Shown here: piece after piece, positions 1 to 64,000 of the stretch
Numbering within the stretch: the stretch's first letter is position 1
Layout of the letters: each line of letters begins with the position of its first letter
Origin: Alistipes shahii
GTDB taxonomy: Bacteria; Bacillota_I; Bacilli_A; RFN20; CAG-826
DNA: 64,000 nucleotides
NCBI GenBank assembly: GCA_963598795.1
Contig: CAVBUY010000002.1
Coordinates: forward strand, 700 to 64,699
Direction of reading: 5' to 3'
Position numbers and translations under genes: made by a program
Notes under the pieces: generated by a model
Databases searched by the model: none
Told to the model about the DNA's origin: nothing
What the model saw: only the letters and a program-made list of their open reading frames with translations

Positions 1-535
1 CGTCCTCAATAATGGCGTTGGAAACCTCGGCTTGTTCCAATGTGAGGGTATTATATGGAGAATATTTGAAAAGATTCGAATTTCTAAGTTCGTCCAATTC
101 GTGGTTTGCCAAATTCAATTTCTTTAATTTGGCCCATATGAAATCTATTTTATTCAAATACTTTGATCGCTCATAGTAATCATGTTTGAATGATTGGCCG
201 CCATTCATATTTTGCAACTTGAATTTTTTGTCGGCCCCACAAAGCTGTATTAAGTTCTGTTCCAAATCCAAAATGGCTGATTTGTTGAATTCATCATCAA
301 AAATAACATTAAAATCAGTCAGTTTTTGCCTATTTTCATTATTAAGATGCTGTTCCATTCTATAAACGGCGTTCTGCGTTTCGCCAATATAAAGTTCTTT
401 ATCATTGCTGATAAGATACACCACTGGCCAATTTTGAGATTTCTTCCTACTAGAAAGTTCTCTCTTCCCGTCTTGGGTAAACGAATATCTTGCCAATTCG
501 GTCTTTGGTTTGTTTTTTGTATTATTTACATCCAT
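1..535 (-). CDS. GIY-YIG nuclease-domain N-terminus of a larger protein (partial; continues beyond window start), possibly GIY-YIG + DUF2075 helicase-like
   Basis: Minus-strand ORF open to the window edge, so it is absent from the ORF track. My translation from ATG (complement of 533-535): MDVNNTKNKPKTELARYSFTQDGKRELSSRKKSQNWPVVYLISNDKELYIGETQNAVYRMEQHLNNE... The VVYLI..LYIGET..R..QH pattern is GIY-YIG-like. The downstream domain is not visible. Confidence 0.55.
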   Translation of the reverse strand, partial: MDVNNTKNKPKTELARYSFTQDGKRELSSRKKSQNWPVVYLISNDKELYIGETQNAVYRMEQHLNNENRQKLTDFNVIFDDEFNKSAILDLEQNLIQLCGADKKFKLQNMNGGQSFKHDYYERSKYLNKIDFIWAKLKKLNLANHELDELRNSNLFKYSPYNTLTLEQAEVSNAIIED

Positions 536-615
536 GGAATGTTTATAACATTTTTATAGCATAACGCAAGATGAGAAAGCGTCCGCTGCAAAGCGTTCGC
601 CAATGATTCAATAGG

Positions 616-1092
616 CTATTTTTTCCACTTCATAAACGTAAATCTAACCCCATTTTCATTTATTGGTTCGCTTTGCTCATAGCAAACAAACTTATCATCT
701 ATATTTGGGAAGAAAACCGTAGCTTTGCCGTCTACATCGACCTTGGTCATCCACACCTCGTCAACAATATCGATCGTGGATTTGTAAATTGAGGCTCCAC
801 CAATGATAAAAACGACATCGTCCTTCGAATATCCTCTTATCAAAGACATGAATTCATCCAACGACGAAGCATTTATGACCCCATCAGTTGGCTCATGGGA
901 AAGAACGATGTTAGTTCTATTCTTTAATGGTTTTCCGTTTGGCAACGACTTGAGAGTGTTTTTGCCCATGGCCACAACGTGACCTTGGGTGGACTCCTTA
1001 AAGAACCTCATATCGGTCGGCAAATGGAAAAGGAGATGGTTGTCTTTCCCTATGCCCAAGTTTTTGTCCACGTTAACGATTGCAATAATCAT
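616..1092 (-). CDS. folA: dihydrofolate reductase
   Basis: 158 aa. MIIAIVNVDKNLGIGKDNHLLFHLPTDMRFFKESTQG..VAMGKNT..SLP and IIGGASIY are typical DHFR motifs. 4-nt overlap with thyA stop. Confidence 0.9.
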   Translation of the reverse strand: MIIAIVNVDKNLGIGKDNHLLFHLPTDMRFFKESTQGHVVAMGKNTLKSLPNGKPLKNRTNIVLSHEPTDGVINASSLDEFMSLIRGYSKDDVVFIIGGASIYKSTIDIVDEVWMTKVDVDGKATVFFPNIDDKFVCYEQSEPINENGVRFTFMKWKK

Positions 1093-1919
1093 ATGGCCAC
1101 TTCGATCTTCTTGTCCAATTTCTCGAACTCATAGTCCTCTAGCTTAAAGCTATCGACGGTGAAATCGTAGAAATTGGTTATCGTCTTATCCATTATAAGC
1201 TTCGGGGCTTTATGCTGGGGTTTGGAAATTATCTCTTTCACTATCGGGACGTGCCTATCGTAAATGTGGGCGTCCGCGATTACGTGAACCAACTTCCCGG
1301 GCTTAAGGCCCGATACCTGGGCAAACATCATCAAAAGGATGGAATATTGAAGAACGTTCCAATTGTTCGCGGTAAGCATGTCGTTGCTTCTTTGGTTCAA
1401 TATGCCGTTTAAAGTGTCCCCGGTTACATTGAAAGTCATCGAATAAGCGCATGGATATAGTCCCATCTCATGCAAATCTTGAAAGTTATAAATATTGGTT
1501 ATCATCCTTCTTGAAGCCGGATCATTCTTTAAGGACCATAATATCCTATCGACCTGATCCATCTCCCCTTCCGGATAGATATGCTTGATGCCTAATTGGT
1601 AGCCATAAGCTTTGCCGATGGTCCCGTTTTCATCCGCCCAGGCATCCCAAATATGAGAATGAAGATCGCTGATCTTATTGGATTTCTTTTGCCATATCCA
1701 AAGCAATTCGTCGATGCAATTTTTAAAGGCCGTCCTTCTGATGGTCAATATGGGAAGTTCCTCTTGGAGATCGTAGGTATTGACTATGCAGAACTTCTTT
1801 ATGGTATGGGCCGGGGTTCCGTCTTCCCAATGGGGACGGACATTCAACTTCTCATCCGAAAAGCCATTCTCCAATATATCCTTCATGTTAGATACGAAAA
1901 TCTGATCGGCCCTAGACAT
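1089..1919 (-). CDS. thyA: thymidylate synthase (ThyA)
   Basis: ORF 1089..1958; likely start at MSRADQ (ATG 1917-1919). Motifs HWEDGTPAHT, LPILTIRR, CIDELLWIW, YPCAYSMTFNV, NQRSNDM. Confidence 0.92.
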   Translation of the reverse strand: MSRADQIFVSNMKDILENGFSDEKLNVRPHWEDGTPAHTIKKFCIVNTYDLQEELPILTIRRTAFKNCIDELLWIWQKKSNKISDLHSHIWDAWADENGTIGKAYGYQLGIKHIYPEGEMDQVDRILWSLKNDPASRRMITNIYNFQDLHEMGLYPCAYSMTFNVTGDTLNGILNQRSNDMLTANNWNVLQYSILLMMFAQVSGLKPGKLVHVIADAHIYDRHVPIVKEIISKPQHKAPKLIMDKTITNFYDFTVDSFKLEDYEFEKLDKKIEVAI

Positions 1920-2077
1920 AATCAATAACCCCCTATAAAAGATAAGGTATTCTAGCACTTATGAACAAAAACTTGTGGCATAAAATGCCAAAAGCCCCTT
2001 TAATCCTTGAATAGGATTAAGAAGGAACTATCATAGTATCGCTTCAAGCAAAGGGAGAAATCGTTACGAAATACGTA

Positions 2078-2398
2078 TTGGATCTATATTTCGAGAACAA
2101 CGACCATATGGCCCATATGTTCTCGACACTAAGGGAACATGGCTTCAACGGGGTGGTGTTCGCCACCACGTCCTTAAAGCACGCCATGCAAGGAGAAGAA
2201 AGCGACGAAAGGCATTTCTTGAATCTGGCCCATCTGGAATTGGCCAAGATGGAAGAGACGACTTTTGCCATCTTTATCTTAGAAGAAGACAAATTAGCCG
2301 AAATCAAAGAGATAATCAGGAAGGAAACCAATAACTTCAAGGACATGAAAGGCGGAATGTATTCCCGTCCCGTCCCTGATTTCGAAGGCTCTATCTAA
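2078..2398 (+). CDS. PII-like small signalling protein, DarA/PstA (cyclic-di-AMP receptor, DUF970)-like
   Basis: 106 aa with a TTG start. By eye it aligns to remembered B. subtilis DarA: HGFNGVVFATTS vs NFR.TKLATTGG, TTFAIFILEEDKLAEIKEIIRKE vs TTFL.GV.D..VDE.L..I, C-terminal GGMYSRPVPDFEG vs GGATVFV.PVD.F. The stop lies 2 nt before the antiporter ATG. Confidence 0.5.
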   Translation: MDLYFENNDHMAHMFSTLREHGFNGVVFATTSLKHAMQGEESDERHFLNLAHLELAKMEETTFAIFILEEDKLAEIKEIIRKETNNFKDMKGGMYSRPVPDFEGSI

Positions 2399-2400
2399 AT

Positions 2401-3735
2401 ATGAATAAGTTCCTATATTTGGCGATCGCCATTGCCATCGCCCTTCTTTCTTCGCGTTTGATGAAGAAAATAAAACTCCCTAACGTCACGGGATATCTAA
2501 TCACCGGCATTTTGGTGGGACCATATGTATTGGGCCTTGCCTTTAACGGCGGCAATTTCACCAACGATCCAAATAACAACGAAATCCTTTCCTTCGTCGA
2601 TTCTCTCTCTTGGATAAGCGACATCGCCTTGGGTTTTATCGCCTTTAGCATTGGGACTTCCTTTAAGCTATCGGCCTTAAAAATGGTAGGGAAGCGAGTG
2701 ATCGTAATCACTATATTCGAAGCCCTGGGTGGATCATTGCTGGTTTTATTGGGCCTTACCATCGCCCATTTCATTTGGCCAAGCTATATCGGTTGGGAAT
2801 TGGTGATAACATTGGGAGCCATCGCCGCCGCAACGGCCCCGGCCGCCACCTTGATGGTCGTAAAGCAATATAAGGCCAAAGGGCCATTGGTCAATACCTT
2901 GCTCCCGGTCGTGGCCTTGGATGACGCGGCGGCCTTAATATTGTTCGCCATACTATTCTCGGTGGCCAAAACCGTGGTTGGCGCTTCATCTTTCAACGTC
3001 TTGACTTCTTTAGTCAAACCTTTGTTGGAAATAATCTTCTCCTTGGGCTTTGGGGCCATAATAGGATTTGTGGTTTCCTTTGCCTGCGTCTTTTTCAAAT
3101 CGAGAGCCAATAGGATGATAATTTCCATTTGCTCCATCTTACTATGCCTTGGCCTATATAAGCTTTTTGGCACGATAAATCTATTTGGGGAAGGGATAGA
3201 ATTATCTTCCCTACTAATGTGCATGATGGTTGGCGCCGTCTTCATAAATGCCAGAAAGGACGCCTTGGGAACGTTTGATCGCATCGATCAATTCACCCCA
3301 CCGGTATTTATGTTGTTCTTCGTCCTTAGCGGGGCGGAATTGGATTTGACGATATTCGCCGACAAATTGGCTTTATATATCATAATCGCCGCCTTGTTCT
3401 ATGCGATATTCAGGGCTATCGGCAAGTGGTTGGGGGCCTTTACGGGGGCTTCTATCACCAAAGCCGAGCCAACGGTTAGGAAATACTTAGGCTTTACTTT
3501 GGTTCCGCAAGCGGGTGTAGCCATAGGGTTATCTACCACCGCATCAAGGGTCTTTGGCTCATCTTCCATCATCGAAGTCCAACAAGCCGGGGCGATGATA
3601 TTGGCGGTCGTTCTAACTTCAACCTTGGTCTATGAACTCGTTGGCCCGGTCATAACGAAAGTGGCCCTTATTAAAGCTGGGGAAATCCAAATCGAGCCAA
3701 AGAAAAAGAAAGAAGAAAATCAGATTAGCAAATAA
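2401..3735 (+). CDS. cation:proton antiporter (CPA2 / Na+/H+-exchanger family), no RCK domain
   Basis: 444 aa, about 12 hydrophobic segments. N-terminal LPNVTGYLITGILVGPYVLG is a typical Kef/CPA2 start. Short Lys-rich tail only. Confidence 0.8.
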   Translation: MNKFLYLAIAIAIALLSSRLMKKIKLPNVTGYLITGILVGPYVLGLAFNGGNFTNDPNNNEILSFVDSLSWISDIALGFIAFSIGTSFKLSALKMVGKRVIVITIFEALGGSLLVLLGLTIAHFIWPSYIGWELVITLGAIAAATAPAATLMVVKQYKAKGPLVNTLLPVVALDDAAALILFAILFSVAKTVVGASSFNVLTSLVKPLLEIIFSLGFGAIIGFVVSFACVFFKSRANRMIISICSILLCLGLYKLFGTINLFGEGIELSSLLMCMMVGAVFINARKDALGTFDRIDQFTPPVFMLFFVLSGAELDLTIFADKLALYIIIAALFYAIFRAIGKWLGAFTGASITKAEPTVRKYLGFTLVPQAGVAIGLSTTASRVFGSSSIIEVQQAGAMILAVVLTSTLVYELVGPVITKVALIKAGEIQIEPKKKKEENQISK

Positions 3736-3772
3736 TCAAAAGGCGGAACTCGAAGTCCCGCTTTTTTCTTAG

Positions 3773-5215
3773 CTATCTCTTCTTGCTATTTTCCTTAAGG
3801 ATCTCGCAGATCTTATATCCGCCATCGTAATGGCCTTCTTCTTTGAGCTTATTTATCCTATGGATCATAAATCGGAGCAAATCTTTGTCTTCGATTATGT
3901 TCTTTAAAGATCTTTGCATCGACTTAGCGTCTTCGCATTCTTTGAAGGCATCGCCCATTTCGTGACCAAACCTCCCTCCATAAACCTCGTGTCCGCCGAT
4001 ATGGCGCATGAAGAGCTTGGGGATTGGATAAAACACGAGCTCGCTTGGTTTGGTGATAAGCAAATCCGACACTCGCATCAAAAGGTTGGTGGAATATACG
4101 GCTTGGAAGATGTCTTTGTTGCAGAAACAATATATCCCTTCAAGGTGAGAGTCCCGTATATTATCGACGAACTTGAGGAATTCGTCGTACTTATCGAAAT
4201 AATCGACGCTATTTAAAGAAGGAATCTTCTTTTTCATGATTTCATGGACTTTCTTATGGTCTCCGAAATTAATAAGCAAGCAAACCTTGTTCTCCTTAAC
4301 GTATGGCAATAGGAATTTGACGATGGATATGAATAAATCCGTGCCGGCCCCGGCCCCGCCAACGGTTAGGAGAATTCTCAAAGGCTCGCCGTCACCAAGC
4401 CTTTTAAGCCTTCTTTCATTGTCTTCTTTGAGGTTGATTAAAAATTCATGATCGACATAGCAGCCTACTTCTTTGATGTCGGAATCCTTCATGCCCTTTA
4501 GTTCCTTTTTGGAAAAGCCGTTAAGCGTTTTATATCCATAATAAGCAAAAGGGGTTTGGACGGTATGAATGGCGCCTTCAGATAAATGGAGAGCCATAGG
4601 CCAATTGTCTGGTATGGCGTTTACGACGTTTGTCATTTTTCCATGTATCGCCCCTTGAGCTGGCCAAACGTGGGTAGCCACATAAGGAATATCCTTGGGG
4701 ATGTTTCTAAATATCGGAATTAGCAATTCGGCATTCTTTTGGTCTTTCGCGTTATATTCGATTTTCTTAAAGCCTTCCGAATTTAAGGGTTCCCAAACGA
4801 AATGATTAAAGAGCTTCGACTTTTGGGAGATTTTGCTGGCCAACGAATACATGTCGTTTTGCTTTCTGATCATCTTCGAGCCAGTCGCGTCAAAGGAGGC
4901 TAAATCAAGCCAATATGGATTATATCCCATGGCTTTGGCACAGCTTGCCAAGGCAATGGAAATCCTATAATGGCCGAAGCCCATCCTGATGTTTCCGACG
5001 ATTAAAGCGTTCTCGTCGAATTTTTCGTTTTTATCGGCAAAGACTACTTCTTTGACCCCTAAGTTCTTTAAAGTCTCGTTTTCCTTGAAGCCGATTTTAT
5101 AGTCAAAAGAAGAATCGTCTCCGAATTCCTTGATGAATTTCTTTTTGGATTTTTCAGCGCTTTTGATCGTTTTCTTATTTATCTTGTTTCCGAAAATCAC
5201 AGAGGTCTTATCCAT
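3773..5215 (-). CDS. GT28 / MGDG-synthase (UgtP)-like glycosyltransferase
   Basis: 480 aa. GNIRMGFGHYRISIALA resembles the GNGH motif of UgtP. LLTVGGAGAG and LITKPSEL resemble UgtP LLIMAGAHG and MITKPGGIT (remembered sequence). 19-nt overlap with the upstream GH36 gene. Confidence 0.5.
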   Translation of the reverse strand: MDKTSVIFGNKINKKTIKSAEKSKKKFIKEFGDDSSFDYKIGFKENETLKNLGVKEVVFADKNEKFDENALIVGNIRMGFGHYRISIALASCAKAMGYNPYWLDLASFDATGSKMIRKQNDMYSLASKISQKSKLFNHFVWEPLNSEGFKKIEYNAKDQKNAELLIPIFRNIPKDIPYVATHVWPAQGAIHGKMTNVVNAIPDNWPMALHLSEGAIHTVQTPFAYYGYKTLNGFSKKELKGMKDSDIKEVGCYVDHEFLINLKEDNERRLKRLGDGEPLRILLTVGGAGAGTDLFISIVKFLLPYVKENKVCLLINFGDHKKVHEIMKKKIPSLNSVDYFDKYDEFLKFVDNIRDSHLEGIYCFCNKDIFQAVYSTNLLMRVSDLLITKPSELVFYPIPKLFMRHIGGHEVYGGRFGHEMGDAFKECEDAKSMQRSLKNIIEDKDLLRFMIHRINKLKEEGHYDGGYKICEILKENSKKR

Positions 5216-6867
5216 GCTATCTCTCCTTTTTTGGATATATATCTTAAAGTATATTTCCCACCATTATTAACGAAATCGATATCGATGATAGACTTGTTTT
5301 TCCTGATATCGATTATCTTGGATCCAACATATTTTCTAGCTTCTTCCAGTATCTTTTTTTGCTTTACGTCATATTCGGAGACATCGTCGCTAGTCATAAG
5401 GAGGGAACCGCATAAGTGGTTTATAATGACCAACGATTCTTTTTGCTTTTCGTTCAATTCGATGTTTTTATCCCTTAAAAGGTAAACGTCCGGGTCATTC
5501 AAAAAGCAAACCTTATCGAAATAGTTCCTATAAATCGTGTTCACCAAGGTGATTTTGGTCGAAATCCTCTCGCGATGGAAAAGCTTCATATAGAACTTAT
5601 CGTCGAATTTTAAAGAAACGTCTGGTCCGATCCTCATATAATCGATAAGGTTAAAACAACTAGAAAGAGGAACTCCGCAGCCAAGGATAAGAGAGTCTTC
5701 CCCCAATTCGTTTCGGATAAGTTCCATCATAAAACGCATTTGCTCGGCTCGCGTTTTAGACTCACTCTTAACCAAACAAGCGGCATATAGGAAATCTAAT
5801 TTGAAGAAATCAAAGCCGAGTTCTTTGTAATATCTAAGGCATTTTTTGATATATTCGATAACTTCTGGTTTGTTTACATCCAAAGGGCAATCTCCGCTCC
5901 AATTACATCCGGCATAAACCTCTTTCCCGTTTTCTCTATATATGAATTCTGGATGTTCTTTAAACAATCTCGAATCCTTTTCCGCCACCAATGGAGCGAG
6001 CCAAATCCCGGCCTTTAATCCTTTTTGATGGATTTTCTCCAAAATCGGCTTAAGCCCATTTGGAAACTTTTCTTTGTCGATATTGAGCCAATCTCCGACG
6101 AAAGTTTCATATCCGTCGTCTATTTGAAATAAGTCATATTCCTTTGAATCGATGGAATCTAGATTTTTAAGAATTACCTCTTCATTGATATTTTGATAAT
6201 GGTTATACCATGAGGTGTAGCCTCTTAAGGGCTTAATATCCCTATTGGTTTTATACAAAGAAAGATACTCTCTCGTTATATTGAGATAGTTTCCTTCATA
6301 TTTAATAAAATCGAACAAGGTGAATTCTTTGTTTATAACTCTACCGTTTACATCGCTCTCCAAACGGATTCTATTATGCTTAATGTCGTGATTTATGATC
6401 AAAAAGGCATTGAAACAGTTCTTTGAGCCATAAAGAATGGCGTTTCCGGTTTCCTTGTTCCTTATATAAGAGAAAGTGTAGCCATGGAGAACCCTCAATT
6501 TGTATTTTTTGAAAACCTCGTCCCCATATTCTTTGAAATGGAACATATCCATCACCTTTTTATGAAAAGGGGAGAATTTTTTTAGGTATTTGCAGGTTTT
6601 GAATCTATCCAAAGAATTGAGATCCTCATTGATATCGAATTCCCTCGTATCGGTCCAAGACTGATACCCGTTTAGATAGAGGCATTCGTTTTTGCTATAT
6701 AAATGAGAGATGTCAAGATAGGCTTCCAGCAATTGGATTTCTTTCTTTGGCTTGATTTTGATTATCGTCTCGTTTTCTTTTTCAAAGGTATCCAAAGAAT
6801 AGTCTTCGTTTTCTTTTTCAAAGGAAGTTTTGACGATTCCGTCAACTTTATAAATCAAAGTTAGCAT
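5197..6867 (-). CDS. alpha-galactosidase, GH36 (TmGalA-like)
   Basis: 556 aa. IDDGYETFVGDW, FPNGLKPILEKIHQKGLKAGIWLAP and FDFFKLDFLYAA are typical GH36 catalytic-barrel motifs. Confidence 0.75.
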   Translation of the reverse strand: MLTLIYKVDGIVKTSFEKENEDYSLDTFEKENETIIKIKPKKEIQLLEAYLDISHLYSKNECLYLNGYQSWTDTREFDINEDLNSLDRFKTCKYLKKFSPFHKKVMDMFHFKEYGDEVFKKYKLRVLHGYTFSYIRNKETGNAILYGSKNCFNAFLIINHDIKHNRIRLESDVNGRVINKEFTLFDFIKYEGNYLNITREYLSLYKTNRDIKPLRGYTSWYNHYQNINEEVILKNLDSIDSKEYDLFQIDDGYETFVGDWLNIDKEKFPNGLKPILEKIHQKGLKAGIWLAPLVAEKDSRLFKEHPEFIYRENGKEVYAGCNWSGDCPLDVNKPEVIEYIKKCLRYYKELGFDFFKLDFLYAACLVKSESKTRAEQMRFMMELIRNELGEDSLILGCGVPLSSCFNLIDYMRIGPDVSLKFDDKFYMKLFHRERISTKITLVNTIYRNYFDKVCFLNDPDVYLLRDKNIELNEKQKESLVIINHLCGSLLMTSDDVSEYDVKQKKILEEARKYVGSKIIDIRKNKSIIDIDFVNNGGKYTLRYISKKGEIAWIRPL

Positions 6868-6869
6868 CT

Positions 6870-8345
6870 TTAATCCTTAGCTTCTTCCTTTTGCTCATTA
6901 ACTTCTACATCAATGGTTTCGTTCGGAGTCAAAGATTCGATTTGAAGTTTGCTAGATAAGACCGCATTAACGCCTTTTTCGTTATAGAAAACCAAGATCA
7001 AAGCGCCCAACAAGCAGAAGACGATGGCAACTCCTCCGACCAAACGGACGCCAAGCTCAGAAGCGACGATATCGTTGCTGCCTTCGATTTGGGTGGCTCC
7101 GATTATCGCTAAGGAAGTAAAGGCCAAAGTGGCTAATGACTGACCCATTTTCATCGCAAAGGTCCTGGCCGCAAAGAACATTCCTTCTCTGTTCTCTTTC
7201 GTTTTGATGGCCTCGCATTCGGCAACGTCTGCAACGATGGATTGAGGGATGATTCCCAGCAAAGCCATCGGGAAAGCCGCTATGACAACGATCAAAACGC
7301 CAATCAAAGAGAATTCCCCGAAATGGACATCGAATCCATTTAATCCGCAAACAGTCGCCAAAACATAGGCTAGAGACAATCCTATAAACCCGACGATAGT
7401 CAGCTTTTTCTTGCCAAATTTTTTAACGAGCTTAGAAACCAAAGGATAGAAGGCCGCGCTTAAAACGGTCATCGCGCCCATATAATAAAGGGTGGTTGAG
7501 CCGTCTGTATCGCCCATTAAGACCTTAACAAAGAAGGGAAGGCCGGTCTGGAAAAGAGTAAGGCCGATCCAATACATGATGTCGCTGGCGACGAAAACCC
7601 TGAAGTCCTTGTTTTTGAAAGTCGACTTAAGAGACTTGAAGGTGTTGGTTTTGACCGGCGGATTGTCGACGAATTCCCTTTCTTTGAGCAAAAAGGTCGG
7701 AAGCAACATGCATACGCAGGCAATGACCGCCAATACGATGAAACAAATCCTATAACTCCAAGCAAAGCCCACCGCTTCTCTAAGGAAGTTGGCGAACACA
7801 AACGGCGTATAGGCAAGCAACAATCCGAAGAAATAAGTAAGAGATATCGCCGTTGAGATATACATTCTGTCTTCTTGCGTCTTCCCGAATTCGCTGATAA
7901 GGGCGTTATAAGGGGTGCAATAGCAAGTCATAAAGAAATAGAACAAGATCAAAAAGACCAAGATCCAAGCGAAATTGATATAGCTTATAGAATTAATCGG
8001 AGCGCAGAAAACAACGACTGTTAAAACGGCAAATGGTATAGCGCTCCATTGCATGAAAGGAATCCTTCTCCCCTTTTTGGATCTGCATCCATCGCTCCAA
8101 CTGGCGACTAATGGATCGGTAACCGCATCAAATATTCTGCAAATGAAGGTTATTAACCCCAATAAAGTCAAAATGCCGCCGATGATGAGACCTGGCTTTA
8201 TATAGCTGATGGCTCCGCTATCCAAATCTCCTTGGGTGGGCAAATAGAAAGTAACGAGCCAAGTGTTGATAATGCCACCAAGCAAGCTCCATCCTAATTG
8301 ACCGATGGCAAATATCCACATTTGCCCTTTTGTCAGTCTTTTCAT
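6870..8345 (-). CDS. glycoside-pentoside-hexuronide (GPH):cation symporter, MFS
   Basis: 491 aa, 12 TM. DAVTDPLVASWSDGCRSKKGRRIPFM is the GPH/MelB signature loop. First gene of the transporter / GH36 / GT operon. Confidence 0.8.
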   Translation of the reverse strand: MKRLTKGQMWIFAIGQLGWSLLGGIINTWLVTFYLPTQGDLDSGAISYIKPGLIIGGILTLLGLITFICRIFDAVTDPLVASWSDGCRSKKGRRIPFMQWSAIPFAVLTVVVFCAPINSISYINFAWILVFLILFYFFMTCYCTPYNALISEFGKTQEDRMYISTAISLTYFFGLLLAYTPFVFANFLREAVGFAWSYRICFIVLAVIACVCMLLPTFLLKEREFVDNPPVKTNTFKSLKSTFKNKDFRVFVASDIMYWIGLTLFQTGLPFFVKVLMGDTDGSTTLYYMGAMTVLSAAFYPLVSKLVKKFGKKKLTIVGFIGLSLAYVLATVCGLNGFDVHFGEFSLIGVLIVVIAAFPMALLGIIPQSIVADVAECEAIKTKENREGMFFAARTFAMKMGQSLATLAFTSLAIIGATQIEGSNDIVASELGVRLVGGVAIVFCLLGALILVFYNEKGVNAVLSSKLQIESLTPNETIDVEVNEQKEEAKD

Positions 8346-8599
8346 GGGTAAGTCCCTTTCTCTATCGCTTCCGATTATAAATCATAAGGAAGCATAAACT
8401 TTATTCATATAATACACATTAAAAGCGCGTTTCGCTTTCAATTATTTAACTTATTTAAAAATATCTAGGCAAATAGAAGCCTTCGAATGAATTTGACTGT
8501 AAAAAGCATCGATGAAAAAGCGGGAATAACGGCAATTATCTAAAACAACATATAGAAGCACGAATGAAGCTTAAAACCTTTCGATTGATCAATTTCCGG

Positions 8600-9436
8600 C
8601 TATTTTTTTACCAATTCGTCAAGTTTGCCCTTCAAGGCGAGATATCTTTGCTTTTTCTCCGGCTCTCTTTCAAAAACCTCATCCCTTGGCAAGGGGATTT
8701 GAATGGAATAATCCACTGTCTCCCCATGAAATTGCTCGGAAGTTAAATCGATGATAACCCCATCGATTATATTGAAGGAATGGGTGAGTCCGTTATCTAA
8801 CGGGGTGCCAAAAACTTCTCCGCCGAAAATATCTTGGACCACATAGGCGGTAGGACTGCATTGGGCCAATGTCTTATTGTCTTTGTTCCATTTGGGTGCC
8901 AATCTCTTTGAACAAGATTCCGGTCCCCAGCACTTTGATAGCAAGTCGTATAATTTCCGCGGGTCATCGATTAAAAGATAGTTGTTGTTTATAGGGTGCA
9001 TATCCGCGTTTTCGGCATTGTAGAACTTATATTTGATATCCATGATATTTTCCTTTAATAAAGCTTTATCTGCCGAACACCAAGGAAGGGTTTGTAGCTC
9101 TTCATAGGTAAAGAATTTCCCATCGGAATGGATATTCGGATTCAGCTTGATTTCGTTTTCATCAACGTCCGCGTCAAAGACGTGGAGATGGATAAAGAAG
9201 TCATCATATTCCAAGGAAATTGTTTCCCTAGGGATGATATTGGAAATGTTGGCGGACAATTCTTCTTTTATTTCTCTCTTTAAGGCGGCTTTCAACGATT
9301 CGCCTTTTTCTATCTTCCCTCCCGGAAATTCATATAAGCCTTTCAAAGAGCCATAAGCCCTTTTCGCGGCGAAGACCTTATTTCCCTTATGGAAGATAGC
9401 GCATACGACATTTATCGATAATTTGACCATAGACAA
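8600..9436 (-). CDS. NUDIX hydrolase (MutT-like) fused to a YunG-like C-terminal domain
   Basis: 278 aa. NUDIX box GGKIEKGESLKAALKREIKEEL. The C-terminal CWGPESCS..WNKDNKTLAQCSPTAYVVQDIFGGEV..HSFNIIDGVIIDLTSEQF resembles the YunG family (remembered pattern GQC.vTA..vqd.fGG ... DlT..QF). Confidence 0.65.
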   Translation of the reverse strand: MSMVKLSINVVCAIFHKGNKVFAAKRAYGSLKGLYEFPGGKIEKGESLKAALKREIKEELSANISNIIPRETISLEYDDFFIHLHVFDADVDENEIKLNPNIHSDGKFFTYEELQTLPWCSADKALLKENIMDIKYKFYNAENADMHPINNNYLLIDDPRKLYDLLSKCWGPESCSKRLAPKWNKDNKTLAQCSPTAYVVQDIFGGEVFGTPLDNGLTHSFNIIDGVIIDLTSEQFHGETVDYSIQIPLPRDEVFEREPEKKQRYLALKGKLDELVKK

Positions 9437-9511
9437 AGTCTAGCACATCTTAAATAAAACGAGAGCCGGCGAAATCAAAAGGTTTGATGACTTTTTTTGC
9501 ACACCATTCCC

Positions 9512-9591
9512 GATTTACTACACATTTTATCGATATTTTTAGTAAGTAAAATTGATTTACTACACATTTTAATGTATATTTTAGTAAGTAA
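9512..9591. repeat. two tandem 38-bp copies (period 42 bp) with inverted TTACT / AGTAA ends; operator-like, upstream of fic
   Basis: 9512-9549 GATTTACTACACATTTTATCGATATTTTTAGTAAGTAA; 9554-9591 GATTTACTACACATTTTAATGTATATTTTAGTAAGTAA. The first 18 nt are identical, as are the last 13 nt; the 7 central positions all differ. Confidence 0.8.
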
Positions 9592-9604
9592 TGGGGTGCT
9601 AATA

Positions 9605-10645
9605 GTGAGAAAATTTGATTATTCTTTCTTAAAAATATCGATTTCCGGAAGGCTTGTGAACTTGGTTGGGATCATCTATGACATCAAAGGGAAGGAATCC
9701 GTCAGGCTTAAAGACAATCCCGAGCTATTTAAAGGTTTGAAAAACAAAGCAATCAGAGATTCCATCAAAGGCAGCAATGAAATAGAAAATATCCGCACAA
9801 CCAAAAAGAGAATCGATGAAATCGCAAATGGCGACAATAAGCCAATCAACCACCAAGAAGAAGAAATCGTCGGTTATCGAAATGTTTTAAATGACATCCA
9901 TAATCATAATTCCATTATCCATTTTGATAAAACAACCATCCTTTCCCTTCATAAATCTATGTTGGAAGTGTCCAAGGCCGAAAACCGAGGGCAATTCAAA
10001 AAAGAACCAAACATCATCACCGAAAGAGTTGACGGCAAAATGGTTCCAATTTTTGTTCCCGTCACGCCAGAAGAAACCGAGGAAGCTATCGATCAATTGA
10101 TATTGGCTTATCAAGAAGCCATATGCGACCCTAAGATAAATCCGTTGTTGCTAATCCCATGTGTCATCCTTGATTTCTTATGCATCCACCCATTTGATGA
10201 CGGAAACGGGCGAATATCAAGATTATTGACCCTATTGTTGCTTTATAAATCCGGCTTTGATATCGGAAGGTTCATATCCATCGAAAATGCTATAAATAAT
10301 AACAAAGACGAATATTACAGGGCTTTGATGGAATGTTCGAAAGGTTGGTCAGACAATGAAAATACTTATGAACCATTTATCCTTTATATGATTCGAATCA
10401 TCTATAAGTGTTATTCATTGTTAGATGAAAGCGTAATCTCATCAGCGGACAAAAAATTGACCAAATCCCAAAGGATTGAATATCTTTTAATGAACGCCTT
10501 AGTGCCTATATCCAAAAGAGACATCCTCGATAAATTGCCAGACATAAGCCAAAGAACCGTTGAAGCGGTTATCGGAAATTTGCTTGAGGAAGGCAAAATC
10601 ATCAAAATTGGTTCCTATAAGGATGCCACATATTATAGAAAGTGA
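9605..10645 (+). CDS. Fic family protein (AMPylase-type) with C-terminal winged-helix-like domain
   Basis: ORF 9497..10645. Fic motif HPFDDGNGRISR. Inhibitory-helix-like SNEIEN (S/TxxxE[G/N]) near the N-terminus. Start uncertain (ATG 9572 or GTG 9605) because the 5' part of the ORF is the AT-rich repeat region. Confidence 0.85.
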   Translation: MRKFDYSFLKISISGRLVNLVGIIYDIKGKESVRLKDNPELFKGLKNKAIRDSIKGSNEIENIRTTKKRIDEIANGDNKPINHQEEEIVGYRNVLNDIHNHNSIIHFDKTTILSLHKSMLEVSKAENRGQFKKEPNIITERVDGKMVPIFVPVTPEETEEAIDQLILAYQEAICDPKINPLLLIPCVILDFLCIHPFDDGNGRISRLLTLLLLYKSGFDIGRFISIENAINNNKDEYYRALMECSKGWSDNENTYEPFILYMIRIIYKCYSLLDESVISSADKKLTKSQRIEYLLMNALVPISKRDILDKLPDISQRTVEAVIGNLLEEGKIIKIGSYKDATYYRK

Positions 10646-10659
10646 GGGAAAGATTGATT

Positions 10660-10983
10660 ATGAACAAAAACGAAGAAGTTATGTTTGCTTTGACTAAGTT
10701 TCGCGACGAAAGGGATTGGAAGCAATTCCATACTGGCAAGAATTTGGCGGAATCAATATCCATTGAGGCCGCGGAACTGCTTGAAGCCTTCCAATGGAAG
10801 AACGAGGCCGACATAGAAAACATAAAGGAAGAATTGGCGGACGTATTGAATTATTGCTACCTTATGGCGGACCATTACGGTTTGGACCCCGATGAAATAT
10901 GCTTGGCTAAAATAAAAAGGAACGAAGAAAAATACCCAATAGAAAAAGCCAAAGGGACGGCGAAGAAATATAACGAACTATAA
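10660..10983 (+). CDS. MazG-like nucleotide pyrophosphohydrolase (small all-alpha NTP-PPase)
   Basis: FRDERDWKQFHTGKNLAESISIEAAELLEAFQW and EELADVLNY (EExxE / ExxD metal motifs). GAGGGA RBS overlaps the fic stop; ATG lies 14 nt after fic. Confidence 0.8.
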   Translation: MNKNEEVMFALTKFRDERDWKQFHTGKNLAESISIEAAELLEAFQWKNEADIENIKEELADVLNYCYLMADHYGLDPDEICLAKIKRNEEKYPIEKAKGTAKKYNEL

Positions 10984-11040
10984 ATAGATACGCACGTATA
11001 AGAAAAGAGCCGCCTAAGCGACTCTTCATTTGTTCGTCTT

Positions 11041-11442
11041 TTATTCGGCTTTTGGGGCTTCTTCGACGGGTTTGGATTCAGCGTCCACCATATTTTCCTC
11101 AGCAACGGAATCGTTGATGATCTTAAGCCTTTGGGCGCGACGAGCCTCACGCTCGCTGGTGACATCGCGTTTTTTGGCAAAGACGTGCAAGCTTATGGCG
11201 GCGATCAAGGCTCCGGCCAAAATCAAGATGAAACCGATCCAGCGGAAGGTCAATAACCCATTGGAGCCCTGCAAGATCTTTTGCTGGGCCTGCAAGAGGT
11301 AATTGTCGCTATAGGCAACTTCCAAATAGTCGGCGATGAAACCGAGTATCATCAAGACCAAACCAGCCAGGCCGAACAAGGATTCGAAAACGATCCAGAA
11401 TATCTCCGGCTTGCTTAAGCTTTTCTTTTCCTTCATTTCCAT
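11041..11442 (-). CDS. hypothetical membrane protein (2 TM, charged C-terminal tail)
   Basis: 133 aa with two hydrophobic segments, then KKRDVTSEREARRAQRLK and an acidic tail. Lies 30 nt downstream of the 313-aa unknown on the same strand. Confidence 0.55.
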   Translation of the reverse strand: MEMKEKKSLSKPEIFWIVFESLFGLAGLVLMILGFIADYLEVAYSDNYLLQAQQKILQGSNGLLTFRWIGFILILAGALIAAISLHVFAKKRDVTSEREARRAQRLKIINDSVAEENMVDAESKPVEEAPKAE

Positions 11443-11472
11443 AAGCTAGTCCTTTCGAATTATATGTCGATA

Positions 11473-12414
11473 TTAGGCCTTGGGCATTCCCGTGCGAGGG
11501 TCGATTTCGGAAGGCTCTTCGTTGTTGGTTGCCTCTTCAGGTTTATGCTCGACCGGGGCGGAATTCACATCCGGCATTATCTTGTTGTTGCCGTTTTTGG
11601 CAATCTCCACCAATTCGTTGACCAATGGGAGATAGGTGGCTCTGAATTGAGGCTCCACCGCCTGGACATAGCTTCCGATTATTTGCTGGGTTTCGTTCAT
11701 GACCTGTCCGAAGTTCTTTCCTTCCGGAAGGTCTCTTCTTCCAGTCATATTCTCGACCAAGGAAACGACGGCGTCGGCGACTTTCATATAAGCAGCGTCC
11801 GTTATCTTGGAGTTGTTGTTTTTGACTTGCATCACCAAATTGAAGGTGGCGCCCAAATCGTTTCCGATGAAGCGGCTGGCCGGGGTTTCCTCGCCATTGG
11901 CTTCGCGACGGGCTTGGTTATAGTCGTTGAACAATTTGATCATCTCATTGCCCATGGTGAGATAGCAAACGGCGCGATAGAGCTTTTCTTCGTCCAAATC
12001 GGCTTTCTCTGCTTCAGCAACGTCAATGCCTTTGGATTTGGCGTCTTTGATGATGCCTTGGATCATGGCTTCGATGTTTTCGTGAATTGGGACAACGCCC
12101 TTAAAAATGGTTTGATGTTGGGCATGATCGACGCGGATGCCATCGGTTGCCACCTTGAGGATGGTGGAATCGTCGCCATAGACTTCGGCGTACCAATCGC
12201 GGATGGTTTTTTCCAATTTCTCTCCGTTTTCCCCGGAGTTGTTCAAAATGGAACGAAGCGGGGTGTTCTCGTCCAATTCAACCAAAATGGAGCGTTTTTT
12301 CTCGTTGTAGAGATTGACGTCATAGTTTTCCTTGATCAAAGCGTATTCAAGGGTGTCTCTGACCACGACCTTATAATGGAGCAAGGTGGTCAATACTTGG
12401 GTGATTTGATTCAT
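11473..12414 (-). CDS. hypothetical soluble protein, 313 aa, strongly codon-biased
   Basis: ORF 11473..12618; likely start MNQITQ (ATG complement of 12412-12414) behind a GAAGGAAA RBS. No motif I recognise. Contains no TTA, CTA or TCA codons, since the codon-aligned antisense frame is open across the whole gene. Confidence 0.7.
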   Translation of the reverse strand: MNQITQVLTTLLHYKVVVRDTLEYALIKENYDVNLYNEKKRSILVELDENTPLRSILNNSGENGEKLEKTIRDWYAEVYGDDSTILKVATDGIRVDHAQHQTIFKGVVPIHENIEAMIQGIIKDAKSKGIDVAEAEKADLDEEKLYRAVCYLTMGNEMIKLFNDYNQARREANGEETPASRFIGNDLGATFNLVMQVKNNNSKITDAAYMKVADAVVSLVENMTGRRDLPEGKNFGQVMNETQQIIGSYVQAVEPQFRATYLPLVNELVEIAKNGNNKIMPDVNSAPVEHKPEEATNNEEPSEIDPRTGMPKA

Positions 12415-12768
12415 GCATTTCCTTCTTTCTTGATTTAGAGTTTCTCCTCTAACGGGCAGATTCTTCAAACCAATGAAGCGTCCTTTAGACGCAGGTATTC
12501 CAACAACGAAAAGAGATATCGGTTGTGGCAATGTAAATATTATCCGTAAAACGATGACTTTATCAAGATATAGTGCATCATCTTGATGTTTGGATGATTT
12601 GCAAGGGAAAGCGGGCAAAAATTCCTAGGCAAGTCTTTAAAGCCTCATTCATAACTATAACAAAGGTTTTTTGCAATATAGGGATGTTTGAAAAGATTAA
12701 TAATTGCAAAAATGAAATTATAGTTTCAAAATTAAAATAATATAATGGATTACGAGGAGGCTGATGCT

Positions 12769-13086
12769 ATGTCATTGTTTCAAGAAAGGGTAAAAGAGTT
12801 AATGATTAGAGAAAACGTAAATCAAAAAAAGCTTGCGGAAAAATCGGGGATTTCCGAAGCTTCACTATCCAGATATTTAAATGGATCGACACAACCGAGA
12901 ATAGATGTCCTCATCAACATAGCGAACGCTTTTGAAGTGGACGTCAATACGTTGACGGAACCCATCGCATCGCAGGTAGGCAGAAACACTGCGTTTGAAC
13001 AGACATACAGTCTTGTCACCAGAAACAAATCCAAACTCACAGAAGAGCAAAAAAGAAAAATCATCATGGCACTCATAGAAAAATGA
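12769..13086 (+). CDS. XRE-family helix-turn-helix transcriptional regulator
   Basis: NQKKLAEKSGISEASLSRYLNGSTQPRIDVLINIANAFEVDVNTL is a canonical HTH_3. The preferred start ATG 12769 is preceded by GAGGAGG; the ORF track start is 12745. Confidence 0.85.
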   Translation: MSLFQERVKELMIRENVNQKKLAEKSGISEASLSRYLNGSTQPRIDVLINIANAFEVDVNTLTEPIASQVGRNTAFEQTYSLVTRNKSKLTEEQKRKIIMALIEK

Positions 13087-13790
13087 TTATGACGAGCAGA
13101 TACGACGAATTAGACAAAACGGCTTTGCAAATTCTCATGGATTATTCCAATGCGCAATTTCCGCTTGATTTAATAAATCTTTGCGAACGGCTTAGGATAA
13201 AGCTTGTCCCCTATTCCTCACTTGGAAAATCAAAGCTTTCAGAGCTGAGGTTAACGGCCAACAATGGAGAATTGACAGACGGATTTTCCATCTTGCTTGG
13301 GAATACCGATTGTGATGGTTATTCCGCTTATACTTATTACAACGACGACAAGCCGATAGATCTTAGCGGAAGGGTATGCTTCACTATTTGCCACGAAATC
13401 AAGCATGTTGTATTTGGAGAAATTGATCCACGCAAAGTGGAAGAAACTGAAGCCGATCATTTCGCGAGGTTTCTCCTTGCGCCCACCCCTTTGCTAATAG
13501 TTGAAAAATATGACTCAATCTCAGACATCCATGCGGATTTCGGTCTTACAATGTCGGCAGCATACAATGCCTTGGATGCGAGAAACAATAGAATTAAAAA
13601 ACATGGAGAAACTCTGTTTGACTACGAGAACGATTTTATAGATTGGTTTTTGGAAAATAACAAAAAACGCCGTTCCGGAGAGAACGACGCAATTCAGAAC
13701 TATGACAGTTCCTTAAGCACTTATTGTTATAGCCCTGACACGATAGAAAATCAACAAAATACGGGAGGCTATGACAATGCCGATATATAG
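13083..13790 (+). CDS. ImmA/IrrE-family (COG2856) zinc metallopeptidase
   Basis: 235 aa. HEIKH (HExxH) followed by EADHFARFLLAP, the typical ImmA/IrrE signature. ATGA overlap with the XRE gene. Confidence 0.85.
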   Translation: MIMTSRYDELDKTALQILMDYSNAQFPLDLINLCERLRIKLVPYSSLGKSKLSELRLTANNGELTDGFSILLGNTDCDGYSAYTYYNDDKPIDLSGRVCFTICHEIKHVVFGEIDPRKVEETEADHFARFLLAPTPLLIVEKYDSISDIHADFGLTMSAAYNALDARNNRIKKHGETLFDYENDFIDWFLENNKKRRSGENDAIQNYDSSLSTYCYSPDTIENQQNTGGYDNADI

Positions 13791-14481
13791 TAATAATGAT
13801 TATGTAAAAATTATTAGGCCGATACCAAACGACTGGCCAAAAGACATAGAAGGAATACCCTTCATTAAAAAAAGCGAAATAGACATATCCGATATCAATA
13901 ATGGAAAATGGCTGATCAGCGTTTCGAATATAAACAAAGCGGCCAAGAACTTGGATCGCAAAATAGCGCATTGTTTTAAATTCGATAGCGAACTCAACAG
14001 GTTGTATCAAAACCCGTTCATGACTTTGAGAAAGATGGCAAAGTGCTACGCGGCGTCAACTCTCGATATTAGCATGCACGAGCAAATGCAACGCGCCCAA
14101 ATAATTGACGCTACCTTCAAAAACCGCTGGTCTGGAGTTTGGCTTCAAATGAATGGATTTGATAGAGTCATCGTGACTGTTGGCTGGGTGAAACCCGATA
14201 CTTATGACATATGTTTTTCGGGAATAGAAAATGGCACGGCGTTAATGATATCGACACTCGGCGCTTGCAACGAAGATTCTAAAGTTGACTTCGTCCAAGG
14301 CTATAAGGAAATGAGAAAACGTTTTCCAGATTCACAAGTTATATGCGTTGGCAAGCGACTAGAAGGGATGGACGAAAATATATGCTATGTTGACTATGAT
14401 CAGTCATTTGGAAATTTCGACTCCAAACAAGATTATTGGCAAGCGAAATTATTCAATTGGGATTTTTCGGAGGCAAAATAA
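13771..14481 (+). CDS. DUF4417-like protein (function unknown)
   Basis: 236 aa. The pattern CFKFDSELNRLYQNP ... STLDISMH ... QIIDATFKNRWSGVWLQMNGFDRVIVTVGW ... ALMISTLG matches my memory of DUF4417. Overlaps the ImmA stop by 20 nt. Confidence 0.5.
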   Translation: MTMPIYSNNDYVKIIRPIPNDWPKDIEGIPFIKKSEIDISDINNGKWLISVSNINKAAKNLDRKIAHCFKFDSELNRLYQNPFMTLRKMAKCYAASTLDISMHEQMQRAQIIDATFKNRWSGVWLQMNGFDRVIVTVGWVKPDTYDICFSGIENGTALMISTLGACNEDSKVDFVQGYKEMRKRFPDSQVICVGKRLEGMDENICYVDYDQSFGNFDSKQDYWQAKLFNWDFSEAK

Positions 14482-14482
14482 G

Positions 14483-14875
14483 ATGGCATCTAGAGGAAGC
14501 AAGGCCAAAAACGGCCACATCACCATGAATGAGTATTCAACTGAACGTGTAACCGAGAATGGCGTGAAAATATTGACGGGGAATGGAAATAACCACTCTC
14601 TTCCAGACTATTCACATACACCAAATTCCGTCTATGCTAAGCTCAATAAATACGGTCTTCTGCACGAAATGAGATTTTACGACGCTAAAGGAAATATCGT
14701 TTTGGAAATCGCATATCATAGCGAGCCTAGTCTGAACAACGGCAATAAAGAGCCTGTCGCTCATTATCACGTTTATGATGGTCTAATGCGGTCAAAAGCC
14801 GAAAAAATCACAATGGAAATCAAAGATAAATACGCCGAATACTTAAAGGAGTTTGATTTGTATGATAAATGCTAA
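14483..14875 (+). CDS. hypothetical small basic protein, His-rich core (toxin-like position)
   Basis: 130 aa from ATG 14483, with GGAGG 10 nt upstream, starting 1 nt after the DUF4417 stop. Core LPDYSHTPNSVYAKLNKYGLLHEMRFYDAKGNIVLEIAYHSEP...PVAHYHVYDG. No family assigned. Confidence 0.5.
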   Translation: MASRGSKAKNGHITMNEYSTERVTENGVKILTGNGNNHSLPDYSHTPNSVYAKLNKYGLLHEMRFYDAKGNIVLEIAYHSEPSLNNGNKEPVAHYHVYDGLMRSKAEKITMEIKDKYAEYLKEFDLYDKC

Positions 14876-15188
14876 TTTGGAACAATTTTTGGACACCGGT
14901 TGGTTCAACGAGGCGACGCTTTACCTGAACGGTTTTACTTATTGGTGCGAGGGATACTGGGATTTTAAAAAAGAAAAACCAATGCACTTTTTCGTCCGTA
15001 AATACCCATCCGAAGTCGTAGATGGAATATATACGAAGCCTTTGAAAAATGCCGTTGAAGAAGTCGTCTTTGATATTTGTGGACGTGATGAGAATGAAGT
15101 TAAAACAGAATTTCTCAAAGCAAAAATATTTGATGGCAAGTCTTTTTGGGAAATCGAGAACGTCATCGCTTGGTACGACGAAATATAA
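14862..15188 (+). CDS. hypothetical small acidic protein (immunity-like position)
   Basis: 108 aa from ATG 14862, with AAGGAG 10 nt upstream. Overlaps the preceding gene by 14 nt. Trp/Phe-rich: MINANLEQFLDTGWFNEATLYLNGFTYWCEGYW... Confidence 0.45.
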   Translation: MINANLEQFLDTGWFNEATLYLNGFTYWCEGYWDFKKEKPMHFFVRKYPSEVVDGIYTKPLKNAVEEVVFDICGRDENEVKTEFLKAKIFDGKSFWEIENVIAWYDEI

Positions 15189-15371
15189 ACGAAATAGTCA
15201 TAATCCAGGGAATGGCATTCATTAAAAATAATTTTGTTCGCAATCGGTCATTTAACAAACGCCAACAATAGACGTTACTAGAACTTTGATGAGGCTTACC
15301 CGATTTTAGTTTCAAAAGATTAGCCACAATTAAAACGGAAAAACACATCAAAAAAAGAAGAGCCAAATGCT

Positions 15372-16532
15372 TTATTTGCCGAACTTGGCTTTCAAGGCCT
15401 CAGCCTTGTCTAATCTTTCCCATGGTAGATCGAGCTCATCGTGCCCAAAGCTACCGTAAACGGAGACGGAACGATATTTGAAATTGGGTTTGGTCAAACC
15501 GAAGGCCAAGCTAATCGCGCCAGGCCTAGCATCGAAGATTTCCCTAATGGCTTCCAAAATGAGGTTTTCATCAACATGAGCTGTGCCGAAAGTGTCGATA
15601 GAAACCGATAACGGCTCGGCAATGCCGATGCCATAAGAAAGCTGAACTTCCAATTTGTCCGCGGCTCCGGCCGCTACCAAATTCTTGGCGATATAACGAG
15701 CGTAATAAGATGCGGATCTATCCACTTTGGAAGGGTCTTTCCCAGAAAGCGCCCCACCGCCGTTGCGGCAATATCCACCATAGGTGTCGACGATCAATTT
15801 CCTTCCAGTCAATCCGGTGTCCCCGTCCGGGCCACCCATTTCGAAACGGCCGGTAGGATTAATCAAAGTCTTGAAATCTTCGTTCAAAGAATAGGACCTA
15901 ACCACGGGTACCATTATCTCGTCGTGGATGTATTTCTTGAATTCGACCTCATTGAAATCGGGGTCATGCTGGCAAGACATCAATATGGTGTCTACCTTCG
16001 GATTCTTATCGGTATAATCGATGGTCACTTGGCCTTTCATGTCGGGACGCGAATGCTTGAATTCACCGCTTTTCCTTTTTTTGGCTGCCAATTTCATCAA
16101 GTCGTTGGCAATGGAAATGGCCAAAGGCATGTAATTGGAAGTCTCTTTCGAGGCGTATCCGAAAATGATGCCTTGGTCCCCGGCTCCCTGAGACAATATG
16201 TCGCCATGATCCACGCCTATGGCGATGTCGTTGGACTGTTTCTTGATTCTTATATCGATTTGGCAAGTGTCGGCCCCGATGCCGATTTCGGGTTTGATAT
16301 AGCCTATTTCTTTCAATACATTTCTGGCGATAGATTCATAATCCACTTTGGCGTTGGTGGTGATTTCCCCGGAAATGAGGATATATTCGCGGGTGGCGAA
16401 AACTTCGCACGCCACGCGGGAATGCTCATCTTGTTTTAGGCATTCGTCCAAGATAGCGTCAGCGATTTGGTCGCAGACTTTGTCGGGATGCCCTTCTGAC
16501 ACCGACTCGCTGGTGAATAAACGTTTTTCCAT
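15372..16532 (-). CDS. metK: S-adenosylmethionine synthase
   Basis: Start MEKRLFTSESVSEGHPDKVCDQIADAILD. GAGDQGIIFGYA, GGPDGDTGLTGRK, DTYGG, GGGALSGKDPSKVDRS. Confidence 0.95.
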   Translation of the reverse strand: MEKRLFTSESVSEGHPDKVCDQIADAILDECLKQDEHSRVACEVFATREYILISGEITTNAKVDYESIARNVLKEIGYIKPEIGIGADTCQIDIRIKKQSNDIAIGVDHGDILSQGAGDQGIIFGYASKETSNYMPLAISIANDLMKLAAKKRKSGEFKHSRPDMKGQVTIDYTDKNPKVDTILMSCQHDPDFNEVEFKKYIHDEIMVPVVRSYSLNEDFKTLINPTGRFEMGGPDGDTGLTGRKLIVDTYGGYCRNGGGALSGKDPSKVDRSASYYARYIAKNLVAAGAADKLEVQLSYGIGIAEPLSVSIDTFGTAHVDENLILEAIREIFDARPGAISLAFGLTKPNFKYRSVSVYGSFGHDELDLPWERLDKAEALKAKFGK

Positions 16533-16544
16533 AATTTGGAACCT

Positions 16545-16690
16545 CCTAGTAACAAAAAGCCTTCCCACCGGCGGGAGGCTCAGCTTATGAGATCCCTTCA
16601 AACGTCGTTCCGGATGTGGGGTCCGGCTAGAACAAGCACTTACTGCTATAGCAGAGTTGCTAGCGTTCTTTCTCAGTTCTCATGAACGCT
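16545..16690 (-). promoter_or_regulatory. SAM-riboswitch-like leader (SAM-I clan core) with intrinsic terminator, upstream of metK
   Basis: Minus-strand RNA: P1 UCAUGAGA...UCUCAUAA encloses AGCAAC, hairpin CUGCUAUAGCAG, GUGCUUGUUCUAGC and hairpin CCGGACCCCACAUCCGG. It is followed by CCUCCCGCCGGUGGGAAGG + CUUUUUGUU. The P2 region looks shorter than classical SAM-I. Confidence 0.45.
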
Positions 16691-16721
16691 TCTTGACGTC
16701 TGACTTTTGTCGAAAGGGATT

Positions 16722-17414
16722 TTAACCCTTGTTATTGTCTTCGTTCAAGTGGGAACGTTTTATTTTTTCCATCGTCCCATTCTTTTTTAAGGTCCTTATT
16801 ACCGGGAGCAAGATCAAAGCCACGATGATGCTCGAAGCCAAAGAGATAGCCAAACGGATAATAGTTTCCACGAACACTATTTCTATAGCGTATCCGATAA
16901 CCAATGAATCCAAATACATGGCCAAGGTGTTTGCTAAGGTCAAAACTAAGGCAGATACGATCATTCCGACAAAATAAAGAACGGGCCTATCATATAAAGC
17001 CTTCCCGTGCCTGCGGGATATATAATCAAATAAGAACAAAACCAAGACTCTCAATAAGTGAGGAATCATCCAAAAAACAGTCGTCGGACCCAAACCATAT
17101 CCGGAAGTGAGCTGTTCTAAAAAAGAACCGAGCAAGGCCACAATCAACCCATCTGGCAAACCGGAAGCCAAAGTCGCAAAACATAACGGCAAGGCCGCAA
17201 AAGATATTTGAACGTTTCCCAATCTGATTTTTAAGAAGGTCAAGCCGATATATAAAGCCGTCATCATGCCATCCAAGCAAATACGGAGGACAGTCAAATG
17301 AGGCCTAGCCTTCTTAGGAGGCCTTTGCCTCCCAAAAGACTTAGGGGATTTCTCCCCTTTTTCTTTATTAGGAAGCACTTCGGTATCCGTTTTCACTTCG
17401 ATTTCCGTGCTCAT
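16722..17414 (-). CDS. ECF-transporter S (substrate-capture) component-like membrane protein, substrate unknown
   Basis: ORF 16722..17468; likely start MSTEIEV (17414). Basic N-terminal tail, then about 6 TM with the general look of ECF S components. Confidence 0.5.
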   Translation of the reverse strand: MSTEIEVKTDTEVLPNKEKGEKSPKSFGRQRPPKKARPHLTVLRICLDGMMTALYIGLTFLKIRLGNVQISFAALPLCFATLASGLPDGLIVALLGSFLEQLTSGYGLGPTTVFWMIPHLLRVLVLFLFDYISRRHGKALYDRPVLYFVGMIVSALVLTLANTLAMYLDSLVIGYAIEIVFVETIIRLAISLASSIIVALILLPVIRTLKKNGTMEKIKRSHLNEDNNKG

Positions 17415-17473
17415 TGTCGGTTTGAGTATACCCAATTGGAAAAATAAGCAAAGAAAAAAGGGAGTCAAGCTCC

Positions 17474-17737
17474 CTAATTTTCAAGCGCGTCTCTCAAAGC
17501 TTTGGCAAATTGAGCGGGGCAAGAGGTATCTCTCCCTCTCGATCCTGGGCATTTGACGTCGCTTAGTAAGGCTATGAGATCTTCCACCTTGCGGCCTTCC
17601 GCCAAACGGGACACGCCTTGGGTATTGCCGGCGCAGCCGCCGACGAATGTCACCTTTTTGACTATGTCCCCGTCGATGGTTATATCGATTCTTCTGGCGC
17701 AAACGCCGCTCGGGGTGTAGGAAATGGTCTTTTCCAT
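17474..17737 (-). CDS. TIGR03905-family TSCPD-domain protein
   Basis: 87 aa. C..R.ID.. / FVGGCAGNTQGVSRL / C.GRDTSCPAQ matches the remembered 4-Cys TSCPD family. Confidence 0.7.
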   Translation of the reverse strand: MEKTISYTPSGVCARRIDITIDGDIVKKVTFVGGCAGNTQGVSRLAEGRKVEDLIALLSDVKCPGSRGRDTSCPAQFAKALRDALEN

Positions 17738-18352
17738 TTATTTGACGATCGTTCCGTATACCGTGCCAGAGCAAGCGGCGCCGTTTGCCTCGTCCGTGTC
17801 GATATGCATGGCCAAAGCGTATTTGTCGGAAACGCGGACAACCGTGTCTCCAAAGATGGTTTCGCGTCCTGTGCCGGTGACCAAGACTTTGACGATTTCG
17901 CCGTTTTTAACCCCAAAGGCCTCAGCATCTTTCGGAGTCATATGGATATGACGCTTAGCGATGATGACGCCTTCTTTGATTTCGATCTCCTTGCCATTGA
18001 GGGGGTTTCTTAAAATAACGGGGGCTGAACCGGCCAAATCCCCGGATTCGCGGATCGGGGCGGTCACTCCCAAAGAACGGGCGTCGGTCAACGACAATTC
18101 GACTTGGTCGGCCGAGCGAGTCGGGCCAAGGATGGTGACGCCGGCTATTATGCGGGCTTTGCCGGTCTTAGGATTGATGGGTCCCACCAAATCCAATTTA
18201 ACGTCAGAGGCGAATTGCCCCGGTTGGGACAGCTCCTTGCGGACGTTTAATTTTCCTTCGCCTTCCTTGACATCCTGAAGGTAATCCAAAGTCTTTTGGG
18301 AAATGTGGATGTGACGGGCGGAGGTTTCTACGATAAATTTAAGTTCTTCCAT
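17738..18352 (-). CDS. pduL: phosphate propanoyl/acetyl-transferase, PduL type
   Basis: Start MEELKF (18352). Duplicated ARHIHIS / KRHIHMTPKDAEAFGV motifs and MHIDTDEANGA are typical of PduL. Confidence 0.8.
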   Translation of the reverse strand: MEELKFIVETSARHIHISQKTLDYLQDVKEGEGKLNVRKELSQPGQFASDVKLDLVGPINPKTGKARIIAGVTILGPTRSADQVELSLTDARSLGVTAPIRESGDLAGSAPVILRNPLNGKEIEIKEGVIIAKRHIHMTPKDAEAFGVKNGEIVKVLVTGTGRETIFGDTVVRVSDKYALAMHIDTDEANGAACSGTVYGTIVK

Positions 18353-18492
18353 AATATGAATTCTCCTGGACGGATTAATTATATTATCGAATTTTCTTCT
18401 TAAAAGAAGCAAATCGGAAAAATGCCGTGGCTATGTTGAACGTCGTCATGCAATCGTAATTGCGCTCGTTCAGCTTTTTTAGATCATCGCAC

Positions 18493-18535
18493 AAAAAAAG
18501 TGGCGCTCTCTTCCTTAATTAGGATTGAACGCCAC
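18493..18535 (-). terminator. intrinsic terminator after the 433-aa surface-protein gene
   Basis: Minus strand: GTGGCG...(internally paired loop TCCTAATTAAGGA)...CGCCAC followed by TTTTTTT. Confidence 0.55.
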
Positions 18536-18544
18536 TCCGATGTT

Positions 18545-19846
18545 TTAGCCAAGCAAACTGCTCAAGTTCAATGTGATGGATGGACGAACGCCAACATAAT
18601 CATTAGTGGTGACTTGACTAACCATTGACCCTGCCCAAGAAACGGCATTCACATAGTTGCCAGTGGTGTCATCAATGGGAGAACGGGTCCAATAAGGCGC
18701 ACCTCCGTCTTGGAAGAAACACTTGTTGGCAATCGCATAATCGCTGACCTTGGATTTTCTGACATTTGAGAAATTATCGTCCGCAGGGAAGCCATATGCC
18801 GTATTCAAATAATCTTTATAGCTCAGTAAATAGACGTTGTCTTTTGTATTCTCACTAGCGTAAGGATTTGTGTCAGATTCCGTCGTTGCTGCCGAATTAT
18901 CTACATCGGTAGGAGTGATATAAGAATTATTCAAGCCAAAGGCTGTCTTATAGAAATTCTTATTTAGCCATTTTCTGATCGTTGAATTTTCGTAGGTATG
19001 CTCGTCTTTGGTGAAATTGTACGTCGAAGTATCCAACACAATGTTTGAGAGGAGCGAATAAGTTCCGCTCGAGGTTGCTAAGATCTTCCAAGTGATTGTT
19101 TCGCATTTGAACCAATAATTGGTGCCTGTTTTAATCTCGGTTCCATCGTTGAAAGTATAGTTGGAGCCATAATTGTACGGATTGGCAGCGATCCTGTCAT
19201 AATATTCACCGTTATAAAGATACCAGCCGTTTTTTTCGTAGGTAGTCAAGGCATTTAAAGCGGTAACGGTATCGGCATCGCTGACATAAGTCTGGGGATA
19301 CAAACCATAAGTTATCGTCTTGCTGGCACTGTCGAGAACCGGCAACATGCCAAGCGCTTCTTGTTTTTGAATGCTTGGGACTTCGCTATCGACATACGAA
19401 TATTCGCAGACCGTGCAAACATGGGTCGTATAGCCACCTTCGTCTTCGGTTGGTTGGGTCACTTTTTCTTCGAACGTGTGTTCGGCTTTTCCGTCGACCA
19501 CGTCATGCCCGCAGGTGGCGGCATGCCAGTGATATGTCCCATCCTTCGACCAAGTGTTCATATTGAAGGTGTGCTCATGCGAGGAACCACTATCCGAGGA
19601 ACCACCATGCGAGGAACCACTATCCGAGGAACCACCATTCGAACCATCTTTAAGGCCTAAGCCAAGGCCCAAGCCCAAAACTAAGGCAAGGATAGCTGCT
19701 ATGCACACGGAAACGTAGATGATGCTGTTTTTCTTTCCGTGTTTCTCGACGAACTTGTTGATAAAGACAATTCCGCCTTTCTTTTTTTCTTCTTCGTCAA
19801 CGGATTCGGACGTCTCGTTGACGGCTTCTTTTTTCTCTTCTTCCAT
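18545..19846 (-). CDS. membrane-anchored surface protein with Cys/His-rich module and DUF6273-like C-terminal domain
   Basis: 433 aa. Lys/Glu-rich cytoplasmic head, TM IIYVSVCIAAILALVLGLGLGLGL, GGSSDSGSSH x2, HTF..W..DGTYHWH..CGH...C.VC. C-terminal ITWKILA, STIRKWLNKNFYKTAFG, YLLSYKDY, YWTRSP, VGVRPSITL (remembered DUF6273 pattern). Confidence 0.6.
   Translation of the reverse strand: MEEEKKEAVNETSESVDEEEKKKGGIVFINKFVEKHGKKNSIIYVSVCIAAILALVLGLGLGLGLKDGSNGGSSDSGSSHGGSSDSGSSHEHTFNMNTWSKDGTYHWHAATCGHDVVDGKAEHTFEEKVTQPTEDEGGYTTHVCTVCEYSYVDSEVPSIQKQEALGMLPVLDSASKTITYGLYPQTYVSDADTVTALNALTTYEKNGWYLYNGEYYDRIAANPYNYGSNYTFNDGTEIKTGTNYWFKCETITWKILATSSGTYSLLSNIVLDTSTYNFTKDEHTYENSTIRKWLNKNFYKTAFGLNNSYITPTDVDNSAATTESDTNPYASENTKDNVYLLSYKDYLNTAYGFPADDNFSNVRKSKVSDYAIANKCFFQDGGAPYWTRSPIDDTTGNYVNAVSWAGSMVSQVTTNDYVGVRPSITLNLSSLLG
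19576..19635. repeat. perfect 2 x 30-bp tandem repeat (4 x 15-bp sub-units) inside the surface-protein gene
   Basis: CATGCGAGGAACCACTATCCGAGGAACCAC at 19576-19605 and 19606-19635. Encodes GGSSDSGSSHGGSSDSGSSH on the minus strand. Confidence 0.9.
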
Positions 19847-19878
19847 AATTGAGTCCTTTCTAAAGCGTAATCATTATA
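19650..19878 (-). repeat. conserved promoter / 5'UTR / signal-anchor module, copy 1 (inverted partner at 58990-59222)
   Basis: My hand alignment of the reverse complement: core 19791-19868 vs 59000-59076 differs by 1 indel and 2 substitutions. Weaker similarity continues through the TM-coding part. Confidence 0.8.
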
Positions 19879-19900
19879 TGATTGCACGCATCAACCACAA
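19873..19900 (-). promoter_or_regulatory. putative sigma-A promoter (TTGTGG-16-TATAAT) of the 433-aa gene
   Basis: Minus strand: TTGTGG (19895-19900), 16-nt spacer, TATAAT (19873-19878), 26 nt upstream of the ATG. Confidence 0.4.
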
Positions 19901-20042
19901 GATGAGTTTTTTAAAAAGATCGCCCGGCTTTATGCGTTGACCGCAAATAAGGGCCAATCTGAATGTCATAAAAGGTTTGATGAACGTCTTTGTGACATTT
20001 TCCTTTGGAAAGAGAAGAAAAAAGTAGCTTGCCCATCAAAAA

Positions 20043-21563
20043 ATGGGATATATTAACGGCATGGAAGAATTGGAACCAAAAAACGAAAGAAAAGAAACCG
20101 AGGCAGAGGAAAGCGAATCCAACGTCGCGACCGTGACGAGCAAGGAACTCGAATCCATCATCAAGTCGAGGGACAAGGCGGCTTTACGCAACGTTTTCGA
20201 AACGGTTCCAGACATCGATATAGCCGAGGCGGCGGATCAGTTGGAAATAACCGAATTGATCTTCCTTTTTAGGGAAGGAATTCCATCCGAGACCGCCCCG
20301 ATTTTCGACGAATTGTCCCAAGATAAAAAAGAAGAATTGATCAAGGCCATGACCGACAAGGAATTGGTCTCTTTGATCGCCGAGCAATACGCCGATGACT
20401 TGGCCGATACGGTAGGGGATATGCCCGCCAATTTGGCTACCAGGGTCCTAAGGGCGGCAGACAAAGACATGAGGGCTAATATCAACGCCTTGCTTAAATA
20501 CGCTGACGGAACGGCCGGGGCCATAATGACCACGGAATTCTTGGAATTTAAGCAAACAGAGACTGTCAAAGACACCATTGCCAGAATCAGACAAATAGGA
20601 AAAGACGCCGAAACGGTATATACGATTTTCGTCATGGACAAATCCCGCGAATTCGTGGGAACGGTAGACTTGGACGATTTGATATTCGCCTCTTCCGAGC
20701 AAACTTTGGAAGAGATAATGAACAAGGACGTCCCTTCTTGCCATACCTCCACCGACCAAGAAGAGGTAGCCAATATGTTCAGACGTTACGACTTAAACGC
20801 CTTGGCCGTGCTTAATGAAGACGATAGGCTTATCGGCATCGTCACCATCGATGACGCGGTCGACGTATTGACGGAAGAGGCGACGGAAGACATAGAGGCC
20901 ATGAGCGGCGTTCAGGCTTTAGACGACTCTTATTTAAAGACAAGCCCCATCCAAATGACCAAAAAATGCGTCCCATGGATAATCGCCTTGTTGATATTGG
21001 GGACCTTTTCATCGCTTATCCTATCGATTTTCGAGGATAAGCTGGCTATGTTGCCGATATTGGCGGCCTTCGTCCCAGTATTGATGGACACTGGCGGAAA
21101 CGCCGGGGGCCAAACCATATCCATGATGGTCAGAGGATTGGCTTTGAAAGAATTCTCGACCAAGGATTTCGGGAAGATATTAATAAAAGAATTGCTGTCG
21201 GCTTTGCTTATTTCTTTACTGGTGGCGGCCTTCGGATTCCTTTGGTTTACCATCGAACAATATACCGGCATAGTCCATAACACTTTGGGGTCCGGGGACG
21301 AACTGGCCACCATTTGGAATGGCCAGTGCTGGACTTGGGATTTCGCTAAGGAGGCCTTCAAGGTTTCGGGTGTGGTTTCCCTCACTTTGTTCTTGACCAC
21401 GTTGATATCCAAAATCGTGGCGGTATGCCTTCCTTTTGGCGTGGCCGCCATCAAAAAAGACCCGGCCGTGGTATCTCAGCCATTCTTAACTACCATCGTT
21501 GACGTCGTCTCTCTTTTGCTTTATTTCGGAATCGCCAGTTTGCTCATTTTGCGGTTCTTATGA
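20043..21563 (+). CDS. mgtE: magnesium transporter MgtE
   Basis: 506 aa. N-domain, tandem CBS (IMTTEFLEF.., LAVLNEDDRLIGIVTIDD) and TM domain with PVLMDTGGNAGGQ. Start may be ATG 20061. Confidence 0.9.
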   Translation: MGYINGMEELEPKNERKETEAEESESNVATVTSKELESIIKSRDKAALRNVFETVPDIDIAEAADQLEITELIFLFREGIPSETAPIFDELSQDKKEELIKAMTDKELVSLIAEQYADDLADTVGDMPANLATRVLRAADKDMRANINALLKYADGTAGAIMTTEFLEFKQTETVKDTIARIRQIGKDAETVYTIFVMDKSREFVGTVDLDDLIFASSEQTLEEIMNKDVPSCHTSTDQEEVANMFRRYDLNALAVLNEDDRLIGIVTIDDAVDVLTEEATEDIEAMSGVQALDDSYLKTSPIQMTKKCVPWIIALLILGTFSSLILSIFEDKLAMLPILAAFVPVLMDTGGNAGGQTISMMVRGLALKEFSTKDFGKILIKELLSALLISLLVAAFGFLWFTIEQYTGIVHNTLGSGDELATIWNGQCWTWDFAKEAFKVSGVVSLTLFLTTLISKIVAVCLPFGVAAIKKDPAVVSQPFLTTIVDVVSLLLYFGIASLLILRFL

Positions 21564-21618
21564 AGAGCATAACTTTCAGTTGCCCAAGATGGCTTAGGCA
21601 ACTATAATATCCTTCGCC

Positions 21619-21703
21619 GCGGGAATGGCGGAAATGGTAGACGCGTACGTTTGAGGGGCGTATGGGGCAACCCATGCCAGTTCGATTCTGGTTTCCCGCA
21701 CCA
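21619..21703 (+). tRNA. tRNA-Leu(GAG), CCA encoded
   Basis: Hand fold: acceptor GCGGGAA/TTCCCGC, anticodon stem TACGT/GCGTA, loop TTGAGGG, long variable arm, T-arm CCAG-TTCGATT-CTGG, ACCA 3' end. Confidence 0.85.
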
Positions 21704-21781
21704 ATGAAACAAAATGGCTCAGCGATTAATCGCTGGGTCTTTTTTTATCTTTGGGACGAGGAGTGGTATATTCATTACGTT

Positions 21782-23314
21782 ATGGCCTTATTGGAAATCG
21801 AAAACCTCAAATACGATTACGGGGATAAGCCCTTGTATCGTAATGCCTCCTTGAAGATAAATAACGGCGAACATTGCGTTTTGGTGGGCAAAAACGGATC
21901 TGGAAAGACGACTTTGCTGAATTTGATCGTAGGCGAAATTAAGCCTGATGACGGAAAAATCATTTGGACCCCCAACGTCACCTTTTCTTATTTGGACCAG
22001 CAAATGAACGTCAAGCAAGACCTACTTACCGAGGAATATCTTTATGGCGTTTATTCTGATTTGTTCCTCAAAGAAAAAGAGATGGAAGATGCTTATGAAA
22101 AGGCCGCTTTGGACATGGATAACTACGAGAAGCATCTTTCGAAAGCCGAAAAACTCCAGTCCTATTTGGACGAAAGGGGATTCTATGCCCTCCAAGAAAA
22201 AGTGGGAAGGCTATCCGATGGTTTGGGATTGGGAAAAGAGCAAATGGCCAAGAAACTATCTGAACTATCATCCGGGCAAAGGGAAAAGGCTTATCTTTGC
22301 AAGATGCTTTTGGAGGAACATTCGTTCTTGATAATGGATGAGCCGACGAACTTTTTAGACCAAAAGCAGGTAGCGTGGCTCTCGTCGTATTTGAAAGACT
22401 ATCCCAAAGCTTTCTTGGTGGTCTCCCACGATAGGGAATTCTGCAAGAAGATCGCGAATGTGGTCTTCATCCTTTCCAATCAAACCATAAGCAGATATTC
22501 GGGCGATTATGAACATTTCGAAAAGCAATACGCCTTGGATTTGGAACAATACGAAAAGAATTACAACGCCCAGCAACGTTACATCAAAAAAGAAGAGACT
22601 TTCATTGCCAAGCATATCGTAAGGGCTACCTCAGCCGGGCAAGCCAAGTCCCATAGAGCTAGGTTGGCCCATCTTAAGAGGATGGATCCGCCTAGTAACG
22701 AGACCAACAACGTCCATTTCGTCTTCCCTTTCACCCATGATGTGGGAGAGATTCCTTTAAGGGTAGAAGAACTCGAAATCGGTTATGATAAGCCCTTGCT
22801 AAACCCCATTTCCTTCATTTTGAAGAAAGGCGAGAAAATAGCCATCTTGGGTCAAAATGGTGTAGGAAAATCCACATTTGTAAAAACCATACTCGGTCTT
22901 TTGCCTTCCTTGGGCGGGGATTATAAGTTCTTAGTTGGGACCGAAATCAATTATTTCAACCAAGATGAAAAAATAGATAATGAGCAAACCCCTTTCTCAT
23001 TCTTAAAAAGCCAATACCCCGAGATGACCAACACCGAGATAAGAACGGCTTTGGGGAATGTAGGGGTAAGGAAGGAATTGGCCTTAAGGAAATTCTCCAA
23101 TCTTTCCGGTGGCGAAATCGTCAAAGCCAGGTTCGCCGCAATGTGCAAGAAGGCCACCAATTTCTTAATCTTGGACGAACCGACCAACCATTTGGATCAA
23201 GCGGCGAAAAACGCATTGTTCGAAGCCATATCGAAATTCCCGGGCGCAGTAATCCTCATATCCCACGAAAAGGATTTCTATGACGGTTTGGTCGATTACG
23301 AACTTTATTTCTAG
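21782..23314 (+). CDS. ABC-F family ATPase (two ABC domains, no TM)
   Basis: Real start MALLEIENL (21782); the track ORF start overlaps the tRNA. Walker A GKNGSGKTT and GQNGVGKST; signatures LSSGQ and LSGGE. Confidence 0.85.
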   Translation: MALLEIENLKYDYGDKPLYRNASLKINNGEHCVLVGKNGSGKTTLLNLIVGEIKPDDGKIIWTPNVTFSYLDQQMNVKQDLLTEEYLYGVYSDLFLKEKEMEDAYEKAALDMDNYEKHLSKAEKLQSYLDERGFYALQEKVGRLSDGLGLGKEQMAKKLSELSSGQREKAYLCKMLLEEHSFLIMDEPTNFLDQKQVAWLSSYLKDYPKAFLVVSHDREFCKKIANVVFILSNQTISRYSGDYEHFEKQYALDLEQYEKNYNAQQRYIKKEETFIAKHIVRATSAGQAKSHRARLAHLKRMDPPSNETNNVHFVFPFTHDVGEIPLRVEELEIGYDKPLLNPISFILKKGEKIAILGQNGVGKSTFVKTILGLLPSLGGDYKFLVGTEINYFNQDEKIDNEQTPFSFLKSQYPEMTNTEIRTALGNVGVRKELALRKFSNLSGGEIVKARFAAMCKKATNFLILDEPTNHLDQAAKNALFEAISKFPGAVILISHEKDFYDGLVDYELYF

Positions 23315-23407
23315 AGCCTTTTTATCCATTCCCCCAAATAACGTCAACCAAAGATAATGGGGAAATTGAGCCAAAAAGTTGTCAAATAACTCGTTATTTG
23401 CTATATT

Positions 23408-24238
23408 ATGCCCATGAGTAGACCAATTTTAGCGATTTTATACGACTTTGATTCGACTTTGGCGAAATCCGATATGCAGAATTTCGGCTTCATTCCGGCC
23501 TTGGGAATGACCCCTTCCGAATTTTGGGGCAAAACCTGCGAATTCAGCGCGAAAACCCATTGCGAACGCACCTTATCGTATTTATATACGATGTTAGCGG
23601 AAGCTAGGGAAAGAAACATCAAAATGACCGCGGCTTGGCTTAAGGAGTTGGGCGCCAGCATCGAATATTATCCCGGGGTCGAAGAATGGTTCGACCGCAT
23701 CAACGACTATGGCGAAAGGCATGGGATAAAAGTCGAACACTATCTCATTTCTTCCGGAAACAAAGAAATCGTGGATGGCTGCTCCATAGCCAAATATTTC
23801 AGAAAGATGTACGCTTGCGAATATCTCTTCGACGAAAAAACCAAAGAAGCCATTTGGCCGAAGCAAGTGATCAATTTCACCCAGAAAACCCAATACTTCT
23901 TCCGCATTTCCAAAGGCGTTTATGACGCCAATGACGATAAAGGGGTCAACACCCACGTCGAGAAGCACCGCGTCCCTTACCAAAATATCGTTTATATCGG
24001 AGATGGGATGACCGACGTTCCCGCCATGTTGGTAGTCAAATCCAATGGAGGGCGCTCCATCGCCGTTTACGAAAAAGGCAAGGAAGACGTCGTCAACCGC
24101 TTGGTGGAAGACGGCAGGGTCAATTTCGCCTGCCGGGCCGATTATAGGGATGGCAAGGACTTGGACAAAATCCTCAAATTGGTCATTGAAGCGGTTTCAA
24201 TCAGCGAGCAGCTGATGAAGAAAGAGTCTAGCAACTAA
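23408..24238 (+). CDS. HAD-superfamily hydrolase
   Basis: DFDSTL (DxDxT) near the N-terminus and YIGDGMTDVPAM motif IV. Confidence 0.7.
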   Translation: MPMSRPILAILYDFDSTLAKSDMQNFGFIPALGMTPSEFWGKTCEFSAKTHCERTLSYLYTMLAEARERNIKMTAAWLKELGASIEYYPGVEEWFDRINDYGERHGIKVEHYLISSGNKEIVDGCSIAKYFRKMYACEYLFDEKTKEAIWPKQVINFTQKTQYFFRISKGVYDANDDKGVNTHVEKHRVPYQNIVYIGDGMTDVPAMLVVKSNGGRSIAVYEKGKEDVVNRLVEDGRVNFACRADYRDGKDLDKILKLVIEAVSISEQLMKKESSN

Positions 24239-24266
24239 TATTCGTAGAATATGCTAAAATAGAGCC

Positions 24267-24920
24267 ATGGCGAAAGACGCTGTGGCTCTTTTATTGATTG
24301 GAGGCCTTGGTACCCGTTACGGTACGGTCCCACCCAAACAATTCCAAACTTATGACGGTTTGCCTCTTTTTATTCATTCCGCCAAAAAACTGGAAAGCGT
24401 TGTGGGAAGGGTGATTTACGTATGTCACCCATCTTATCTAAACTTAGCGAAAGAAATGTTGGATGGGGTGGGGCTTAAAAGCGATGAGATCGTTTTAGGC
24501 GGAAGCTCAAGGCAAGAATCGGTAAAGAACGGATTAACTTATCTCGAGAATAAGGTAAGTTCAGACTCAATCGTCGTCATTTCGGACGGGAATAGGCCCA
24601 ATATCACCGAAAAGATGATAGTAGGGGTTATCGACAAAGCCGAAATTAACGGATCCGCTGTCACAGCCTATCGCTCAACCAATTCGATTTTGACGTCCAT
24701 AGATGGAAATAATGCACGCCAATACCTAAATAGAGAGGAAATCTATATCGTTCAAACTCCGCAAGCCTTCCGTTATTCTTTGATTTTAAGAGCCATTAAA
24801 AATGCAAAGAGGGATTACACGGACGATGGCTCTTTGGTAATGGAGGTTGAAGGAATTCCCCCACTTATCGAGGAAGGCTCGGAATCAAACGTCAAAATCA
24901 CCACAAGAGAAGGAGATTAA
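24267..24920 (+). CDS. ispD: IspD/TarI-family cytidylyltransferase (probably 2-C-methyl-D-erythritol 4-phosphate cytidylyltransferase)
   Basis: LLIGGLGTRYG..PKQF, GGSSRQESVKNGL, VQTPQAF, TDDGSL.E..G, SNVKITTREG. ispF is present at 38253-38735. Confidence 0.65.
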   Translation: MAKDAVALLLIGGLGTRYGTVPPKQFQTYDGLPLFIHSAKKLESVVGRVIYVCHPSYLNLAKEMLDGVGLKSDEIVLGGSSRQESVKNGLTYLENKVSSDSIVVISDGNRPNITEKMIVGVIDKAEINGSAVTAYRSTNSILTSIDGNNARQYLNREEIYIVQTPQAFRYSLILRAIKNAKRDYTDDGSLVMEVEGIPPLIEEGSESNVKITTREGD

Positions 24921-24922
24921 CC

Positions 24923-26560
24923 ATGAATGAAAAGGTAGGAGACATATTGGTCGGAACAGTCGTTAGACTATACCCGAGATATGCTATATTGCTATTCGAT
25001 TCCGGAAGAACCGGGTTACTGCATATAAGCGAACTGAGCAATTCTTATGTGAGGAACTTCACGGCTTTGGTTCAAGTCGGGAACATTTACAAAGTCAAAG
25101 TCATCGGCATAAACGAAGAAAACGGGTCGATGAGGGTTTCGGTCAAGCAATTAAGCGAAGAAGAAAGGCATAGAAACCTCCCGAGAAATGAGGAAGAAAA
25201 CCAAAAAGTTTCCTTTAAAGCTCTAAGCGAAAGCTTGCCTTATTGGATCGATAATCAAATAAACGAATATAAGCCATCTCCTTTGTCTTTGAAGTTGGAT
25301 AACCTCGTCAATGAGATCGATTTCGCCTCATATCAAGATAGAGTAAACGAGATAAGCGAGAAAATAGAAAATAGATCCGGGGAGGGGAATGAATTCCTCG
25401 GTTGGAACGAATATCCCTCGAATTACGACGAAGAAGAATTCGAAAGAATCATAAGCGACGCTAAGTACGTGAGGGAAAACTACGACGCCTTATTGGTATG
25501 CGGGATAGGAGGCTCATATTTGGGGGCAAGGGCCGCCATCGAAGCCTTGAAAGGCAATATAAACAACAAGAAACCAGAAATAATCTTCGTGGGGCAAACC
25601 ACCGACGCCGACTACGTTTCGGACGTTATCGAACACCTTAGGAACAAACGGTTTGCCATAAATGTCATTTCCAAAAGCGGGACGACTTTGGAACCCGCCG
25701 TTTCCTTTAGGATTTTCAAGAACATATTGGAATCTAAAATAGGAAAGGAAGGGGCGAGAAAATCCATTTTCGTCACCACCGACAAAGAACACGGGGCTTT
25801 AAGAAAGCTATGCGAGGAAGAAGGCTATAAGAGCTATGTCTTGCCTTCCGACATCGGGGGAAGGTATTCGGTGTTTACCCCTGTCGGCTTATTCCCGATG
25901 GCCGTGGCAGGGATCGATATCAAGAGCTTTATGATGGGAGCCAAATACGCATCCGCCGATTTCAAAGATCCGTCATTGGAAAAGAACTTGGCCTATCGCT
26001 ACGCGGTCGTAAGAAACGCCTTATATGAAAAATATGGCAAATCCGTCGAATTCTTGATTTCTTATAATCCATATTTCGTCCAGCTTGGCGAATGGTGGAA
26101 ACAGCTTTTTGGAGAATCGGAAGGAAAAGATAAAAAGGGTTTATTGCCGGCTTCGCTAACCTTTACCACCGACCTCCATTCAATGGGCCAATTCGTCCAA
26201 GACGGTTCAAAAATATTCTTCGAGACCACCATTATGACCAAAAAGAAACGCCGCCGCGTTTCCCTCCCTTACATAAATGAGGATTTGGATGGCTTGAATT
26301 ATCTTGCCGGGAAGGACCTAAACGATATAACCATTAAGGCCTTCGAAGGCGTGGTTAAGGCCCATAAGGATGAGGGACATAACGACAACATAGTCATTGA
26401 AATCAACGAAATGAGCCCATATTACCTTGGATATCTCTTCTATTTCTTCATGAAATCCTGCGCGATGTCGGCTTATCTAAATGGCGTTAACCCATTCTCT
26501 CAGCCAGGGGTTGAGGTATATAAGAAAAACATGTTCTCATTGCTTAATAAGCCAGAATAA
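24923..26560 (+). CDS. pgi: S1 RNA-binding domain (GSP13/YugI-like) fused to glucose-6-phosphate isomerase
   Basis: aa 1-75 VGDILVGTVVRLYPRYAILLFDSGRTGLLHISEL...KVKVIGINEENGSMRVSVKQ is an S1 fold. From about aa 118 it is Bacillus-type PGI: EFLGWNEYP, GIGGSYLGARAAIEAL, SKSGTT.EP, GGRYSV, GESEGK. Confidence 0.85.
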   Translation: MNEKVGDILVGTVVRLYPRYAILLFDSGRTGLLHISELSNSYVRNFTALVQVGNIYKVKVIGINEENGSMRVSVKQLSEEERHRNLPRNEEENQKVSFKALSESLPYWIDNQINEYKPSPLSLKLDNLVNEIDFASYQDRVNEISEKIENRSGEGNEFLGWNEYPSNYDEEEFERIISDAKYVRENYDALLVCGIGGSYLGARAAIEALKGNINNKKPEIIFVGQTTDADYVSDVIEHLRNKRFAINVISKSGTTLEPAVSFRIFKNILESKIGKEGARKSIFVTTDKEHGALRKLCEEEGYKSYVLPSDIGGRYSVFTPVGLFPMAVAGIDIKSFMMGAKYASADFKDPSLEKNLAYRYAVVRNALYEKYGKSVEFLISYNPYFVQLGEWWKQLFGESEGKDKKGLLPASLTFTTDLHSMGQFVQDGSKIFFETTIMTKKKRRRVSLPYINEDLDGLNYLAGKDLNDITIKAFEGVVKAHKDEGHNDNIVIEINEMSPYYLGYLFYFFMKSCAMSAYLNGVNPFSQPGVEVYKKNMFSLLNKPE

Positions 26561-26574
26561 AGAAAAAAGAGAGA

Positions 26575-26598
26575 AGAGGGGGCTTGCCCCTCTTTTTC
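26575..26598 (+). terminator. intrinsic terminator after pgi
   Basis: AGAGGGG-GCTTG-CCCCTCT followed by TTTTT. Confidence 0.6.
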
Positions 26599-26661
26599 TT
26601 CGTTGACTAGCTCATTTCATGGTGCTATATTCTTTAAGCACGTTTTGAGGGTGTGCGGCCC

Positions 26662-26736
26662 GGATGCTTAGCTCAGCGGGAGAGCATCGCCCTTACAAGG
26701 CGGGGGTCACAGGTTCGAACCCTGTAGCATCCACCA
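26662..26736 (+). tRNA. tRNA-Val(UAC), CCA encoded
   Basis: Hand fold: GGATGCT/AGCATCC acceptor, anticodon stem TCGCC/GGCGG, loop CTTACAA, T-arm ACAGG-TTCGAAC-CCTGT. Confidence 0.9.
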
Positions 26737-26771
26737 ATAGCCTTAATAGCGTGCGGTGACCTTAAATCAGT

Positions 26772-26855
26772 GGGTGAATAGCGAAGTGGCCAAACGCGGC
26801 TGACTGTAAATCAGCTCCTCAGGGTTCGGTGGTTCAAATCCATCTTCACCCACCA
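26772..26855 (+). tRNA. tRNA-Tyr(GUA), CCA encoded
   Basis: GGGTGAA/TTCACCC acceptor, anticodon stem GCTGA/TCAGC, loop CTGTAAA, long variable arm. Confidence 0.9.
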
Positions 26856-26865
26856 TTTATTTTAT

Positions 26866-26940
26866 TGGGGTGTAGCCAAGCGGTAAGGCAACAGACTTTG
26901 ACTCTGTCATGCACTGGTCCGATCCCAGTCACCCCAGCCA
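26866..26940 (+). tRNA. tRNA-Gln(UUG), CCA encoded, unusual T-loop (TCCGATC)
   Basis: TGGGGTG/CACCCCA acceptor, anticodon stem ACAGA/TCTGT, loop CTTTGAC, T-arm ACTGG-TCCGATC-CCAGT. Confidence 0.85.
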
Positions 26941-26946
26941 GCCTTC

Positions 26947-27021
26947 CTCCCGTTAGCTCAGTGGTAGAGCACTTGACTTTTAATCAAGGGGTCGACAGTT
27001 CGAGCCTGTCACGGGAGACCA
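26947..27021 (+). tRNA. tRNA-Lys(UUU), CCA encoded
   Basis: CTCCCGT/ACGGGAG acceptor, anticodon stem CTTGA/TCAAG, loop CTTTTAA, T-arm GACAG-TTCGAGC-CTGTC. Confidence 0.9.
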
Positions 27022-27024
27022 ATC

Positions 27025-27111
27025 GCCCGAGTGGTGGAATGGTAGACGCAGAGGACTTAAAATCCTCCGGATGCGTAATCCGTACCGGTTCGAGTCCGGT
27101 CTTGGGCACCA
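27025..27111 (+). tRNA. tRNA-Leu(UAA), CCA encoded
   Basis: GCCCGAG/CTTGGGC acceptor, anticodon stem GAGGA/TCCTC, loop CTTAAAA, long variable arm, T-arm CCGG-TTCGAGT-CCGG. Confidence 0.9.
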
Positions 27112-27250
27112 AAAAGATTCAACAAGCCGACTTTCTTAAGCCGGTTTTTTATTTCGCTGTTTATGAAACTCAAACGCAGCGAAACTCGCATTTCCTCGAA
27201 CTAAAAAGCCATCTCGAAATCATATAAACGAGATGGCAAATGAAATTCGC

Positions 27251-28153
27251 TTAAAACCTACTTGATGGATATTCGCCTTTTTCGACCAATTCTTTTAGAG
27301 AAGATTCAACCTCCCCTAAGTCTTCTTTGTAAGTTACGCCATGCCAGATTGAATCGGTTCTAATAACTTTGCAAACGGCTTTCTTTTCTTTTAATAGTTC
27401 GCTCATAACGTCGGTAGTCAGATATTCGGCGGTGAGCAAATCGTTGTTTTTATCGCTTAAAAACTTAGGAAGCCCTTTAGTAAAGACATCCAAAATATCT
27501 TTGGTGTATACAAATAAGTTCATCGAGACCAAAGTGTCCAAACTTATCTTTTTGAAATCCTTGCTGTTTAAGGGGCAGGCGTAAATGTCGTTTCCCCTCC
27601 ATTCGACGTTGGATTCCGTGACGCTTATGAGGTTTTTCTCATTATCGAAATTGAGTACCCCGCGTTTGACTCCACCGGTTTTAGATAGGGTGTTTTTGGC
27701 CAAATACGCCACGTTGGCGTGCTGGCCTTTTGCGTTTTCATCAAGGGACTTTAAATAAGAAGCGGCTTGTTTAAAAGCGTCGGATCCATAAAAATCGTCG
27801 GCGTTTATGATGGCGAAATTGCCTTTGATGACCTCTTTTGCGCAATATAAGGCATGCGCCGTCCCCAATGGTTTGACTCTTTCTTTCGGGACGGAATATC
27901 CTTTAGGGAGCTTATTTAAAGACTGATAGGCATAAGCCACCTCAATATAAGGGGAAACGCGTTTACCAACCGTTTCCTCGAATTCTTCCTTTATCTCTTC
28001 TTTGATAATGAAAACAACTCGGTCGAATCCGGCTTTTATAGCATCATAAATCGAATAGTCGATGATGAAATTGCCTTTGTCATCCACCGGTTGTATTTGC
28101 TTCAATCCGCCGAATCTCGAACCCATCCCGGCGGCCAAAATAACCAAATCCAT
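27251..28153 (-). CDS. sugar-phosphate nucleotidyltransferase (NTP_transferase fold)
   Basis: MDLVILAAGMGSRFGGLKQ (GxGxR signature). 300 aa; substrate not inferable. Confidence 0.65.
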   Translation of the reverse strand: MDLVILAAGMGSRFGGLKQIQPVDDKGNFIIDYSIYDAIKAGFDRVVFIIKEEIKEEFEETVGKRVSPYIEVAYAYQSLNKLPKGYSVPKERVKPLGTAHALYCAKEVIKGNFAIINADDFYGSDAFKQAASYLKSLDENAKGQHANVAYLAKNTLSKTGGVKRGVLNFDNEKNLISVTESNVEWRGNDIYACPLNSKDFKKISLDTLVSMNLFVYTKDILDVFTKGLPKFLSDKNNDLLTAEYLTTDVMSELLKEKKAVCKVIRTDSIWHGVTYKEDLGEVESSLKELVEKGEYPSSRF

Positions 28154-28163
28154 AATATTCTCC

Positions 28164-28940
28164 TCAATCCGCGTCGCACATCTTCTTGGCTTGTTTCATC
28201 CAAATCCTCATCGAGGTTTTCTCGGGGATTATCTTTTGAATCCTAACTAAGGACCTAACCATGAAACGATTGATGGAATAGACCTTCTTTTTCTTAGCGT
28301 CCTTATAGGCTCTGGCCACCACCTCTTCTTTGGTGGAGGTCATCTTGTCCCACTTATAGTCTTTGCCGTTATCGAAATCTTTTAGCATGTCGGTTTTAAT
28401 CCAATAAGGGGTGACCGCCATAACGTGGATGCCTTTCTTTTTATATTCGTAATGAAGGGCGGCGCTCCAAGAATTGACGAAAGCCTTCCCCGCCGCGTAA
28501 ACCGCCAAATAAGGAAGGGGCTGCCTCCCGGCTTGGGAACCGGTGTTTATAAGGTGGGAGCCTTCTTTCATATGCTTTAAGGCATAATAGCTAAGCACCG
28601 CTACGGCTTCCACGTTCAAATGGATCGATGAGCGGATATTTCCTACCGTTTCTTTCTCCATAGAACAGGTTTTCCCCATCCCGGCATTATTTATCATCCA
28701 AACGATGTTAACGTCGTTTTCATTCCATTTTTGTTCCAATAGATCCAAAGATTCCGGCTTGGTGAGGTCTAAGGAAATTGGGACCACTTTGTCAGGATAT
28801 TCCTTGGCCAATTCGTCCAAGAGATCCTTTCTTCTAGCAACGGCCCAAATCTCATCTAAGTCTTCCTTAGATAATACTTTGACCCATTCTCTGCCCAGAC
28901 CGCTGGACGCCCCGGTAACCACCGCGATTCTCTTTCCCAT
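28164..28940 (-). CDS. SDR-family oxidoreductase
   Basis: Likely start MGKRIAVVTGASSGLG (28940). NNAG, and YAAGKAF (YxxxK). Confidence 0.8.
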   Translation of the reverse strand: MGKRIAVVTGASSGLGREWVKVLSKEDLDEIWAVARRKDLLDELAKEYPDKVVPISLDLTKPESLDLLEQKWNENDVNIVWMINNAGMGKTCSMEKETVGNIRSSIHLNVEAVAVLSYYALKHMKEGSHLINTGSQAGRQPLPYLAVYAAGKAFVNSWSAALHYEYKKKGIHVMAVTPYWIKTDMLKDFDNGKDYKWDKMTSTKEEVVARAYKDAKKKKVYSINRFMVRSLVRIQKIIPEKTSMRIWMKQAKKMCDAD

Positions 28941-29036
28941 AAACGCACCTCTTTCAATTTGGTCCTTAATTATAATTAAGGATAGACTTTTGGGCACAAA
29001 AGGTGAAAATATATTTTTGAAACGAGGAAAACGAAA

Positions 29037-29267
29037 ATGCAATTCACTAAGGCGATAGACAACCTTCCCCGCATCTGGAAATTGGTGCTATGCATCCCTA
29101 TCCTAAACATCGTTTGGGCGATTTGGAGGATTCTTAAATCCGTCGAACACGGGAACATACTCGAATTGATATTGGCGATTTTATGGATAATCGCCGGCTG
29201 CACCATCCTTTGGATCTTGGACATAGTTTGGATAATTCTCTATAACTATCCGTTCTGGTTCAAATAA
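29037..29267 (+). CDS. small hydrophobic membrane protein
   Basis: 76 aa, two TM segments rich in W/I/L. No family recognised. Confidence 0.45.
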   Translation: MQFTKAIDNLPRIWKLVLCIPILNIVWAIWRILKSVEHGNILELILAILWIIAGCTILWILDIVWIILYNYPFWFK

Positions 29268-29318
29268 GCCGTAAGTAGCCCTTCAAAAGAAGGGTTTTCT
29301 TTTAAAAGGGAGAAACAA

Positions 29319-30806
29319 ATGAAACATTCAAAAACTTTTTTGGCCTTAAAGCCATATCTTGAAAAGAAGAGATTTTTAAGAACGTTGATAAACGTCATCT
29401 ATTACGATTTGGCTACGACTTGCCCCAATGACCAATTGGAATATCAGGGCGAAATGATGAACCATTATGAATCGGAATTGGCTTCAATTTCCTCGGATGA
29501 TGAATTCAAAAGATTGGTTAACGAAGGATTAAACGATAAAACGGCCTCAAAGGAAGAGAAAAGACTCTATGCCTTTTTAAACGAAGAGATAGAGTTAATG
29601 GAGAAGATGCCCTTAAAGGATTACGAAGAATATAGGAAAGCCTGCGCGAAATCAAATCAGATGTGGAGAATTTATCGTCCTAAAAATGATTTCGCTTCTT
29701 GGCTACCTTATTGGGAAGAATGCGTTTCTTGGACGAGAAAAGTGGCTAAATTCAAGATGAAGGAAGGGGTGAAAACCCCTTATGACGCCTTGCTAGATTC
29801 TTATGAGCCTGGCAATGATACGGAATATTTGGACTCATTGTTTAATCCCGTCAAAGCGGCGATTGTTTCTTTGCTCCCTGAAGTTTTGAAACGTGAAAAG
29901 GGCAAAACTTTGCCTTCTTTAGGCGAATACGATGAGGACAAACAAGAAAAATTGTCTTGGGCTTTGCTGGATTTAATTCGCTATAACAAAAACCGCGGGG
30001 CCTTAAGAACCTCCGCCCATCCATTTTCCGCGGATATCGCCAAATACGATTCTAGATTGACCACCAGATATGACGTAAAAGACTGGCGCAACAACGTCTT
30101 CACCACCTTGCATGAAGGAGGGCATTGCCTCGAATTCCAAAACAAAGGCGAGAAAATGTATGAGGACTATTTGGAATATGTCTCTTCCGCGGCTCAATGC
30201 GAGACCCATTCCCGTTTCATTGAAAACATCATCGGACGTTCAAAAGAATTCGCTCCGATATTGAAAGAATATTGCGCCAAATATTTGGACAATGACTTTG
30301 AAAACATGTCGGATGACGACTTTTATTCCCTCTTAAACGAGGTTAAGCCCAATCTCATCCGTTGCGATGCGGACGAACTTACCTACACATTGCATATCAT
30401 AATCCGCTACGAAATCGAAAGAGATCTCATAAACGGATTGATCGAATGCAAGGACGTCCCGGAGATATGGAGAAAGAAATACAAAGATTACCTCTTGATA
30501 GACGTGATAAACGACAAAGACGGATGCATGCAAGACGTTCATTGGACCGACGGTGAATTCGGTTATTTCCCCAGCTATGCTTTGGGAAACCTCTATGGGG
30601 CGATGATATATCAAAAAATGGATAAAGACATAAACGTCAAAAAGAAAATCGAAAGCAAAGATTTCTCTTCAATTCTCAATTGGCTATCCGAAAACGATTA
30701 TTGTTACGATTGGATGAACCCGAGGGAATGGATAAGGCAAATATGCCAAAAAGATCTTGAGCCCACCGCGTTTATAGCATACTTAAAAACAAAATATTCG
30801 GCATAG
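29319..30806 (+). CDS. M32 carboxypeptidase (Taq-type)
   Basis: 495 aa. HEGGHCLE (HExxH), IRCDADELTY.LHIIIRYEIE, DVHWTDGEFGYFPSYALGN. Confidence 0.85.
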   Translation: MKHSKTFLALKPYLEKKRFLRTLINVIYYDLATTCPNDQLEYQGEMMNHYESELASISSDDEFKRLVNEGLNDKTASKEEKRLYAFLNEEIELMEKMPLKDYEEYRKACAKSNQMWRIYRPKNDFASWLPYWEECVSWTRKVAKFKMKEGVKTPYDALLDSYEPGNDTEYLDSLFNPVKAAIVSLLPEVLKREKGKTLPSLGEYDEDKQEKLSWALLDLIRYNKNRGALRTSAHPFSADIAKYDSRLTTRYDVKDWRNNVFTTLHEGGHCLEFQNKGEKMYEDYLEYVSSAAQCETHSRFIENIIGRSKEFAPILKEYCAKYLDNDFENMSDDDFYSLLNEVKPNLIRCDADELTYTLHIIIRYEIERDLINGLIECKDVPEIWRKKYKDYLLIDVINDKDGCMQDVHWTDGEFGYFPSYALGNLYGAMIYQKMDKDINVKKKIESKDFSSILNWLSENDYCYDWMNPREWIRQICQKDLEPTAFIAYLKTKYSA

Positions 30807-30855
30807 CTGAGGCTATCGAGCCTTGTTTAACCTGTCTTTATGTTACGACAAGATT

Positions 30856-30885
30856 AAAAATAGCGGCCGTTTTGCAGCTATTTTT
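30856..30885. terminator. bidirectional-looking hairpin terminator between carboxypeptidase and ATPase genes
   Basis: AAAATAGC-ggccgttttgca-GCTATTTT, flanked by A and T runs. Confidence 0.5.
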
Positions 30886-30921
30886 GAAATTTTAGACTTA
30901 GGATCTATTTGGTAACATCGT

Positions 30922-30950
30922 GTTAGTTTCGAGTCCTACTGCTAGCACCA
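30922..30950 (+). other. tRNA 3'-end-like fragment (T-loop + acceptor + CCA), possible old integration scar
   Basis: GTTAGTTTCGAGTCCTACTGCTAGCACCA: TTCGAGTCC T-loop-like, 7-nt acceptor-like segment, then ACCA. No 5' half, and the T-stem is unpaired. Confidence 0.3.
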
Positions 30951-30997
30951 CCGAAAATAACCACGGGGCTTTTGAAATACTTTTTTAATGCTTCTTC

Positions 30998-32299
30998 TTA
31001 ATTCTTAAGGCACGCCAAAGGAACTACATAGACGCCGTCTTCTCTTCTTTTCGCGACTTTGTTTTTCGTGACGATCATCAAGAAAGCGAGGGATCCCGTT
31101 TTTTCCATGTCAACGTCCTCGGCGATTTTTCTTAGGCTTTTGCTTGCTAAGTCAATGTCTTCTTCGTCTCCGAGTTTTATTTCAATAAGGGCAAAAGAAC
31201 CGTCGGCGAATTGAATGACGGCATCAACTTCCCTGTTTTGCCCATCCCTATATTTATATAATTTGGCATTGTTTGCTTCGGCATAGATGCGAAGATCATG
31301 AATTGCAAGCGACTCAAAGAAGAAGCCAAAAGTCTTCATGTCCTTGAATAATCCTTCCGGGGTCAAATTTAATGCTGCAGCCCCAATGGATGGGTCTATG
31401 AAATGACGCGTGTTTTTGGTTCTAATGGCGGTTTTGTTCCTAAGGTTAGGGTTCCATGCCTCGACCTCGTCTATAACATACAGCGCCCGTAAAGCGGAAA
31501 GGTATTTCGCGAAGACGTCTTTGTTGAAGGTGTCTTCGCTTCCTGCGATGCAGTCCGCTCTCATGGTTTCGTCGCTTGCCATGATTGAGATGTTTCTCGC
31601 ATAGGAGCGGACGACTTTTCGCGCTTTTAGCTCATCCCTTCGCAAAGGTATGCTTTGTAGCGAGAAGATGTCATCGGTTACGAGAATCTCATGGTAATCT
31701 CTAGCTTGCTGCAGGGCTACTTCTTCCTCCTGGCCAATTGCTAACGGCCATCCCCCTCTGCAAATGTAGAAGGCATAGTCATCAATTCCCTTATCGGTCA
31801 CGCTTTCATTGAAAATTCCATTCTTGAGGTCTTTTAAAGAAACCGACCCATTGCTTTCCCCGGTTTCATATAAGGTAAGGGTGCCCATTCTCTTTTTTGT
31901 AAACCGCCCATTCCCTGTGTGAATGAGGCCTTCCATCTTCTTGTCTTCGTTTTCTTTATCCGTCACACTGCCTGTCAATATGAATTGACCAAATTTGGGA
32001 GTTTTGTCTACCTCATATTTGATTTGGTCCCAAATGAATGAAACGTGCTGCCATTCGTCGATTAAAAGAGGTTTTGGCTCTACGTTCAAAAATCGGGACG
32101 GCGAGACTTTTGCGAGGTCTATCAGATCTTGCCTTCCTTCCAAGGGCATAAGGTCAATGATGGTTTTTGCGTGACGCTTCGTCGTTGTGGTTTTCCCACA
32201 CCACTTTGGTCCAACCACAAGCACCGCTCCTTTTGTCTTTAAAGCAAAATCCAGCATATCATCGAATAGTCTTGGGATGTAATTGTCTTCCATATTCAC
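30998..32299 (-). CDS. AAA-type ATPase with C-terminal DUF4143 / PD-(D/E)xK-like domain (COG1373-like)
   Basis: 433 aa. Walker A GPKWCGKTTT, Walker B LLIDEWQ. C-terminal EVDAVIQFADGSFALIEIKLG is a nuclease-like D..E.K. Confidence 0.75.
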   Translation of the reverse strand: MNMEDNYIPRLFDDMLDFALKTKGAVLVVGPKWCGKTTTTKRHAKTIIDLMPLEGRQDLIDLAKVSPSRFLNVEPKPLLIDEWQHVSFIWDQIKYEVDKTPKFGQFILTGSVTDKENEDKKMEGLIHTGNGRFTKKRMGTLTLYETGESNGSVSLKDLKNGIFNESVTDKGIDDYAFYICRGGWPLAIGQEEEVALQQARDYHEILVTDDIFSLQSIPLRRDELKARKVVRSYARNISIMASDETMRADCIAGSEDTFNKDVFAKYLSALRALYVIDEVEAWNPNLRNKTAIRTKNTRHFIDPSIGAAALNLTPEGLFKDMKTFGFFFESLAIHDLRIYAEANNAKLYKYRDGQNREVDAVIQFADGSFALIEIKLGDEEDIDLASKSLRKIAEDVDMEKTGSLAFLMIVTKNKVAKRREDGVYVVPLACLKN

Positions 32300-32339
32300 G
32301 CCTTCCTTGCCTGTATTTTAATCTTAAAATTATCAAATG

Positions 32340-32411
32340 GGAAGAAAATTGAAAAATAAATAGGAGGTTTGAGGTTTTTTAAATAGGAAGAAAATTGAAA
32401 AATAAATAGGA
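32340..32411. repeat. 26-bp perfect direct repeat x2 (46-bp period) just upstream of the ATPase gene; AAATAGGA occurs 3 times
   Basis: GGAAGAAAATTGAAAAATAAATAGGA at 32340-32365 and 32386-32411. Confidence 0.85.
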
Positions 32412-32856
32412 ATTATGTGAAACTCTGTTAGTTGTCAAATGGTCTATTTAGTATTTTTTCGTATTTACGATTTTATTCTAAATAGCATTTCTCTTATCGT
32501 AGCAACTTTCAGAACGTTCTTACTAGTTTAGGCAAAGGATCTAGAATTATTGACTAGGAAAAACAAATATTCACCAGCTTCGAATATATTGTAGTCAAAA
32601 TATAAATAAAGCCGCTAGATTTGTTCTCGAGAAAAAAGGCCATCCACAAAATTGAAGAGGTCGATGTGGCAAAAGATGCCAAGCAATTGAAATCTACTAC
32701 AATGGCATCAGGAAAATCGTCATTTTAAAATGAGCCTAATAAACGAATAAAGCGCAGCCAACTTAATGACTACGCCTTTTCTTTGCTTAGAGCCTTGGCC
32801 ACTTAACCACCAAAGGGAAGCAATGATTTTGCCACTATTTATGATTGGTGCAATCG

Positions 32857-34560
32857 TTAGAACCCGTAGGTCTTTAAAATTTTGGTCAAAGGCTTGACTA
32901 TTTTGGCTAGATTCCCATCTAGGAACGGATCTTTGAGCCCGCAGTTGGATAACAAGGTGCGGAACGGATATTTTCCGCCCATCTTGCAAAGTTTTAGATA
33001 TTTCTTCCAGGCTTTTTCATGATTCTTTCTATCCAACAATAAGAATTGGAAGGCCACGACTTGGGCTAAAGTGTAATCGATGTAATAGAACGGGCATTGG
33101 AAGACATGCATTTGGATTAGCCATCTCTTTCCTTTGAGCAAGAACGGGCAATCTTGTTCGGCTTCAACCTTCCAAGGCGTGTATTTCTCTTCGATATCAT
33201 GCCAAGCCTTGAGCCTTTCCTCTTTGCTGGCGTTAGGGTTATCGTAGACCCAGTGCTGGAATTCGTCCACCGTCACCCCGTAAGGCAAGAATTCGATGGA
33301 ATCGGCAAGGTGCTGATAACGATATTTGTTGGAATTATCAAAGAAGAGATCCATCCATGGCTCGGCGAAGAATTCCATGGACATAGAATGTATTTCGCAT
33401 GACTCCATAGTTGGGGCCCTATATTCGGGAATTTTGATGTTCATGGCGCAATAAGCTTGGAAAGAATGGCCGAATTCATGGGTCAATACGTCCACGTCTC
33501 CGGAAGTCCCGTTGAAATTAGAAAAGATTATCGGGCATTCGTGAACGGGGAAATATTCCATATATCCACCGCCTTGTTTCCCTTCTTCCGCGTCCAAGAA
33601 CATCAAGTGATGCTCATCCATGAAACGGAAGAAATAAGAGGTCTCGGGGGATAATTCGTCATACATCTTTTTGGCTTTTTCCACCTTTTCCGCCGTGCTG
33701 CCGTTGGGGATTGGATTTCCGTCCGCGAACATTGTATTCAAATCATAGACATGCGGGGTCTTGACCTTGCATCTCTTATATTGCTCTTTGATCAATTTGG
33801 CACATATCGGGGTTACGACATCTTTAATTTGGTCCCTGTAATTTTTGACGTCTTCCGGGGTGTAATCAAAACGCCTCATGCGAAGGTAGGCTAATTCCGT
33901 ATAAGAATTAAAACCAAGTTTTTTCGCCATCTCGGTGCGGACTTTCACCATCTCGTCGAAGAGGTCTTCCAGTCCTTTGGTGTTTTCATCCAAATACGTA
34001 TAGAAGACTTCGCTGGCTTTCTTTCTCACTTCTTTATCGGGGGAAGAAAGGAATTTGCCCATTTGGGAGATGTTGTAGTTCTTCCCTTCGTAGGGAATAA
34101 ATAAGGCCGCGACCATTTGGCCGTATTTGGATTGCAATTCGTTTTCCTTTTGGAGTTCTTCGGTTATTATCGGGTCGAAGGTTTTTAAATTGTCCTCGCT
34201 CATCTTAAAGAGGAATTTGCCGAGTTTTTCCTCTAGATAGGGACGGAACTTGGAATTTAGCATGGCTTTGTCGAATTCAATGCTGGCATTGGTGATCAAA
34301 GGCATGCCGTTATCGACGATGTTGACGGCTTTTTGGCGTTCCTTGATTCTGGTATCCAAAGTATAAAGCACCTGCACATGGCAGAATTCGTCGCGGACCT
34401 TATCCATGTATTTGGCCATGGATTTATAGGCTTTGAGGGCCTCATTTTCATTTTCGGCGTTCTTAAAGGCCTCAGTTCTCTTTTCGATGTTATTCACTAT
34501 GGATTTGATGTTTGGCTTTTTGAATTTCCAATCTTCGAATTTTGCTAGTTCTTTTTTCAT
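32857..34560 (-). CDS. pepF: M3B oligoendopeptidase (PepF-like)
   Basis: 567 aa. LTHEFGHSF (HExxH) and overall M3B layout. Confidence 0.8.
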   Translation of the reverse strand: MKKELAKFEDWKFKKPNIKSIVNNIEKRTEAFKNAENENEALKAYKSMAKYMDKVRDEFCHVQVLYTLDTRIKERQKAVNIVDNGMPLITNASIEFDKAMLNSKFRPYLEEKLGKFLFKMSEDNLKTFDPIITEELQKENELQSKYGQMVAALFIPYEGKNYNISQMGKFLSSPDKEVRKKASEVFYTYLDENTKGLEDLFDEMVKVRTEMAKKLGFNSYTELAYLRMRRFDYTPEDVKNYRDQIKDVVTPICAKLIKEQYKRCKVKTPHVYDLNTMFADGNPIPNGSTAEKVEKAKKMYDELSPETSYFFRFMDEHHLMFLDAEEGKQGGGYMEYFPVHECPIIFSNFNGTSGDVDVLTHEFGHSFQAYCAMNIKIPEYRAPTMESCEIHSMSMEFFAEPWMDLFFDNSNKYRYQHLADSIEFLPYGVTVDEFQHWVYDNPNASKEERLKAWHDIEEKYTPWKVEAEQDCPFLLKGKRWLIQMHVFQCPFYYIDYTLAQVVAFQFLLLDRKNHEKAWKKYLKLCKMGGKYPFRTLLSNCGLKDPFLDGNLAKIVKPLTKILKTYGF

Positions 34561-34913
34561 TCTCTTACCTCCAATACATTGCTTTGTTTAGCTTTGTGTT
34601 TACGCCACTTGATGGGCGTTACCTCCTTTATGCCTTTCTCGGTCAGATCCAAGATATAATCGTTTATCTCTTCGCGATAGACGTTCTTTATGAATCCATA
34701 TCTTATAAGCATATTGATTCTTGAAGAAAACGCCCGTTTGGAGAGATTGACGTAATGGCCGTAGCAATCCAAGGTCTTTACCCTATCATCGGAATTGCTT
34801 CCAACTAAGATCTCTCTCAAACCCGTTTTGTTGGTGCATAGCCCGTTTTCCTTCAATAATGACAAGGCGCTTAATATGACCTTATGAGAAGAGGCAAAGC
34901 TAAACTCTTTCAT
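34557..34913 (-). CDS. stand-alone RQC-like winged-helix DNA-binding protein
   Basis: 118 aa. ILVGSNSDDRVKTLDCYGHYVNLSKRAFSSRINMLIRYGFI...LDLTEKG resembles the RecQ C-terminal (RQC) wHTH pattern. 4-nt overlap with the pepF start. Confidence 0.45.
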   Translation of the reverse strand: MKEFSFASSHKVILSALSLLKENGLCTNKTGLREILVGSNSDDRVKTLDCYGHYVNLSKRAFSSRINMLIRYGFIKNVYREEINDYILDLTEKGIKEVTPIKWRKHKAKQSNVLEVRE

Positions 34914-35002
34914 GGCTATCTATACTAAACAAAAGAGGCAATAATTGCACTCAAAATGCGTGTTTCTTGCTCTTATAGACCAACAAGTCTAGAATATGCC
35001 CT

Positions 35003-35290
35003 ATGGATGAAACCTACGAACAAGTTGAAACTGTATTAGAAAAAATAAGACCATTCTTAAAAAGGGATGGCGGGGACATAGAACTCATCGGAGTCAAAGA
35101 CGGGATAGTTTACGTTAAGATGACGGGGGCGTGCGATGGATGTTCTTATGCGATGGAAGATATAGCCTCCGGTGTGGATCTTATCATCTGCGAGGAAGTC
35201 CCAGGCATAATCGGCGTCGAAGGATCGGAAAATATCCCCGAAGACGTGATGAACGAATATCTCGAAAGAAAGAACACGAAGAAAAACTAA
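35003..35290 (+). CDS. NifU-like (Nfu C-terminal domain) Fe-S cluster protein
   Basis: VLEKIRPFLKRDGGDIELIGV.DGIVYVKMTGACDGC. Confidence 0.8.
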   Translation: MDETYEQVETVLEKIRPFLKRDGGDIELIGVKDGIVYVKMTGACDGCSYAMEDIASGVDLIICEEVPGIIGVEGSENIPEDVMNEYLERKNTKKN

Positions 35291-35318
35291 AACCCGGCAA
35301 AATGTGCTGGGTTTTCTT
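35291..35318 (+). terminator. intrinsic terminator after nifU-like gene
   Basis: AACCCGGC-aaaatgt-GCTGGGTT (1 mismatch) followed by TTCTTT. Confidence 0.45.
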
Positions 35319-35437
35319 TGATTGGTAGCAAACCAATAATCGTTTTTTTAAATATCCTATGCCGATATTGATAATTTCCTATCGGCCGCAAATAAAAAGC
35401 CGCCGGAGAGTTAGCCCCGACGACCATTAATCATTTA

Positions 35438-36217
35438 TTAGAAAAGAAGGTTTTCTTTCTTGTTGGCGAATCTATAGCCTTTCTTGAAATAGACGTCAGG
35501 CTTATTGAATTTAAGGGGCTTCCCTTCATGGTCCACCATAATCCCGCCAGCTTCTTGGATGAGAAGATTACCGGCCGCCAAGTCCCACTCTTTGGTGTTG
35601 CCGTTAATTCTGAAGCTGGCTTCGGCCAAGCCTTCGGCTACCAAGCAGAACTTCTGGGCCGCGCCTCTAGCGAAAACGAATCCAATTTTTTCTGGATGGG
35701 AATCGATGAGCTTTTGCTCCAATTCGTTGAAGAACGAAACAGATTTGAGAACGGTTATTTGCTTGTCTTTGTTATTGACGTGGATTTCTTTCGGTTTTCC
35801 GAATCTCGGAAGTTTATAAGCTCCCTCGCCTTTTATGGCATAGAACAAGACGTTTTGGGCTGGGCAATTGATGACCGAGGCCACGATGTCATGATCTTTG
35901 CATAAAGCGATGCAAGTCGCGAATTCCCCACGGTAATTGACGAATTCCTTGGTTCCGTCCAAAGGATCGATTATCCAAACGTATTCTTTGGACAAACGCT
36001 CGTCGTTGTCTGGGGTTTCTTCGGTTAAGAAACCATAATCGGGGAAGGCTTTGGAAAGAATGTCGATTATAAGGTCATCCGCCCTTTTGTCCGCTTCGGT
36101 AACGGGGGAATTGTCGTCTTTGATTTCGACATCAAAGCCGTTTCTATAAACTTCCATGATGATATCGCCGCTCTTTTCGGCGGCCTCTATCATCTTTTGG
36201 AGTTCTTTCTGATACAT
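35438..36217 (-). CDS. inositol monophosphatase / CysQ-family phosphatase
   Basis: SPVTEADKRADDLI, FLTEE, WIIDPLDGTKEF, WDLAAG. Confidence 0.8.
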   Translation of the reverse strand: MYQKELQKMIEAAEKSGDIIMEVYRNGFDVEIKDDNSPVTEADKRADDLIIDILSKAFPDYGFLTEETPDNDERLSKEYVWIIDPLDGTKEFVNYRGEFATCIALCKDHDIVASVINCPAQNVLFYAIKGEGAYKLPRFGKPKEIHVNNKDKQITVLKSVSFFNELEQKLIDSHPEKIGFVFARGAAQKFCLVAEGLAEASFRINGNTKEWDLAAGNLLIQEAGGIMVDHEGKPLKFNKPDVYFKKGYRFANKKENLLF

Positions 36218-36220
36218 CGA

Positions 36221-36619
36221 TTAGAGATCCTCTTCTTTTATGCCGGTGCCTTCGAGGTCGATCTTTCTGGTAGAAGCGGCGTCTTCGTCTTCGTATTCTT
36301 GTTGTTCTTCCTCGCCTTCCAACTCTTCGATATCCACGTTCTCGTCTTCGCCATCGTCTGAATAGACTTCGTTGACGTTGATATGAACCTTGTCATAGGT
36401 GTGGCGGAGACGGAGGTCCCAAGTATTGTCGGTTAAGGCAACGAATCTGCCATCCAACGAAAGATCGGTATAGAAAGCGCCCAATCTGGAAAGCTTTTCT
36501 TCGTCAGTCATTTCCAAGTTGGCGGCGACTTTGTTCACCAAATCGATGAAAACGATGGGTTGCCCGTTTTCGGTGACGATGTCATAGGCTTCGTCTAACA
36601 TGCTTTTGTCTTTTCTCAT
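36221..36619 (-). CDS. rpoE: DNA-directed RNA polymerase delta subunit
   Basis: HARE-HTH-like N-domain (AYDIV..NGQPIVFIDLV..V, FYTDLSLDGRFVAL..N.WDLR) plus a long acidic tail. Confidence 0.8.
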   Translation of the reverse strand: MRKDKSMLDEAYDIVTENGQPIVFIDLVNKVAANLEMTDEEKLSRLGAFYTDLSLDGRFVALTDNTWDLRLRHTYDKVHINVNEVYSDDGEDENVDIEELEGEEEQQEYEDEDAASTRKIDLEGTGIKEEDL

Positions 36620-36631
36620 AAAGATCCTTCC

Positions 36632-38260
36632 TTACATTTTATCTGGAGCGCTGACGCCTATTAGGCTCAACGCATTCCTTAAAACTATTTGGCAGGCTTT
36701 TATCAAAGCCAGCCTCGAACCGCTGGTTAATAAATCCGTGCGGTCGATGATTTTGTTGGCCGCGTAATATTCATGAATCAACGCCGCCAAATCCTCGATG
36801 TAGGCCGTAACCTTGTAGGGGGCGCGGTTTTTCGCCGCTTGCTCAATCATCTGAGGATAGGCCGCCAAATGCTTCAAGATAGCGGTCTCTTTCTCATTCC
36901 CGATGCCTTTCAAAGTCAAATCTAGCTTTATATCATCTCCCAAATTGAGAAGGGACACGCATCTGGCATGAGCGTATTGGGTGTAATAAACGGGGTTGTC
37001 TTTGCTTTTGGAAATCGCCAAATCGTAATTGAAGTCCAAATGGCTTCCTGGGGCTTTGTCGATGAAGAAATACCTTACGGCATCCACGCCAATCTCGGAG
37101 ACGAGCTCTCTATGGGAAATGGCCTTCCCCGTGCGCTTGCTCATTTTCACTTCTTCCCCGTTTTTGAAGACTTTGACGATTTGATAGATTTCCATCTTCA
37201 GCCTATCGGACGAATAACCGCCGATTTCCAAAGCCGAACGCATGCGGTTGATATATCCGAAGTGGTCGGCGCCAAGCATATCCACACAGATATCGTATCC
37301 CCTGTCCATCTTGTTGTAGTGATAGCAGATATCAGGCATGAAATATGTATAGCAGCCGTCGGCCTTGATGATGGGCCTATCCTTGTCGTCGAAGAATTTT
37401 GAGGTGGCTAAGAAAGTGGCCCCGTTTGAATCATAGACGTAGCCTTTACCTCTTAATTTCTCAATCGTGTCGGTGATCAAACTTCCTTCCCTAATTTGAG
37501 ATTCTTTGAAGATGACGTCGAATTTAACGCGGAAGTCCGCCAAATCCTTTTGGATTTTGCCAAATTCCGTATCTATGCCATAACGGATGAAGAAATCATG
37601 GGATTCCTTGTTGTTGGCTAGATATTTATCGCCGTAATCGTCTTTGATTTTTTGAGCGATGGCGATTAGATCTTGCCCATGGTAATCATCGTCTCCTAAA
37701 ACGATTTCCTCTCCGAATAATTCGTGGTAACGGAGAGATAAAGAATGACCTAGATGCTCAACCTGGTTTCCGCAGTCATTGAGATAATATTCCCTGGTGA
37801 CGTCATATCCCGCCGCATCGTAGAGGTTGCAGATAGCATCTCCCAAAGCCGCTCCTCTGGTATGACCTAAATGTAGGTCTCCGGTAGGGTTGGCGGAAAC
37901 GAATTCCACGTTTACCTTTATGTTGTTTCTTTCCAAACGTCCGTAATTTGCGTCTTTCTCTATGATGGTTTTGACAATTTCCCCCAAAGATTCTTTCTTC
38001 ATGAAGAAATTTATGAATCCCGGACCGGCGATTTTAATATCTTCGACGTTGTCGGAAGAGAAATTCTCAACGATTAAATTCGCGACATCCACCGGCGATT
38101 TCTTGAAAAGTTTGGCGCTTCTCATGGCAATGTTGGTAGCGTAGTCGCCGAAAGAGGAATCCTTGCACCTGTCGATGACGATGCTATTCGGATCGACTTC
38201 GACATTGAGTTTCAATAAGGCCTTGCTCAAGGCTATTTGCAATGTTTCTTCGTTAGTCAT
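36632..38260 (-). CDS. argS: arginine--tRNA ligase
   Basis: 542 aa. SANPTGDLHLGH (HIGH), MSKRTGK (KMSK), DALR-like C-terminus. Confidence 0.93.
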   Translation of the reverse strand: MTNEETLQIALSKALLKLNVEVDPNSIVIDRCKDSSFGDYATNIAMRSAKLFKKSPVDVANLIVENFSSDNVEDIKIAGPGFINFFMKKESLGEIVKTIIEKDANYGRLERNNIKVNVEFVSANPTGDLHLGHTRGAALGDAICNLYDAAGYDVTREYYLNDCGNQVEHLGHSLSLRYHELFGEEIVLGDDDYHGQDLIAIAQKIKDDYGDKYLANNKESHDFFIRYGIDTEFGKIQKDLADFRVKFDVIFKESQIREGSLITDTIEKLRGKGYVYDSNGATFLATSKFFDDKDRPIIKADGCYTYFMPDICYHYNKMDRGYDICVDMLGADHFGYINRMRSALEIGGYSSDRLKMEIYQIVKVFKNGEEVKMSKRTGKAISHRELVSEIGVDAVRYFFIDKAPGSHLDFNYDLAISKSKDNPVYYTQYAHARCVSLLNLGDDIKLDLTLKGIGNEKETAILKHLAAYPQMIEQAAKNRAPYKVTAYIEDLAALIHEYYAANKIIDRTDLLTSGSRLALIKACQIVLRNALSLIGVSAPDKM

Positions 38261-38735
38261 CTTTCCCTCCTTTTAGCGCGATTATGGCCGTAGCCCTTAT
38301 GGCTTTTCTTTCTCCCACCGGCCCCAAGCCTTCGTTGGTCTTGGCTTTTATGGATATGTTCGTTATGTCGGTTTTAAGCAATTTGGCTAGGCTTTCCCTC
38401 ATTTTATCGATATAAGGCTTTAACTTGACGCCTTCTAGGAAAACATTGGAATCCAAAGATGAAACTTCATAGCCTTTTTTATTCGCCAATGACAAGGCGT
38501 CTTTTATGATCAGCCGGCTATCTATGCCTTTGGTTTTCTCTTCATCATCTGGGAAATGCCAGCCGATGTCTTTTTCGCTTAAAGCCCCGTAAATGGCATC
38601 GGCTATGGCGTGCAATAAGACATCGCCGTCGGAATGGGCGATAACACCCAATTCGCTTTCTACCTTTATTCCGCCGATGATAAGCGGCAAGCCCACTTCC
38701 AATCTATGGATGTCTTCGCCTAAGCCTATTCTCAT
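38253..38735 (-). CDS. ispF: 2-C-methyl-D-erythritol 2,4-cyclodiphosphate synthase
   Basis: [14 protein letters not shown]..., HSDGDVLLHAIADAIYGA. Confidence 0.9.
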   Translation of the reverse strand: MRIGLGEDIHRLEVGLPLIIGGIKVESELGVIAHSDGDVLLHAIADAIYGALSEKDIGWHFPDDEEKTKGIDSRLIIKDALSLANKKGYEVSSLDSNVFLEGVKLKPYIDKMRESLAKLLKTDITNISIKAKTNEGLGPVGERKAIRATAIIALKGGKDD

Positions 38736-39844
38736 ACGTTAAACCGGAAGAAGACGACGTCGCCGTCTTTCATCTGGTATTCCTTTCCTTCCATTCTCAG
38801 TTTGCCGTTAGCCTTGACTTCGGCCTCGCTGCCGTATTTTTTGAAATCGTCGAAAGAATAAACCTCGGCTTTGATGAAGCCTTTTTCAAAATCCGAATGG
38901 ATGACTCCGGCGCATTGAGGGGCTAACATGCCATTGGAGAAAGTCCAAGCCCTGCACTCATCCGAACCACTGGTAAAGAAGGTTGAGAGATTCAAGAGCT
39001 TATAGGAGGCTTTGACCAATCTATCCAAGCCCGACTCCTTTTCGCCCAAAGTATCCAAGAATTCTTTCTTTTCCGCCTCGTCCAATTGGGATATCTCATA
39101 TTCGATTTGGCAGCTTACCGGAATGCATTCCGCGTTTTCTTCGGCGGCTATCTTCTTCACTGTTTGGTAATGCGCACAGTTATCCAAATCGGAATAGGCA
39201 TCTTCATTTACGTTGGCAACATATAGGATGGGCTTTAAGGTGAGCAAGAAGAAATTCTTTTTCGCATATTCCATTTGCTCATCGCTTAAACCTTTCACCG
39301 ATCTAGCGGGAAGCCCTTGATCCAAAACGGCCTTCAAGGCTTCTAAGATAGGAAGCTCATAAGCGGCGACTTTGTCGCGTCCAACCCTGGCTTTGGTGCT
39401 TTGTCTGGCGATTCTCCCATTAACCGAATCCAAATCGGACATGGCTAATTCGAGATTGATGGTGGATATATCTGAAGCGGGATCGACCGGTTCTTCGTTA
39501 TAACGCAAAACGGCTTCGTTATCGAAGCAGCGAACTACTTCTACTATGGCATCGCATTCTCTTATGGCCGCTAAAAATTGGTTGCCGAGGCCTTCGCCTT
39601 TGGAAGCGCCTTTAACTAAACCTGCGATATCATAGAATTCGAATGTCGCGTTTATCTTTCTTTGGGGATTGAATTTCTCGGTTAAAAAATCCAGCCTTTC
39701 GTCAGGGACGATTACCACGCCCGTGTTTGGGTTTATGGTGGCGAATGGATAATTTTCCGCCAACACATGAGAATTCGTTATGGCGTTGAACAACGTTGAC
39801 TTTCCTACATTAGGGAGACCGACTATACCTGCTTTGAGAGACAT
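38732..39844 (-). CDS. ychF: redox-regulated ATPase YchF (Obg-family)
   Basis: [17 protein letters not shown]-terminal TGS/YchF domain ...[11 protein letters not shown]. Confidence 0.92.
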
Positions 39845-39949
39845 AAATACACCTAAAAATACCGTAGAGATTATATATCTCTAGAGCCAAAGCACAACAA
39901 AGACTTCTTGAAACTTCTTTGTTTCAAGCCACAAAAGTCCCAGATAAAT

Positions 39950-39972
39950 AAAAAACCCACCGAGGAAGTGGG
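39950..39972 (-). terminator. intrinsic terminator after csp
   Basis: Minus strand: CCCAC-ttcctcg-GTGGG + TTTTTT. Confidence 0.6.
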
Positions 39973-39989
39973 TAAGAATTCACGACTTA

Positions 39990-40190
39990 TTAGTCGACTT
40001 TCTTGATGTTCTGCGCTCTTAATCCGCGATCGGATTGGACAACTTCGAATTCGACGTTTTCGCCTTGTTCGGTGGTCTTAAATCCGTCCATGATCAACGA
40101 GCTGTAGTGGAAAAAGTAGTCGTTTTTGTCCTCGCCACGGATGAAGCCGTAGCCTTTTTCCTTGTTGAACATTTTGACAGTTCCCTTCAT
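39990..40190 (-). CDS. cold-shock protein (CspA family)
   Basis: MKGTVKMFNKEKGYGFI...FFHYS (RNP1/RNP2). Confidence 0.9.
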   Translation of the reverse strand: MKGTVKMFNKEKGYGFIRGEDKNDYFFHYSSLIMDGFKTTEQGENVEFEVVQSDRGLRAQNIKKVD

Positions 40191-40266
40191 TAAGAAAACC
40201 TTCACTTTCTAGCCGAGTCGTAAACTCAAAACCGTCGGTTATTATATCAACGTTTTCGGAAAGTGG

Positions 40267-43047
40267 TTATCGATATTTCATTTCGTTCAAAAAATCCCTT
40301 TTCGCCACATATCGATGGATGTAGAGCCGAATGAACAAGAATGCGATTATCCCGGATATCAGAATCACCAAAATTGGTTCAAAAGAGAAAACGAATTCCG
40401 TTTCCACCCCGAAATTCGAGCCTATTTGCCTATGTAAGAAAATTTCCATTATCGATATGAACAAGGCCGCGCTCAATATGCTCGGCACAGTAAGCAAAAC
40501 ATTTATGGAATTTAAGCTTCTTTCTATTTCTTTTCGCCTAAACCCCAAGCAATAAAGAATGGAGCCTTCCTTTTTGTTTTCCAATATGGTGAGGATAACC
40601 GTGACGAACAAAAGAATGAAAGCTAAAAGAAAGGAAGAAACAGAGGCTAATGAAAGCGACGTCTTCAAATATGAGAATACCTGTTCGCTGGATTTTGATA
40701 TTTGCTCCGATGGATCGGTGAATTCATATGCAAGGAATCTTTCCGTCAAATCGTTCTTTATATCTTCCTTGACTTCATCGCCATATTCAAAGATGCATTT
40801 GGTCGGTTCCAAAAGAAAAGATGACATGCCCAGTTCATCGCGAAAGAAATCAATGGCCCAAAAGCTGTCCACAAAAAGCTTTTCCCATGTATCTTCGACC
40901 ACTCCGACGACTTTTACTTCCGCGGATCTATATTCGTTGTTTATTGTACTTCCGATTTGTTCTTGGTTTATCAAGCCAACCAAATGGATCGTTTTGGGAT
41001 TGCCCCATTTCTTATTTAGAGCAGAGGAGATGGCCACTTCATAACTAAAGTCTGGTTTCCGCCCCGAAACCAGTTTGGAAAAATCGTTAGAAAGGGTCAA
41101 AGCCGAAGAAGCCGGCAATACATAACTCCCTTTTGAAACGTTATCGGGAAGGATTTCGCTTACCCCGGGCTCATTTCCCAAACTAGTGGCCTTATCTAGC
41201 ATCATATCCGCAGTTTCTTTGTCGTTGCTGGCATAAAAGGGAAAGACAAACCCCGTCATCAAATTCTTTGGATATGAGGCATATGTATAATTCGTGCCGA
41301 TAATGAAAGAATTGAGTCCCGATTCTTTTTTGACGTCATTTACGTCAGAAATGGAAACAGATGATTTATCAGCCAAAAACACGTAATAGCGTTTTGTTGA
41401 ACATAGATAGCCTATCTTGCAATGGCTTTGGTCATAGGCATACGAATCCGGCTCGAAGATATAACGTTCATAATCGGGGTTTTCCCTAAGCTGCCTCATC
41501 ATTTCGGATCCTGTGTTGGAAGGTTTTATATAGAAAGCCTTTTTCATGATCCAAGGCAAGGAATAATCGTCCGTGTCGCTTGTAGGGAAACGCATTCTTT
41601 CTTCGTAAATGTGTTCTGACCATTTGTGATTATAAGAATATATCGTCATCACATTCGAAGGTTTGACGGCCTTAATGGAAACAATTTGCTCATCGTCGTA
41701 ATTCCAATCCGAATTAGACACCGAAAATACGACATTCAATCCGTTATCGGCTATATAATCGCCCAAATGCTCGTAGTCTCTTAAAATATGAAGCTGAAAG
41801 CAAAGCTGGAACATATCAGCATAAGGCAAGCCCAAGACAATCTGATCGTCTTCTAAAATCTTTGGCGTTTCTGGATAGCAATCGTTGTCGTTTTCATTCA
41901 TCCAAAGAAATTCATTAACAGAACGGATAGATAGGCCTTTGAGAGTGATTTTATTTGCCCCGTTTTCTATATAAGCGATATCCAAATCCTTGAAGTAGCT
42001 ATCAAAATCGGCGAAATAAAAAGTGCCATAATCCTCGACTTCCGGATTATTTTCAACAATATGGACAACGTCTGTTTCAGAAGCGGTTATGGTATTCCCA
42101 ATGACTTCATCTCCCGCCCCTCTCCTTTCCATTACCAGGGAACCGCTCCCTAAAATAGAAGAAAACGAGCGGTCTATTTCTTTGGAAATGTCACTACTTA
42201 AATAAGATGCCAAGCCCAAAGATATGAATGAGAATGACAAAACCGACAGAGATAAGAAAGTCCGCTTTTTTCTCTCTTTGCACAAATGATAAGCGTGCTT
42301 TAACCAAGAAATAATAGGAATCCGCTTTATTTTGTTACGTTTTCGCATTTTAAATGTGCCAGTTGATAAAGAATCACTCTGAGAGTTCTTTTCAACCTTT
42401 GACGACATGTTTTCGATGCGCAAAACGCAATCGGCATAGTAAAAAGCGGCATTTTCATCGTGCGTGACCATTATAACTAAGGTCTTTTTAGAAACTTCTC
42501 GTAGTTTTTCATAGATACATACTGCACTTTTTGAGTCTAAAGACCCGGTTGGCTCATCGCAAAGCAAAACGATGGGAGAATTTACTATCGCCCTAACGAA
42601 AGCCACCCTTTGTTTTTCTCCGCCGCTAAGCCGATTTACCGTTTCACCCATTTTGTCATCTACGTCATAGTGTTTGGATATATCTTTGGATCTCTTATTT
42701 TGGACGCACACCTTTTCGTTTGAGACCGCCTTTAACGGCAAAGTGATGTTATCCAACGCATTTTCGAGCTCCAATAAGTCATAGCCCTGTCTCAGATAGC
42801 CCATTTTCTTTAGTCGCAAATCAGAACGTTCCTCGCTTAATTTCGTTTTGATGTTGGTCTTATTTATTTTTAGCGCTCCTTTAAAATCGACATCTATCCC
42901 AGCTATAATTTCCAATAATGTGGACTTTCCGGAGCCTGAAGGCCCGACTAAGGCATAAAAGCCCGTATCTTCAAAGGTGAAGTTGAGGTTTTGGAATATA
43001 ACCCTGTCTCTAAATTTTTTGGTTAGGTTTTTTATAATGACGCTCAT
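40267..43047 (-). CDS. fused ABC ATPase + FtsX-type permease with ~500-aa extracytoplasmic domain (MacB-like topology)
   Basis: 926 aa. GPSGSGKST, LSGGEKQRV, LLCDEPTGSLD, VTHD. TM1 around aa 262-285, a long hydrophilic region, then 3 C-terminal TM (FtsX-like). Confidence 0.75.
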   Translation of the reverse strand: MSVIIKNLTKKFRDRVIFQNLNFTFEDTGFYALVGPSGSGKSTLLEIIAGIDVDFKGALKINKTNIKTKLSEERSDLRLKKMGYLRQGYDLLELENALDNITLPLKAVSNEKVCVQNKRSKDISKHYDVDDKMGETVNRLSGGEKQRVAFVRAIVNSPIVLLCDEPTGSLDSKSAVCIYEKLREVSKKTLVIMVTHDENAAFYYADCVLRIENMSSKVEKNSQSDSLSTGTFKMRKRNKIKRIPIISWLKHAYHLCKERKKRTFLSLSVLSFSFISLGLASYLSSDISKEIDRSFSSILGSGSLVMERRGAGDEVIGNTITASETDVVHIVENNPEVEDYGTFYFADFDSYFKDLDIAYIENGANKITLKGLSIRSVNEFLWMNENDNDCYPETPKILEDDQIVLGLPYADMFQLCFQLHILRDYEHLGDYIADNGLNVVFSVSNSDWNYDDEQIVSIKAVKPSNVMTIYSYNHKWSEHIYEERMRFPTSDTDDYSLPWIMKKAFYIKPSNTGSEMMRQLRENPDYERYIFEPDSYAYDQSHCKIGYLCSTKRYYVFLADKSSVSISDVNDVKKESGLNSFIIGTNYTYASYPKNLMTGFVFPFYASNDKETADMMLDKATSLGNEPGVSEILPDNVSKGSYVLPASSALTLSNDFSKLVSGRKPDFSYEVAISSALNKKWGNPKTIHLVGLINQEQIGSTINNEYRSAEVKVVGVVEDTWEKLFVDSFWAIDFFRDELGMSSFLLEPTKCIFEYGDEVKEDIKNDLTERFLAYEFTDPSEQISKSSEQVFSYLKTSLSLASVSSFLLAFILLFVTVILTILENKKEGSILYCLGFRRKEIERSLNSINVLLTVPSILSAALFISIMEIFLHRQIGSNFGVETEFVFSFEPILVILISGIIAFLFIRLYIHRYVAKRDFLNEMKYR

Positions 43048-45026
43048 TCGTTTCTTAAAGCCTCCGCCAACGGATACTTATAAAGTGTCCTCAAAGGAAT
43101 CCTGGTTCCTATATACCCTAGAAAAGTCGAAAGCAGCAAGGTGAGGAAAACGAATAGAAAACCGAACGGAATACCTATCAAGCCGCTTAAGTCCAAAGAT
43201 TTTTTGAAGTAGAGATTTAACATTAATTGAATTGGATAAGACAAAAGCAAAGCGATGACGCTTCCTATTAGCGAAAGAATGATCCCTTCCGACGTATATA
43301 CGCCAACCAAAGAGGATCTTCGCGCTCCCAACGAATTTAAAATGGCGGCCTCTTTTTTGTTATCAAGGAAAGTTGAAAAGGAGACAAAACCACATATGAA
43401 AACCGTCGTTATGATTTGGAGAACCATAAACGGAATCAAGGAAAGAGATAAAGCGTCGTGAATTCCGGAAAAAGATTCTTTAATCCCAATATATGAAGAA
43501 CTTATAGACCAATCGGAAGATACATAAAGGCTTTCTAATTCATTAGCGCCAAACTCATTTTTAGCAAAAAGCCAAAGTTGGAAGTTTGATTTTAAGTCTG
43601 AGGGAGAAGCTTGCTCGACCAGTTCCATGACCGATCGTCCGCTATCGGTGAAACAGCTATTTAGGTAGGAGAATATCACATTATACGGATAATAGATTTT
43701 AGGTTCGTTGAGAAAGGAGAATTCCGACACGATTCCCTTTATTTGAAAATCATATTTGATTGACAATATTTCTTTCTTATTCTCAACTAAGATATTCAGC
43801 TCATGTTCAGCACGCACATCATCGTTTAATGAATATCCGGTTTCCGACATGAATTGCGTATTAACCAAGCATGCATTTTCGCCTTGTTTTTCAAAGTCAC
43901 TTGAAGTTAATAAATCATTGTATGTATCGGCGTTTTCTATCATATATGGAATAAAGTTTACTTCCATTGTTTTGCCATTTGGGGTTTTTATGCTATTTCT
44001 TACCGGAAAAAAGTAGGAAAAATCATATTTTACATCAATGTTTTCGCTGACGATATTATTGACTTCTTCTATATTTGGTCTGAATGTGCGGGTAACAGCC
44101 AATGGCGAATCTTTTATATCAATAGTCTCTTTTTTGCTTATTCCGGCCATATAACGAGTAAGAAGTCTCTTGGTTTCGTTATTCAACACGTTTTTCGATC
44201 CATAAAAGAATCCTATGGACAACATAATGGTGGCTAAGCCTATAGTCGATGAAATGACCGTGAATATGTTCTTTTTAATATTCGATTTCAAATGTGAGGA
44301 AAGTATCAACTTTTTCCACTTCGATTTAGATCTGTTTCCTACTGGGTTTATTTTATAGTTTTCATTTTTAGGTTTTAAATCCGATTCTATGAGGAATCCA
44401 TCTTTTAAGCGCAAATGATAATCGGAATATTTTTCGATCAGTCCTTCGTTATGGGAAACGACTATCACCAATTTCGTTTCAGACAGTTTCTTTAAGTATT
44501 CCATCACCTGAACGCCATGAACTTCATCCAATGCTCCTGTTGGCTCGTCTGCAAAAACGACTTTTGGGTTAGAAATCGTAGCCCTTAATAAGGCAACTCT
44601 TTGCTTTTCGCCCCCAGAAAGGCTCTTAACGGCTCTTTTTGAAAGATAGTCTAGCTCGAATTGCTTAAGGATTGTTTTGGCGGCCTTTAATGCCTCTCCT
44701 TTGCTTTTGCCGGCAATCAATAATGGCATCGCAATGTTTTCTTCCACCGTTAACGACTCTATAAGGTTGAAATATTGATACACAAATCCGAAATAAGAAT
44801 TTCTCAGTTCTTCAATTTCGTTCTTTTTGAGCTTGCTCATATCCTTGTTTCCGAAAAGAAGTTTGCCTTTGCTAGGTTTTTCATTTCCGGAAAGCAAATT
44901 CAAAAGGGTGGACTTCCCTGAGCCCGATTTCCCAACCAAACCAACCAATCCGATATTGGGGAAAGATATCGAAATATCTTTTAAAGCGTAAAAACCGTTT
45001 CCCTGGTCTCCGAAATATTTAGACAC
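43044..45026 (-). CDS. fused ABC ATPase + FtsX-type permease (paralogue of the 926-aa gene)
   Basis: 660 aa. GKSGSGKST, LSGGEKQRV, VFADEPTGALD, VSHN. TM1, a ~250-aa ectodomain and 3 TM. ATGA overlap with the downstream paralogue. Confidence 0.75.
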   Translation of the reverse strand: MSKYFGDQGNGFYALKDISISFPNIGLVGLVGKSGSGKSTLLNLLSGNEKPSKGKLLFGNKDMSKLKKNEIEELRNSYFGFVYQYFNLIESLTVEENIAMPLLIAGKSKGEALKAAKTILKQFELDYLSKRAVKSLSGGEKQRVALLRATISNPKVVFADEPTGALDEVHGVQVMEYLKKLSETKLVIVVSHNEGLIEKYSDYHLRLKDGFLIESDLKPKNENYKINPVGNRSKSKWKKLILSSHLKSNIKKNIFTVISSTIGLATIMLSIGFFYGSKNVLNNETKRLLTRYMAGISKKETIDIKDSPLAVTRTFRPNIEEVNNIVSENIDVKYDFSYFFPVRNSIKTPNGKTMEVNFIPYMIENADTYNDLLTSSDFEKQGENACLVNTQFMSETGYSLNDDVRAEHELNILVENKKEILSIKYDFQIKGIVSEFSFLNEPKIYYPYNVIFSYLNSCFTDSGRSVMELVEQASPSDLKSNFQLWLFAKNEFGANELESLYVSSDWSISSSYIGIKESFSGIHDALSLSLIPFMVLQIITTVFICGFVSFSTFLDNKKEAAILNSLGARRSSLVGVYTSEGIILSLIGSVIALLLSYPIQLMLNLYFKKSLDLSGLIGIPFGFLFVFLTLLLSTFLGYIGTRIPLRTLYKYPLAEALRNE

Positions 45027-45086
45027 TTTCTTTAAGGTAAAAATAAAAGCCCCTCCACCAATTTAATATCGGCAAAGGGGTGATTT

Positions 45087-45302
45087 TTACTTTATGAGAT
45101 CTATTGGTCCTTCGTTATTGGAAATGATTTTCCTAACTGATGATTCAAATTTCTCTCGATCTAGCATGATGACATTTCCGCATCCTAAGCATTTTATCTT
45201 TATATCGGCCCCGACCCTCACTATCTGAAACAATTTGTTCCTAGTCTTGCATGGATGGGGCTTTTTCATCTCCACGACGTCAAATAAGTGGATCTCTACC
45301 AT
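45087..45302 (-). CDS. DUF951 (YyzM-like) small protein
   Basis: 71 aa. KKPHPCK....F.I.R.GADI.IKCLGCG matches the remembered DUF951 pattern. Overlaps the fhs stop. Confidence 0.7.
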   Translation of the reverse strand: MVEIHLFDVVEMKKPHPCKTRNKLFQIVRVGADIKIKCLGCGNVIMLDREKFESSVRKIISNNEGPIDLIK

Positions 45303-46909
45303 TTTTCGTCCTCCATCTTAATGGCGATAGGGTTCTTCGGAAGACCGGGCATAGTGACTATTTTACCCGTCAAAACCACGATGAAATTAGCCCCTGCCGA
45401 TAAATTGCATTCCCTTATCGTTATCGTATGTCCTTTAGGCGCGCCATAAACCTTCGGGTTATCGGTCAAAGAATTTGGGGTCTTAGCCATACAAATATAA
45501 GCATTGCCGAAGCCCATCTTTTCGTAAGTGGATAGCTGAGATAAGGCTTTTTCTTCAAAAACGACATCCCCGGCCCTATATATCTCTTTGCAAATGGTTT
45601 CTATTTTCTTTCTCAAAGGCCATTTGAGATCGTAAATCGGATGATAGTCGCTTTCGTAATTTTCCAACATGAATTTGGCTTTTTCGGCCAATTCGATAGA
45701 TCCGGCCCCGCCCAAACCAAAGCCATTAAGGAAGGCTACTTCATAATGGTGTTTTAGGCACCAATCTTTCAATAAGGCGGTTTCCTGCGTGGTATCGGAG
45801 GCAAAATGGTTTATAGCCACCAATACCGGCATGCCGAATTTCTTCATGTTCTCTAAATGGGTTTCTAGATTTATGAGCCCTTCTTGCAAAGCGTCTATAT
45901 TTTCTTTGCCAAGGTCATCGAATTTGACCCCGCCATGCATTTTAAGCGCCCTTATCGTCGCCACCATAATCACCAAGTCGGGATGCAAATCGCCTTCTCT
46001 GACCACGATGTCCATGAACTTCTCTGCGCCCAAATCAGCCCCAAATCCCGCTTCGGTAATGACAATCGGAGCTAACTTCAATCCCATTTTGGTGGCAATC
46101 AAAGAATTGCACCCATGGGCGATATTGGCGAAAGGACCACCATGAACCAATGCGGGCTGATGCTCCAAGGTTTGAACCAAGTTCGGTTTCAAGGCCTCTT
46201 TCATCAAACGCATGACCGCATGAGTTATTTTTAAATCTTTGACGGTAACGGGTTTTCCGTCATAAGTGTAGGCCACGATTATTTTTTCTAACCTTAAGCA
46301 AAAATCATCAGGATCTAAAGCCAAACACACAATGGCCATCATTTCTGAGGCTACGGTAATTACGAATCCGTCTTTTCTTTCCGTTCCGTTTCCTTCGCCC
46401 AATCCGACTTCTATTTCCCTTAACGCCCGATCGTTCATATCCATCGCCCTTTTCCAAACGATTCTATTAGGATCGATGTTTAGTTCATTACCTTGATAGA
46501 TATGATTATCGATTATCGCGGATATGAGATTGATGGAACTGGTCAATGCATGCATATCGCCCGTGAAATGCATATTTATGTCTTCCGAGGGAGCAATGGA
46601 GGCTAATCCTCCTCCGGTAGCTCCGCCTTTCACGCCAAACACTGGCCCTAAGGCAGGTTCTCTCAAACACAATATGCATTTTTGGCCAATTTTCCCAAAG
46701 CCCTCCGCCAAAGCGATGGAGGAAGTGGTTTTCCCTTCTCCGGCTTTAGTTGGTGTAATGGCCGTAACCAAAATAAGCTTTCCGTCTTGTTTCTTTTTCC
46801 TTTGGAGGATTTCGGGGTTTATCTTTGCCTTATATTGCCCATATGGTTCGAGAAATTGAGAGTCTATGCCAGATATGCTAGCCACCTCATTTATCTTCAA
46901 TAATTCCAT
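45296..46909 (-). CDS. fhs: formate--tetrahydrofolate ligase
   Basis: 537 aa. TPTKAGEGKTT, EPALGPVFGVKGGA, GPFANIAHGCNS. Confidence 0.93.
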   Translation of the reverse strand: MELLKINEVASISGIDSQFLEPYGQYKAKINPEILQRKKKQDGKLILVTAITPTKAGEGKTTSSIALAEGFGKIGQKCILCLREPALGPVFGVKGGATGGGLASIAPSEDINMHFTGDMHALTSSINLISAIIDNHIYQGNELNIDPNRIVWKRAMDMNDRALREIEVGLGEGNGTERKDGFVITVASEMMAIVCLALDPDDFCLRLEKIIVAYTYDGKPVTVKDLKITHAVMRLMKEALKPNLVQTLEHQPALVHGGPFANIAHGCNSLIATKMGLKLAPIVITEAGFGADLGAEKFMDIVVREGDLHPDLVIMVATIRALKMHGGVKFDDLGKENIDALQEGLINLETHLENMKKFGMPVLVAINHFASDTTQETALLKDWCLKHHYEVAFLNGFGLGGAGSIELAEKAKFMLENYESDYHPIYDLKWPLRKKIETICKEIYRAGDVVFEEKALSQLSTYEKMGFGNAYICMAKTPNSLTDNPKVYGAPKGHTITIRECNLSAGANFIVVLTGKIVTMPGLPKNPIAIKMEDEKW

Positions 46910-46915
46910 TTTAGC

Positions 46916-47794
46916 TTACCTCCTATCATTTAAATCGCTGAGGATATCCTCCAAAGAAGAAACGTTTTTGGCGGAGAATTGATGACGGAAGAAGGTTTCT
47001 TGCCGTTTAATGTATCTCCGGGTATCCAGCTTTATTAAATCTTTAGCCGTTTCTAGCGAAATGTCACCATCAATATAAGAAAATAGCTCTTTTACCCCAA
47101 TGGCTTTGAAAGCCTGGGCTTCTCTCCCGTATTTTTCAATAAGGGGGCAAGTCTCTTCCAATAAGCCATTTTTAAACATTTCGTCGACCCTTTTGTTTAC
47201 CTTGGGATATAGTTCTTCCCTATCCACGTGCAAAACATAAAACTTAGTGGGATAAATTGGCTCGTGTTTTTGTTTTTTCAAGAATTCGGTTTTAGGCTCC
47301 CCCGCGGCCAAGCAAATGTTTATGGACCTTAATATCCTTTGCCTATTTTGAACGGGGAGTTTATCAGCTTCCTCTTTATCCAATAAAGAAAGGATTTCAT
47401 GCAGTTCTTCATTAGACTTTATTTCGTATTCGGACATATCGATTTTGTCGGTGTCCAAACTCAGATCGTAGTCATATAAGGCCGCGCGGATATAAAGGCC
47501 GCTTCCGCCGACGATGATGGCGTTCTCTTTTCTAGATAGGACCTCTTCCAAAGTTTTCCTACATTCCTTTTGATAACGGGCGATCGAATAACTTTCGGAC
47601 AAATCGACATATTGGAAAAGATGATGAGGCACCTCTTCCATTTCCTCTTTGCTAGGAGAGGCCGTGGCGATAGTTAAATCCTTATAAACCTGAAAAGCGT
47701 CGCCATTAATTATCTCGGCGTCGATTCTTTTGGCCAATTCTATGGCCAAACGGCTTTTTCCGGTCCCAGTCGCTCCGGTAAGGACGATTATCAT
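46916..47794 (-). CDS. miaA: tRNA dimethylallyltransferase
   Basis: IIVLTGATGTGKSRLAIELA, IIVGGSGLY. Confidence 0.9.
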   Translation of the reverse strand: MIIVLTGATGTGKSRLAIELAKRIDAEIINGDAFQVYKDLTIATASPSKEEMEEVPHHLFQYVDLSESYSIARYQKECRKTLEEVLSRKENAIIVGGSGLYIRAALYDYDLSLDTDKIDMSEYEIKSNEELHEILSLLDKEEADKLPVQNRQRILRSINICLAAGEPKTEFLKKQKHEPIYPTKFYVLHVDREELYPKVNKRVDEMFKNGLLEETCPLIEKYGREAQAFKAIGVKELFSYIDGDISLETAKDLIKLDTRRYIKRQETFFRHQFSAKNVSSLEDILSDLNDRR

Positions 47795-49530
47795 AATAAG
47801 ATAGAACGGATCCTTTCTAAATATGCCCCGACCTCGTTAGACAAAGCTTCTTTGTTCTTTATCAACGGATCGTTGTTTATTTCGTCTTTCAAAGCCAAAA
47901 ATTCTTCTTTGCGCTTCAAATACGTTTCTTTGTTGCCTATGGACATCGCCAAGTCTTTCTTGGCTTTTTTCAATTTAAGCCCCAATTCGACATATTTTGG
48001 GTCCTTTAAGGCCTCTACTATCGTTTTGTATTCCTTTAGCAAAGGATCCAATGAAAGGATATAGGCGACGTCCTTAGCCTTATAAACGATAGGATCTCCA
48101 ACTAATTCTCCACGCAGAGAGAAAGTTTTAGATTCCGTTACCTTAACGTCGACCAGGCAACCGGTTAGATATTCCGGGCCTTTGAAATTGATCAATTTGC
48201 CGTTTTCCGCATAGCCCGAAAGAACTTCCGCGTTCTTTTTTGAAGGGCCTTCGACCAAAACCGAATAAGTGTTTCCGACCATTTTGGCAGAATGGTTGCC
48301 CGTCGTTTCCTCAATGACTTTCACCAAAGCGTTGAAACGCTCATGCTTCAATTCATCGGGAGTCTCGTCTTTTAGCAAAGCCGCGGGAGTCCCTTTCCTA
48401 GGCGAATAGATGAAAGTGAAGGCCGAGGAATAGCCAACTTCCTTGGCCAAAGACAAAGTGTCGGCGAATTCTTCGTCCGTCTCATTGGGGAAGCCGACTA
48501 TGATATCCGTGGTTAAGGCTATATCAGGCATTTTGCTTCTGATTTTATCAACCAAGGCCAAATATTCTTCTCTAGTATATCTTCTTCCCATTCTTCTTAA
48601 GCATGAACTAGACCCGGATTGGACGGGGAAATGCAGCCATTTGCGGATATTGTCGTATTTGGCCATCACCTCAATCATCTCATCCGTGAATTGGGATGGA
48701 TAGGAAGTAAGGAAGGTAAGACGCGGGATATTAAGCTTGGCCACTTCTTCTAGCAAGGTGGCGAAATTCGTTCCGTCTTTTAAATCCAAGCCATAGGAAT
48801 TAACGTTTTGCCCAAGCAAAGTTATCTGCTTATAGCCATCTTCCACCAAGCCTTTGCATTCCTTCAATATGTCTTCCATCTTCCTGGAGCGTTCTTTGCC
48901 CCTTGTATAAGGAACGATGCAATAGGTGCAAAACTTGTCGCATCCGTAGCTAATATTCACGAAAGCCTCGGAAGTGGACAAACGGGAGGAAGGCATGTCC
49001 TCAACCAATTCCCTGGGCCCGGATTCGACGTCCACTATATGCTTTTTGCTCTTCAAAACATCCGTTAGCAAAGGCAACAAACGATGGACGTTATGGGTTC
49101 CGAAAACTAAAGTGACGAACGGATATTTCTTCAATATGCTCTCGGCAAAGCCCTCTTCTTGCATCATGCATCCGCATAAGCAGAGGATGAAGTTTTTATC
49201 CTTCTCGCATTTGCTTTTGAAGGAGCCTAATTCGCCATAGACCTTATCTTCGGCGTTTTCCCTCACCGCACAAGTGTTGATGATAGCTAAATCCGCCTCA
49301 TTGGGATTTTCGGTCTTGCTATAACCGGCCATTTTCAAATAACCGGCCATAATCTCTTCGTCGCGGATGTTGGCTTGGCAGCCGAAAGTCTTTATGAAGA
49401 ATTTCTTCCCTTTGGCAAATTCCTTTAACAAGGGAGAAACTTCGACGTGATCTATCAGCCTCTCGGCTTCTTTTATTCTTTTCCTTGCCTCATTCATATT
49501 GGGAAGGGAACGATAATCGCATTTACCCAT
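47791..49530 (-). CDS. miaB: tRNA (i6A37) methylthiotransferase MiaB with ~100-aa YmcA/YlbF (RicA)-like C-terminal extension
   Basis: 579 aa. FIKTFGCQAN, radical-SAM CDKFCTYC, TRAM domain ending ..LRGELVG. The tail follows: LDPLLKEYKTIVEALKDPKYVEL...EINNDPLIKNKEALSNEVGAYLERI. Confidence 0.85.
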   Translation of the reverse strand: MGKCDYRSLPNMNEARKRIKEAERLIDHVEVSPLLKEFAKGKKFFIKTFGCQANIRDEEIMAGYLKMAGYSKTENPNEADLAIINTCAVRENAEDKVYGELGSFKSKCEKDKNFILCLCGCMMQEEGFAESILKKYPFVTLVFGTHNVHRLLPLLTDVLKSKKHIVDVESGPRELVEDMPSSRLSTSEAFVNISYGCDKFCTYCIVPYTRGKERSRKMEDILKECKGLVEDGYKQITLLGQNVNSYGLDLKDGTNFATLLEEVAKLNIPRLTFLTSYPSQFTDEMIEVMAKYDNIRKWLHFPVQSGSSSCLRRMGRRYTREEYLALVDKIRSKMPDIALTTDIIVGFPNETDEEFADTLSLAKEVGYSSAFTFIYSPRKGTPAALLKDETPDELKHERFNALVKVIEETTGNHSAKMVGNTYSVLVEGPSKKNAEVLSGYAENGKLINFKGPEYLTGCLVDVKVTESKTFSLRGELVGDPIVYKAKDVAYILSLDPLLKEYKTIVEALKDPKYVELGLKLKKAKKDLAMSIGNKETYLKRKEEFLALKDEINNDPLIKNKEALSNEVGAYLERIRSILL

Positions 49531-50302
49531 CGATATATTCCTCCAAGTGGATTCTAGATATTGATACCGTTTTAAAAGTCTCTTCGTCGACTTCCAATAA
49601 CGTGGCGTTGAATTGGCATAAGCCCATTGAAGAGAAATCCAAATAGACCTTTTTGCCTTCCAAAAATTTCTCTTTGGCGGATATGAAACTCGCCCCGATG
49701 GAACCGTTCATTATCCCGCACATCCCCACATCCGTTTGTATACCCGTTCCGGAAACTATCCTCTCATCGGCGGTTTCCACATGGGTGTGGGTTCCCAATA
49801 CGGCGCTGACCTTCGAGCAATTGTCCAACATGAACACTTGCTTCTCGGAGGTGGATTCCGCGTGGTAATCGATAATATGAATAGAAGGTTCTATCTTCTC
49901 ATATAAATTCCGCAGGGACTCTATTGGGGAGATGACCGCTTCATCCATAAAGGCGGTCCCCAATATATTGGTGACCCTTATCGGAACATTGTTACAGACA
50001 AATAGCTTTGAGCCTTTCCCGTGATGGTAGCCTATGAGGTTCAATGGCCTAACCAATTTATCGGCCTCATCGATCCATTTGTCCAAATCATGTTTGGAAT
50101 GCCAATGGTTGCCCAAGGTTATGCAATCCACGCCAAGGCTTACCAAAAATAGGTAATCGGCTTTAGTAATGCCCTTTCCGTCAGATATGTTTTCCCCGTT
50201 GACGATAAGAAAATCATATTTCCCCTCAAGCTTTTTCAAAGATGAGGAAAGAATGGATTTTCCCGCTTTGGAAACGCAGTCTCCGACGAAAAGGATACGC
50301 AT
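49523..50302 (-). CDS. ymdB: YmdB-family metallophosphoesterase (2',3'-cyclic-nucleotide phosphodiesterase)
   Basis: MRILFVGDCV...VNGEN...GNH...HAE.TSEK...GTHTHV. Confidence 0.88.
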   Translation of the reverse strand: MRILFVGDCVSKAGKSILSSSLKKLEGKYDFLIVNGENISDGKGITKADYLFLVSLGVDCITLGNHWHSKHDLDKWIDEADKLVRPLNLIGYHHGKGSKLFVCNNVPIRVTNILGTAFMDEAVISPIESLRNLYEKIEPSIHIIDYHAESTSEKQVFMLDNCSKVSAVLGTHTHVETADERIVSGTGIQTDVGMCGIMNGSIGASFISAKEKFLEGKKVYLDFSSMGLCQFNATLLEVDEETFKTVSISRIHLEEYIDG

Positions 50303-50314
50303 ATGAAATAAATC

Positions 50315-51904
50315 TTATTTGGCGGTTTCTATCGCCCTATATTCGCGAATGACCGAAACTTTGATGGTGCCAGGATAGGTCATCTCGTTTTCGATTCTCT
50401 CTTTTATTTCTATGGCCAATTTGGTGGCTTCGAGATCGCTTATCTTCTCAGGCACGACCATGACGCGGACTTCGCGTCCGGCTTGCATTGCATAAGCCGT
50501 TTGAACGCCTTCGAAATCCTTGGCGATGTTTTCTAGTTGCTCAACGCGCTTGATGTAGGTTTCAAGCGTTTCAGATCTGGCTCCTGGGCGGGCGGCGGAC
50601 AATGTATCGGCCGCCATTACCAAATTGGCGATGAAAGAAGTGGGTTCCACTTCGCCATGGTGGGAGGCAATGGCGTTTATGACCACGTCGTTCTCTCCGC
50701 ATCTCTTGGCTATTTGAACGCCCAATTGAGTGTGCGAACCTTCCATTTCGAAGTCCACCGCCTTACCGATGTCATGCAATAAGCCAGCGCGGCGGGCAAG
50801 CGTTTGATTTAAGCCGAGTTCCGCGGCCATCATGCCGCAAAGATAAGACACTTCGATTGAGTGATCCAACACGTTTTGGCCATAGGAAGTGCGGTATTTC
50901 AAACGCCCAAGCAAAGTGATGATTTCTTTGTTGAGTTTAGGAAGCCCCAAACGGAAGGCGACTTCTTCGCCGGTCTTGGACATTTCGACTTCCATGTCGC
51001 GTTTGCACTTGGCGGCGATTTCTTCGATTCTTCCCGGTTGGATACGGCCGTCTTTGACCAAATATTCCAAGGTTCTCTTGGCGATTTCCCTGCGGATGGG
51101 GTCAAAGCAGGAGACGGTTATGACTTCAGGGGTATCGTCGATAACGATATCAACGCCCAAAGTGGCTTCGATGATGCGGATGTTTCTTCCTTCGCGGCCG
51201 ATGATGCGACCCTTCATTTCGTCAGAAGGCAAAGCCACGACCGAAACCGTTCTCTCGGTAACGACTTCTTGAGCATATTTCGCGCAAGCCAAAGACAAAA
51301 GCTCGGTAGCCTTAGCTTGGGCCGTGGCTTTGGCTTCGTCTTCTTGATTCTTGATATACAAGGCAATCTCCGAAGACATTTTGGATTCCACGCGAGCCAT
51401 GATTTCGTCATGGGCTTCTTTGGTGGTCATACCCGAGACTTTTTCGAGTTCGGAGATGATCGAATCGAGTTTTTGGTCCAATATCTTGTGCTTGTTGTCC
51501 AAATCCGCCAAACGGGAATTCAAGGATTCGTTCTTGCGATCGATATCCTTTTCTTTGGTTAGCAAAGTTTCGTCGCGACGGTTGATGAGTTCTTCCCTAG
51601 CGTCGAGCTTAGCTCTTTCGCTACGGACTTCCTCGGTCATCGATTTGACGTCGCGGTCGGCTTGTTCGCGGGCTTCGAGTTCTATTCTCTTAGCTTCGCT
51701 TTTGGCATCTTTCTCGATGTTTTCGGCTTTTTTCTCAGCTTCAGCAATGATGTTGGAAGCTGAAGAACTGGCTCTCTTGGCTTTGATGGAAGGAACGAAG
51801 ACAAATACGCAAGCCACCGCTCCGCCAACGACGATGGCGCAAGCAAGGGCTATTATTGCGACGATTGCTCCGGAGAGACCTTCCCCGGTTAATAGGTTTA
51901 GCAT
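50315..51904 (-). CDS. rny: ribonuclease Y
   Basis: Start MLNLL (51904). N-terminal TM, coiled coil, KH (GRIIGREGRNIR), HD (GLLHDIGK). Confidence 0.93.
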   Translation of the reverse strand: MLNLLTGEGLSGAIVAIIALACAIVVGGAVACVFVFVPSIKAKRASSSASNIIAEAEKKAENIEKDAKSEAKRIELEAREQADRDVKSMTEEVRSERAKLDAREELINRRDETLLTKEKDIDRKNESLNSRLADLDNKHKILDQKLDSIISELEKVSGMTTKEAHDEIMARVESKMSSEIALYIKNQEDEAKATAQAKATELLSLACAKYAQEVVTERTVSVVALPSDEMKGRIIGREGRNIRIIEATLGVDIVIDDTPEVITVSCFDPIRREIAKRTLEYLVKDGRIQPGRIEEIAAKCKRDMEVEMSKTGEEVAFRLGLPKLNKEIITLLGRLKYRTSYGQNVLDHSIEVSYLCGMMAAELGLNQTLARRAGLLHDIGKAVDFEMEGSHTQLGVQIAKRCGENDVVINAIASHHGEVEPTSFIANLVMAADTLSAARPGARSETLETYIKRVEQLENIAKDFEGVQTAYAMQAGREVRVMVVPEKISDLEATKLAIEIKERIENEMTYPGTIKVSVIREYRAIETAK

Positions 51905-52160
51905 TAAAAAGACTCCTTTAAGAAGCCTCAGTACCCACTTCAAAGATTTATGTAATCGATTTATATATAAGACTAAATTTCTATATTGGTCTGCCCGAAT
52001 AGAAATTAGGGCTTAGATATTGTGGGTGCCTTAGCACAAAAAAATGATACACGAACGTTTAGGATAATTAAACCCCATAAGGGGTGGAATATTTTTTAAG
52101 TTGAAAACCGACAAGATTAAGCAAGAAAAAAGAGGCCATATTTCAGACCTCCATTTTGAA

Positions 52161-53159
52161 TTAATCGTTTTTCTCCGTTTGGGAGTTATCCCTTATTTGC
52201 TTCTCCAAATCGTTCAGCAAATCCGGGTTTGCCCTAAGGTAACGGATTGCCGCATCTCTGCCGTTAGCGATTTTTTCGTCCTTATAAACGAACCAATTGC
52301 CTGATTTGGTCAAGATGTTTTTGTTTACCGCCAAATCCAATATCTCTCCGTCGAGGTTTATTCCTTCGCCATAGATGATATCGATTTCGCAGGTCTTAAA
52401 CGGAGCGGAAACCTTGTTTTTTACGACTTTGACCTTGACGGTGTTTCCGATAATTTCATTTCGTTGCTTAATGGCTTCGGAACGTCTGATGTCGATGCGG
52501 ATCGTCGCATAGAACTTCAAAGCCCTGCCGCCGGTCGTGGTCTCGGGGTTGCCGTAAATGACGCCAACCTTCTCGCGAAGCTGATTGATGAAAATGACCA
52601 AACATCCGGTTCTATTAAGAACACCCGCCAATTTGCGCATGGCCTTTGACATCATTCTGGCTTGCAAGCCGACGTTGTTGTCGCTCATCGTCCCATCTAG
52701 TTCGGCTTGGGGAACCAAGGCGGCGACCGAATCTACGACGATTAGGTCAATGGCCCCGGATTCGGCTAGGAGTTCCACTATTTCAAGCGCTTGCTCCCCG
52801 CTATCAGGCTGAGACAAAATCAATTCGTCGATATCCACCCCGAGTTTTTGGGCATAATCGGGATCGATGGAATGCTCGGCGTCTATATAAGCGGCCCTAC
52901 CGCCCTTCTTTTGGGCTTGGGCCACGGCTTCTAAGGCCAAAGTGGTTTTTCCGGAAGATTCTGGGCCATATATCTCGACGATTCTTCCTTTCGGATATCC
53001 GCCGACTCCCAATATTTCATCTAACATCAACGAACCGGTTGGTATGACGTCGACGTCGACCTTGGCGTGTTCTCCAAGGACCATGATGGAGCCTTTTCCA
53101 TAGGCTTTCTCGATTGTGCGCAAGGCTTCTTTCAAAGCCAAATCTTTGTTTTCAGACAT
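52161..53159 (-). CDS. recA: recombinase RecA
   Basis: Start MSENKD behind [34 protein letters not shown]. Confidence 0.95.
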
Positions 53160-53208
53160 AATTTCGTCCTCCAATTCATATATAGACAATCTGTTTCGCT
53201 ATTTTTCA

Positions 53209-53679
53209 TCAATTCAGCGTTTCGATCAATTTTTCCACCGCGAATTCCACGGCTTCCTCCCTAATTTCGTTTCTCTCGCCCTCAAATATCATTTTATATA
53301 CTCTAAGAGAGCCTAAGACATTGATGCCGATATAGGTTTCGCCGACTTTGGCCTTCCCTTTTTCCGCCGTTGGCCCGGCGTTCCCGGTAAAAGAGACGGC
53401 GATATCCACATCCAGCAGGTTCTTGCAATTTATGGCCAAGGCTTTTGCCACTTCTTTGCTTACCACCCCATATTCGTCTATCAAGGCTTTATCGAGCTTT
53501 AATACGCTTTCTTTGATTTTTCTATCGTAGCAAACAATAGAGCCTTTAAATACGGCGCTGGCTCCGGGAACGGAGCAAAAGTTGGAGGCAAATAACCCGG
53601 CGGTGAAGCTTTCCGCGCTCCCTAAGCTATAGCCTTTTTCTTTTAAAAGATCCAATAAGCGCTCAATTTTGCTTGTCAT
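53209..53679 (-). CDS. pncC: CinA C-terminal domain protein (nicotinamide-nucleotide amidase PncC-like)
   Basis: LGSAESFTAGL, GNAGP. Only the C-terminal CinA domain is present. Confidence 0.8.
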   Translation of the reverse strand: MTSKIERLLDLLKEKGYSLGSAESFTAGLFASNFCSVPGASAVFKGSIVCYDRKIKESVLKLDKALIDEYGVVSKEVAKALAINCKNLLDVDIAVSFTGNAGPTAEKGKAKVGETYIGINVLGSLRVYKMIFEGERNEIREEAVEFAVEKLIETLN

Positions 53680-54319
53680 TCTTGCCTCCGCCGTCAAGAG
53701 ATACGACTTTCCAGTTTTGGATTACGTAAATCAAGCCGGAGATAAAGGATACCAACGTCGCGGCATATACGAACCATAAGGCCACTCTGCCTTCTCCCCA
53801 ATTTGCGTCGAAATAGGTGAAGGGGAAACCGTTTAGCAAAACCAAGGGGATAGCAACCATTTGCAAACAGGTTTTGGCTTTGCCCCAATTGTTGGCAGCC
53901 AAGACCACGCCTTTGGAAGAGGCAACCAATCGTAAGGCATCTACCACCAAGTCCCTGACGATCATAATGATCACGCAATATAAGGGAATGGTCATTTGAG
54001 CTTCGTTAAAATGAGGGATGGTCAAATAAATGAGAATGGAATTCACCAACAATTTGTCGGCCACCGGATCCAAGAATTTCCCGAAATCGGTAATCTCGTT
54101 GTTCCTTCTGGCTAAATCCCCGTCGATTTTGTCGGTTATTGAAGCGATTATGAAAACGATGCATATGGCCAAATATACGGCGTTGATGTTTAAATCCCCG
54201 CCGATGGTCGGAACGTTTAAACCGGGAATGAAACGAAGAACGAAAAGAACTATGAGCATCAAGAAGACCATGATGATCCGAGATACCGTGATTTTGTTTG
54301 GAACGTTTAGATTTTTCAT
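53663..54319 (-). CDS. pgsA: CDP-diacylglycerol--glycerol-3-phosphate 3-phosphatidyltransferase
   Basis: DKIDGDLARRNNEITDFGKFLDPVADKL (CDP-alcohol phosphatidyltransferase motif). Confidence 0.9.
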   Translation of the reverse strand: MKNLNVPNKITVSRIIMVFLMLIVLFVLRFIPGLNVPTIGGDLNINAVYLAICIVFIIASITDKIDGDLARRNNEITDFGKFLDPVADKLLVNSILIYLTIPHFNEAQMTIPLYCVIIMIVRDLVVDALRLVASSKGVVLAANNWGKAKTCLQMVAIPLVLLNGFPFTYFDANWGEGRVALWFVYAATLVSFISGLIYVIQNWKVVSLDGGGKNDKQN

Positions 54320-54330
54320 AATTTGAGTCT

Positions 54331-54657
54331 CCGGCCCGATAAGCCATGTTTTGTCTAGGGCGACAATTTATCTCAGCTTTGCTGGAGCCTTTGCCTTCGT
54401 TTCGGCATTGGCTCTTCCCCTACCAAATTTGGGTTTCTCGCTTGAGGGGTTTACCGCGTTTCATCTTGCTATCGCTAGCAAGCTCGTCTCTGTGGCACCT
54501 TAGGGCGTCATGCCTGCTGGAGGCAATCTACCGCCGTCACGCGCTCCCGCGTGCCTAGGCTTATTTATTCGCCTAGCACAATCACTACAGCCATCTCAGG
54601 CTGTGCGAGCATGGACTTTCCTCTACTAGACTAGCTAGCAGCAGTCGCCTGGGCCGG
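54331..54657 (-). ncRNA. rnpB: RNase P RNA, type B (compact, ~327 nt)
   Basis: Reverse complement contains GUAGAGGAAAGUCCAUGCUCGCAC, GUGCCACAGAGACGA, GAAACGCGGUAAACCCCUCAAGCGAGAAACCCAAAUUUGGUAGGGGAA and ACAAAACAUGGCUUA, with P1 CCGGCCC/GGGCCGG. These match remembered B. subtilis rnpB blocks. Confidence 0.9.
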
Positions 54658-54660
54658 ATT

Positions 54661-55083
54661 TCATTCCTTTCTTAAAATCTCCTCCAATTGGGCTTCGGTG
54701 TAGCCTTTGGCTCTGAAAAACTCCTCCAGATTGTTCAAGCGCCTGATGTAGACGAGGTTTTCCGCCGTCGGTCTGTCGCTTTCTTTTATGCCGTCCAATC
54801 TATTGCTCATGGCGGCTACCTGGATTTCGTAATTCTTGGCTTCCTTATAAAGACGCTCATTATCTTCTTTGAGGGTCTTATTCGAGGATTCCAATGACCT
54901 AATCCTTTCTAGAAGGGAGGACACATATGTGTCATTTTCGGTCAGATAATGCTCGATGGTTTTGTAATCCGCTATGACTTCATCGAGAAAAAGGTCGACT
55001 TCGTAAGCGTCGTAGCCCCTTAGGTCTTTTGGGAATTTCTTCTCGTAGACCTTCTTTGAAGTTAGCTTCAAACCATCGCTCAT
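54661..55083 (-). CDS. gpsB: DivIVA-domain cell-cycle protein GpsB-like
   Basis: LTSKKVYEKKFPKDLRGYDAYEVDLFLDEVIADY. C-terminal NLVYIRRLNNLEEFF resembles GpsB NFDILKRLSNLEKHVF. It is adjacent to rnpB, as in B. subtilis. Confidence 0.7.
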   Translation of the reverse strand: MSDGLKLTSKKVYEKKFPKDLRGYDAYEVDLFLDEVIADYKTIEHYLTENDTYVSSLLERIRSLESSNKTLKEDNERLYKEAKNYEIQVAAMSNRLDGIKESDRPTAENLVYIRRLNNLEEFFRAKGYTEAQLEEILRKE

Positions 55084-55192
55084 AATGACGTAATCGATTA
55101 TATCCACGAGCCAATTCAAAGGCAATCTTAATATCACATATAGCCTTAAGGCTAAAAGTCGTGTTTTCTATGCTTGTCAAATAATTGGTGCT

Positions 55193-55930
55193 ATGATTTG
55201 GCAGATGGAAGCGTTGAAAAAGATATTAAGAGGCAAAAAGCACATCGTCTTCTTCGATTTGGAAGGGACCCAGCTTAGCCATGAAATAATAGAAATCGGA
55301 GCAATTGGCGTTAGCATTGGCGAAGATTGCAAAATAAAGAAATACGCCAAAGGATTTTCTTGTTATGTCAAAGCCAAATCTCCAATCGGCCATTACGTGA
55401 CAGAGATGACCGGGATTACCGAAAAGACTTTGCAAAATAAGGGCCTTATATATCACGAGGCGATAGAAAAATTTAAGAAATACGTCTCAAGGTATAAAGG
55501 GGACGTCATATTCTGCTCATACGGAAACGGGGATATTTTTATGTTGGAGCAGACCGCCTTTGCCAATTTTGACGACGGGACGGACTTTGTTCGTTTTATC
55601 AAAAAGAATTATTTCGATTATTCCTTGTTTTTGGGGCAATATGTGAAAAGCGAGAAGGGGAATATCTATTCCGTTACCAACGCATTAAAGCTTTTCGACG
55701 CCATATTCGAGGGAACGGCGCACGACGCGTTATCGGACGCTAAAAACCTAGCGAATCTATACGAGCAATTTTTGGAGCAAAAAGATACGGTCGCGGCCTT
55801 ATATAAAAAGACCTTATCCGCCTATCGCTCATTGCCTTTGCCGGTACAAAAAGTCATGAATCAGCTTAGATCCGGTAAATCAGTCGACCAAGACGACTAT
55901 ATGAGGTTTATCAAGGAGTCTTTGGATTAA
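55193..55930 (+). CDS. DEDDh 3'-5' exonuclease (DnaQ-like fold)
   Basis: FFDLEGT (Exo I), GNGDI, HDALSDA (Exo III). Start 55193 or 55205. Confidence 0.7.
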   Translation: MIWQMEALKKILRGKKHIVFFDLEGTQLSHEIIEIGAIGVSIGEDCKIKKYAKGFSCYVKAKSPIGHYVTEMTGITEKTLQNKGLIYHEAIEKFKKYVSRYKGDVIFCSYGNGDIFMLEQTAFANFDDGTDFVRFIKKNYFDYSLFLGQYVKSEKGNIYSVTNALKLFDAIFEGTAHDALSDAKNLANLYEQFLEQKDTVAALYKKTLSAYRSLPLPVQKVMNQLRSGKSVDQDDYMRFIKESLD

Positions 55931-56523
55931 TGAACATCAAATATCCGGCGGGATCTATCCCTCCTTCCTCAGTCAAAAAGAACGGCAAAGGAAAAATCAA
56001 AATGTCCATCGCGGCCGGAAACCGGGGCATGGATTTCGAAAACGAAATAAACCAAAGCAACGAATATTATCGCGAAAAGGACATCGCCATCATCACCAAG
56101 AGACCCACTCCGATCAATGTGGTGAAAGTCGATTATTCAAAGGGAGCGAAAATCACCGAAGCCTTCTTCGAAACCCAGTCAACCACCGATTATAACGGGG
56201 TTTATAAATCTCGCTATTTGGATTTCGAAGCCAAATCCACGCATAGCAAAACCTCATTCCCGTTAAAGAATATCGCCCCGCAGCAAATCACCCATTTAGA
56301 AGGCGTTATAAGGCATGGGGGGATAGCTTTCTTTTTGATACATTTGGCTATCACCGAGGAAGTCTATCTTTTAAAAGCCGATTTCGTATGCGAATTCATT
56401 TTAAAAGGCGATAGGCAGTCCATTCCTTTCGAAACCATAAGGGAAAAAGGCTATAAGGTCCCTATAGGATATAGGCCAAGATACGATTATTTATCAATAG
56501 TAGACGAAGTCTTTTTGAAATAA
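55930..56523 (+). CDS. recU: Holliday-junction resolvase RecU
   Basis: NRGMDFENEIN.SN.YY, PTPINVVKV, TDYNGVYKSRYLDFEAKST. Confidence 0.88.
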   Translation: MNIKYPAGSIPPSSVKKNGKGKIKMSIAAGNRGMDFENEINQSNEYYREKDIAIITKRPTPINVVKVDYSKGAKITEAFFETQSTTDYNGVYKSRYLDFEAKSTHSKTSFPLKNIAPQQITHLEGVIRHGGIAFFLIHLAITEEVYLLKADFVCEFILKGDRQSIPFETIREKGYKVPIGYRPRYDYLSIVDEVFLK

Positions 56524-57155
56524 CGGCAATATTTTTTCATCGGGCAATTTAGGCAATCTGGCTTTTTCGCTTTACATTCCTTTCGCCCGAAGGAAATCAA
56601 AGCATGATGCAAAAACTTCATCTCTTCCTTAGGAAATTCTTTCTCTAGTTTCGTTTCTATTTTAGAAGGCGAGTCGTTTTCCAATGCATAGCCTAAACGA
56701 TAAGCGATTCTATTTATGTGGGTGTCCACGGGAATGAAATTCATCTCATTTCTTTCTAAGAGAAACACTTTCGCGGTTTTTTCTCCTACCCCCGGCAATG
56801 ACATAAGCGAGGCTAAATCATGAGGCACTTCGCCATTATATCGATTCATCAAAGCTAGACCCAAATCATGTAGGTTCTTGGCTTTGTTATGGTATAAGCC
56901 CAAAGATTTTATTTCCGATTCAATGTCTTTTATGTCCGCTTTCGCATAGCTTTCTGCGTCTTTATAGCGGGCAAATAAGCTTAAAGTCGCTTTGTTTAAC
57001 GCTTCGTCTGTAGTCTGGGCGGAAAGGGATATGGCAATGAGGCATTCCAAATCGGAAGAAAACCTAAGGGAGCATTTAGCCTCCTTATAGTTCTCCTTAA
57101 GATAAGAAAGAAGATCCTTTGATTTATTCTTCATCTTCCCATTTGTCTTTGGCAA
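56487..57155 (-). CDS. nth: endonuclease III
   Basis: HhH-GPD (LPGVGEKTAKV), HNKAKN, C-terminal 4-Cys cluster C..KKPDCLNCP....C. The 3' end overlaps the recU 3' end by 37 nt. Start uncertain (57155 or 57134). Confidence 0.88.
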   Translation of the reverse strand: MPKTNGKMKNKSKDLLSYLKENYKEAKCSLRFSSDLECLIAISLSAQTTDEALNKATLSLFARYKDAESYAKADIKDIESEIKSLGLYHNKAKNLHDLGLALMNRYNGEVPHDLASLMSLPGVGEKTAKVFLLERNEMNFIPVDTHINRIAYRLGYALENDSPSKIETKLEKEFPKEEMKFLHHALISFGRKECKAKKPDCLNCPMKKYCRYFKKTSSTIDK

Positions 57156-57780
57156 TCTTCAAAGAAGAGGAAATGTCCTTCTCCCAGTTGGGGGAAGTGG
57201 CGGTATAGCCCTCTTCCTCGATATCGGAAGCAGCGCGCCTGGCTCTAAGTCTTCTATCGATAAATTTGATATTTGGTTTGCCTTCGCGAATCGAATCCTT
57301 CAAGGCGTTTTCCACTTCGTCGACTTTATATCCGGCTAAAACCCAATCGGTGAGTTTCCCTTTTTCTAATGGGGTTAAGGTTCTAGAAAAACGTTCCTCA
57401 AATAGATCGTTGAGAATAGTAATCCTTTTTTGGGTTTCTTCTTCCTTGGCCTTTTCTTCTTCGTAACGCATTTTCTTAGCCAAATCGCGGCTTAATTTCC
57501 TATATATCGGATCCAAGGTCGTCACCAATTTGCCATCCTTCATTTCGTAGGAAATCATCTGTTTTTTCAATAAGCCCGCCAAAAGAGCGTCAATATCTTT
57601 GCTATCCATCGTCATTTTCAAAGACAAATTGTCCGCGTTTATCAAAGTGTTCCCTTGCTCTAAAAGATGGTCGACCATAAGCAAGACGGCCAATTCGTTT
57701 TCGTTAAGTCCAAGACCCTTATATTGTTCCAAAATCATATAACGGAACCCAACGGCCCCCAATGCGGCGTTCATGCTCAT
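57124..57780 (-). CDS. dnaD: DnaD-domain replication initiation protein
   Basis: 218 aa. wHTH-like N-domain plus C-terminal DnaD motif (LTPLEKGKLTDWV...). Sits between cca and nth; in B. subtilis dnaD lies next to nth. Confidence 0.7.
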   Translation of the reverse strand: MSMNAALGAVGFRYMILEQYKGLGLNENELAVLLMVDHLLEQGNTLINADNLSLKMTMDSKDIDALLAGLLKKQMISYEMKDGKLVTTLDPIYRKLSRDLAKKMRYEEEKAKEEETQKRITILNDLFEERFSRTLTPLEKGKLTDWVLAGYKVDEVENALKDSIREGKPNIKFIDRRLRARRAASDIEEEGYTATSPNWEKDISSSLKIAKDKWEDEE

Positions 57781-58403
57781 AATTTTACTCCCAAAGAAGC
57801 CTTTCTCTTTTCCTCGTTTATTTTTTCAGGTTTTATCAAGCTTACCAAACTTTTCCCTTTTTCTATGGCCTTCAATGAATCCTCTTCGATTTTAAAACCA
57901 AGTACTTTGGCAAATCGTTTAGCCCTTAATATCCTCAAGGGATCTTCTTTTATTCTTTCCTCTGGTTTGCCTATAAACCTGATTATTTTATCTTCCAAGT
58001 CCTTTTTGCCCCCATAGAAATCCAACAAAGAATAATTCTCGTCTAAGTACATGGCATTGATGGTGAAATCTCGTCTCTTGGCGTCTATTTCCGGATCGGT
58101 TATGAATTTGATGTAGGAAGGGTGTCTCGAATCATCGTATTCCCCTTCTTCCCGCAAAGTGGTTATGTCTACTTCTTCATTATTTATTTTTAACCTCACC
58201 GATCCGTATTTGGCGAATACGTAATTCCCTTCCGGAACGATCTCTTTCATCTCTTCAGGCGTTGCGTCCGTCACCATGTCGTGATCTATATAAGGCTTAT
58301 TTAAAAGAAGGTCTCTTACCGAGCCTCCCACCAAATAGAGCCTTTTGCCTTTGGCGGCGAATCTTTCCTTAAGTTCATCGAAGATCAAATCTCTCATAGC
58401 CAT
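57777..58403 (-). CDS. cca: class-II tRNA nucleotidyltransferase, head + neck only (208 aa)
   Basis: GGSVRD, DHD, RRDFTINAM, DPLRILRAKRFA. Ends in an ATGA overlap with dnaD, so there is no room for body or tail domains. Confidence 0.7.
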   Translation of the reverse strand: MAMRDLIFDELKERFAAKGKRLYLVGGSVRDLLLNKPYIDHDMVTDATPEEMKEIVPEGNYVFAKYGSVRLKINNEEVDITTLREEGEYDDSRHPSYIKFITDPEIDAKRRDFTINAMYLDENYSLLDFYGGKKDLEDKIIRFIGKPEERIKEDPLRILRAKRFAKVLGFKIEEDSLKAIEKGKSLVSLIKPEKINEEKRKASLGVKL

Positions 58404-58463
58404 ATTCTAGCAAAATAAAAAAATCCAAGGAATCGTTTCCCTGGATTTTAAGAATCATTTCAA

Positions 58464-58739
58464 TTAGCCGTTGAGCTTGTCTTTGAGGGATTTGGAAACC
58501 TTCAAATTGATGGTAGCAGAAGCCGGGATGATGATCTTTTCCTGGTTGGAAGGGTTGGTTCCTTCTCTCTGAGCGCGGGCTTTCTTGGTGAAAACGCCGA
58601 ATCCGGAGATCTTGACGGCTTCGCCTTTGACTAAGGCTGCTTCGACGATGGAAAGAGCGGCCTCAATGACGTCTTCGGCTTCCTTTTTGGAAACTTCGGC
58701 TTTTTCTGCCACAGCAAGAATCAAATCTGTTTTGTTCAT
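58464..58739 (-). CDS. hup: HU-family DNA-binding protein
   Basis: MNKTDLI..VAEKAEVSKKEAE..., GFGVF..K.RA.R.GTNP. Confidence 0.92.
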   Translation of the reverse strand: MNKTDLILAVAEKAEVSKKEAEDVIEAALSIVEAALVKGEAVKISGFGVFTKKARAQREGTNPSNQEKIIIPASATINLKVSKSLKDKLNG

Positions 58740-58967
58740 TGGAATGTACTCCTTGTTTGCTTTGTGCACTCAATTTATCACATTGGGCATTAATTTCAAG
58801 CGAAAACAAAAAGTTTGATGAAAACTAATCATTCTCTTTTAAAAGATACAAAGCCCGACCACATTTCATTAAAAGGTAGCATACCTAAAATTATATTGAT
58901 TTTTCGAGACTTCTTTTTCTATGGAATCCATTCATAACGATATAAACAAACACAGAAATAAATTAGT

Positions 58968-58995
58968 TTGTAGTTATTAACTACATGAGTATAAT
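58968..58995 (+). promoter_or_regulatory. putative sigma-A promoter (TTGTAG-16-TATAAT), overlapped by a 7/7 inverted repeat GTAGTTA-T-TAACTAC
   Basis: TTGTAG 58968-58973 and TATAAT 58990-58995, the same architecture as the paralogue promoter at 19873-19900. Confidence 0.4.
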
Positions 58996-59222
58996 TAACA
59001 CGCTTTAGAAAGGACTCAATATGGAAGAAGAGAAAAAAGAAGCCGTTAACGAGACGTCCGAATCCGTTAACGAAGAGAAAAAAGAAAAGAAAGACGTTAA
59101 GGTAATAATCAACCAATTCGTCGAAAAACACGGAAAGAAAAACTGCATCATCTATGCCTCAATCTGCGGCGCGGTGATCCTCGCCTTGGTTTTGGGCTTA
59201 GGCCTTGGACTTGGGCTCAACA
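58990..59222 (+). repeat. conserved promoter / 5'UTR / signal-anchor module, copy 2 (inverted partner at 19650-19878)
   Basis: See copy 1. Core 59000-59076 is almost identical to the reverse complement of 19791-19868. Confidence 0.8.
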
Positions 59223-60193
59223 AAAAGGCCCCGATAGTCGACGCTGAAACTTGGAAAGCCAGAGCCGACGAAATCCAAACCAAACACGATGATTCCGATA
59301 GCGGTTATGTAGTTCCCACCAAAGCCACTGTAAAGTTGGGATATGGCTATAAAAAAGATTATTCTGATGGCGTAATCGACAACGACTATAAAACCGTGAC
59401 TTGGAAATACGATTACGATAATTTAATCGTTGCAGGCCAATCTAACTCGGGACACAAATATAGCGGCGATGCTGAAAAAATCAACTATCACTGCTCCGAC
59501 AATGAATCCTATGACATCGACAACGAATATTATTTCTGGGCCGATTTGGATGAGAAGAAAGCCTATATAGTCGCTTCTCAAGATTCCGTCACTAAGTCGA
59601 TGTATTTCTTTATCACTGACGAGGAAATAGCCTCACTTAAGGCAAATCCAGAACTAATGTTGAGTGAACTCAATGACAATTGCGCCTCTGCTTTCGAGAA
59701 ACAATTGCAAAAATTAGGAGATGAATCCCTCAACAATTTTGAGTGGGCTTACCCAGAATATCCTTTGTCTGAAATGACTATTATGGCCTCACCCAAGGAC
59801 TACTACGAGCAGTACTACGATGTGCTAATGGAAAAAGGAAGCATTTATATGGGCGGCGATTTGCTCTTTGCGGATTACACCATGGAGAAGCTCGACCTCC
59901 GTTCTTCCGGTTCCGGAAACCTCAGCTTTGAATTCGTCGGCACGGCTGACAAGGACCAAGAATATACGGAAGCTGTCAAAGACATGGTCAAACATATCTC
60001 CGGAAAATCTTCCGCCGAACTTGCCTATGACAACTACAATATGACTTACTTTGGAGTCGATAGGAAGGCAACCGTCGATCTCACCGGTGATTGTACTTGC
60101 GACGTCACCTTCAATCAGTACTACGAAGTGAATTACAGCAAAGTCAAAATCTCAAAGCCGTCCGTCGTCAACCTCATCAACGGCATGGAATAA
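59021..60193 (+). CDS. membrane-anchored surface protein, paralogous N-terminus, unrelated ectodomain
   Basis: 390 aa. MEEEKKEAVNETSESVNEE...VEKHGKKNCIIYASICGAVILALVLGLGLGLGL matches the 18545-19846 product. The remainder has no family I recognise. Confidence 0.6.
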   Translation: MEEEKKEAVNETSESVNEEKKEKKDVKVIINQFVEKHGKKNCIIYASICGAVILALVLGLGLGLGLNKKAPIVDAETWKARADEIQTKHDDSDSGYVVPTKATVKLGYGYKKDYSDGVIDNDYKTVTWKYDYDNLIVAGQSNSGHKYSGDAEKINYHCSDNESYDIDNEYYFWADLDEKKAYIVASQDSVTKSMYFFITDEEIASLKANPELMLSELNDNCASAFEKQLQKLGDESLNNFEWAYPEYPLSEMTIMASPKDYYEQYYDVLMEKGSIYMGGDLLFADYTMEKLDLRSSGSGNLSFEFVGTADKDQEYTEAVKDMVKHISGKSSAELAYDNYNMTYFGVDRKATVDLTGDCTCDVTFNQYYEVNYSKVKISKPSVVNLINGME

Positions 60194-60204
60194 GAAAAAC
60201 GAAA

Positions 60205-60233
60205 ACGCATCGTTCATCGCGATGCGTTTTTTT
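60205..60233. terminator. hairpin terminator between convergent genes
   Basis: ACGCATCG-ttcatcg-CGATGCGT + TTTTTT, with an A-run on the other side. Confidence 0.65.
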
Positions 60234-60254
60234 GTACTAAATTTTTATGCGCGT

Positions 60255-61559
60255 TTATTTTCTTTGCCTATAAACGATATCGATTGGGGAGCCTTCAAAA
60301 TCAAACGTTTCTCTCAATCTGTTTAATAAATAGCGCGTATAGCTGAAATGGACGAACTTCGGGTCGTTGCAGAAAAACACGAACTTCGGCGGGCAAACGT
60401 CGATTTGAGAAGCATAAACGATTTTCAGCCTGCCATGGTTGAATAACGGTGTGGGGTTCATGGCTTGGGCATCCAAAACTATTTCATTCAATATATTCGT
60501 CGGAATGCGGCGATTATAGCCTTCATAAGCCTTTAATATGGCCGGCAATATCTTTTCGACGTTATGTCCCGTTTTGGCGGAAACGAAAAGTATGGGGGCA
60601 TAATCCAAGAACTTGAATTCTTTTCTTATTTCCTTAATGAATTCCTCGGCGTCTTTTTCCCCTTTGGCCACATCCCATTTGTTGACGACGATGAGAATGG
60701 CTTTCTTGGCATCTATGGCGTATCCGACGACATGTTTGTCTTGTTCGGTTATGCCTACCTCTCCATCGATTACTAAGACGGCGACTTTGGATCTATCTAT
60801 GGCCGCCAAAGCCCTTAAGGCCGCGTATTTGTCGATGGCTTCGTATATCTTTCCGCGTTTAACCAAACCAGCCGTATCGATAACCACGTAATTTTGGTCA
60901 TTGAATCTAAAGGGCGAATCGATTGAATCCCTAGTCGTCCCGGCAACGTTGGAAACGATAGTCCTCTCGTTATTCAGCAATTTGTTGCTTAAGGATGACT
61001 TTCCGACATTCGGGCGCCCGATCAAACAAAAAGGAATGGCGTCTTCATAAACGTCTTTTCCTTTTTCCGGCAACAAGGCGATTATCTTATCTAGCAAATC
61101 TCCGATGCCTATGCCATGCGCCCCGGATATAGCCAATGGTTCCCCTAAGCCCAAACGGTAGAATTCGGTTAGATCCCCTATTTCTTGGATAGAGTCTATT
61201 TTGTTGGCCGCCAAAACGATTGGCTTGTTGCTTTTTTGAAGAAGCCTTGCGATGAATTTGTCATCCTGAGAGCAGCCGAGCTTCCCATCCACCAAGAAAA
61301 GAATGACATCGGCTTGTTCGATGGCGATGTCGACTTGGGCCCTTATTTCCACTTGGAACGGGGCGTCCTTTATCTGAATTCCGCCCGTATCAATAACGGT
61401 AAATTCTTTGGTGAGCCACTCGCCTTTGCCATAAAGCCTATCCCTGGTTACGCCCCTGGTTGGCTCGACTATGGCTTTTCTTTCTCCGACTATGCGGTTG
61501 AACACGGTGCTTTTCCCGGCGCTTGGCGCACCCACTATAGCTAAAGTTCCCAACTGCAT
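60255..61559 (-). CDS. der: ribosome-associated GTPase Der (EngA)
   Basis: Two G domains (GAPSAGKST, GRPNVGKSS) plus a KH-like C-terminus. Confidence 0.93.
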   Translation of the reverse strand: MQLGTLAIVGAPSAGKSTVFNRIVGERKAIVEPTRGVTRDRLYGKGEWLTKEFTVIDTGGIQIKDAPFQVEIRAQVDIAIEQADVILFLVDGKLGCSQDDKFIARLLQKSNKPIVLAANKIDSIQEIGDLTEFYRLGLGEPLAISGAHGIGIGDLLDKIIALLPEKGKDVYEDAIPFCLIGRPNVGKSSLSNKLLNNERTIVSNVAGTTRDSIDSPFRFNDQNYVVIDTAGLVKRGKIYEAIDKYAALRALAAIDRSKVAVLVIDGEVGITEQDKHVVGYAIDAKKAILIVVNKWDVAKGEKDAEEFIKEIRKEFKFLDYAPILFVSAKTGHNVEKILPAILKAYEGYNRRIPTNILNEIVLDAQAMNPTPLFNHGRLKIVYASQIDVCPPKFVFFCNDPKFVHFSYTRYLLNRLRETFDFEGSPIDIVYRQRK

Positions 61560-62230
61560 TAGGCTTCGACTCCCGTTTTCTTTTTAATGATTTCTAATAT
61601 TGCGTCAATGGATTCTTTTATAGTCAGACATGATGTGTCCAACAAAACCGAATCCGTGGCCGGCTTAAGGGGATCGAATTCCCTGCCGGAATCTATTTTG
61701 TCTCTCAAACGAAGCTCTTCTTCCACGCTTTTTAACGTGCAATGTATGCCTTTTTCCAAATTTTCCTCGTAACGCCTAACGGCCCTGGTTTCCACCGAGG
61801 CGATTTGAAAGATCTTTACTTGGGCGTTGGGCAATACATAAGTCCCGATATCCCTTCCATCCATGACCACGGATTTGGATTCCGCCATTTTCCTTTGCAT
61901 TTCTATCAAAGCCAAACGGACGGGTTTCATGGCGGCGATATAGCTGACTTGCCCGGAAACTAACGGAAGCCTAATCTCTTTGGTCACGTCGTCTCCATTG
62001 CATAAAACCGCCCCATCCGGTTTCAATTCGATGCTGAGGTCCTTTAAAACCTTTACGGCTTGATTCTCGTTTTGCGGATCTAATCCGGCTTTGATTACGG
62101 CGTAAGTGACCGCCCTATACATAGCTCCGGTATCGATATAAGTGAATCCCAAAGTCGAAGCCACGGCTTTGGCCACCGTTGATTTTCCGGCTGCGGCCGG
62201 CCCATCGATTGCTATTGCGATATGTTCCAT
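61559..62230 (-). CDS. cmk: cytidylate kinase
   Basis: IAIDGPAAAGKSTVAK, YIDTGAMYR, MDGRDIGT. Confidence 0.92.
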   Translation of the reverse strand: MEHIAIAIDGPAAAGKSTVAKAVASTLGFTYIDTGAMYRAVTYAVIKAGLDPQNENQAVKVLKDLSIELKPDGAVLCNGDDVTKEIRLPLVSGQVSYIAAMKPVRLALIEMQRKMAESKSVVMDGRDIGTYVLPNAQVKIFQIASVETRAVRRYEENLEKGIHCTLKSVEEELRLRDKIDSGREFDPLKPATDSVLLDTSCLTIKESIDAILEIIKKKTGVEA

Positions 62231-62234
62231 ATAT

Positions 62235-62531
62235 TTACCTCACCCACATAACATAAAGGACGATCATGAATATCAAAGCGACCGCGAACAAAGTGAATTT
62301 CAAGATGTTCAAGGTTTGCTTTTGCTGTTTGTATTTTTCGTAACCGACCACGCGTTTCTTCTTATTTTGCTTATCCAAGGTTATGGCGTTAGAGCCCAAA
62401 GCTTTACCGGCGTAAGCCATCTCGTCCGCCGAATGTTTGGAAGAATGCTTTTTCGAAAAAGCGAAAGTCCATTTCGGGGAGGTGGCAATCCTTGTTCGGT
62501 ATTTCTCGTAACGTTCAATCCTGGTTTGCAT
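62235..62531 (-). CDS. hypothetical tail-anchored membrane protein
   Basis: 98 aa. Basic N-terminal 70 aa and one C-terminal TM (FTLFAVALIFMIVLYVMWV). Confidence 0.45.
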   Translation of the reverse strand: MQTRIERYEKYRTRIATSPKWTFAFSKKHSSKHSADEMAYAGKALGSNAITLDKQNKKKRVVGYEKYKQQKQTLNILKFTLFAVALIFMIVLYVMWVR

Positions 62532-62664
62532 AACTCGTATTCTACATTAATATGCCCACACATTCATTCATGAATGAAAAACAAAATGATATTTGACGCA
62601 TCTTGGATTGAAGAAATCATTTTACGCACCTATAATGTGGCTACTTATTTTGGAGGATCCAACA

Positions 62665-62847
62665 ATGCCAAAAGCCAGCGTTAACAATGATGCTTGCATC
62701 GGATGCGGTCTCTGCGTCGGAAGCGCCCCTGACGTTTTCGAATTCGGAGATGACGGCAAGGCTGTCGCGATCGAAGGTGTCGAGGCCGATGCCTCTGCCG
62801 ACGAAGCCGCTGCCAACTGCCCGGTTTCCGCTATCACCATCGAATAA
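62665..62847 (+). CDS. fer: ferredoxin (single 4Fe-4S cluster type)
   Basis: Start MPKASV behind GGAGG. CIGCGLC...CP, acidic, 60 aa. Confidence 0.85.
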   Translation: MPKASVNNDACIGCGLCVGSAPDVFEFGDDGKAVAIEGVEADASADEAAANCPVSAITIE

Positions 62848-62864
62848 TCATTGCATTATTAATG

Positions 62865-62891
62865 AAAAGACTCGCTGCAGCGGGTCTTTTT
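62865..62891. terminator. bidirectional hairpin terminator between fer and ribU
   Basis: AAAA-GACTCGCTGCAGCGGGTC-TTTTT. Confidence 0.65.
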
Positions 62892-62899
62892 GTTATTTA

Positions 62900-63592
62900 T
62901 CAATCTTTTTCGAACCTAAGCAATACATGAATGTAACGATATATGATGAATGTGACGATTATGACTATCGCGTCCTTCATGGCGTTTAAAGGCAAGACCG
63001 CATATATCCCATAAGGCCAACCTAATGAAGTGATCTTTGGATTGGCGGCTTGACATAAACTTAATAAGGCGCCTTCCGGAAAACCCATCACGAACATATA
63101 AAATGGCAACATGACGTAGATGTTCATAACCACCGAGACTATCAGTTGAATAACTGTGCCAACGGAAAATCCGACGGCCACGCCTTTTAGGTTACGCCAC
63201 TTCTTATAAATCAATACAGTAGGCAAAACGAAGGATAAAGAAAAAATCAAATCGGCCAATTCCCCGACTATCAAAGTCGAGGTAAAGGGCATCTTTATCA
63301 AAGTTTTTATCAAAATGACCCCGATAGCCGCCAATGGCCCATAAGCGAATCCGGCGATGAAAGTGGGTATCTCATCGAAATGGATGGCCAAAAAACTAGG
63401 GAAAAACGGCAAATGGATCTGAAAGACAGGAATGACGTAAAGGATGGCTGACAAAGCCCCGAATACGGCTATTCGGGCGCACATCCTCACCGTCGTTTTC
63501 TTTTTCCCGCCCGTCTTTTTGCCAACTAGCAAAGCTCCGATTAAGGCAAGCAAGAAGAATCCGAATACGCAAACGTATATTTGCCAGTTCAT
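62900..63592 (-). CDS. ribU: riboflavin ECF-transporter S component (RibU/FmnP-like)
   Basis: Start MNWQIY (63592). LPFFPSFLAIHFDEIPTFIAGFAYGP resembles the FmnP motif FLKLDFSD.P..I..F..GP. Preceded by an FMN riboswitch. Confidence 0.8.
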   Translation of the reverse strand: MNWQIYVCVFGFFLLALIGALLVGKKTGGKKKTTVRMCARIAVFGALSAILYVIPVFQIHLPFFPSFLAIHFDEIPTFIAGFAYGPLAAIGVILIKTLIKMPFTSTLIVGELADLIFSLSFVLPTVLIYKKWRNLKGVAVGFSVGTVIQLIVSVVMNIYVMLPFYMFVMGFPEGALLSLCQAANPKITSLGWPYGIYAVLPLNAMKDAIVIIVTFIIYRYIHVLLRFEKD

Positions 63593-63620
63593 AAAAAATA
63601 CCCCCTCGCTGCAGGGGGAG
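63593..63620 (-). terminator. expression-platform terminator of the FMN riboswitch
   Basis: Minus strand: CUCCCCCUGCAGCGAGGGGGUA + UUUUUU, immediately before the ribU start. Confidence 0.6.
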
Positions 63621-63649
63621 CAAACCGATCCGATATCAAAGGAAAGGTC

Positions 63650-63762
63650 ATCGCTTCTTCCATCCGGACTATACCGTTGGTACCGGAATCTCACCGGTTC
63701 GTGCCTAACTAGGCTCGCGGACTTTACCGCCAGTCGACGATTCTAACGTCTCCCTGAAGCGA
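63650..63762 (-). promoter_or_regulatory. FMN riboswitch (RFN element)
   Basis: Minus strand: CGCUUCAGGGAGACG...GGCGGUAAAGUCCGCGAGCC...GGUGAGAUUCCGGUACCAACGGUAUAGUCCGGAUGGAAGAAGCG matches the conserved RFN blocks. Confidence 0.85.
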
Positions 63763-63798
63763 AATTATTTTAATCCAGTCATTCGACTTGTAAAGAAC

Positions 63799-64000
63799 TT
63801 AAAGGGGTTTAGCCATGATATCTTTCCACAAACGGGGATATTTCTTTCCAGAATCCATTTCTTTAACGAATAGGAAGTTCATTCTTTCTTCTCCACTCGG
63901 CATTGTTTCTTTTTGGCAATCAATAAGTTTGAGCTTAAGAATCTTTATAGCGTTTTGGCTATCTTTTAGCTCTTCTTCGCCTTTTATTGATTTAAGCAAA
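63799..64000 (-). CDS. C-terminal part of an unidentified protein (partial; 5' end outside window)
   Basis: ORF open to the window end: ...NFLFVKEMDSGKKYPRLWKDIMAKPL*. No family assigned. Confidence 0.35.
   Translation of the reverse strand, partial: LLKSIKGEEELKDSQNAIKILKLKLIDCQKETMPSGEERMNFLFVKEMDSGKKYPRLWKDIMAKPL

Follow-up and report, generated by a model that had tools for sequence, protein, structure and literature searches.

In the analysed window, i.e., the whole stretch of 64,000 nucleotides, we detected a cassette of five tightly packed genes on the + strand (12769-15188). They encode an XRE-family HTH repressor (CapH/ImmR-like, 105 amino acids, 12769-13086), an M78 (COG2856, ImmA/IrrE/CapP-like) zinc metalloprotease (235 amino acids, 13083-13790), a DUF4417 protein (234 amino acids, 13777-14481, with an alternative start at 13771), a 130-amino acid protein with a predicted all-beta fold, here called g4 (14483-14875), and an acidic protein of 108 amino acids, g5 (14862-15188). 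The number, strand and junctions of these genes are as in the original prediction of five translationally coupled genes: XRE and M78 share a 4-nt ATGA overlap (13083-13086), M78 and DUF4417 overlap by 20 nt from the ATG at 13771 or by 14 nt from the ATG at 13777, DUF4417 and g4 are 1 nt apart, and g4 and g5 overlap by 14 nt. The DUF4417 start at 13777 is preceded by GGAGG at proper spacing and is the one used in database gene calls (234 amino acids). The start previously proposed for XRE, at 12745, has to be moved and is almost certainly 12769, which has GGAGG 9 nt upstream, is chosen by gene callers (105 amino acids), and is the position where XRE homology to two related loci (L014 and L015; L numbers denote loci compared here) begins. 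The earlier start is also improbable since the ATG at 12745 shares bases with a conserved -10 box, TATAAT (12741-12746), and probably lies upstream of the XRE transcript.

The five open reading frames are intact in every copy included in the selection comparison (the window vs L006, L007, L013, L015 and L016). Synonymous sites are saturated in all five genes (pS 0.68-0.94) with dN of 0.07-0.3, so that, by this sequence comparison, all five are under strong purifying selection. The saturation of synonymous sites at low dN, together with a gene order that recurs in more than 40 genomes, indicates that the open reading frames are more than chance, and supports that the five genes make up one unit. 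The GC content of the full cassette (39.9%; metK has 48.3% and the whole window 43.1%) is low and close to the values noted earlier from spot counts. Pfam searches of the flanks (about 600-21500) revealed only housekeeping, Fic and MazG-like genes and no mobility or phage genes, as had been claimed for the window, and no recombinase, integrase or relaxase match was obtained in the whole window with phmmer (serine-recombinase, tyrosine-integrase and relaxase queries) and a motif scan, both of limited sensitivity.

The XRE and M78 pair and its promoter

The region upstream of XRE (12668-12760, + strand) has the features of a promoter with an overlapping operator-like element. An inverted-repeat search detected palindromic TTGCAA hexamers at 12671-12676 and 12704-12709, and a near-palindrome, GAAATTATAGTTTC, occupies the -35 position (12714-12727), followed by the -10 box and by the ribosome-binding site GGAGG (12755-12759). 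The arrangement AATTGCAAAAATGAAATTGCAATTTCA...TAnAAT is conserved in an alignment with four related cassettes, and in the relatives a perfect palindrome, GAAATTGCAATTTC, includes the -35 box TTGCAA at 17 nt from TAnAAT. Nucleotide homology to L006, L013 and L018 begins at 12692-12702. An operator-like palindrome thus lies over the -35 box, and from its sequence we predict that it is bound by the repressor.

The HTH assignment made earlier for the regulator pair held, and the protease signature noted with it is present. The XRE protein matched HTH_3 (E = 3.7e-13, 49.7 bits vs a cut-off of 23), the PADLOC capH model over its full length (2e-12, positions 3-92 of 103) and the N-terminal region of the PADLOC RmrA model (3e-8), with dN of 0.07-0.15 at saturated dS. 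The M78 protein carries HEIKH at residues 104-108 within a conserved HExxH...E..A...P motif; among 31 proteins encoded at the same position, HExxH is invariant and the E, A and P are nearly invariant (at least 90%). While the window protein itself scored just below the Peptidase_M78 (PF06114) cut-off (20.2 vs 22 bits), 25 of the 31 reached this family (best E = 2e-14). It also matched the peptidase part of capP (4e-7, positions 5-175 of 242), the phrog_87 metalloprotease (1e-5) and RmrA (3e-4); its dN/dS is 0.11-0.14, and its C-terminal tail is Q/N-rich and specific to the clade. The sequences of XRE and M78 vary together (r = 0.95), which fits the expectation for a protease and its substrate. 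In three loci (L030, 389 amino acids; L066, 368 amino acids; L071, 345 amino acids) the pair is replaced by a fused, RmrA-like XRE-M78 protein, and between L018 and L016 the switch is exchanged with the DUF4417-g4-g5 triad unchanged. As judged from these sequences, XRE and M78 are exchanged without regard to which triad they accompany.

The DUF4417, g4 and g5 genes

The identification of gene 3 as a DUF4417 protein proved clear (PF14386, 94.2 bits vs a cut-off of 28.9, E = 8.9e-27, positions 21-182 of 183): PF14386 was present in 71 of 71 homologue clusters, and the protein also matched phrog_940 (6.8e-25). Its invariant residues include K62, D97, D144 and the TVGW stretch at 134-137 (alignment A3). 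The AF2 model (pLDDT 90) predicts a beta/alpha fold reminiscent of an incomplete TIM barrel. Foldseek comparison of this model retrieved tRNA-guanine transglycosylases (TGT) in the PDB (probability 0.9-0.98, TMq 0.40-0.50, E 0.02-0.1), which other TIM barrels matched about as well, and, in BFVD, phage queuine tRNA-ribosyltransferase-like proteins as next best after DUF4417 relatives (probability 0.87-1.0). The model bears a weak resemblance to the TGT/DpdA-like fold (E 0.005-0.1, 8-13% identity). A comparison of A3 with E. coli Tgt by hhalign was negative (probability 0.2%), and no PDB sequence matched at E up to 10. In the literature library searched, none of the four papers mentioning DUF4417 deals with defence.

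The two small genes downstream are real and conserved, as originally proposed, with 45 homologue clusters for g4 and 106 for g5, dN far below dS, and mean column identities of 68% (alignment A1) and 61% (alignment A2), respectively. Of the basic/acidic character assigned to this pair, the acidic part stood (g5, pI 4.6), while g4 is neutral (pI 7.06). The AF2 model of g4 (pLDDT 88) has six strands and two short C-terminal helices and gave no fold match in the PDB. Conserved positions comprise an N-terminal M-x-S-R-G, Y51, E62, R64, E75, H79, E81, H94 and H96, with Y51, H79, H94 and H96 invariant in A1, and M1, P43, Y53, R66, H96 and H98 conserved in at least 90% of the sequences of the broader alignment A6. 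Homologues of g4 repeatedly gave sub-threshold matches to the Pfam family Ntox24 (PF15529): 5 of 29 in one set (best E = 0.015), 5 of 79 in another (best E = 4.4e-4), and ten sequences in total. For instance, residues 40-98 of the close homologue P0073 align to positions 13-71 of the 91-position HMM (15.2 bits, E = 0.027). The cut-off of 24 bits was passed by none of the g4 sequences tested, and the window g4 had no match at E up to 1. Based on these matches, we regard g4 as a candidate Ntox24-like nuclease or toxin.

The g5 protein is Trp-rich, with conserved motifs QFLDTGW, YWCE, FDGKSFWE.E and AWYDE, and its gene always lies directly 3' of g4 with an overlap of 4-14 nt. Additional g4-g5 pairs or g5 copies occur in six loci (L016, L024, L026, L037, L052 and L066), and one natural g4-g5 fusion was found (P0368). 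We consider g5 a candidate neutraliser or immunity partner of g4, although the searches linked it to none of the known immunity or antitoxin families. Neither g4 nor g5 has a model in Pfam, NCBIfam, PHROGs or PADLOC, and PADLOC likewise has none for the DUF4417 protein; searches against PADLOC 2.0 at E up to 0.1 matched none of genes 3-5, in line with the earlier supposition that the cassette is unclassified.

The earlier question whether the downstream pair is variable, as in polymorphic cargo, was answered in the negative: the pair is constant and its divergence follows that of DUF4417 (r 0.63-0.86). When 1.84 billion representatives were scanned, g4 was stand-alone in nearly all of the best 150 of 180 matches; nearly all full-length members among the matches listed measure about 105-160 amino acids (longest 228), and none of those listed is the end domain of a large secreted toxin or is fused to secretion, Rhs or LXG carriers. 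Polymorphic toxin-immunity cargo is hardly credible, g4 being stand-alone in nearly all matches listed and both g4 and g5 conserved rather than hypervariable.

Relatives of the first two payload genes are also found in temperate Firmicute phages, which carry DUF4417 and a g4 homologue, but not g5, just upstream of the terminase gene. In A25, Javan258, DO134P1 and Jekyll the pair is directly upstream of terminase, and g4 following DUF4417 is common to phages of Streptococcus, Dorea and Roseburia, a phage g4 homologue scoring 38 bits against the superfamily HMM. Phages also encode ParB-DUF4417 fusions. The g5 gene was found only in the bacterial cassette.

Distribution and mobility of the cassette

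Copies of the cassette were found in dozens of Firmicutes from gut and rumen, and the order DUF4417-g4-g5 was found in all 42 species-level genomes recovered from 185,579 genomes by a pattern-limited scan. XRE and M78 stand next to the triad, on the same strand, at 33 of about 39 informative species-level loci. Similarity between genomes extends from about 50 nt upstream of XRE to the g5 stop codon, and the flanks differ genome by genome. This restriction of homology to the promoter plus five genes suggests that the cassette moves as a unit, and the linkage of the regulator pair to the triad rather than to an integrase supports the earlier idea that the switch serves the downstream genes. The operon proposed to be obligate is so within the clade of the window; elsewhere, M78 and DUF4417 are separated by 76-174 nt, and in three loci XRE and M78 follow the triad instead of preceding it.

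The original claim that mobility genes are absent holds for the window but not for the family. In the most abundant relative (L055-L060), the cassette is head-to-head with a serine recombinase in a mobilisable element of about 9 kb, where it is followed by a Mob_Pre relaxase and a D5-type primase. A serine recombinase is also adjacent to the cassette in another lineage (L069 and L070) and located 2.8 kb upstream in L052. For most copies, neither the contexts nor phmmer revealed a recombinase within 8-10 kb, and several, including that of the window, are flanked purely by housekeeping genes; the cassette is thus not confined to prophages or ICEs next to integrases. Its neighbours in the different genomes include Fic, MazG, HepT/MNT, PIN, HipBA and Fic/RelB genes, and no recognised large defence system adjoined it in the contexts examined. 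We found no copy of g4 in IMG/VR or plasmids, and the pattern scan of IMG/VR likewise did not retrieve this DUF4417 subfamily; a 5-kb IMG/VR fragment (L066), where the cassette neighbours a ParB-methylase and a small terminase gene, surfaced via g5 only.

Proposed function and relation to known systems

Considering these findings, the cassette would most likely act as a not yet catalogued module of the toxin-antitoxin or defence type. More specifically, we tentatively propose, with slightly less than an even chance of being right, a RosmerTA-like or "three-component TA" conflict module that would be self-contained, horizontally shuffled and equipped with a new, phage-derived payload. XRE would bind the palindromic operator over the -35 box and keep expression of the operon low. 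Upon a signal of stress or invasion (DNA damage or ssDNA, or a phage or mobile-element cue), M78 would cleave its partner XRE, a step modelled on ImmA/ImmR, IrrE/DdrO and CapP/CapH. The DUF4417 protein would be an enzyme working together with g4, its partner in temperate Firmicute phages, while g5 would bind and restrain g4 and thereby make the DUF4417/g4 pair tolerable for the cell. Once the switch fires or the balance of g4 and g5 is upset, DUF4417 and g4 may attack nucleic acid, which would stop growth or block the invader and lead to abortive infection or to addiction of the host to the element.

The toxin/neutraliser part of this proposal is suggested by the repeated Ntox24 matches, with an all-beta model and conserved Y, H and H that fit the published description, by an acidic g5 whose translation is coupled to that of g4 and which is duplicated with or without it, and by the late-gene position of DUF4417 and g4, without g5, in phages. 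The TA-type neighbours, the carriage on small mobilisable elements and the low GC content point to a context of conflict. Against a toxin-antitoxin, the g4-g5 fusion and the fact that DUF4417 never fails to accompany the pair fit an enzyme of three subunits equally well, and the expression of g4 and g5 from a shared promoter leaves the release of toxicity unexplained by itself. The sub-threshold Ntox24 scores, the negative search for an immunity or antitoxin family in g5, a switch oriented unlike that of CapH/CapP, and the finding of neither a defence-system model for genes 3-5 nor a large defence system in the contexts examined also count against the proposal.

Such an enzyme might act on nucleic acids without being toxic. 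DUF4417, with its weakly TGT/DpdA-like modelled fold, and g4 could exchange or modify a base in DNA or tRNA, with g5 tuning or targeting the reaction; controlled by a stress-responsive switch, the cassette would then either shield the DNA of host or element, through anti-restriction or epigenetic marks, or label self. This is in line with the nearest Foldseek matches in the PDB and BFVD, with the phage ParB-DUF4417 fusions, which parallel ParB-methyltransferase fusions, with the location of the phage pair upstream of terminase, which matches a pre-packaging role, and with the g4-g5 fusion and the co-evolution of the triad, which resembles that of subunits of one machine. We nevertheless consider it unlikely: the fold match is weak (TM at most 0.5) and shared by other TIM barrels, neither the comparison with the E. 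coli Tgt profile nor the PDB sequence search was positive, no genes for the synthesis of preQ0 or other precursors accompany the cassette, and an enzyme subunit would hardly be expected to occur in duplicated g4-g5 pairs that lack DUF4417.

Less probable still is a damage-inducible repair operon of the IrrE/DdrO type, whose switch would sense DNA damage and whose payload would repair or process damaged nucleic acid to the cell's benefit, without a role in conflict. Characterised XRE/M78 pairs respond to DNA damage, a glycosylase-like fold of the modelled DUF4417 is conceivable, and several copies have only housekeeping flanks; the patchy distribution in the pattern-limited scan, the low GC content, the variable flanks, the carriage on mobilisable elements, the swapped regulators, the frequent TA neighbours and the occurrence of two of the three payload genes in phages argue against it. 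About equally improbable, XRE and M78 would be the ImmR/ImmA of a small integrative mobilisable element, with the triad serving excision, replication or transfer and the window copy being a stranded remnant. The recombinase, relaxase and primase of L055-L060 and the recombinases of L069/L070 and L052 are what such an element would contain, while most copies have no recombinase nearby, purifying selection acts on the tested copies, all of them intact, homology is confined to the cassette, and no g4 copy was found in IMG/VR or plasmids. The immunity regions of prophages typically contain XRE/COG2856 pairs, and L066 has the cassette by phage-type genes; a decayed lysogeny module, or polymorphic cargo in g4 and g5, is largely refuted and hardly credible, with all genes intact and constrained, no phage genes in the flanks of the window, and neither g4 nor this DUF4417 subfamily represented by a relative in the IMG/VR pattern scan.

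For the conflict module that we favour, the idea of a repressor-protease pair serving a payload is already established by RosmerTA, by the CapH/CapP operons and by Makarova et al. (2009). RosmerTA (RmrT/RmrA) is an anti-phage toxin-antitoxin whose antitoxin combines an HTH with an ImmA-type zinc peptidase (Millman et al. 2022; Ernits et al. 2023). The cassette likewise has an HTH and an ImmA-type peptidase beside a payload of varied or unknown family, both occur on mobile elements and phages, and L030, L066 and L071 have RmrA-like fusions. RosmerTA, however, consists of two genes with one toxin, and RmrA holds both domains in one protein, whereas the window has separate proteins and three co-evolving payload genes, which match no PADLOC model (the RmrT models presumed to be included).

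In CapH/CapP, an XRE repressor is cleaved by an M78 peptidase and an immune operon is thereby induced (Lau et al. 2022; Calloji et al. 2026). What the window has in common with these is a small XRE repressor, whose C-terminal region would serve oligomerisation, and an M78-like protein, as reflected in the capH and capP matches. The likeness is limited by orientation, since CapH/CapP regulators lie upstream on the opposite strand, while the pair in the window is co-directional with, and translationally coupled to, its payload. CapP has a C-terminal GAF domain and an ssDNA groove; the M78 protein aligns with the capP model at positions 5-175 of 242. The payload is unrelated to CBASS, DISARM, DUF2188 and DUF3892.

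The adjacent XRE and COG2856 genes also resemble ImmR/ImmA of ICEBs1 and prophages, some relatives being located by the recombinase of an element, and the three-component TA systems in which an Xre and COG2856 pair was predicted to control a PIN or RelE toxin (Makarova et al. 2009). The window differs from these in having no integrase or element and in carrying DUF4417, g4 and g5 instead of PIN or RelE downstream. Gene 3 is a clear member of the phage DUF4417 family (PF14386; phrog_940), with which g4 is shared, but the phage versions precede terminase, have neither g5 nor the XRE/M78 switch, and are about 28-32% identical; those of mycobacteriophages also have no g4. Ntox24 (PF15529) is a predicted RNase toxin with Imm50/Imm53 immunity proteins (Zhang et al. 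2012), described as all-beta with conserved Tyr and His and as present in novel type II TA pairs and phage MuF toxins (PMC3482391). The matches of g4 are sub-threshold, g4 is not part of a large secreted protein in any match listed, and g5 is unlike Imm50 and Imm53. Ntox24 has been reported in polymorphic toxins, among them the MuF fusions, and also in stand-alone TA-like pairs whose partner is uncharacterised; with this family, g4 has in common the modelled all-beta fold and the conserved Tyr and His.

Layout and control region of the cassette

Five open reading frames, all on the + strand, fill positions 12745-15188. The first encodes an XRE-type repressor (HTH_3, E 3.7e-13; PADLOC capH model, 2e-12 over the full length) and the second a protease with HEIKH and the downstream E..A...P motif of COG2856, which scores just under the Pfam M78 cut-off (20.2 bits, cut-off 22) and matches capP (4e-7) and one PHROG metalloprotease family. 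The third gene encodes a DUF4417 protein (94 bits) and is followed by g4 (130 aa) and g5 (108 aa), with which it forms the payload triad. Comparison with five related cassettes gave dN values of 0.07-0.3 and saturated synonymous sites in all five genes; given the low dN against this saturation, all five are functional coding genes.

The XRE and M78 genes share an ATGA at 13083-13086, and the M78 stop (13790) overlaps the start of DUF4417. The public gene calls start the latter at ATG 13777 (234 aa), with GGAGG 8 nt upstream. The junction of -20 nt in the original prediction fits an alternative ATG at 13771, but the start backed by the ribosome-binding site and the public calls is 13777. DUF4417 ends at 14481; a GGAGG lies 9 nt before the g4 start at 14483, and an AAGGAG 10 nt before that of g5 at 14862, which falls within the final 14 nt of g4. 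The XRE start, earlier put at 12745, is moved to ATG 12769 because GGAGG lies 9 nt upstream of this codon, gene callers give a protein of 105 aa, nucleotide homology with two related cassettes starts exactly there, and a conserved -10 box, TATAAT (12741-12746), overlaps ATG 12745.

The conserved 50 nt upstream of the cassette contain a sigma-70-like promoter. In relatives, a perfect palindrome of 14 bp, GAAATTGCAATTTC, encloses the -35 box (TTGCAA); the palindrome has one mismatch in the window and is the obvious candidate for an operator. A search for a terminator 3' of g5 found none, and no Rfam families were found within or around the cassette. The GC content of the cassette is 39.9%, compared with 48.3% for metK and 43.1% for the window.

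Recurrence of the cassette and its surroundings

A pattern-based scan of one genome per species yielded 42 loci from Bacilli (including RF39/Anaeroplasma-like lineages), Clostridia and Negativicutes, mainly in gut and rumen MAGs, with Schwartzia succinivorans DSM 10502 as the only cultured strain. Profile searches of all open reading frames recovered DUF4417, g4 and g5 in that order in 42 of 42. A same-strand XRE and M78 pair, detected with profiles built from upstream reading frames, adjoins the triad in 33 of about 39 informative loci, being upstream in 29, fused into a single protein in 1 and downstream in 3. The window and its nearest relatives are similar in nucleotide sequence from 12692-12702 to 15187-15194, and the window and the next group from 13761-13777 to 15182; beyond these limits, the flanks were unrelated in every comparison. 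DUF4417 is frameshifted in three loci (L050, L052 and L053).

The two halves of the cassette differ in conservation, with a mean pairwise identity of 0.27-0.29 for the regulator pair versus 0.48-0.54 for the triad. The triads of loci L018 and L016 are both 64% identical to that of the window, whereas their regulators are 76/64% and 17/17% identical, respectively; the regulator pair has been exchanged independently of the triad. XRE and M78 covary at r=0.95, and the triad members among themselves at r=0.63-0.86. The tight M78/DUF4417 overlap is found in this clade only, other lineages having a gap of 76-174 nt. In L071 (6273-9450) and L072 (5297-8474), a DUF3368 (PIN-like) gene stands between an upstream RmrA-like XRE-M78 fusion of 345 aa and the triad, so that a RosmerTA-type pair and the triad sit in a single string. 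In L066 (93-3025), a 5-kb IMG/VR fragment, a fused XRE-M78 protein (368 aa) precedes DUF4417, g4 and two tandem g5 paralogues, and the cassette faces an opposite-strand ParB-DNA-methylase gene and a small terminase gene.

In the window, the upstream neighbours are DHFR, ThyA, a sugar-utilisation cluster, a NUDIX-YunG protein, a Fic gene overlapping a MazG-like gene, and two uncharacterised minus-strand genes; downstream follow metK with its SAM riboswitch and an ECF transporter component. As originally noted, no recombinase is apparent in the window; phmmer and a motif scan of the whole window found none. The Fic-domain protein (382 aa as listed) overlaps the MazG-like pyrophosphohydrolase gene by 4 nt (9497-10983), and both genes are low in GC (36-41%). 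In L006, an unrelated genome, a homologue of this Fic gene is located about 2 kb away from the cassette, and L061 has a Fic/RelB pair near the cassette; the Fic/MazG-like pair may represent another conflict module within this islet. The minus-strand genes that separate the MazG-like gene from the cassette (11041-12618) encode a 133-aa membrane protein and a 313-381-aa protein without family match; their GC content is higher (47-49%), and they also accompany the cassette in the same-species contigs L001 and L002. On the other side, a full-length SAM-I riboswitch upstream of metK (16599-16702, minus strand) scores 42.6 bits (E 1.3e-8; Rfam gathering score 44.4). Since it occupies these positions, the listed TTG start of metK at 16601 is wrong, and the gene likely encodes the 386-aa form starting near 16532. 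A DUF6937/DUF6938 protein beside a melibiase-like glycosidase and an MFS transporter (3773-5215, minus strand), a DUF6273 protein (18545-19846, minus strand) and a five-tRNA cluster for Val, Tyr, Gln, Lys and Leu (26662-27111, plus strand) appear to be ordinary chromosomal content.

In other genomes, toxin-antitoxin genes (HepT/MNT, PIN, HipBA, Fic/RelB) adjoin some copies. Plasmid carriage was rejected, as tblastn with g4 or g5 gave 0 matches among PLSDB plasmids.

The payload proteins and their phage relatives

Neither g4 nor g5 has a match in Pfam, PHROGs, PADLOC or NCBIfam, and NCBIfam holds no family for genes 3-5. The g4 homologues form 45 clusters of full-length proteins at 40-80% identity, with an invariant N-terminal S-R-G and invariant His, Glu, Arg and Tyr on alternate positions of predicted beta strands. 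The AlphaFold2 model of g4 is all-beta with two C-terminal helices (pLDDT 88), and its fold has no meaningful neighbour in the PDB, where only low-TM beta domains of SdgB/GtfA/TarM and Rhs shells were returned. By sequence, DUF4417, g4 and the g4 superfamily have no relative of solved structure. Searched singly against Pfam, g4 homologues gave repeated sub-threshold matches to one family, Ntox24 (5 of 29, best E 0.015; 5 of 79, best E 4.4e-4), and the match was co-linear, residues 40-98 aligning with positions 13-71 of the 91 in the model. Ntox24 is an all-beta domain with conserved Y, H and H, predicted to be a metal-independent endoRNase; it has been found as part of polymorphic toxins, phage MuF fusions among them, and in stand-alone toxin-antitoxin-like pairs with an uncharacterised antitoxin (Zhang et al. 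2012, PMC3482391). The all-beta model of g4 fits this description; the g4 matches stay below threshold, and we regard the putative relation as a lead, not as membership.

The g5 homologues form 106 clusters, also full-length and at 40-80% identity. With a pI of 4.6 the protein is acidic, and it has many conserved tryptophans; its Trp motifs resemble the published signature of Imm53 ("W, WE, PGW, W"), a likeness that is only a lead, and a Pfam scan of 33 g5 homologues gave no match to Imm53. Against solved structures, the sole match was a designed repeat protein, which is not meaningful. Additional g4-g5 pairs are present in L024, L026, L037 and L052, and additional g5 copies in L016 and L066, a behaviour typical of toxin-immunity units. 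The extra pairs, up to three in tandem or with a pair upstream of DUF4417, are located at 10707-13675 in L037, where the first pair contains a run of N, at 5038-7353 in L052, at 288-1050 in L024 and at 2194-2935 in L026. In L065, a 41-kb IMG/VR contig, an orphan g5 homologue (9995-10279, 30% identity) directly follows a tyrosine integrase, with no g4 upstream and the contig end 3 nt beyond; were g4 a defence toxin, this homologue could serve a phage as a counter-measure.

DUF4417 occurs in 460 phage records, mainly of mycobacteriophages and including Streptococcus pyogenes phages. It lies just upstream of the terminase genes in Streptococcus phages (A25 and the Javan series), Dorea phage DO134P1 and Roseburia phage Jekyll, where a gene of about 130 aa follows it, overlapping in A25, Javan258 and DO134P1 and with a 90-aa reading frame between in Jekyll. 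The protein begins with MGGRG in DO134P1 and Jekyll, like distant g4 homologues, and with MSDKG as annotated in A25 and Javan258. Against the g4 superfamily profile, the DO134P1 protein scores 38 bits and the A25 protein 26 bits; those of Javan258 and Jekyll do not match the profile and are tied to g4 through 55-63% identity to the DO134P1 protein. In these temperate phages, the DUF4417 and g4-homologue pair (L073 3986-4997; L075 2848-3911; L074 2860-3908; L076 2091-3396) stands directly upstream of the terminase genes, and tblastn found the g4-like gene in 30 phage records. In Javan258 and other Javan phages, the gene at L074 2860-3531 is annotated as "DNA modification methylase", yet it is DUF4417 (E 4e-25 with the cassette-subfamily profile), equal in size and position to the A25 DUF4417 gene; we rejected the label as an independent sign of a DNA-modifying role. 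Since g5 is absent from these Streptococcus, Dorea and Roseburia loci, DUF4417 and g4 form an older pair shared with phages, and g5 and the switch are additions on the bacterial or element side.

Competing readings and comparison with known systems

We propose that XRE represses its own promoter via the palindrome and that the M78 protease would inactivate XRE on a signal, as M78-type proteases do with their partner repressors in ImmA/ImmR, IrrE/DdrO and CapP/CapH; this switch half of the mechanism is well grounded by analogy. In the payload half, g4 together with DUF4417 would be the active, potentially harmful component, with nucleic acid as its target, and g5 a dedicated restraint on g4. 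An active component restrained in this manner would make the cassette a RosmerTA-like or "three-component TA" module with a phage-derived effector, which is the reading we favour.

The main rival takes the three payload proteins for a nucleic-acid-modifying enzyme. The DUF4417 model (pLDDT 90) is of beta/alpha type, and its most consistent PDB neighbours, among other TIM barrels, are tRNA-guanine transglycosylases (prob 0.9-0.98, TMq <=0.50, E 0.02-0.1); in BFVD, three DUF4417 relatives come first, followed by phage proteins named queuine tRNA-ribosyltransferase (DpdA type). Sequence profiles gave no support for this link, and membership in the TGT family by sequence was rejected on the negative comparison with E. 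coli Tgt, for which the query was 97.8% identical to a deposited tgt. A damage-repair operon is less likely, and so is an element-maintenance function. At least two lineages have a serine recombinase beside the cassette: the most abundant relative, recorded in 412 blocks of the collection, sits in an element of about 9 kb that also carries a Mob_Pre relaxase and a D5-type primase, and L069 and L070 show a similar recombinase context. Other copies are flanked by housekeeping genes, such as L067 beside haem biosynthesis and L071 beside Lon and asparagine synthase, which speaks against the possibility, raised in the original prediction, that homologous cassettes always sit inside prophages or ICEs.

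A dead lysogeny module, which would make the cassette a prophage remnant, is effectively ruled out, because IMG/VR gave no match to the g4 and DUF4417-subfamily profiles and only two distant matches to g5 (L065 and L066), and because the full cassette in an unverified 'Bacteriophage sp.' record (GenBank MT835546, L063) is evidently on a bacterial chromosome fragment, as it is flanked by the housekeeping genes for phosphoglucomutase, DNA polymerase III delta', PSP1 and an S1-domain protein. Polymorphic toxin cargo, variable from locus to locus, had been raised as a question for the downstream pair and is likewise effectively ruled out, since g4 and g5 are conserved and g4 is small and stand-alone: its profile gave 180 matches among 1.84 billion representative proteins, and in the best 150 of these nearly all full-length members are stand-alone proteins of about 105-160 aa. 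One of the matches listed, P0368, is a natural g4-g5 fusion.

A further, rather improbable proposal is that a hitherto unrecognised enzyme made up of two proteins, DUF4417 and g4, and having a TGT/DpdA-like barrel, modifies nucleic acid or excises bases; temperate Firmicute phages would use it at packaging, and bacteria and small mobilisable elements would have captured it and added the g5 inhibitor and the cleavable-repressor switch to give an inducible immune or addiction weapon. If true, this would assign a new enzymatic activity to a phage DUF that is widespread, and repressor-protease-controlled systems would gain a new class of effector. For DUF4417, the cassette provides a first functional context: g4 as its constant partner, g5 as a candidate inhibitor, and a regulator of the type that responds to damage or infection. 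Should the payload be toxic or protective, it would add a defence or toxin-antitoxin family characteristic of Firmicutes of the gut and rumen, a group that screens relying on E. coli and Bacillus cover poorly, and an example of a phage late-gene module recruited to the host side. As the cassette is small (2.5 kb) and self-contained, these hypotheses are cheap to test.

In line with the original supposition that the cassette is not already classified, PADLOC 2.0 has no model of the payload; Pfam and PHROGs recognise the DUF4417 domain only, without a functional model. The payload, its constant three-gene make-up and its link to phage DUF4417 and g4 are undescribed in the searchable literature. 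The repressor-protease switch ahead of a payload is an architecture already known from prophages, ICEs, CBASS and RosmerTA toxins, all controlled by repressors with M78 proteases; here, across more than 30 species, it is coupled to an unvarying payload of three genes.
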